This document shows, in pieces, positions 1 to 64,000 of a stretch of DNA of 64,000 bases (position 1 is the first letter of the stretch; every line of letters begins with the position of its first letter). The position numbers and the translations under genes were made by a program. The stretch is taken from NCBI GenBank assembly GCA_951406725.2, contig OX597824.1, positions 56,606,001 to 56,670,000 of the forward strand, read 5' to 3'. This DNA comes from Octopus vulgaris. Its lineage: Eukaryota. The notes below the pieces were generated by a model, which worked only from the letters and a program-made list of their open reading frames with translations, was not told the DNA's origin and did no database searches.

Positions 1-14152: not shown

Positions 14153-15118
14153 ATGTATAAGGGTGCTGTCAATAGGGCAACAGTCAGCCATGAATACAGT
14201 GATGCATTTAATGTACAAGTTGTAGTTCTCAAGGGCTTGGTTCTTAGTCTCCTCTTATTCATCATAGTCCTCCAGGTTATAACAGAGGAATTTAAGACTA
14301 GTTGATCATGGAAATTATTATATGCTTAAGATCTTACTCTTATAGTGGAATGTGTAGCAGAATTGGAAAAGAAATTCCAGGTTTGGAAGCAAAACTTGGA
14401 ATCAAAGGGCCTTAGTTAACCTAGCAAAGACCAAAATTGTTGTTAGCAAGAAAGCAGGTAAGTCTCTCTTTCTGTCAGATAAATGGCCCTGTTCACTATG
14501 TAGGAAAGGTGCTGTAAGGAATTCCATTCAATGCACCCAGTGCAAGCTATGGATGCATAAGAGGTGCAATGGGATCGTGAGTAGAATAATACAGAAAGTA
14601 ATCTTTGTATGTGGTTGATGTATAGAAACAATAAACCCTAAGGACACATAGTAATTAGATTTTTTTTAATGCTCAGGAGGCTCTCTAGAGATTGTAGATA
14701 ATGTCTGTTACTTAGGGGACCAAATTAGCAATGAAGGAGGATGTTCTGAAAATATAGTTGCTAGAATAAGAATAGGATGGAGAAAGTTTTGAGAGCTATT
14801 ACCTCTGTTGGCAGCAAAAGGCCTCTCCCTTAGAGTGAAAGGCAGACTCTATGAAGCTTCTGTATGAACAGCTATACTCCATGGTGGCAGGACATGGGCC
14901 CTGAATGCATATGTTGTGTGTAAACTGGAGAGGAATGAAGCTAGCATTCTCTTAGGGATGTGCAACATCAGTGTGCATGTACAACAATGTCCAAATACAT
15001 CAGAAGGGGAACTAGGTATAAGAGAGATCAGATGTAGTATGCAAGAGAGAAGACGATTGTTTGGTCATGTGATGTGTATAAATGAGGACAGGTGTATAAC
15101 GAAGTAATGATTGCTTAA

Positions 15119-16517
15119 CCCTTTCGTTACTATATTTCTGACCAAAATACATCCCTTATGTGTTTCAATTAATTTCTAACATAATCATAAATTTAGTCTG
15201 GTTTCATTAAACAACTATAACTTTTTTATTTATCAATATATTAACGTGAATTTTGGAAGATAATTTAATGAAATGTTCTCAACCAATTCTATACTATAAT
15301 TTTTGTCACAAAGTGACTCTAATTGCAAGTAGATACAGGTAAATTCAACAAAATATAAAATTATTAAAATTTTGTTCAAACATCGCTATAGAAAATGGGT
15401 TATTAGCTAATATTCAATTGGGTATACAACAAAATTTTACGATAGAATTTGTTATTCTGGGTAACTTTCTGATACCCATAATAATATTTATGGCAAAATA
15501 GTCTTAATTTCATTTAAGGTTATGGGAAACCACTAACTATCCTTTCGTTCGCTTTGTTTATGTTTAGCGTAACGGTTCATTTCCGCCGTAATGAGTTCAA
15601 ATAGGCTCATTCGAAAAAGTAAAAAGAAATAGTCTAAGGCTTTACTCTTCTGGGAAAGTCTGTGGCTTGGTCCAGTTTCTTCAGAAAAATTACCGAAAGA
15701 AACAGTTTTTAAATTTTCACTCCATTCAGGCCCCCAGCTCTGTCTGGCCCCCGTGTCGGTGGCACGTAAAAGCACCATCCGTTCGTGTCCGTTGCCAGCC
15801 TCGCCTGGCCCCCGTGCCGGTGACACATAAAAGCACCATCCGTTCGTGGCCGTTTGCCAGCTCTGTCTGGCACCTGTGCAGGTGGCACGTAAAAAGCACC
15901 CACTACACTCACAGAGTGGTTGGCGTTAGGAAGGGCATCCAGCCGTAGAAACACTGCCAGATCTGACTGGGCCTGACGAAGCCTTCCAGCTTCACAGACC
16001 CCAGTTGAACCGTCCAACCCATGCTAGCATGGAAAGCGGACGCTAAATGATGATGATGATGATGATGTCGGAGCTCTCGGATTCACTGTTTTCACTTTCG
16101 GAAAATGAAACATCAGATTCATTATCAAATACCACATGCTTTCTTTTTTCAGTCATAGAGTTAGATTTATGAAGGTCTTCAGTAGAAAATCCTTCGAATT
16201 CTGACTCGCTGCTTGATATAATGAAATTCGTATCCATTTTTTGTCAGAATTACAAATTTTGAAACACAATAGGAACAAATTTCGGAAAAAAATCTCCCAA
16301 AATTCACGGAATTAAAATTACACTTCGATTTTTGTACAAAACTGTAGTTGAACTCTTTACGAAGTATAATACGTATTTTCACGAATGTACTAAAGAGATT
16401 TGCTTTGATATTCTCATTTAAATATGAATAGGTAAATTCGGGCGGCTTTGGGCGGTTTGGTCACATTAACCAAAATTTTTTTTTCAGGCGGTTTCAGGCA
16501 GTTTGGTAACGAAAGGG
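15119..16517 (-). mobile_element. Internally deleted piggyBac element
   Basis: TTAA on both sides, TIR CCCTTTCGTTAC; acidic N-terminus MDTNFIISSSESEFEGF and ALDYFFLLF...ITAEMNRYA transposase remnant. Confidence 0.9.
15730..16067 (+). mobile_element. RTE 3' UTR insertion inside the piggyBac ORF
   Basis: Same repeat-containing 3' end and (GAT)n tail as 4265-4630. Confidence 0.85.
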
Positions 16518-17765
16518 TTAAAGCAGATGGAACTTGTGGAAGAGGGAGACTCAGGAAGATATGAGATGAAGTAGTGAGGGTAGATCTCAAGATGTTGAGC
16601 CCCACAGAGGAGATGATGATCAATCAAGATGTCTGGTGATATAAGGTCCTTGAGAAAACCCATTCGCCTCAGTGAAACTGAGTTCTGGAAGCACTGTATT
16701 ATGTGCTCTCCACTTACACATTATGTTAATTCATTCCATGCCCCCAATGAACCAAACTACATCTTATCTTTCACCACAAGTCCTTTTTTTTCTACACCCC
16801 ACTCCTGCAGTCCAGTGCCACTTTGTCATCTTTCTCTCCTGTCCTCTCCCTGCCAATCATATCATTACTATACTACCACTCCCCTATGTACCTGTTTACA
16901 CCACTTTCTACATGTCTCTTCTACTACCCACTTCCACAACTCTCCTTTTGCACTCTTGTGAACTCTCTATTCACTCTTCCTGTCCATTCCTCTGTACCAC
17001 TCTACTTAGATTCATCTCCTTGTACCTTGAGGGTATGTCCTGGCAGATCTTCACTACTGTCTTCTCTCTCTTCCTGACTAGGGTAACCATGTACCTCCTC
17101 TACGACAAGACATTGCTTTCTGTCCTTCTATCATAGTTTAACTGCTCATCACCAGGCCCAAAGCCACCTACCTCAATACCACTCCCTCTCTCAGTTGAGA
17201 GGTCTTTGTCTTGCAAGTTACTTTGTGACCTCACCAGTGCTGGTGCGACATAAAAATCAGTCAGTACAGATAAAAATCATTTCAAGTGGTTGATGTTAGG
17301 AAGAGCAATCAGTCATAGAAACCATGCCAAAGCTGACAGAAGAGCTTGGCACAGCCCCTTGGCTTACCAGCTCCTGTCAAACCGTCCAACTCATGCCAGC
17401 ATGAAAAATGGATGTTGAATGTTGATAATGTGTATATCTATCCCTCCATCTGTCCAGTGAAACATATATACATATATATGTATGTGTGTGTGTGTGTGTA
17501 AAAACCATGCCAAAACTGACCTCACCAGTGCTGGTACTATGTAAAAGGCACTCTGTCCACTCTATTGGATGGTTGGTGTTAGGAAGGACATCCAGCCATA
17601 AAAACTATGCAAAAGCTGACACAACAGCTTGGTGTAGTCTTCTACCTGATTGGCTCCTGTCAAACTGTCCAACCCATGTCAGTATTGAAGGTGGACAAGA
17701 AATGATGATGATGATATTAATTATGGTGATAATTTCCTATTTCTGTTTTGTTTATATTGATTTAG

Positions 17766-17837
17766 CAAAGAAGATTTTGATAGGAAAAAACTTATGGAAG
17801 ACTTAAAGAGAGACAGATTACAGAAAAAATTGGCACG
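17766..17837 (+). CDS. UBXN1: UBXN1-like exon (KEDFDRKKLMEDLKRDRLQKKLAR)
   Basis: tttag acceptor, gtaggt donor; TA+C completes Tyr with the previous exon; phase 2-2. Confidence 0.85.
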
Positions 17838-18349
17838 GTAGGTATTTATAAATTATTATTATATTACTGTCATGTAATAAAAATAATAATGGTTTGTGGT
17901 TTAGGCATAAGGTCAGGAATTATGAAGGGAAGAACTGGTCTTTAATTTGACCTTTTGGGTTTCATAAATTATAGTACCTGTCAAGTACTGAGATTAATGT
18001 GATTGACTAACCTCCACCTCCTGTTACTATTGCTGGCCATGTATCAAAATCAAACTCTGTTATCATTATTGCTCGGAAGATCTATGGAAATTCCAGTATG
18101 TTAGTCAGCATATTTAAAAACATGTTATATTAAACACAAGCAAAGAATTTCAAAAATTCTTTTGAAATCCTGCAATTTAATCAAAACTGTACTTTGAAAT
18201 ATATTCAAAATGAACTTAGAAGGTATTTATTTTCCTTCTTTGAATATAGTTGACAGATATGACATGCTTAATAGTTTAAGGAAATAAAAGATGAATTAAA
18301 ATAAAACTTATTTGTGTGTGTATATATGTGTATACATATATATATATAT

Positions 18350-18900
18350 ATATCAAGAAAAACATGTTTTAAATCTCTGAACGAGAGAAATACAGTAGCA
18401 GTACTGAATAGTAATGTTTATATGCCAACATAACATGGCAGTCATATAAAGGATGATGTAACATCGTCCTTTACAGGACTGCCATGTTATGTTGGCATAT
18501 AAACATTACTATTCGGTACTGCTACTGTATTTCTCTCGTTCAGAGATTTAAAACATGTTTTTCTTCTTGATATGAAATCAACAACTGTCGGTCGCTTAAA
18601 GAATATATAGTATTTATGAGTGGTAATAACTTTTGTCACAAGCTGGTGATTGTCTCACACTGAAGATGGATAACATTCAGAAACTTAGGTCTGTGAGTAT
18701 CACGTAAGGCCAGAGATGGGGGTGATGATCTCCCTTGCAAATACTATATATGAACACAAACTGTGTCAACAGCCAGCTGGAAAAGATGTTTCCCTGGGGC
18801 TAAAACAACAGGGAAACATCTTTTCCAGCTTGCTGTTGACACAGTTTGTGTCCATATATAGCATTTGTAAAGGAGGTCATCACTCCCATCTCTGGCCTTA
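18350..18900 (+). mobile_element. Fold-back retrozyme-like element, copy 2 (monomer 18461-18808 with inverted terminal arms)
   Basis: Hairpins 18350-18573 and 18705-18900 flank a hammerhead; TA-rich flanks; no meaningful ORF. Confidence 0.75.
18654..18697 (+). ncRNA. Type I hammerhead ribozyme
   Basis: ctcaca-CTGAAGA-tgga taaca ttca-GAAA-c ttag g-TC-tgtgag: 6-bp stem I, 4-bp stem II, short stem III, GUC triplet. Confidence 0.85.
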
Positions 18901-18908
18901 TATATTTA

Positions 18909-20201
18909 CAGGGTGGGGCTGAGAGGACAGACGTTTTTGAAAAATTCACAAAATCATTAATTTTAGCTGCAAACAAATTTTATTGACATCAGTGTGTTCG
19001 TATTAAATTAGCATTTGTCAAAATCACGTGTGGAAAACAACACCCATCATATGGTGTCCATTTTCATTGATAGATTTCTGAAGGCATTCTTGGAAGTTGG
19101 TTCCCACTCTCTCTCTCCAGCATTGCTCTGTTGATTTGGGCGACTTCTCTGCAGATAGCTTCATTCAAATTGTCTGATGTATGGGGCTTATGCACATGTA
19201 CACGTGCCTTGATGTTTCCCCACAAGAAATAATCACACATGGACAAATCGGGACCAAGGAGGCCAAGGAGTGTCTGCAAACCTTGAAATAAGGTATTCAT
19301 CAAAGAGTAGGCGAAGAACGTCCATTGATGCTCTGGCTGTATGGACTGTTGCCCCATCCTACTGAAACCACACACAATGAATAGGCATATGTTTACATCA
19401 TAATTCAGGCACGAAGAAGTTGTTTATCATCTTTATGTAATGCTCGGAGTTCACAGTAAATGATGGAAGCTTTTCCAACAGCACACCAGACCATCACTTT
19501 TGGGCTGTGCAGTTCTCTTGGATTTTCAAGAGCCTAATAATGACAGTTCTGTTGATTCACCATGCCATTGAGATAAAAATGAGCTTCATCACTCATTAAC
19601 AAAATGAGGTTGTCATTTGCCTCAGAAATTACTACCATCTGACGTGCGAAGTTAAGCTGCTGTGCATAGTTCCATGGTTTCAACTGTTGCCCAATGACCA
19701 ACTTGTATGGGTGGAAATGCAGGTCTTCATGTAAAATATACCTTATCGATCGATTACCGATGCCAAGTTCAGTGGAATGTTTATGAGCAAAACAATTTGA
19801 ACTCTGTATCAAAGCTTGTCTGATGTGTTCCATGTTTTCCAGGGTCTGTACTGTTCGTGGTGCCCCTGCCGGTCTCCTATTCATTATTGTACTTCATGTA
19901 TGAAGCGCATTCACCCAATGAAAGATTGTGTTACAGGTGGGAGCAGCCTAATTTTGGTGAATGTTGAAGTGGCGCCAAAACTCATGTTGAACTGCTAGGG
20001 CAGACTTGTTATTCTTCATGTAACTGTCGTCCATCAGGTAACTGTCATGTAACTATCGTCCACAGTGCCATGGCTTCCGCTGAAAAGAAAAAAAAATGCT
20101 AAGAGACCATGGATCAAATGGTACCTGTCGGATATATGTCCTTCTCTCTGGAGCTGAGTAATAGCCATTTCAAAAATGTTCAACCTCTCTACCCCATCTT
20201 G
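18909..20201 (-). mobile_element. Degraded full-length Tc1/mariner-superfamily transposon
   Basis: TA flanks, imperfect TIRs cagggtggggc.gagagg..acgtttttgaaa; remnants HFHPYK, MSDEAHFYLNGMVNQQN, FQQDGAT, PDLSMCDYFLWG. Confidence 0.88.
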
Positions 20202-20209
20202 TATATGTA

Positions 20210-20242
<33 letters not shown>

Positions 20243-20243
<1 letters not shown>

Positions 20244-20628
20244 GGAGTGGCTGTGTGGTAAGTAGCTTGTTTACCAACCACATGGTTCCGGGTTCAGTCC
20301 CACTGCGTGGCACCTTGGGCAAGTGTCTTCTACTATAGCCTTGGGCCGACCAAAGCCTTGTGAGTGGATGTGGTAGACGGAAACTGAAAGAAGCCCGTTG
20401 TATATATGTATATGTATGTGTGTGTGTTTGTGTGTCTGTGTTTGTCTCCTAGCATTGCTTGACAACCGATGCTGGTGTGTTTATGTCCCCGTCACTTAGC
20501 GGTTCGGCAAAACAGATCGATAGAATAAGTACTGGGCTTACAAAGAATAAGTCCCGGGGTTGAGTTGCTCAATTAAAGGTGGTGCTCCAGCATGGCCGCA
20601 GTCAAATGACTGAAACAAGTAAAAGAGT
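20243..20628 (+). mobile_element. Full-length tRNA-derived SINE in (TA)n
   Basis: A box gtggctgtgtgg, B box ggttcagtccc, core ccttgggcaagtgtc, tail gactgaaacaagtaaaagag. Confidence 0.88.
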
Positions 20629-21775
20629 ATATATATATATATATATATAAACTACACTTTTCACTGACCAACCATCATCAATGCTTAGTCAGAGTTATTT
20701 ACCAATTGAGATTATTTTCATTTCTTTTCATATTAGTTCAGTTTAGCTATATATCTACTTGTATATTTATATATCCCTCTATCTGCATATCTGTTGATAT
20801 ATCTGTAGACTCCGCTACATACCTATCTGTCTGTCTATATATATCTATATGTATCTGTCTGTATATATGTATAAGAAGAAAAAAAGGGATTAAAAAGTCC
20901 AGGTAGATATTGATAAAGCACTGAGTTTTAAATGAATTTGGTTAACTATATCCAACAATTAGATACCAATAGATGTAAGCAGAATACACATCCAAGGTAA
21001 TTCCTCATGTATGACAAGTAGATCCAAATATCATCTAGAAGAATTTTGAGAAATTCAGCGTATTAGACAACAAAAATACATATAAAAAAAAAAATCGCGT
21101 TTAATTGTAGAACTCACCTTATTAAGCCATCGATTATGTCTGTTGTATCAACTTATTCAGATGTAGAAAATATTGAAATTAATATTTCCAAAAATACATA
21201 TTGACACAATGTTTTCAAGGTAATGCAAAATTAGTTAGCAGAAACAGTAGAGCATTGGATAAAATACCTTGCTGTATTTGGAACTTTATGTTCTGTGTCT
21301 GAATCCCATTAGGGTTGACTTTGTCCTTCAGCTTTTCAAGGGTTCAATAAAATACAGTGAAGTGCATGGGTCTGTATAATCAACTAATTCCTCCACTTAA
21401 ATTTCAGGCCTTTGTACCTATTATAGAGTTTAAAAAAATTTTTTTTTTTCAAATTTCATCCTTTAAAGGTTGACAAAATAAGTATCAGTTGAACATTTGG
21501 GTCAATGAATTGACTTACTCCTCCTCTAAAATTGTTGACTGTGTGCCAAAATTGAAACCATTATTATTTTCTGAATTTTAGTTACTAGTAAATACAGCTG
21601 TTATAGTAAACCTCAGGGGAAATTGCGTATATTCTTATAACTTCAACCAATAATCTTTAGTTTTAGTATATTGAGACAGTGTTGGCTGTGCCACATATTT
21701 TAATGTTTCTGGTTGTATTGTATCAAATATTGATATATATTTTTTTCTTTCTTATTTTCTGAACTTGTTGAACAG

Positions 21776-21824
21776 GGATCAAGTTTTAGACAATATTAGG
21801 AAAGATCGTGAAGCAATGCAAGAG
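21776..21824 (+). CDS. UBXN1: UBXN1-like exon (DQVLDNIRKDREAMQE)
   Basis: aacag acceptor, GAG|gtaagt donor, phase 2-0. Confidence 0.85.
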
Positions 21825-22239
21825 GTAAGTGTCTTGTTTCATGTTCTTAATGGCAGTTCTGATTTCAGACTGCAATGTTATTGTTGTTCCTAGCTTCAGG
21901 TCACCCTTGATTAAACAGTCCTATAAAGCACAGGTAGTTGGCCAAATTACCAAGTGGTACCCAGAGAAACATTTTACTAGTTTTATCATATTTCTGCCTA
22001 ACTGAAGACTGTATTTCCATACTCTGATATGTAGAGATGAATTGCATGGAGTGCAGCATAACAATGTAGATATGTTGCATTCTATCCACTGTTCAAATCT
22101 ATTTCTGTATGTTTGTAGATTTTGATGGTGAAACATGGCAGTGACAGGCAAGGTGGACTTAGTGTGTGATGGTTGCTGTTTCTCTGCTATTGTTTATGGT
22201 GGTGCACATTCCAATGATCTTAGTGATGCTGGGGATGTA

Positions 22240-22410
22240 TGAGAGGTGCTGAAAAGTTCCTGGCTTTGAGTAAAAGAAAATTCAGGAGGATCAGTTAATT
22301 ATGATTTTATTCAACATATTCCCCCCTCAGACTCACACACTTATTGAAATGGTCCTTCAGTTTTTCTAAGCCCTGTAAAGGAACTTGGATTGTTGGGTCT
22401 CCAACCAGGT
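22240..22410. mobile_element. mariner-like terminal fragment
   Basis: ta-tgagaggtgctgaaaagttcc resembles a mariner TIR; partner end not found. Confidence 0.45.
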
Positions 22411-22602
22411 CTTGTGGTTTATCTCAGATACAAATGTTTCTGTTTTTCTTTTATTTTTGTTATGACTTGTTAATGACTTCCTTCAGTTATGACTGAGTAA
22501 TATCTTTGGTTGTTATGACTGTCTAATATCTTTGTGTTACTATGGCTGAATGCTGTCTTTGAAATATAATTTATTTAACAAGTTATTATTGTTTCCTCTC
22601 AG

Positions 22603-22725
22603 AATGACAAAAGGAGGCAAGGAGGATCTCTTTCTGCTAATTCTACTGCAACAGTTAAACTTGAGTCCCCTACTGAACACACCCAAAATGTTGCTGATAG
22701 AGATTATTCTGAATGTAAACTGCTG
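22603..22725 (+). CDS. UBXN1: UBXN1-like exon (linker to UBX start, ...DRDYSECKLL)
   Basis: ctcag acceptor, gtaag donor, 123 bp, phase 0-0. Confidence 0.87.
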
Positions 22726-23199
22726 GTAAGTGTTTGGGTTTGCTTGAATATTAATTGGTATTCTGTGTGAGACAGGGAAAAAGCTTAGATGCAGGAGAAA
22801 GGGTACCTTTTTTTTACTTTTGTAGAACCTTTGAAGCTGTGTTGGGGCAAAGAAGAATGCCCAACTCCTGGATTAACTTCAGCTTGAGATGTAAGCAGAC
22901 ACTTCCAATAGTCAACCCCACATAATGTACCTAGGGGCCAGGTGGTGTTAGTGTTGTTAAAGCATGTGATGTATTAAATTGACTGCTGAAATACAGTACC
23001 ATCTAATATACCCCCCTACCCCAGTTTCTCTATACTCTAATTTCACTAAAATTGTTTGGTTTAATCTGAGGTATTGATAAGCATTAAAGGTGTTGTGTAT
23101 TTGAATTGAACTTAAGACAATGAGATTACAAAGCAAATTTCTAAACCATATGGCCATGGTTCTGTTGCATGAGTGGTGCTTAGATATGTGTGTGTATGT

Positions 23200-23560
23200 A
23201 TAATCATCTTTTAAAGTCCATGTTCCATGCTGGTATGGTGTGTTTTGTGTACTAGACCATCATCATTGTTTAATGTCATCCTCCTTCCATGCTGGCATGG
23301 ATTGGATGATTTGACTGGAGCTGGTAGGAGCCTTCACCATGCTTCTGTGTCTGTTTTTATCTCTTTATTCAGGCTACATGCCTATAATAAAGAGATAAAA
23401 ACATACACAGAAGCATGGTGCAGGCTCCTGCTTCACTAGCTCCTGTCAAATCGTCCAATCCATGCCAGCATGGAAGGAGGATGACATTAAACAATGATGA
23501 TGGTCTAGTACACAAAACACACCATACCAGCATGGAACATGGACTTTAAAAGATGATTAT
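23200..23560. repeat. About 360-bp inverted duplication inside an RTE 3' end
   Basis: 23200-23370 is the reverse complement of about 23384-23560 with a few mismatches and an indel. Confidence 0.9.
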
Positions 23561-26500
23561 GTCTGTTTTGGCATGGTCTTTACAGCTAGATGCCCTTCCT
23601 AGCAGAAAAATGGGCTCAGTGCTTTTTACCTGGCATTCGCACAGGTGAGGTCAGTTTTGGTGTGGTTTTTACAGCTGGATGCTCTTCCAAATGTCAACCA
23701 CTTTACAGTGTGGACTGGGTGCTTTTTAAGTGGCACCTGCACTGGCAGGGGTCACCAGGTAACTTTGCAAAAACAAAGAGTCTTTAAGAGGGGAGGGGCA
23801 TTGGAGGAGGTGATCTTGTGTCAGATGATGAAAAATTAGAGTTTGACAGAGAAGCAGAAACAGATGTCTTGCTATAGAGGAGGTCCATGGTTACCTAGCC
23901 AGAGAGAGGAAAAGAAAGAGAGCAAGAGTTAATAAGAGGGTAGAATCAGGTGTGCTGCTGAAGAGGAGGGACATGGTTATCTAGAGAGAGAGGGGGACTT
24001 AACAAGAAAAAGGTGTCCTGCTGTAAAGGAGATACATGGTTATGTAGCCAGGCAAGAGAAGGAGGGAGGCAGAGTGATCAAGAATGAGGTTTGTTACTGT
24101 GGAGGAGATACGTGATTACTCAGCCAGAAGGAAGAGCAAGGGAAAGAGGAGAGGAGGAGATAGCAAGAGCAGGAGAGGGATAGTGGTAAGTGCCAAGGTA
24201 TACTTGCAAGGAATGGGGATCAGAGCATAGATGGGATGGTAGCATAAGGAAGAGAGATATGAATGGTGGGTGGCAAGTGCTGGCAAGGTATAGTCAAGGA
24301 GTCAGGAGTTGTGGTGGTGGGGGTTGAATGCTCTGACTGGTGAGAATCTGGGTATACAGAGGGGGAGGGGACAGGGGTTAGAAACACTACAGTAAGCAGG
24401 GTAGTGAGGACTGGATTGGGGAGTGGGAGACAATCACAGTGTATGAAGAGGAAATGTGAGGAAGAGAAACAGATTGGGAAGTGGGGATGTAGCTGTTTGT
24501 ACACAAGCATCATACAATCAACCTTTCACTCTGAGACAGCATCCTTTTGTTGCCAACAGTGGTAATAGTTCTCTGAACTTACTCCATCCTATTTGTATTC
24601 TAGAAACAATATTTTCAAAGCATCCAACCACATTGCTAATTTGGTGACCTAGGTAACATTTGAAAGAGTCTAAGTCCCATGTGCTCTTAGTACTTATTGT
24701 TCTTGCACATCTGCCACACACAAAGGTGATCTTATCTGTTAATCTGCTTGTGGTTCCACTGCATCTCTTGTGTCCATAGCTTACATTTGGTGCAGTGAAT
24801 GGAATTACTTCCCACTCCTTTCCTACATAGTGAACAGGGCCATTTACCTGATGGACTTAGAGTTTTATCTGCTTTCCTGCTAACAACAACTTTGGTCTTA
24901 GCTAGGTTAACTTTGAGGCACTTTGATTCCAGGTTTTTCTTCCATACCTGGAATTTCTTCTCCAATTCTGCTACACATTCTGGAATAAGAGTGAGTTAAT
25001 CAATGTATAGTACTTCTCATGGGCATCCGATTTTGAATTCTTCTGTTATGGCCTGGAAGACTATGATGAATAGGAGTGGACTAAAAACTGAGTCCTGGTG
25101 AACCCTTACCTGTACGCTAAATTCATCACTATATTCATGGCTGGCTCTCACCTTACTGACAGCCTCTCTGTACATGGCTTGTATGACACTAACAAGCCAC
25201 TCCTCTACTCTTAGCTTCCTTAGAGACCACCTTATAACAGAGTGTGGTACTCTGTCTAAAGCTTTCTCTAGGTTGACGAAATCTAAATACAGTGGCTTAC
25301 TCTTGGCCAAATACTTTTCCTGCAGCTGTCTCACTATTAAGATGGCATCTGTGGTACTCTTCCCAGGTACAAAATCAAACTTCATCTCATCTAGTTTAAT
25401 TCTTTTCCTAATCAGTTGAGCTATAACTCTCTCTGTAACTTTCATGACATGGTAGAGTAGTCTGATACCTCTGTAGTTGTTTCAGTCTAAGGCACCACCT
25501 TTACACTTGTAGCTGCCTAACTATAATACTACTACACCAGTCATTGGGGATGGCACCTTCTTGAATAACCTGATTAACTATGCAAGTGATTAGGCTGTAT
25601 CTCGCACTGACAGACATTTTTATCATCTCCACAGTGACACCCTATGGTCCAGAGGCTTTCTCTGTCTTCATATCCTTAATTGCCTTATCTATTATACTGC
25701 TATCAATTCTGATGGCTTGTCCTTCAGTTGGTTCAATATTTGAAAGACTCTCCCATTCATTTTTCCACATTTAGTAACCTTTCATAGTGGTACTTCCATT
25801 ATTCATTTGCACACGTTTCTCACCCACCACATCTCTATTCTCTCTGGCACACTACTTTGCAATCCGGAACACCTCATGTCTCTGATCTTCACACAGTAAG
25901 ACATTGGCAAATCTCTTACATTCTGCTATTCCTTTTGCTATATAAACCTGATGCCTAGCTTTCCTTCTGGCTACCTGATGTAATTCTCTGCTTCACTGTT
26001 TTTCCAGTCTTTCCCAGCCTGTCTCTTTGATTTTATGGTACTGTCCATCTCCTTGTTCTACCACCATGTCGGCCTCATTGGGACTTTGCACCAGTCACAG
26101 ATTTGCTCTTCAGCCCTCAGTAGATTGTCCCACAGGAATTTCCAGTTGTCCTCTAAGCTATATATCCCTACCTCCTCCTCTCTTTCGTCAGAAGCTTCCA
26201 CTAGAATATCTCTAAATTTCTGACAGTTTGCCGGGTCTTTGACCTTCCATACTCTTCTTTTCCAATGTGGTTTATTTCTCTGAGCCTTTCTAGACCTAAT
26301 TCTGAAGTCACCAACTTATGTTGGAGTGTATCCTCTTCACCTTGAAAGACTTTGCATTGTGAGTATCTGCCTATCTCATTGCCTGGTGAGGAGGTAATTG
26401 ATCTGGTTTATGTGCCCATCAGACTGATAAGTGATTAGGTGGCTGGCTGGTTTTCAGAAGTCATTTGCATCACAGAGCAACAGTAGTCTTGTTCCTTTCT

Positions 26501-40940: not shown

Positions 40941-42299
40941 AGGTAATATATACACTTAATATACACATAATATACATGTAGATGCATACACATGAACCTC
41001 TGTTCTTTCCTGCTGTGTGTGTATGTGTGTGTGTGTGTGTGTGTATACCTACATACACACACACATTCACACATGAAAAGTAGCAGTATTTGGAGATCCC
41101 ACAACATCCCTTCAAGATATACAAAAGCCAAATTGTTTCGATCAAATAATGGTAGTAGTAGTGATGGTAGCAGCAGCAGTAATAGTAGTAGTGTTGTCTG
41201 TTGATACCTTTCTGTGAATATGTGTGTGTGTGTGTGTGTGTGTGACATTGATACCCAGTCTGGCCTCTCTGCCTGAAATCTCCACAAAGAAATCTTTTGT
41301 AGAATTCATAGCTGCAGAATTTTGTTTATTTATTTATGTTTGTTTACAGATATTTGTTGTCTTGTTATTAAACCAATTGTGACAATCTTATACACACACA
41401 TCTTCTGATGCACACACTATCTTTCATTGACACACACATGTATACACACACTATCTTTCTCTAACACACACACACACACACCCTATCTCTCTCTCTGTTT
41501 CTGGCACACGAACATGCGAGTCAGAAGGTGGCATTTATCTGGCTGCTAGATCTGTTGGAAATAACAGCTAAATGTAATGACATAGCCTAATAATGATGTA
41601 GTTAGTTCCAAATTGATTTGATGGTCACAATGAAACACCTTTGATCATCGGTCTGTTGAATCAAATATAACTTGGAACTAAACAACAAGGATGATGGTGA
41701 CGATGATAAGTCATTATTTGATCCCAGCCACCAGCAGTACCTGCCAGAGTAGGGTAGGATGAGGTTCTGTAACATCACTAACGATGATTATAGCAGAGGT
41801 GTGTAGGTCTTAATGTGACGTCACTGACAATGATGAATGTAAATGTAGGAGAGGCCTGTAGATGTTAGTGTGATGTCACTAACAGTAGTAACTGTAGGAA
41901 AGGTCTGTTGCTGTTAGTGTGACATCACAAGCAATTGTGACTGGGGGAGGTGCTAAATTTTTACTGTTCAGTTGTCTATTGGAAAGTATCACTTAATGAG
42001 TTCGAGTATAACTAGTAATGTCCTACAAAATGCATGCACTGCTTTCCAGTGACACTAGTGATCGCAAGAAGACTACTATATACTCTTTGTTTGGCCAAAT
42101 GTTTTTTCCATGAGCTATTACTTGTTGTAAGAAGTGGAAAACTGGGTTTTTGGACACAGGTCCTTCGATAGAGCAACTGGTGCTAAGAGAGTTTAAAAGG
42201 TGAGTACAGAAACCAAATAAGGGATATCACAGTGAATAAGGATTGATGTGTGGTTGTTGAGAGAAGCTGACAGGATGATGAAGTGTGATGTGTTAAGGA

Positions 42300-42770
42300 G
42301 AAAGGTTGTTATTGTGATAGGGATGATTTAAAGATATTCGCAAAGTCTGAGAAAGAGGTCATTTCTTAAAAGAGTGAAAAGGTATTGTAGTGACATTGGA
42401 ATTGATTTTGATGTATCAAAATATGTGACTTTAGTCATAGAATAGTTATATCAGAAGAATGGATTTTAGAGCCTGATGAGACTGGGTACAAGTATCTAGA
42501 CATATAGGAACTTGATTATATCAAGTTCCTATATGTCTAGATACTTGTATGAGGAAATGAAAGCAAAAGCAAAAACAATATTTTTTATCAGATTAAAGTT
42601 AGTATTGAAGTCTAGATTTAATTCAAGGAACTTGATGAGACCAACAGTGATTGCCATCATACTCTACAGTGCTGGAATAGTGGATGGGATAAATGATGAA
42701 ACATGCATTAGGCAGATGAGAAAAGTCCCTCACTATGCATGGAAGGTTTCATCCAATGGCAAATATCAAT
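42300..42770 (+). pseudogene. R4/Dong-like RT remnant
   Basis: GYKYL...EEMK...RLKLVLKSRFNSRN...ILYSAGIVD pattern. Confidence 0.6.
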
Positions 42771-42849
42771 AAGGATATCCAGTGTGTTAACAATTCTGCC
42801 AGCTCGCCGCCTTAATTATGATGATAATAATTAATAATAATAATAATGA

Positions 42850-43066
42850 TAATCCTTTCTACTATAGGCACAATACCTGAAATTTGGGAAAGGGGAATAA
42901 TCGATTACATCGACCGCAGTTTTCAACTGGTACTGAATTTATTGACCCCGAAAGGATGAAAGGTAAAGTCAACCTTGGTGGAACTTGAACTCAGAATGCA
43001 GTGATGGGTGAAATACCGCCAAGCATTTCGTCCAGCATGCGAACAATTCTGCCAGATCGCCACCTT
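42850..43066 (-). mobile_element. SINE (third family) in (TAA)n
   Basis: aaggtggcgatctggcagaa...ttgactttacctttcatcctttcgggg; degraded relatives near 6930-7075 and 21235-21420. Confidence 0.7.
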
Positions 43067-43099
43067 AATAATAATAATAATAATAATGATGATGATAAT

Positions 43100-44530
43100 A
43101 ATCCTCTCTTTATTAACCACTGAGGGTTCATGTAAAAAAGATTGGAGACGGTACCAGACAATACAATACATATACAATGGGATTGAATCATGTAAAAAGG
43201 GAATAAGAATAAAAATTATAATTTGAAAAAGGCCAAATAGGAAAGTATTTGTCTGCAGTCCTTTCAACCTGGTCCACTACACAATCTCTTTCACTAAGGC
43301 CACCAGACAAAGAAACACTACCTGCCCTCCCCAGCCAAAAGAAGGTGGCCAGGCAATCTTCATGATAAGTGGATCTGTCCTACACATAACATGTGTTCGA
43401 CATAAACCCACTAGTCAGCATTGCTTGGGTATTGAATAAAAATTATAATTTGAAAAAGGTCAAATAGGAAAGTATTTGTCTGCAGTCCTTTCAACCTGGT
43501 CCACTACACAATCTCTTTCACTAAGGCCACCAGACAAAGAAACACTACCTGCCCTCCCCAGCCAAAAGAAGGTGGCCAGGCAATCTTCATGATAAGTGGA
43601 TCTGTCCTACACATAACATGTGTTCGACATAAACCCACTAGTCAGCATTGCTTGGGTATTGAACGAGAGTGTGCAGAACAGTTTTGTTGCTCTGCGTGCA
43701 CCTTGGGCAAGCCCGGCTGATAGTACTTTCATGTCTGTAGAGTTTATCCTGAACCTCCAAATCCACCCCCTGCCCCCACGATAGCTCTGCCAGGCCAGGG
43801 ATTTCTGAAAAGTATCCATGGGCCCTGGCCCGAAAGTCCTCCGAAACCAACTCATTCTTATTGATACCTAGAGTCTCCCCGAGAATGTCGTCGCATTTGC
43901 CCGCCACTAATCCTCTATAAAACACCTGAGTAGAACTCCCTCCGACTGCATTGCCAGACAGACAGAATACTGTGAGTGCCTGACAACACACTAGGTGCCA
44001 GGCACCCTGCCTCGGTCTACACTCGATCTAGGACTGCAGCACAGACAAAGAGACAAGCTGTTAAAAATCCTGTCTGACAAATGGCAACCACATCTACCCA
44101 CTGTCTGGGAAGCGCTGGAGATGTCGCAGCCTCGGTGCATGACTGTGCATCAGCAGTAACGACATGCCCATCCCTCCATTCAGCAGGTGTTGACAGCAAA
44201 TGGAGTGCCTGACCAGTGGAATGCGTTCTTTCCACAGAAAGTGGAATAGTAGGTGCTCCACTTTGGTCAAACATAATCTGGGGCAAGGTATGACAGTCAG
44301 GCGATAATATCTAATGGAGGCAATGTAAGCTTTCGCTACCTCTGCCCGACCTTTCAGGGATGGCTTTCTCTCGGCCCATTTCTGAGTGAGATTGGCCACC
44401 TTGCTCATCACCTCATCCCATTTCTTCACCTGGAGACCTGAACCAAACCAGACCCCGAAAAGTTTAACTGGTCCCTCCGTCCAGCATCCCAGATGCCAAG
44501 CTGCTAGCCTACTGAAGTTTTCTGGTTAAT
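43100..44530 (-). mobile_element. Tx1/L1-clade ORF2 3' fragment
   Basis: VKLFGVWF, KW.ERKPSLKGRAEV, FHFLWK, NGGMGM, CPRC...TVLH C-terminal finger; AATAAA at the 3' end. Confidence 0.85.
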
Positions 44531-44544
44531 TGCTTTAGCCAGTC

Positions 44545-46245
44545 ATTTGGTGCTTCTTATGTAGCTCCACATTTTGGCTTGCAATAAGGATATCATTTAA
44601 GTATGCAAAGGCAAAATTTAAGTATGCACAGTGTCCATCAAGCGTTGGAAGAATTGTGCTGCGTTTTTCAGTCCAAAGGGTGTACGTAAGAATTCATACA
44701 GACCGAAATGAGTGATCGCAGCGGTATTGTACAGGTATTTGGTAGTATCCTTGGATGAGGTCAACCTTGGAGAAAACCGAGCACCCAGCTAGCTGGGCTG
44801 AGAAATCCAGTATGTTTGGAATGGGATAGCGGTCAGGTGTCATATCTGTGTTGAGACGGCAGTAATCTCCACAAGGTCAATAACCTCTGTTTGATTGGTG
44901 GGGGGCACAAGCAAGGGTAATGGCCAGGATCTGCTTGATTGGCGAACTATGCCCAGTGCCTCCATATTGTTGAACTCGGCCTTTGTGATTGCAAGTTTGT
45001 TTGGTGATAGACGACATGCACAGCTGTGCACGGTGGGGAGGCGGTGGAGATGTGGTGTGTCACTCTGTGGTGGGCTGTAGGTTTGGAGAATGTCAGAGTG
45101 GTGAGATTGGAGCGACTTGCAAGAAGATTTGAGAATTTGTTCTTGGTCTGCGAGATGATTGCTATGCAGTGGGGTGGGGGAGGTATGTGCAGATGTTGCC
45201 AGAGACACGAAAGCGTTTGTGTTGTTGTTGATGAGCATTGCAAATCAACCAGTAGTAAGTGTGCTTGAAGAACGTCTACCCCGATAATGAGCTGATGGAC
45301 ATCGGCAATGGTGAATGTCTACGTGTATTTTTGTGAGCCAATGTTGAAAGAAAGGGTTCGGCGACTGCATGCCTCGATTGTGGACCTGTTAGCGGCTGTT
45401 AAAGGTTGGCTCCACTTAAAGGGATGTCCACTTTCTGTGACAGAGGTCCCTTGCCAATATCAGGATCACACTGACTTCTGCTCCTGTGTCGATTAGGAAC
45501 CTATGCCCAGAGTTCCGATCGTGGACATAGAGGGTGTTCACTGGTGGCTGGACCTAGAGTTTCCCTGGGTCAATGGTGAAGGGGTCCCAAAGCTATATAC
45601 CGTAAATCCTTGAGTATAAACCGCATTTTTTTCCCAAAATTTAAAGGTCAAAATCCCTAGTGTGTACTATATACAAGGTTGAAAATGAAAAATACTTTCT
45701 AAGCGATGTCCGAGTCTCTATTTGCTGTCCGGCAATGTTTATTCAGATGCATTTTGCAATGTCTGCGTATTATACTCAAGGGCGTACTATACTCAAGGAT
45801 TTACGGTAGTTGTTTGCACTTCGTAGCCTTTTTTCCAAACTTTGCATGGTAGAAGCACAAGTCATCATACTTAACCCTACCCTGTCTCAGGGCCAACTCT
45901 ATGGCGCTGACCATGACACCACTGGATGAAAAATACCTGTTGGCTGCCTTTGCTAATTGCTGCAAGTCCTTGATTGGGGTGGAATTTTGTTTTAGAATAT
46001 TTCCTTAAACAAAAAGGAAGGTGACTCACCGGGGTGGGGGGACTAATGCCAATATCCTGTCCATCAGTTCCGAAGTCTTGGAATCGCCTAATTCCTCCTC
46101 CAGTATCTTGGCTGCCGCTTCTCTTTCACTGCATCGGAATGTATCCACTACCCTATCTTTCAATATGGTGTATTTTTTCTTTGGTTGGGGTTGGGTTAAA
46201 ATGTCCAGCACTCTTGTTGCCATATCTTCGTCTAGTACCGCTACA
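44545..46245 (-). mobile_element. Decayed Ty3/Gypsy gag-PR-RT remnant
   Basis: gag LGDSKTSELMDRIL, PDRYPIP, FSKVDL, TPFGLKNAAQFFQR, AYLNDILI. Confidence 0.85.
45600..45806. mobile_element. MITE (Tc1/mariner-pogo type)
   Basis: TIR CCGTAAATCCTTGAGTATA, TA on both sides. Confidence 0.88.
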
Positions 46246-46247
46246 AC

Positions 46248-46880
46248 TTAGATTTTAAAGGTCCATTTCCATCTGCTACTCGTAACAAATATATTTTAAC
46301 AGTAGTTGATGAATATTCTAGATTTCCTTTTCTTATTCCATGTGAAGTCACTAGTACTCTAACAGTCGTCAAGAGTCTTTGCTCAATATTCTCAGTATTC
46401 AGTATGCCTAGTTATGTGCATTCAGATAGAGACTGCTGCTTCATATTGGAGGAATTGAAAGGATGGCTTCACAGTAAAAATGTTGCCACTAGTAAAACAT
46501 GCCCATATAACCCAAGAGGGAATGGACAGTGTGAACGATATAATGCTATCATTTGGAAAGCAATTGAACTTGGCTGCTGCTCCAGAAAACTTGATGTGAA
46601 ATTTTGGGAGGTTGTTTTGTCAGATGCACTTCATTTGATCCACTCCCTACTTTGTATAGCAACAAAAAATTTTACAAGACGATCTCTATATGGGACATTA
46701 ATTCCAACGTGGTTGAGTAATCCAGGTCCTGTCTTATTGAGACATTATATTCGCCAGTCAAAATATGATCCTTTTGTTGACAAAGTTCAGTTGATTGAAT
46801 GAAACCCCCAGTATCCTGTATCCAATATCCAGATGGTCGTGAAAGTAACATATCACTGCATGATCTAGCACCATGCAGTG
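46248..46880 (+). pseudogene. Gypsy integrase remnant (different element, opposite strand)
   Basis: LDFKGP, VVDEYSRFP, VHSDR, YNPRGNGQCERYN. Confidence 0.85.
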
Positions 46881-47394
46881 AGAGACCACAAAGTTCCAAA
46901 CGGGGTATTGGAAAGCGAATGACCAGTAATAATCCAGCGGTCAACAATTGTGAATTAAATTTAGTTCTTGTCGTGTCTTCCCCAAATAATTCTTTTGATC
47001 AAGCCTCAATGAACTCACCAGATCCAAACTTGATCAACTGGCTGGGGAGAACGATATGATTCTTCTGAGTGTCCTCTGGACTATTTTATAAGGAAGCTTC
47101 TGCACCTCTGCAGGCATATATAATGTAGTAGAATGTGCGGGACATAACAGTATCAACAGTTTCTAACTTTTCTTTTCTTTGATAATCTTGTTAATATTTA
47201 TTTCAAGAAGAACCATTCCCAAAGTCTTATGTTGGAATAATACTTATATTGATGGTTAACTTTGTTTTATTTCCTTCATTACAATGACAAAATTTTTTCC
47301 AACTAAATTGATTAACCTTTCAGAGATGAAATGATCTGCAACTGGGTTGAGCGATAATAATAATAAAAATAAATAAATAATAATAATAATAATA

Positions 47395-47866
47395 AATAGC
47401 AAAGTACTAGAAAGTAAGAATTATAAGATTTTTGGGACTTCAGACAAAGTGATAGAAGCTGGAAGGCTTGATTTAGTAGTAGTAGATAAAGAGAATAGAA
47501 AGTGCTAGATAATTGATTTTACAGTCCCAAATGAAGAAAAAATCAATATGAGAGGTACAGAAAAAATATCAAAGTACCAGGACGTAGCCATTGAATTACA
47601 GAGACTATGAAAAGTATGGATAAAATGTATCCCAGTAGTTATAGATACATTAGGAACTATCCCTTAAGATTTGAACAGATAGATAGAGGAAATAGGTATA
47701 AAACCCAGTATAGTATAGCTCCAGAAAACAGTGTTAGTAGGGACAGCTAGGATACTTAGGAGGGTTCTTGGCATCTAAGGTTACTTGTTGTAGCCCGATA
47801 TTGGGAATCTTTCTTTACTCACAGTCTAATCTGTTGTGTACATAACAATAATAATAATAATAATAA
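47395..47866 (+). mobile_element. R4/Dong-clade LINE 3' end (restriction-like endonuclease) in (TAA)n
   Basis: DLVVVDKE, IIDFTVP, EKISKYQD, IPVVI..LG, LQKTVLVGTARILRRVLG; TAA repeats on both sides. Confidence 0.85.
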
Positions 47867-47867
47867 T

Positions 47868-48140
47868 TTCTTTATTAACAACTAAGGGTTTACATAAAAA
47901 AAGCATTATGGACAACACAGGACAAATACAATGTGGAGGTTACATGAAAGTTGTGTAAACAATAATCGAATATAACAACAAAATTCCCCAAAAGAAGGAA
48001 GCCTCCCAGGACTGCTTGTGAAAACCCAGAAGTCCACAACAGTCCTGACCACCAGGGTAAGTGCCCTTTCCACTTTGTCTACAGGTGCATGCTTAGAGTA
48101 GGCCCATTCACTAGGGCCAGTCTTGCGATATTCACCCACC
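47868..48140 (-). mobile_element. Probable Tx1/L1 3' terminal fragment
   Basis: End resembles 43105-43160 (ctttattaac.act.agggtt.a...aaaaaag) next to (TAA)n. Confidence 0.45.
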
Positions 48141-50432
48141 TTTTAAAAAAATTGCCGGGGGAGTGTGTGTGTGTGCAAAACTTCCCTCACCACCCTCACT
48201 TTTATTTTCAAGTGAAATTTGAAAAAGCTGATGAGGGCTAGTGTCATAAATAATACTAAAAACACTTTTAAATTTTGCTAGTTCAATATAGGAAAATTTA
48301 AAGTCTTTTGACTTCAGAAATGTTCAACAATTAATTGTGAATCGTATGTTTCAGTGCAGAATAGTGCCCGTCATTTTCAAAGCTTGGATCCAAACCAACA
48401 CATGTTTAATTTAAGGTATGTTAAAATGGGATGCAAAAAGTTGTTAAAATCGTTTTTTTAAGCATCAACAAACATGGCATTTACATTTAAAGCTAATAAT
48501 TGAATGGTTATCAACATTTGACAGATTATTCATTTTGATGCATGTAGCCAAAAATAAACAGACAATAAACCAACATAAACCTACCACGGCTCAAAATATA
48601 TTTCAAATTTCTCAATGAAATCCTACAGAAATGGATATCATTAGGAGACCTACAGATAGCCTGTCTACAGATTTCAAACCGGCAGTTCTTTAATAATTAG
48701 TATAATTAGTGAATCCCTTTTAGATGTTCATTTATTTTTTTATGTTTTGGGGTTTATCAACATATCTGACAGTGAGGATCACTCCATGTTTGCTGAATTT
48801 ATTATTTGCATTGGAAATGGGGCTGAATATCAGTTCCTGAGGACACCCATGTAAAACTCTGAGTCCCCACTCACCATCCACCTTTCCTTTTACATGAAAG
48901 TGCAGGTAGTCTGTCAGACACGTCCATTGCACTACAAGTTTGAAGTTTATAAACATTTGTATGAGTTCTAATGTGTTCTAAGGTATTGACAAACAAATAC
49001 CCATATTGTTCACTGTGTGAAGGGAAATACATGTAATTTCCTGTTTATTTTTCATTTCATTTTGTATAGGTCACCACTTTTCTCTGATGATGAGAATGAT
49101 GACGATGATTCTGAGTATCAAAGATGGATACTTCAAAAGCCACCTCCTGTTGTTCAGTTTCCAAAAGAGAGAGCATCTCAACCTGCATTGTCTTCTCCAG
49201 AGCCAAGGAGATATCCACAGCTAACTGACATTCACTATACACCAAAAGAAAGAAGTGCAACTTGTTGGGAAAATCTGAACAGTTGTTGCATGGTAAGACA
49301 ATATTATATTGTTGGTATACTTTAGCGTATGTGGAAAGTGGTTTCAAATTTATTTATAAACAGAAAAATAAAACATTCTGTGTTTGAAAGCAGCTCTTGG
49401 GGTCATTTCATGGAGAGCTGTGTTTGAAATGTTTGCTTTCACATAATTACATTGCTTAAGAAATAATTACATTGCTTAAGAAATATTTGGCAGGTAAATG
49501 AGGGTAGAGTCAAAAGACAAAACACATTTTCAAGAATTTTACCAATTTAATCTATCTTGTTTCTAAAGGATTACTTAAAAACAATAAATTGTATAACTCA
49601 TCCTAATTGATCTGTTGATATTTGTGTGAGGATATAATTTTTAGCTTCAGCTAGCCACAACATCTCCATGTTGGACGTTTTCTCTTTTGGGTGAAGAGGT
49701 ATAAAAACTTTGCTTGTATTAGCATGAGGAATATAATACTGTAATATTAACTTTGGTCTTTTACTATTCTAGAGGCCTATGAGGCACTGAAACAAGGTGA
49801 TACTTTCCTGTTAAAAAGGTATCATAATTCCCATTTGTGGAATATGAAACCCCTACCCTTAATCATGGTAAACTATATATAAGGCCACAGATAGTTGATT
49901 GTTGGTTTAGCGATCTCTTTGATTCCAGAAAGCAAATGTGAAATAAGATTATTATAGATTGTGTATTATTTTCAGTATATCTGTAAACTACTAATGTCAT
50001 GAGATATACTCAGCAAGTATTGCGTAACTCTTCTCTACCTTCTTTTTCTATTTTCTATTTCAGTTTGGGATCAGCTGCTATTCACCACAATTGAAAAAAA
50101 TTAAGAGGAACAGTCCCAGCAGAGGGAAAAGGTGCAGTCTATACTGCAGTTAATTCAAAATATTCCATCCTCATCCTCAATTTCGGAGACAAGAAATCTC
50201 CCAGACACAATTCATTTCCCTTGTGAGAGTCAAGAGGATGTTGAGGCTTTGGAAGCTAAGTTAAGTGATAGTGTTTTTATGTCTTGGGGTTTATCAACAT
50301 ATCTGACAGTGAGGATCACTCCATGTTTGCTGAATTTATTATTTGCATTGGAAATGGGGCTGAATATCAGTTCCTGAGGACACCCATGTAAAACTCTGAG
50401 TCCCCACTCACCATCCACCTTTCCTTTTCCGG

Positions 50433-51310
50433 TGTTTGAGAGAAGATAAGATTTTATTAATAATGTGTTAAAGTGATAGTGTTAAGATGTGCTAGCAAGT
50501 GTTGTGTATGTGTGCATGCAACAAGTGTTTGTGTCTGTGTGTTCGTGTGTGTGACAGATACAAATAAGGTGAATGCGTATGACACAGAAATACAGAGCAC
50601 AGATGAAAGTCTCAGCATAGAGTTAAAGATGGAATTTGGATTACCAGTTCATAAGGCACACGATATGCAAGAGTTCTATAACAAGATGTTGTGTCTCGAG
50701 GCAGAGACCGGTTGGGCGAATATGTCGTGCCGCGGTTGTAGTCTCAACGCCGAGCTGAGTTCTCTTAATACAGAATTTCTTCATATGGGATGACTGTTAT
50801 ACGTGGTGAAAGGATTCACTCTAACAGCGTTAGTAAAACTGGTCGTGTTGGTGAGTACATGTCTGAAGTTGACGGTGGTAATGGCGACGATGGTAGAGAC
50901 AACTTGTAGTTGGTATGATGATGGTGACGACGGCGGCGGAGATAGAAGACATTCTGTCTGTCGCTGGTATATAATAGCGTCGTAGTGGCTGGCTGTCGTC
51001 TGTCGCTGGAAACTGGAACATAGCTGAGCATGATGCTGGTCAGTGACTAAACCTTAGAAGGTCTGGAGTCAAAGACGAAGAATAGTGAAAATGCAAGCCT
51101 ATTTATAGCCCGTGGTGGGCTCAAAGAAGGGCATCAAGAAGCAGGCCTTATCCGAAGGCCGTGATTGGTTGGCTTCACACTCTGGCGCGAAATAGGAAGT
51201 AGAGACAAATCGCGCCACATGTCAACCAATCAGATCAGTGGACACAACAGGAACAACCCAGCCAAAGATGGCTGTAATCTCAAACGAGATCATTCCTGCT
51301 GTGTCTTACA
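50433..51310 (-). mobile_element. Solo-LTR-like promoter module A
   Basis: TG...CA ends, minus-strand TATAAATA and AATAAA, CCAAT pair and TTCGCGCCA; homologous to 57787-58274; no TSD found. Confidence 0.5.
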
Positions 51311-52299
51311 GATCTGTCCACTTACATGTGACAATTGCTTCCTTCATTCTTCACATGCTTGTGTTTCCATATCCCCCACACACACCAAAGAAACTCACAC
51401 CCATCATTGTGTGCTCATCTCAGTACTCATAACTTCAGATTTGATTTGTTGTGAATGTATGGTAATTAAAAATATTTAAGCGCATCAACCTGTTATTCAG
51501 TTGAAAAGATTATTTGATTAAAGTCCCAGCGGGAACTTTAGAAAGTAACATGGTGCTTGTATACTGTAGTTTACTAGGTCTGTTTTACTGGTAAAATAAA
51601 GTAAGTCAACAATGGCGGTTAGCCATCATTTGCATAAACAATTTGGCAAGTGGACATCACATGCATAAACAATTTCCAAAACTTGATCATGTTTGTATGT
51701 TGTCACAAAATAGCTTAGATACTGAAATTGACGTTGTGCACCATATGTAATTAAATGTTGGGATATCTTTCTGGGCTCTTATATTTGCCAACAAAAGAAA
51801 AATGTTCTACTTAAACCAGTAGTCTGATGCTTCCACATCAGTGTTGGCTGCCTGTACAGGGAGCCAACACTGGTGAGGAAACATTGCTACACATTAGTCA
51901 ACAACTCGAGGAACTAGATTGGGTGATATTTAAACAATATGATTTGAGAACCTATGTAGTGAGTGCGCGATTTGAATATAGAGGCACCTACCTTCTCTTC
52001 GTAGTGACGGAGACCCTCCAGAGATGACTAGTCCTTCCTCACAGCCCCGACCCGAACACTAACGATAGCAGCTGCTAGCCCAAACCCTTAGCGACGTCCT
52101 CGCACGTCTTGTCACCTCCACGACCCACGTTGGAAAGGGCGATTTCCGCTCGCTGCGCACGCCTGACAGCTGACCCCTTCCGCTTGCCCCGCTTCCGGTC
52201 AACGCACCCAGCTGCTGACGTCCGGCTGCTGACGTCCGGCTGCTGACGTCCGGCTGCTGACGTCCAGCTGCTGACGTCATCCCACACGCCACCCTGATC

Positions 52300-55169
52300 T
52301 TAAAGATCACAATCTCTCCGCTCCATGTTGTAGTCTACCATCCAACCGGGAGAGCGCCTTGCTCGTCGAGATCTTCTCAAGCTGGGCTCCTCATTCTCCC
52401 CCTCTCCAGAATCATCGTCCGTCAAAGCAACAATCCTGCGAAGGTCCAAGACGTGTCGTGGTGTTCCATCTACGGATACGTTGCTTCTGGAATTGATCGC
52501 CGTCACCGTTCCTCTGCTCCATTGAGACGTACAGCGCGCCTTTGGTGGCTTGACCCAGACTTCCTCCCCTATTTTCACGCGAACGGGTCCCTTCTCTTCC
52601 TCGTGACCCTCCGGCGCTTTGCTCGGGTGCCTCCATTCATATTTGAACACAGCTCTCTGCGGCACAGATTCCTCAGCCTGTCCGGATCGGGGAGACAAGT
52701 TGTACCAAAAAACTGCTTCAAGCGGCGAAATGTGACCTCTTTCCGCTATGGCCTTGACTGTCCGATGGTGCCTCTCCACGATCCCGTTACCGCCTGGCCT
52801 ATACGCTGCTCTGAACAAGCGTCGCACGTTCCACCGATCAAGCATAACCCTCAATGCTTCCGAACGAAACGCCGCCCCGTTGTCCATCAGTAGTTCTTCC
52901 ACGGGACCTCTCTCTAAAAATATCCCGTTCAGGATCTGCACGATCTCGTCAGCAATGCCCGATCTCAACTCCTCCAAATGGCCAGCCGGCCCGGCCCACA
53001 GTCGACCATGGAGAGGTACATTCGGTGACGGTAGTGTGTCACATCCACAGCTAGCCTTTTCCAGTTCTGCTCCACGGAAAGGCTTCCCTGTTCATGCCCA
53101 CACGGAGCAGGGTCGATGGACTGACACCTGTCGCAGCTCCCGACCACCTTCCGGACGCTTCTCCTAGTGATGTCAGCATCAATTTTTTTTGCCAGATACA
53201 GGGTCCTGTCCACACCCAGGTGATGCATAGCGTGCAGTTTCTTCAGTTCAGGGTCATCCAACCGACATGCCGCAGCTATCCCTTTCCGGGCCTCCTCCGG
53301 TTCTTCCAACCACGCCCTTTTCACCCTGGTCAGTACGTTCGCCCTGTTTTTCTCCGAAGGCACGAAAACCACGTTCAGCTTCAGTCCGAATTCGGCGATC
53401 AATTCACCTAGAACTCCTAGACGGCGCTTCACTAACATCTCCGCAGCACCTTTCGTCCGCACTCTCCTGTCACCGGTGATCACCGATCCTACTCAGCCAA
53501 GCACAGTGGCCGAATCCGTCCGCATTTCAATCGTGCGCAGCCCCCATTTCAAGGCCAAGTTCACCCCTTTCAGCAGCGCGTCTAATTCGGCGACATTGAT
53601 GTGGTTGAAATCATCTGCTTTCCGAAGCCAGGCCGCGTCCTCCACCGCAGTGCCTTCGATTGCCAACACCACCCCTATCGCTATACTGCTAGCATCACAC
53701 CAGACGGTCCCGCATTTCGTCTTGGGCACGTACCAGTTCCCCCTGACCGGGTCTTCCGCTCTTGTCCTCTCTAGGATCTCCTGCATCATCGCCACCGTCC
53801 CTTCTCCCACCTTGTCGCCCCACCTTTCTCCTTCTGCTCGTCTCTTGGTGTAACTACACGCCGTGCGCAGCCATCCAGCGATCGGGTAGTGACCGACCAA
53901 CTTCCCACACACCGAGAACAGCTCTCTCCTGCTGACGCTGGAACTCAGCTCTGGGATTTCATTTCCTCTCCGGAACACCAATTCACCTGATCCATCTCTT
54001 CGCAGCTTCAGCCCCAGCGCGGCTCCCCCTTCAATCGACTCCGGTGGCTTAGCAATCAGTCCGAACTTCTCCAGATGTCTAACTACCTCGTCGGCTGGCA
54101 CTACAGTTTCGTCCACCAAAATGTCGTCAATGTAGGAGCTGGTGGCCTTTCTAATCTTGCCGTCTTTCCCTAGGACGGACCTAAGCACTGCCGCCATGAT
54201 CTTCGGAGCGGAATTCAGCCCGAAACCCAGCCTGGTTAGACAGTACGTCCGGCCCTTGTACCGCACCAGCTGATATCGCCACAGTTTGTCGCTCACATGG
54301 AGCTGCAAGTATGCCGATCTCAAGTCGACAATCGTCGCTGCCTCAGTCGACTGTCTCCACTTACGTAATGCCTCACCACAAACGTCTGTCGCCTCACCTC
54401 CCGTGTGACACGATATGTGCTGGTTTAGCTCCCTGAAGTCCAGCACCGGTCTGACTTTTCCCTTCGTAGGCTGCACCACCGCCATCAGGGGTAGCACTCC
54501 GCCCGCTACCTCCTCCTTCCAAGGGACAAGGACCCCTTCCTCGATCCACCTCTCCACCTCGTCTTCAAACTCGACCCTGGCGTGGCCTTTCAGGGTATGC
54601 TGGTAACAGCTCACCCTGTTCTCCAGCGTCGGGGGTTCGTCCTTCCATCGCCACTCTATCGTCCACCGCTGACCATCGAACGCCGCCTGAAAGTCTTTGT
54701 CCTCGATGGTGTAAGCGGCGCAGTCCCTCGTGGGGCTCTGCTCTCTCTGGCGATCCTGACTCGCAGTGCACGACGCCCCCACGCTTCCGAACGTGACCTC
54801 ATTTCCCACAACACTGACGGCACCGAGGCAGTTGATGGCGTCCATCCCCATCACCACATCAACTCCATCTATCACGCGTTCGGCCACAATTGCCTGCAGT
54901 CTTAGCGTCGCGCCGCGCACCACTATCTCTACCTTGCTGCTGCCTCTGCAACGGATTTCGCTGCCGTCGACCGCCCGGAAACTACTCACCCCGTTCCATT
55001 CCTTCGTCACCCTCGAAGTCACCAGGGTGGTCGTGCAGCCCGTATCCACAAGGGCCTTGAACGTCTCCCCCTCGGCCTCCACGTCAATCAATGGCAGCGT
55101 CTCCAATAGCGCCTCTACTCGTTTGAGGGGAAAGTTCGAGAGGCAGCAACTTCCCCGCGGTCGTTTCCC
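52300..55169 (-). CDS. Gypsy pol (PR-RT-RH-IN), -1 frame to gag; TGA at 53493-53495 and a frameshift near 52975
   Basis: Three ORF-track segments give a continuous PR-RT-RH-IN domain order. Confidence 0.92.
55108..55169 (-). promoter_or_regulatory. -1 ribosomal frameshift signal
   Basis: Slippery G GGA AAC (55163-55169) in gag frame, then ggggaagtt/aactttcccc stem and gcctct/agaggc second stem. Confidence 0.8.
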
Positions 55170-55879
55170 TGGCCGCAATCACGGGCAATGTGCCCTGTCT
55201 GCCTGCATCGATAGCAAACGGGCCCCGGCTGCGTACAGTCCCGCGCCATGTGCGGTCCCTGGCATCTAAAACACCGTCCTGAGAACGGCCACTCTCGTTG
55301 CACGGTGAGCTTCTGTACCTCTTTCTCGGGACGTCGTCCGTCTTTACGCGCCTCCGTCACCGCCATCGCTATCGCCTTCCGCCCAGAGTGTCTCGTCAAC
55401 GCGCGAGCATGAGCTACAAGTTCGCCCAATGGCATCTTTTTAACCCCGGGCAGTCGTTGTAGGTGAATCCCTACATCGTCGGGGAACCCATTCACGAACG
55501 CCAGTCGGGCTGCTCTCTCCAGTCCTTCTCCGGCAAACCCGGTTAGAGTCGCTAGCCTTCAAGCTTCTGATGCAAAGTCGTCCACTTGGCCTCCCGTCCA
55601 CCTGATTGCACCTAGCTTAGCGAAAGCTGTGTACTCGCATTCCGTGTATGCGTCACACAAGCGTCGCTCTATATTCTCATCGCTGAGCCGTTCCTCTTCA
55701 TCCATCTCTAGGTAGAGCGACAACGCGCTCCCTTCCAAATACAGCGCCATAAGACTCGCCACGTCGCTTATGCCCTGCAGTCTCGCCACCAGCCTGATTT
55801 TGCGAATCCAGGCCACTACATCGCCTTCGCCGTTAAAAGGTCTGACGACGTCACTGGCGATCCTAATTTTTGCAGACAT
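55115..55879 (-). CDS. Gypsy gag with one in-frame TGA (55559-55561)
   Basis: ORFs 55559-55879 and 55115-55495 are in the same frame; CFRCQGPHMARDC and CYRCRQTGHIARDC. Confidence 0.9.
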
Positions 55880-57786
55880 CGTGTTGAAAAAAAATGTGAA
55901 TGTTTACGAACGGCCGAAATAGCTTGTAGTGAGTGCGCGATTTGAATATAGAGGCACCTACCTTCTCTTCGTAGTGACGGAGACCCTCCAGAGATGACTA
56001 GTCCTTCCTCACAGCCCCGACCCGAACACTAACGATAGCAGCTGCTAGCCCAAACCCTTAGCGACGTCCTCGCACGTCTTGTCACCTCCACGACCCACGT
56101 TGGAAAGGGCGATTTCCGCTCGCTGCGCACGCCTGACAGCTGACCCCTTCCGCTTGCCCCGCTTCCGGTCAACGCACCCGGCTGCTGACGTCCGGCTGCT
56201 GACGTCCAGCTGCTGACGTCATCCCACAGTAGTGTAAATAGTTTTGTTTTATCAGAAGGATGTCATTGGAAACTCATGAATTTTTTGTGGAATCTAGCTT
56301 GAAAATACCCTTGTAAAACCTTGAAAACCCTTGAATTCTCTTTTTAAAAACCTGTAGGAACCCTGTTAACTGTTTTTGATGTTTGACAAAGAGGCCATTA
56401 TTCTACATTTTGCTTTACATTTGAGTATATATTTTATCGTTTGCTCAAAGTGTATTGAAAATGACTGCATTTTAAAAATTTTGATTTGCGGTCATTGGAC
56501 TGAAAATGGACCTGGGTTGGGCATATAATGATATTAATATTCACTTTGAGTACTGTTTTAGCCAGACTGTGGGGGTGTGATGGAGGTGGGGAGTGGTTGT
56601 ACTAGTTTTGGTAGGTTCTGACATAAAACAGTAGTGAACATTTATGAATGCAAAGCTTTCAGTTTGTATCTGTTTTCAACAGATTTGGTCAAATCCATGT
56701 AATTTATGCCAGTAGATTTTTGCCTTTGTGAGTGCATTTGTTATTCTACCATTAAGAACTACTTTTAAGTAGCATAATTAATTAATTTCAGGAGCTGTTT
56801 TCAAGACTATGAAAAATGCAACAGAAGCAGAGGTTAAGTTGCTGACTCGAGAATGGCTTTGGACTGCCAGTGACAGAAATGGTGGCCGAAGGAGGAGAAA
56901 GAAAAATTTGGACAAGTCTGCTCTTGACAATGAATCTGCCACAGATCTCAGGTCTGCACAAATTGAAAATTAAGATAACTCATTTATAGGTTACCTTAAT
57001 ATTTTAAGGTAATCCATTTTAATGATGTACTGGTAACAATAGACTGAATAACTTTGCATACTTGGTTTCATCTTCAATTCAAATTACTCATTCACCAGGT
57101 TAGTAAGTAATACTCCTCTCTGTGATTTCAAATACAATTTTATTGATGATATCTCTTGCATTTAGTATGTTTTTCCTATTTCTGCACATTCTAAATATAT
57201 TTATTTTTAACAAATCTCCCAAATTTCAAGTCATAAAATCGAGCCCTAAAATAAATACCGTTACTCCTTATTTACTGGTCTTTATGTGCAGATATGAATG
57301 ATTGTTGAACTTTGTCACAAACAGCCACAGCTGTATAAGTGACCTTAACGCCAATTAAATAAATATCTTAGTTTTACAGTGTATATTGGCCAGTATATCT
57401 TATTTTCTTCTTGGTAGATTAAAAAAATTCCTAACAGACGATAATATTTTTTGTGTTTGACTTCAGTAAAATATGTAAAGAATTTATACTTTAATGTTTT
57501 ATTCTTCCTGTCTGTTTTCCTTTTCTTTTTACTGATGCGATGTCGGCTAATGGAGTATCAAATCGCCATTTTCCTCAGTTATCTCGTGTTGTGTTTTCAC
57601 ATAGAATAAGAACACATTTCCTTAAAAAGCTCATACTATTTTCTTAACCCTAACGTATCTTAATCATCTAGTATATTTCAACGAAAAATTCTCTGCTAAC
57701 ATTTCCTTTCTATAAATTAACTAAATTTTTACACGCTAGGCCACTGGTAATGGAAATTTCTAATATTTCCGATTTCCCTTTGATAA

Positions 57787-58274
57787 TGTAAGAAATATGA
57801 ACGCACGTGGTCGCATTGTGTAGGGAATACGATCGCACGTGGTCATATTCTTAACGAATTATTATAAGCCATAAATACAATACAGTGCCAAAAGGACATA
57901 GGTGAATTGACGACGGCGGAGATAGAAGGCTTTCTGTGGTGAGTGTACATTAGCGTCGTCGTGGCTGATCGTCTGTCGCTGTGACTGGAACATGTTGAGT
58001 AGCTCTGTGTGGTCTCCGACTAAGACCTTAAAAGGTCTTAAGCCAAAAGACAGTGAATCGTGATATATCAGCCTATTTAAAGAGTTAAGATGGCTCAAAT
58101 GAAAAGTCCTATCCGAAAGCCGTGATTGGTCAGTTTACCCACTGGCGCGAAGTAAGTAGAGAGACAGACCGCGCTTAGATGCCAACCAATCAAAATAGTG
58201 GACACAATAACGTTAAACTAGCCAAAGATGTTTGTAATCTCAAACGAGATCATTCTTAATATTTCTCTCAAACA
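57787..58274 (-). mobile_element. Solo-LTR-like promoter module B
   Basis: Diverged homolog of 50980-51300; TG...CA ends. Confidence 0.5.
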
Positions 58275-58306
58275 GTGAAGATAGCAATGAAGAAAACAAT
58301 ATTGCT

Positions 58307-58346
<40 letters not shown>

Positions 58347-58410
58347 ATATTTCGGAATGGTCATTTTGCCAGTTTAGCCAATAAATAAATATATATATAT
58401 ATATATATAT

Positions 58411-61400
58411 AACGGGAAGCTTTATGAAAATAGACAAAAGACGAAGGTAGGTTTACGGAAATAAACAAAAGACGAAGGCAGGTGGAATACAAACAAACAA
58501 TTGTATTAGTATGGCGCTCAGGAAATATAAATAAAACAAGTCTTTAACGTTTCGAGCCTACGCTCTTCAACAGAAAGATACACAGAGAAGAAACACAGAA
58601 AGAAGGAGAGAAAAAAAATGCGTGCAGAGGCTAGCGAATCAACATGGCGATCTGATTTCGGCCAGAAGTCAAAGATCAAACGTGAGACGCAAGAGCGAAA
58701 TTAGGGGAGATAATAGGGTTAAATGACCTCGCTCCAACATAAGAGTGTGTGTGTGTGTGTATGAGAAGAGTGTGTGTATGTGTATGAGAGAGTATTAGTG
58801 TGTATGAGAGGTCTGGACGTGTGTATGTATATATGATGTGATGTATAAAGTCGTATGGTGTAGTGTAGAGAGGAGATGAGGGAAGAGGGGGGAGGTAAGG
58901 GGCGAGAGAGGGGAGGGGTGAGGGGGAGGGGGGAAAGAAAGGGGAGAAGAGGAGGGGGAAGGGGGAGAAGGAAGAAGAGGAGAAGAGGAGGGTAGAGAAG
59001 GGGGAGAAGGAAGGAGAGGAGAAGAGGAGAAGAGGAGGGAGGATAGAGGGAGAGGGGGAGAGAGAGAGAGAAGGGGAGTGAGGGAGCAGAGAGAAAGAGG
59101 GAAGGGGAAGAGGGAAGAAGGAGGGAGGGAGAAAGAAGGAAGAAGGGAAAAGGAGTAGGGGTGAAAGGATGAAGGACTGAAGAGAAGTAGGGGTCGGGGG
59201 AGGTTAGATGAGGAGGGGGGAGATGGGGGGGGGTTAGATGAGGAGGGGGGAGAGTTGAGACCAAATGGCGTATAAGAGCGAAGAGAGAAGATTAATTCCT
59301 GTTCACGGCGCAAACGGGAATCCGGATGGCCTCTGTGCAAGGACAAACCGAACACAGACAGGTGTTGCAAGGAGTGACCGGTGGAGCGGAAATGGCGTGA
59401 GACCGGTGTGTCGTTCGCAAGGCGGATGTCACGGAGGTGTTCCGCGAACCGGTCAGCCAAGCGGCGTCCCGTTTGTCTGATGTACAGGGAATGGCAGAGA
59501 GAGCAAGAGACGCAATAGATAATATTGCTGGAGGTGCAGGTGAAGGAGTTGATGATGCGATAGGGTCGATGATGGGTGTCAGTGAGGAGGGTGGTGTTGG
59601 AGAGGTAAGGGCAAGTGCGGCAACGTGGGCGGGAGCAGGGGAACGAGCCAGGTTGGGAGGTAGGGTCAGGGAAGGAGCTATGGACCAAAAGGTCTCGAAG
59701 GTTATGGGCTCGTTTGAAAGAGGGGAGGGGTCGGTTAGGGAAGAGGTGTGAAGTGGACGGGTCGGACTGGAGATGACGGAAAGCTCGAAGAATGGTGCGT
59801 TGGAGAGGTAGGGTAGTGGGGTGGTAAGTGAGGGGAAAAGGGAGGCGGGAGACTACAGGGAGGGTTCGGGAAGAGAGAGCAGATACACGGTCCACGGAAC
59901 GTGCTCTGGCAAGGGCGGTGTGGATAGTGGTGAGGGGGTATCCACGTAGGATGAAGTGGTGAGCCATATGTTGAGACTGAGTCTCAAAGTCATGGTCGTC
60001 ACTACAGAGCCTACGTAGACGGAGGAATTGGGAATAGGGGATGGAAAGCTTGGTGTGTTCTGGGTGGGAGGAAGAGAAGTTGAGGTATGAGTGTGAGTCT
60101 GTGTATTTGTAGTGAATGGAGGTGGTAAGAGTGGAGTGAAGAATGCTAACCGAAATGTCGAGGAAGGAGACAGAGGTGTTGGAGATAGTGGAAGTGAAGT
60201 GGAGGGCTGGATGGAAAGATTGAACGAAAGAGAGGAAGGAATCTAGATGTTCACGGGAGAGTGAGGTGGCACCGATAATGTCGTCAATGTAACGACCGTA
60301 TAGTTCAGGAGTGGGACCAGTGAAATTAGAGAATATTTGGGCCTCAACATAGCCAACGAACAGGTTCGCATAGTTGGGGCCCATTCGCGTTCCCATGGCC
60401 ACTCCCGAGAACTGATGGTAGAACTCGCCCGTGAACGAGAAGCAGTTAAGAGTAAGGACAAATTCGGCCAGACGAATGAGTGTGGAGGTGTCAGGTTCAG
60501 GGTTGGAGCGGAGGTCGAGGAAGTGTTGAAGTGCCTGCAGTCCTTCGTGGTGAGGGATAACGGTACAGAGGCTCTGAATGTCCATAGTAAAAAGGATTTT
60601 GGAGGAGCCGGGAGGAAAGGAGAAAGAGTTGAAAAGCCGGAGAGCATGGTTGGTATCGTGGATGTGGGAGGGAAGAGACGCCACTAGGGGGGCAAGGACA
60701 CGGTCGAGATGAGCTCCGTGGGACAGTTACAGGCGGAGACAATGGGGCGGCCAGGGTTGTTGGGTTTGTGGATTTTGGGGAGGAAGTAAATGGTGGGGGT
60801 ACGTGGGATTCGCACAATTAGGTTGGATGCGGTGTGGGGGAGACGGGAGGACGAGATGAGGTCGTGGACAGTAGAGGATACCGTCTGTTGGTAGCTACGT
60901 GTGGGGTTAGAGGACAGAGGGGAGTAGAAGGAGGTGTCATTGAGTTGGCGGAGAGCCTCGGCCCTGTAGAGGTCCGCGCGCCACACCACTACAGCTCCAC
61001 CCTTGTCAGCCGGTTTGATGATAATGTCAGCGCGCCGTTGGAGGGAACGAAGAGCCGAGAGCTCGGCCGGGGAGATGTTGAGGCGGCGTTGGCGCCTGGA
61101 GAAGTTGAACCGCTCCAATGCACGCTGACAAGCGCCCGCGAAAAGATCCACTGCTAGGAACTGGCCGGGGGCAGGCGTCCACGAGGATGGTCGGCGGCCC
61201 AGGTCAGTGAAGCGGTCCTCTTCGTTGGATGCGGGTGGTGAGTCGCGGAAATGCGCACCCAACCGGACGTGGCGCACAAAGCTGTGGACATCAACTCGCG
61301 TCTGGAATTCCTTACAGGATGGAGTGAGGGGGATGAAACGCAGACCCCCTACTAAGGACGGAGCGTTCCGCCGCAGAGAGGGGAAGATCAGGGGGGGAAT

Positions 61401-63361
61401 GGTAACAACAGACGGAAGTGGAGAAGGGGTGGGTGGAATAGAAGTAGGAGGGGTGGTAGGGCTCGTGGAGGTCTGAGGGGGAGGGATTGGGGAGGTGTGT
61501 GTGGGGTTGTTGGGAGGGGCAGTAGGGTTAGGTGTAGGTAGATGGAGCCTATCAGGAGGGGAGGAGGGGTTGTTGGGAGGGGCAGTAGGGTTAGGTGTGG
61601 GTGGATGGAGCCTATCGGGAGGGGAGAAGGGTAGTGGAGGAGTTGGGGTGGTGGCGTCGGGTGTGGTGGAATTGAGGAGTGATTGGAGTTTACGAAGTTT
61701 GGTATCGGAAAGAAATTGATGGAAGAGGTGATTCAAATGGATAATGAAGCGTAGCGTGTTTGGAGCATAGAAAGGCGGCAGAGAGGAGAAAAACGTGAGG
61801 AAAGCAGGAGGAAGAAGGCGGTTGATGGTATGTAGTTTAGAGAGATTGGAGCGAATGGTGGCCCGCATAAGGCGGTAAGATGTGGTGCGGAGTATGGGTA
61901 AGATGGAAGAATCCGAGTGGAGAGCAGGGTGGAAGTGGAGGCGGAAACCTTTAGGGATGAGTCGGTGATGTAGGCAGCGGCTTAGGAAAGAGACATGGCT
62001 AGAGAAGCGGGTTTTTTAAAAAAGAAGCAGAGAGAGATTAATGGACGGCTGAAAACAGTTTAGGGGGAGAGGGCGGAGGTGATCCTTCAAACGGTGGTGG
62101 ATAGTGAGAAGGTAGGATTTGTAGTCAGGCATGGTGGGATAGTGAAAAAAAGGGGAAAAACCAAACGTTCGAAAAAAAAAACAACATAAAAAGCAATCGT
62201 ATGAAAAAACTAGATAAAAAAAGCGGTAGGGGCAGAAAATAAAGGCGGAGAAGATAGGGCAAATGGAAAAAGGAAAGAAAGAAGGGAAGCAGAGAGAGGG
62301 GGAGGCAAAAAAGGGGGTGCAGGCAGAGGAAACAGAGTATGGACATCCAGAGAAGGAAGAAACGACGGAAAGGAGGACAAAACTGCAGGAAAATGTGGAA
62401 AGTATGAAATGAATGTAAAAAAAGGATAATATATGAGAAAATAAAAATAAAACGAACGGGACAGTTTATGCGAACAAGTTCAAGGTTGAGAGTTCAAGGT
62501 TAGAAATGTATAGACGTCGTGGTATATTTTTTAAGGATTTCACATCAATAACAAAGTCACTTTGATCCGTGAAAGAGAGGTGCAGCCAATGGTAAGTATC
62601 CAAGGGGTAAAGAAAATCCAATGTAGAGGTAAGAGTTGATAGTGGTGTTGGTAGAATATAGGATGAAAGTGAGACCACGTGAGCGCGTAATATATAACGG
62701 GAAGCTTTATGAAAATAGACAAAAGACGAAGGCAGGTTTACGGAAACAAACAAAAGACGAAGGCAGGTGGAATACAAACAAACAATTGTATTAGTATGGC
62801 GCTCAGGAAATATAAATAAAACAAGTCTTTAACGTTTCGAGCCTACGCTCTTCAACAGAAAGATACACAGAGAAGAAACACAGAAAGAAGGAGAGAAAAA
62901 AATGCGTGCAGAGGCTAGCGAATCAACATGGCGATCTGATTTCGGCCAGAAGTCAAAGATCAAACGTGAGACGCAAGAGCGAAATTAGGGGAGATAATAG
63001 GGTTAAATGACCTCGCGCCAACATAAGAGTGTGTGTGTGTGTGTGTATGAGAAGAGTGTGTGTGTGTGTATGAGAGAGTATTAGTGCGTATGAGAGGTCT
63101 GGACGTGTGTATGTATATATGATGTGATGTGTAAAGTCGTATGGTGTAGTGTACAGAGAGGAGATGAGGGAAGAGGGGGGAGAGAGGGGAGGGTGAGGGT
63201 GAGGGGGGAGAAAGAAAGGGGAGAAGAGGGGAGAAGGAAAGGGGAGAAGAGGAGAAGAGAAGGGGGAGAAGGAAGGAGAGGAGAAGAGGAGGGGAGAGAA
63301 GGGGGAGAAGGAAGGAGAGGAGAAGAGGAGGGGAGAGGAGGAGGGAGGATAGAGGGAGAGG

Positions 63362-63363
<2 letters not shown>
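58411..63363 (-). mobile_element. Penelope-like element with direct pLTR repeats (partial tandem), in (TA)n
   Basis: 62696-63363 duplicates 58411 to about 59100; ORF from ATG 62132 (HVSFLSRC..LIPKGF), IKPADKG, LPKIHK, GVAMGT, RYIDD, CSRPRCRTC linker, NIIY/LYI GIY-YIG; several frameshifts. Confidence 0.95.
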
Positions 63364-63406
<43 letters not shown>

Positions 63407-63576
63407 TTTATATTATTAAAAGAAAGTAGATGGATTTAAAGTAAAATGACAAATACGAGCCACCAGCATTGTCATACAACCGATCACCATCTTCAGTATC
63501 ATATGATTGATATGATTATATATTTATTAAAATGTCATGTGTGTTCGTTGTGTTAAGTCAGCTGTACATTGTGTGT

Positions 63577-63945
63577 GGAGGCGCAATGGCCCAGTGATTA
63601 TGGCAGCGGACTTGCGGTTTCGATTACCAGACTGGGAGTTGTGAGTATTTATTGAGCAAAAACACCTAAAGCCCCTCGAGGTTCCGGCAGGGAATGGTGG
63701 TGAACCCTGCTGTACTCTTTCACCACAACTTTTTCTCACTCTTTCTACCGGTTTTTTGTTGTACCTGTATTTCAAAGGGCCAGCCTTGTCACACACTGTG
63801 TCATGCTGAATCTCCCCGAGAACTACGTTAAGGGTACACGTGTCTGTGGAGTGCTCAGCCACTTACACGTTAATTTCACGAGCAGGCTGTTCCGTTGATC
63901 GGATCAACTGGAACCCCCGTTGTCATAACCGACAGAGTGCCACAT
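63577..63945 (+). mobile_element. tRNA-derived SINE (fourth family)
   Basis: ggaggcgcaatggcccagtg (A box-like), gtttcgattacc (B box-like) head. Confidence 0.7.
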
Positions 63946-64000
63946 AGTGTGTGTCTATAAGCTAATTTTCAATAAGATTCTAAGAATATTCAAGGCTATC

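Follow-up and report, generated by a model that had tools for sequence, protein, structure and literature searches.

The window analysed here is a stretch of 64,000 nt of the Octopus vulgaris genome (assembly GCA_951406725.2, contig OX597824.1, positions 56,606,001 to 56,670,000). It contains one full turn of a dispersed repeat, here called family A, with an inverted arm on either side and a predicted hammerhead motif inside (Table 1); unit coordinates (u) are window positions minus 18457. The element is non-coding, as the initial annotation had it, all open reading frames overlapping it being 68 aa or shorter, and the inverted arms reported at its two ends are present, about 110 nt long on the left and 92 nt on the right. 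The left arms (18355-18459 and 18461-18565) match over 105 nt with 96% identity and a spacer of 1 nt, the figure of about 110 nt including an extension over a 3-nt indel to approximately position 18350. The right arms (18705-18796 and 18809-18900) match over 92 nt with 92% identity and a spacer of 12 nt. The right arm had been taken for an inverted copy of the last 92 nt or so of the unit; its length is as described, but its template ends 12 nt before position 18808. The natural ends assigned to a 348-nt unit (18461-18808) have to be given up, as this segment corresponds to a single turn of a repeat that has a 354-nt period and is circularly permuted, u354 continuing into u1.

Table 1. Features of the repeat, its surroundings and a related insertion in the window.
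Feature	Position	Strand	Remarks
Second insertion, family B	13681..14155		head-to-head, short and long end, 11-bp target-site duplication
TA-rich microsatellite, left target	18307..18353		final bases shared with the end of the left arm
Left arm, element u4 to ~u114	18350..18459	-	terminates at the long 3' end of family A
Head-to-head junction	18458..18462		2-nt overlap around one unpaired base
Full 354-nt turn of family A	18458..18811	+	GC 38%; 11.6% of letters differ from the commonest in their column
Predicted type I hammerhead motif	18654..18697	+	11 of 11 core positions; predicted cut after 18691
Right junction	18794..18811	+	3-nt overlap, 18809-18811 pairing with 18794-18796; closes a 12-nt loop
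Right arm, inverted copy of u248-u339	18809..18900	-	stands where family copies have the u1-55 short end
Decayed, presumably Tc1/mariner-like transposon	18901..20210	-	neighbour, not part of the element; inside the TA-rich right target, 6-7 nt from the right arm

The predicted hammerhead consists of a 6-bp stem I, the core CUGAAGA/GAAA, a 5-bp stem II and a 2-bp stem III with a 4-nt loop, the GUC triplet ending at position 18691. A strict motif scan gave one match in the window and none in 100 shuffled windows; together with covariation across family A and two sister families, B and C, this upholds the initial description of the motif as a complete type I hammerhead. Detection by covariance models, which had been proposed as a check, failed: the Rfam models did not recognise the window motif at the gathering score or at E-values up to 10, and the units in four family loci were also without a hammerhead match, a weak Hammerhead_1 match lying elsewhere in locus L158. 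For the isolated window motif, the hammerhead fold has a predicted energy of -3.8 kcal/mol versus -8.2 kcal/mol for the minimum-energy structure. The window monomer folds no better than shuffled sequences (z = -0.15 linear, -0.9 circular), while values of -2.1 to -2.8 were obtained for three other family A monomers and of -5.5 to -6.6 for family B monomers.

In an alignment of 19 copies of families A, B and C, 95% of the hammerhead cells are paired (21-53% in slid controls), and changes on both sides were found in 13 of 18 hammerhead pairs, including all six of stem I, which amount to few events, as only three families are compared and nine of the family A copies were drawn from a core-directed search. 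Hairpins beyond the hammerhead covary as well (20 of 63 predicted pairs). All core positions are kept in 29 of 57 unselected family A segments. A third sister family, D, has U3-A8 in place of C3-G8 in 37 of 38 motifs, a replacement described as natural and active (PMC3088659). Stem III with its loop is palindromic in all four families, its sequence differing between them; palindromic loops III have been linked to dimeric cleavage, and in combination with a 6-bp stem I they match the canonical retrozyme motifs given in the same paper (PMC4209133). From this pattern of substitutions we infer that the predicted hammerhead is under selection at the level of the family.

A search of the genome (2.8 Gb, 227 contigs) with the unit returned 1914 candidate places, of which the best 40 were scored, the top matches other than the window copy being 84-85% identical. 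An exact 21-mer of the unit occurs 72 times, which scales to approximately 400 segments; family A is thus a dispersed repeat of a few hundred copies. Eighty-eight loci were fetched and ten removed as representing the same place, leaving 78 family A loci. The periods of all four families lie within 350-362 nt. Family D (loci L221-L250; example G000:C2:172255019-172256307) has a period of 362 nt and 96-98% identity between copies, and is the youngest of the sisters. Copies are partial tandems, with runs of about 280 nt in the median and up to 731 nt in family A and 1085 nt in family B; arrays of up to about three turns were seen, beginning at an inversion and not at a reading frame. Dimers and trimers exist at the family level; the window copy, with its single hammerhead, could not on its own give rise to a monomer circle. 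As a test for a circular template, the sharing of locus-private alleles between tandem monomers gave a mixed picture: such alleles are shared at 2.0 (A) and 2.9 (B) per 1000 sites, the values between loci being 0.13 and 0.30, but at 0 of 2388 sites in D, the youngest family.

The 3' ends of the copies are fixed at two positions. The stretch u40-u135 contains the ends of 102 family A segments, 44 of them at u54-57 (the short end) and 41 at u94-124 (the long end), about 55 nt apart, and both ends mostly run into TA or TC repeats. Family D ends at its own positions 59 and 118. The 5' ends of family A, by contrast, are spread across the whole unit and fall within 5 nt of the predicted hammerhead cut in 1 of 113 cases; as they do not cluster there, the template appears to have been read through that site. 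In one insertion, two family A pieces are separated by antisense 28S rRNA sequence of about 290 nt (L003:1177-1466), which suggests that the reverse transcriptase switched template onto rRNA.

Head-to-head joins were found in 29 of 78 loci in family A, 15 of 19 in B, 4 of 20 in C and 15 of 29 in D. The initial annotation had proposed tabulating copy starts and inverted arms over the genome; in this tabulation head-to-head arms turned out to be common and the double hairpin to be confined to 1 of the 78 family A loci and none of the 68 loci of B, C and D. Tail-to-tail joins occur in two family A loci, namely the window copy and L032, the latter doubtful with its 40-nt gap, and are absent from the 68 loci of the sister families. 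The idea that insertion of this family as a rule yields a double-hairpin single monomer is therefore abandoned, the window copy being the sole such case among the 78 loci. A search with the right junction agrees: among the best 40 of 731 candidates, which were scored, a match across the junction was obtained at the window locus only.

The outer ends of the head-to-head clusters follow a pattern. The 29 clusters of family A comprise 16 with one long and one short end, two with two short ends, none with two long ends and 11 that are unclassifiable, the long-plus-short combination accounting for 16 of 18 classifiable pairs (p = 5.5e-4). The same combination was found in 14 of 15 pairs of family B (14 of 14 classifiable) and, by hand count, in 11 of 15 pairs of family D (11 of 11 classifiable, the rest being unclassifiable; L228 and L242 resemble one duplicated locus), with the informative part in B and D being the other end, which is never long, since the searches in these two families required one long end. 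Target duplications of 7-18 bp were observed in copies of A, B and D where the flank is not a microsatellite; at the window copy the duplication is ambiguous inside the TA repeat.

These features resemble those reported for Penelope-like elements, whose insertions are described as 5'-truncated, tandem or inverted, often with a tail of 30-40 bp at one end (PMC8557442). In vitro, a Penelope-like enzyme was reported to nick both strands of AT-rich DNA and to start at two internal RNA positions matching the tail; the enzyme is a predicted dimer, and hammerhead cleavage was not needed (PMC11167929). With the endonuclease-positive elements of these two papers (Neptune, Penelope/Poseidon, Naiad) the octopus repeats share the two 3' ends, 5' truncation, tandem and inverted joins and TA-rich targets, as well as a hammerhead approximately 175-230 nt upstream of the ends and cDNA that passes the hammerhead site. 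They differ in that the unit has no RT or GIY-YIG frame, is circularly permuted and shows no sequence relation to any coding element examined; moreover, the tail is 52-59 nt long in these families versus the 30-40 nt reported. Judged by its sequence traits, the combination of fixed 3' ends, head-to-head long-plus-short pairs and TA-rich targets is the published Penelope-like insertion signature, here without the frame.

LINE-1 twin-priming inversions likewise involve primers from both target nicks and a join over short microhomology. The octopus insertions differ from them in that both primers would start at fixed internal sites near the 3' region of the RNA, both outer ends being consequently 3' ends.

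Taken together, the repeat in the window is probably a decayed copy of a 354-nt non-LTR retrozyme, likely inserted by a Penelope-like reverse transcriptase-endonuclease, with its right hairpin likely resulting from a single template switch in this copy. The following scheme would account for the family. Tandem transcripts would self-cleave by means of paired hammerheads and probably circularise. A Penelope-type protein would nick both strands of AT-rich DNA, and each nick would prime reverse transcription from one of two internal sites of the RNA separated by about 55 nt. Microhomology of 2-3 nt would then allow the two truncated cDNAs to join at their 3' ends, which would produce the head-to-head arrangement. 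In the window copy, the cDNA from the long start may have halted after about 107 nt near u4, forming the left arm, and been joined over 2 nt, after which the strand would have copied the other cDNA for one full turn. At the imperfect palindrome of the monomer joint it would have turned back on itself, and after 92 nt of self-copying it would have reached the TA target again, with loss of the short end.

The left arm ends at the long 3' end of the family beside a TA repeat and is therefore best read as target-primed cDNA. Snap-back synthesis, which had been suggested for both cDNA ends, remains a fair description of the right arm only. The right junction sits within a natural imperfect palindrome across the monomer joint, and the right fold-back is an accident of one copy, not a feature of the family.

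A less probable origin of the right arm, which nevertheless deserves attention, is a template switch in replication or repair after insertion, at the same imperfect palindrome, that removed the short end, possibly at a break beside the mariner-like insertion, the arms having been homogenised later. The position of the junction within the palindrome, its 3-nt overlap, the mariner-like element beginning 6-7 nt from the arm and the lack of tail-to-tail joins in the 68 loci of the younger families B, C and D would all fit such an event, and short-loop inverted pairs are slightly more alike than others (87% vs 85%). The differences between arms and templates argue against a recent one: they number 5 of 108 on the left and 7 of 92 on the right (p = 0.39), the right arm being no closer to the middle copy than the left. 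Both arms retain the family letter at several differing sites, the right arm at four sites changed in the middle, which marks them as old duplications; they were not copied from the middle in its present state. Rare variants of the middle copy are found in both arms, and the arm identity of 94% exceeds the family within-locus mean of 85% (p = 3e-4). This high identity would fit either a recent insertion whose template had already diverged or subsequent conversion between the arms, and so it does not date the right arm. The window copy has no close sibling among the scored candidates, the best other match being 85% identical, and no other copy carries more than four of its 21 rarer variants.

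The genome contains Penelope-like elements with intact 781-aa RT and GIY-YIG frames, TA targets and ends 40 nt apart, which we take to be of Neptune type, judging by the zinc-finger linker. With these, the repeat families, the fixed ends and the covariation, the initial proposal of a retrozyme-like non-coding hammerhead family linked to Penelope elements holds. It could be argued that the units are merely tandem terminal repeats of a coding Penelope-like element, the body of which is unreached in truncated copies, and that no separate retrozyme exists. In keeping with this reading, the copies insert with the geometry known from Penelope elements, their runs are short, at about 280 nt in the median, and the best 40 candidates were scored per search; we nonetheless consider it improbable. 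Past the monomer joint, the upstream sequence is always another monomer; the 61 free 5' flanks in family A include none that share sequence at a fixed unit position; arrays, which reach up to three turns, start from an inversion and not from a frame; the terminal repeats of the coding elements examined are unrelated; and the hammerheads have the canonical retrozyme form.

A Penelope-type frame joined to the 5' side of the unit was found in none of 78 A, 39 B/C and 29 D loci with 1.5-kb flanks; a coding parent may lie beyond these flanks or outside the best candidates scored. Profiles of A, B and C over 82 endonuclease loci revealed independent insertions only and no unit serving as a terminal repeat; the unit copies near endonuclease domains in L123, L107, L177 and L186 are such insertions. 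A weak match of u91-119 to the repeat of the 781-aa element is on the opposite strand and was judged to be due to chance.

The model of the initial annotation, a single-monomer insertion in which the cDNA snaps back at both ends, is very unlikely: the 2-3 nt of self-complementary overlap at both junctions and the variants common to both arms and the middle agree with it, but its rarity over the loci contradicts it as a family rule, the left arm ends at the fixed long end, and the family B insertion of this window shows the usual head-to-head arrangement. Equally far-fetched are a fold-back artefact of reads or assembly and a MITE with terminal inverted repeats. In the contigs listed from three other DNA-like runs neither junction is bridged and the right arm is uncovered at 98%, an absence that proves nothing; the arms differ from their templates at five and seven sites, several of them ancestral, and other runs hold the middle, a 59-mer specific to the left arm, and the left arm with its flank. 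As for a MITE, no fixed inverted ends were found: the outer ends of the window copy are unrelated, not inverted copies of one another, and the 5' ends vary freely over the whole unit.

The families compare well with metazoan non-LTR retrozymes, of which the mussel repeats are approximately 350-390 bp long (PMC7229834). Shared with the retrozymes of that paper and of a recent preprint (10.64898/2026.07.22.740005) are a non-coding monomer of 350-362 nt with less than 45% GC, one type I hammerhead per turn, tandem copies, target duplications of more than 4 bp and the presence of Penelope-like elements in the same genome. In size and composition the unit (354 nt, 38% GC; sisters 350-362 nt) lies within the retrozyme range of about 170-400 nt and low GC, and at the family level there are tandem copies with at least two hammerheads, no coding frame and target duplications longer than 4 bp. 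The octopus families, known from sequence alone, differ in that their tandems are short and partial, their 3' ends fall at two fixed positions and their copies are often paired head to head; PMC7229834 nowhere uses the word "inverted" in its main text. The four families are probably further members of the known non-LTR retrozyme type, with cleavage and circles predicted. None of the sequencing runs found to contain the unit is recorded as RNA; one presumed-RNA run yielded a 268-nt contig over 18454-18721 with eight differences at a depth of 2.5, too little to serve as evidence of expression, and a second such run gave no matching contig.

As mobilisers of animal retrozymes, Penelope-like elements are named as strong candidates in the discussion of PMC7229834, and the preprint (Li et al., 2026) derives retrozymes from Penelope repeats by phylogeny and co-occurrence, leaving the mechanism as future work. 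In the literature on retrozymes or hammerheads in octopus and other cephalopods, Penelope-like twin priming and head-to-head retrozymes, neither these families nor a long-plus-short rule in a retrozyme was found described, repeat databases lying outside that search. The four non-coding families bear the mechanistic fingerprint itself, namely two start sites, one per end, head-to-head joins and target duplications. For testing in vitro they offer a specific RNA with defined start positions, together with candidate enzymes. Their value lies in this insertion signature and in the young family D; the double hairpin of the window copy matters little. More tentatively, and with slightly less than an even chance in our estimate, four or more non-coding hammerhead circles of one clade may hijack a dimeric Penelope-type enzyme that always fires twice, using each fixed RNA start site, one per target strand, such that full insertions would each combine a long with a short end, and family D, with its compensated U3-A8 core and 97% identity, may be still or recently active. 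If so, family D would be ready-made material for demonstrating that retrozymes are mobilised by Penelope enzymes.

Several other observations were made in the window and the genome. Separate 359-aa frames without a Pfam match precede the 781-aa frame in L119 (906-4590) and likewise in L120 and L129. On the minus strand of the window, a Penelope-like element with an RT match (58430-62015), presumably carrying a Neptune-type linker, has its own minimal hammerhead-like motif at approximately 58570-58540, unrelated to the unit. A decayed GIY-YIG-like fragment at 4697-5317 represents another Penelope-type family, the relatives of which have frames of up to 960 aa; Pfam gave no RT or GIY-YIG match for two further long frames of these relatives, and other long GIY-YIG frames exist in the genome. 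Hammerhead-like motifs with a palindromic stem III were also found in other repeats (L201, plus strand, 1918; L122, minus strand, 3034; L124, plus strand, 6786), and further retrozyme or Penelope families in this genome are likely.

A transcript through the element would form double-stranded stems of 105 and 92 bp. The flanking repeats appear to resemble octopus SINEs, and the assignment of the neighbouring transposon (Table 1) is assumed from its transposase motifs. The window also contains a UBX-domain exon (28662-28850; Pfam PF00789) and, at 52300-55558 and 31731-33518, LTR-retrotransposon-like frames with protease and RNase H-like matches, together with a DUF4371 hAT-like transposase frame.
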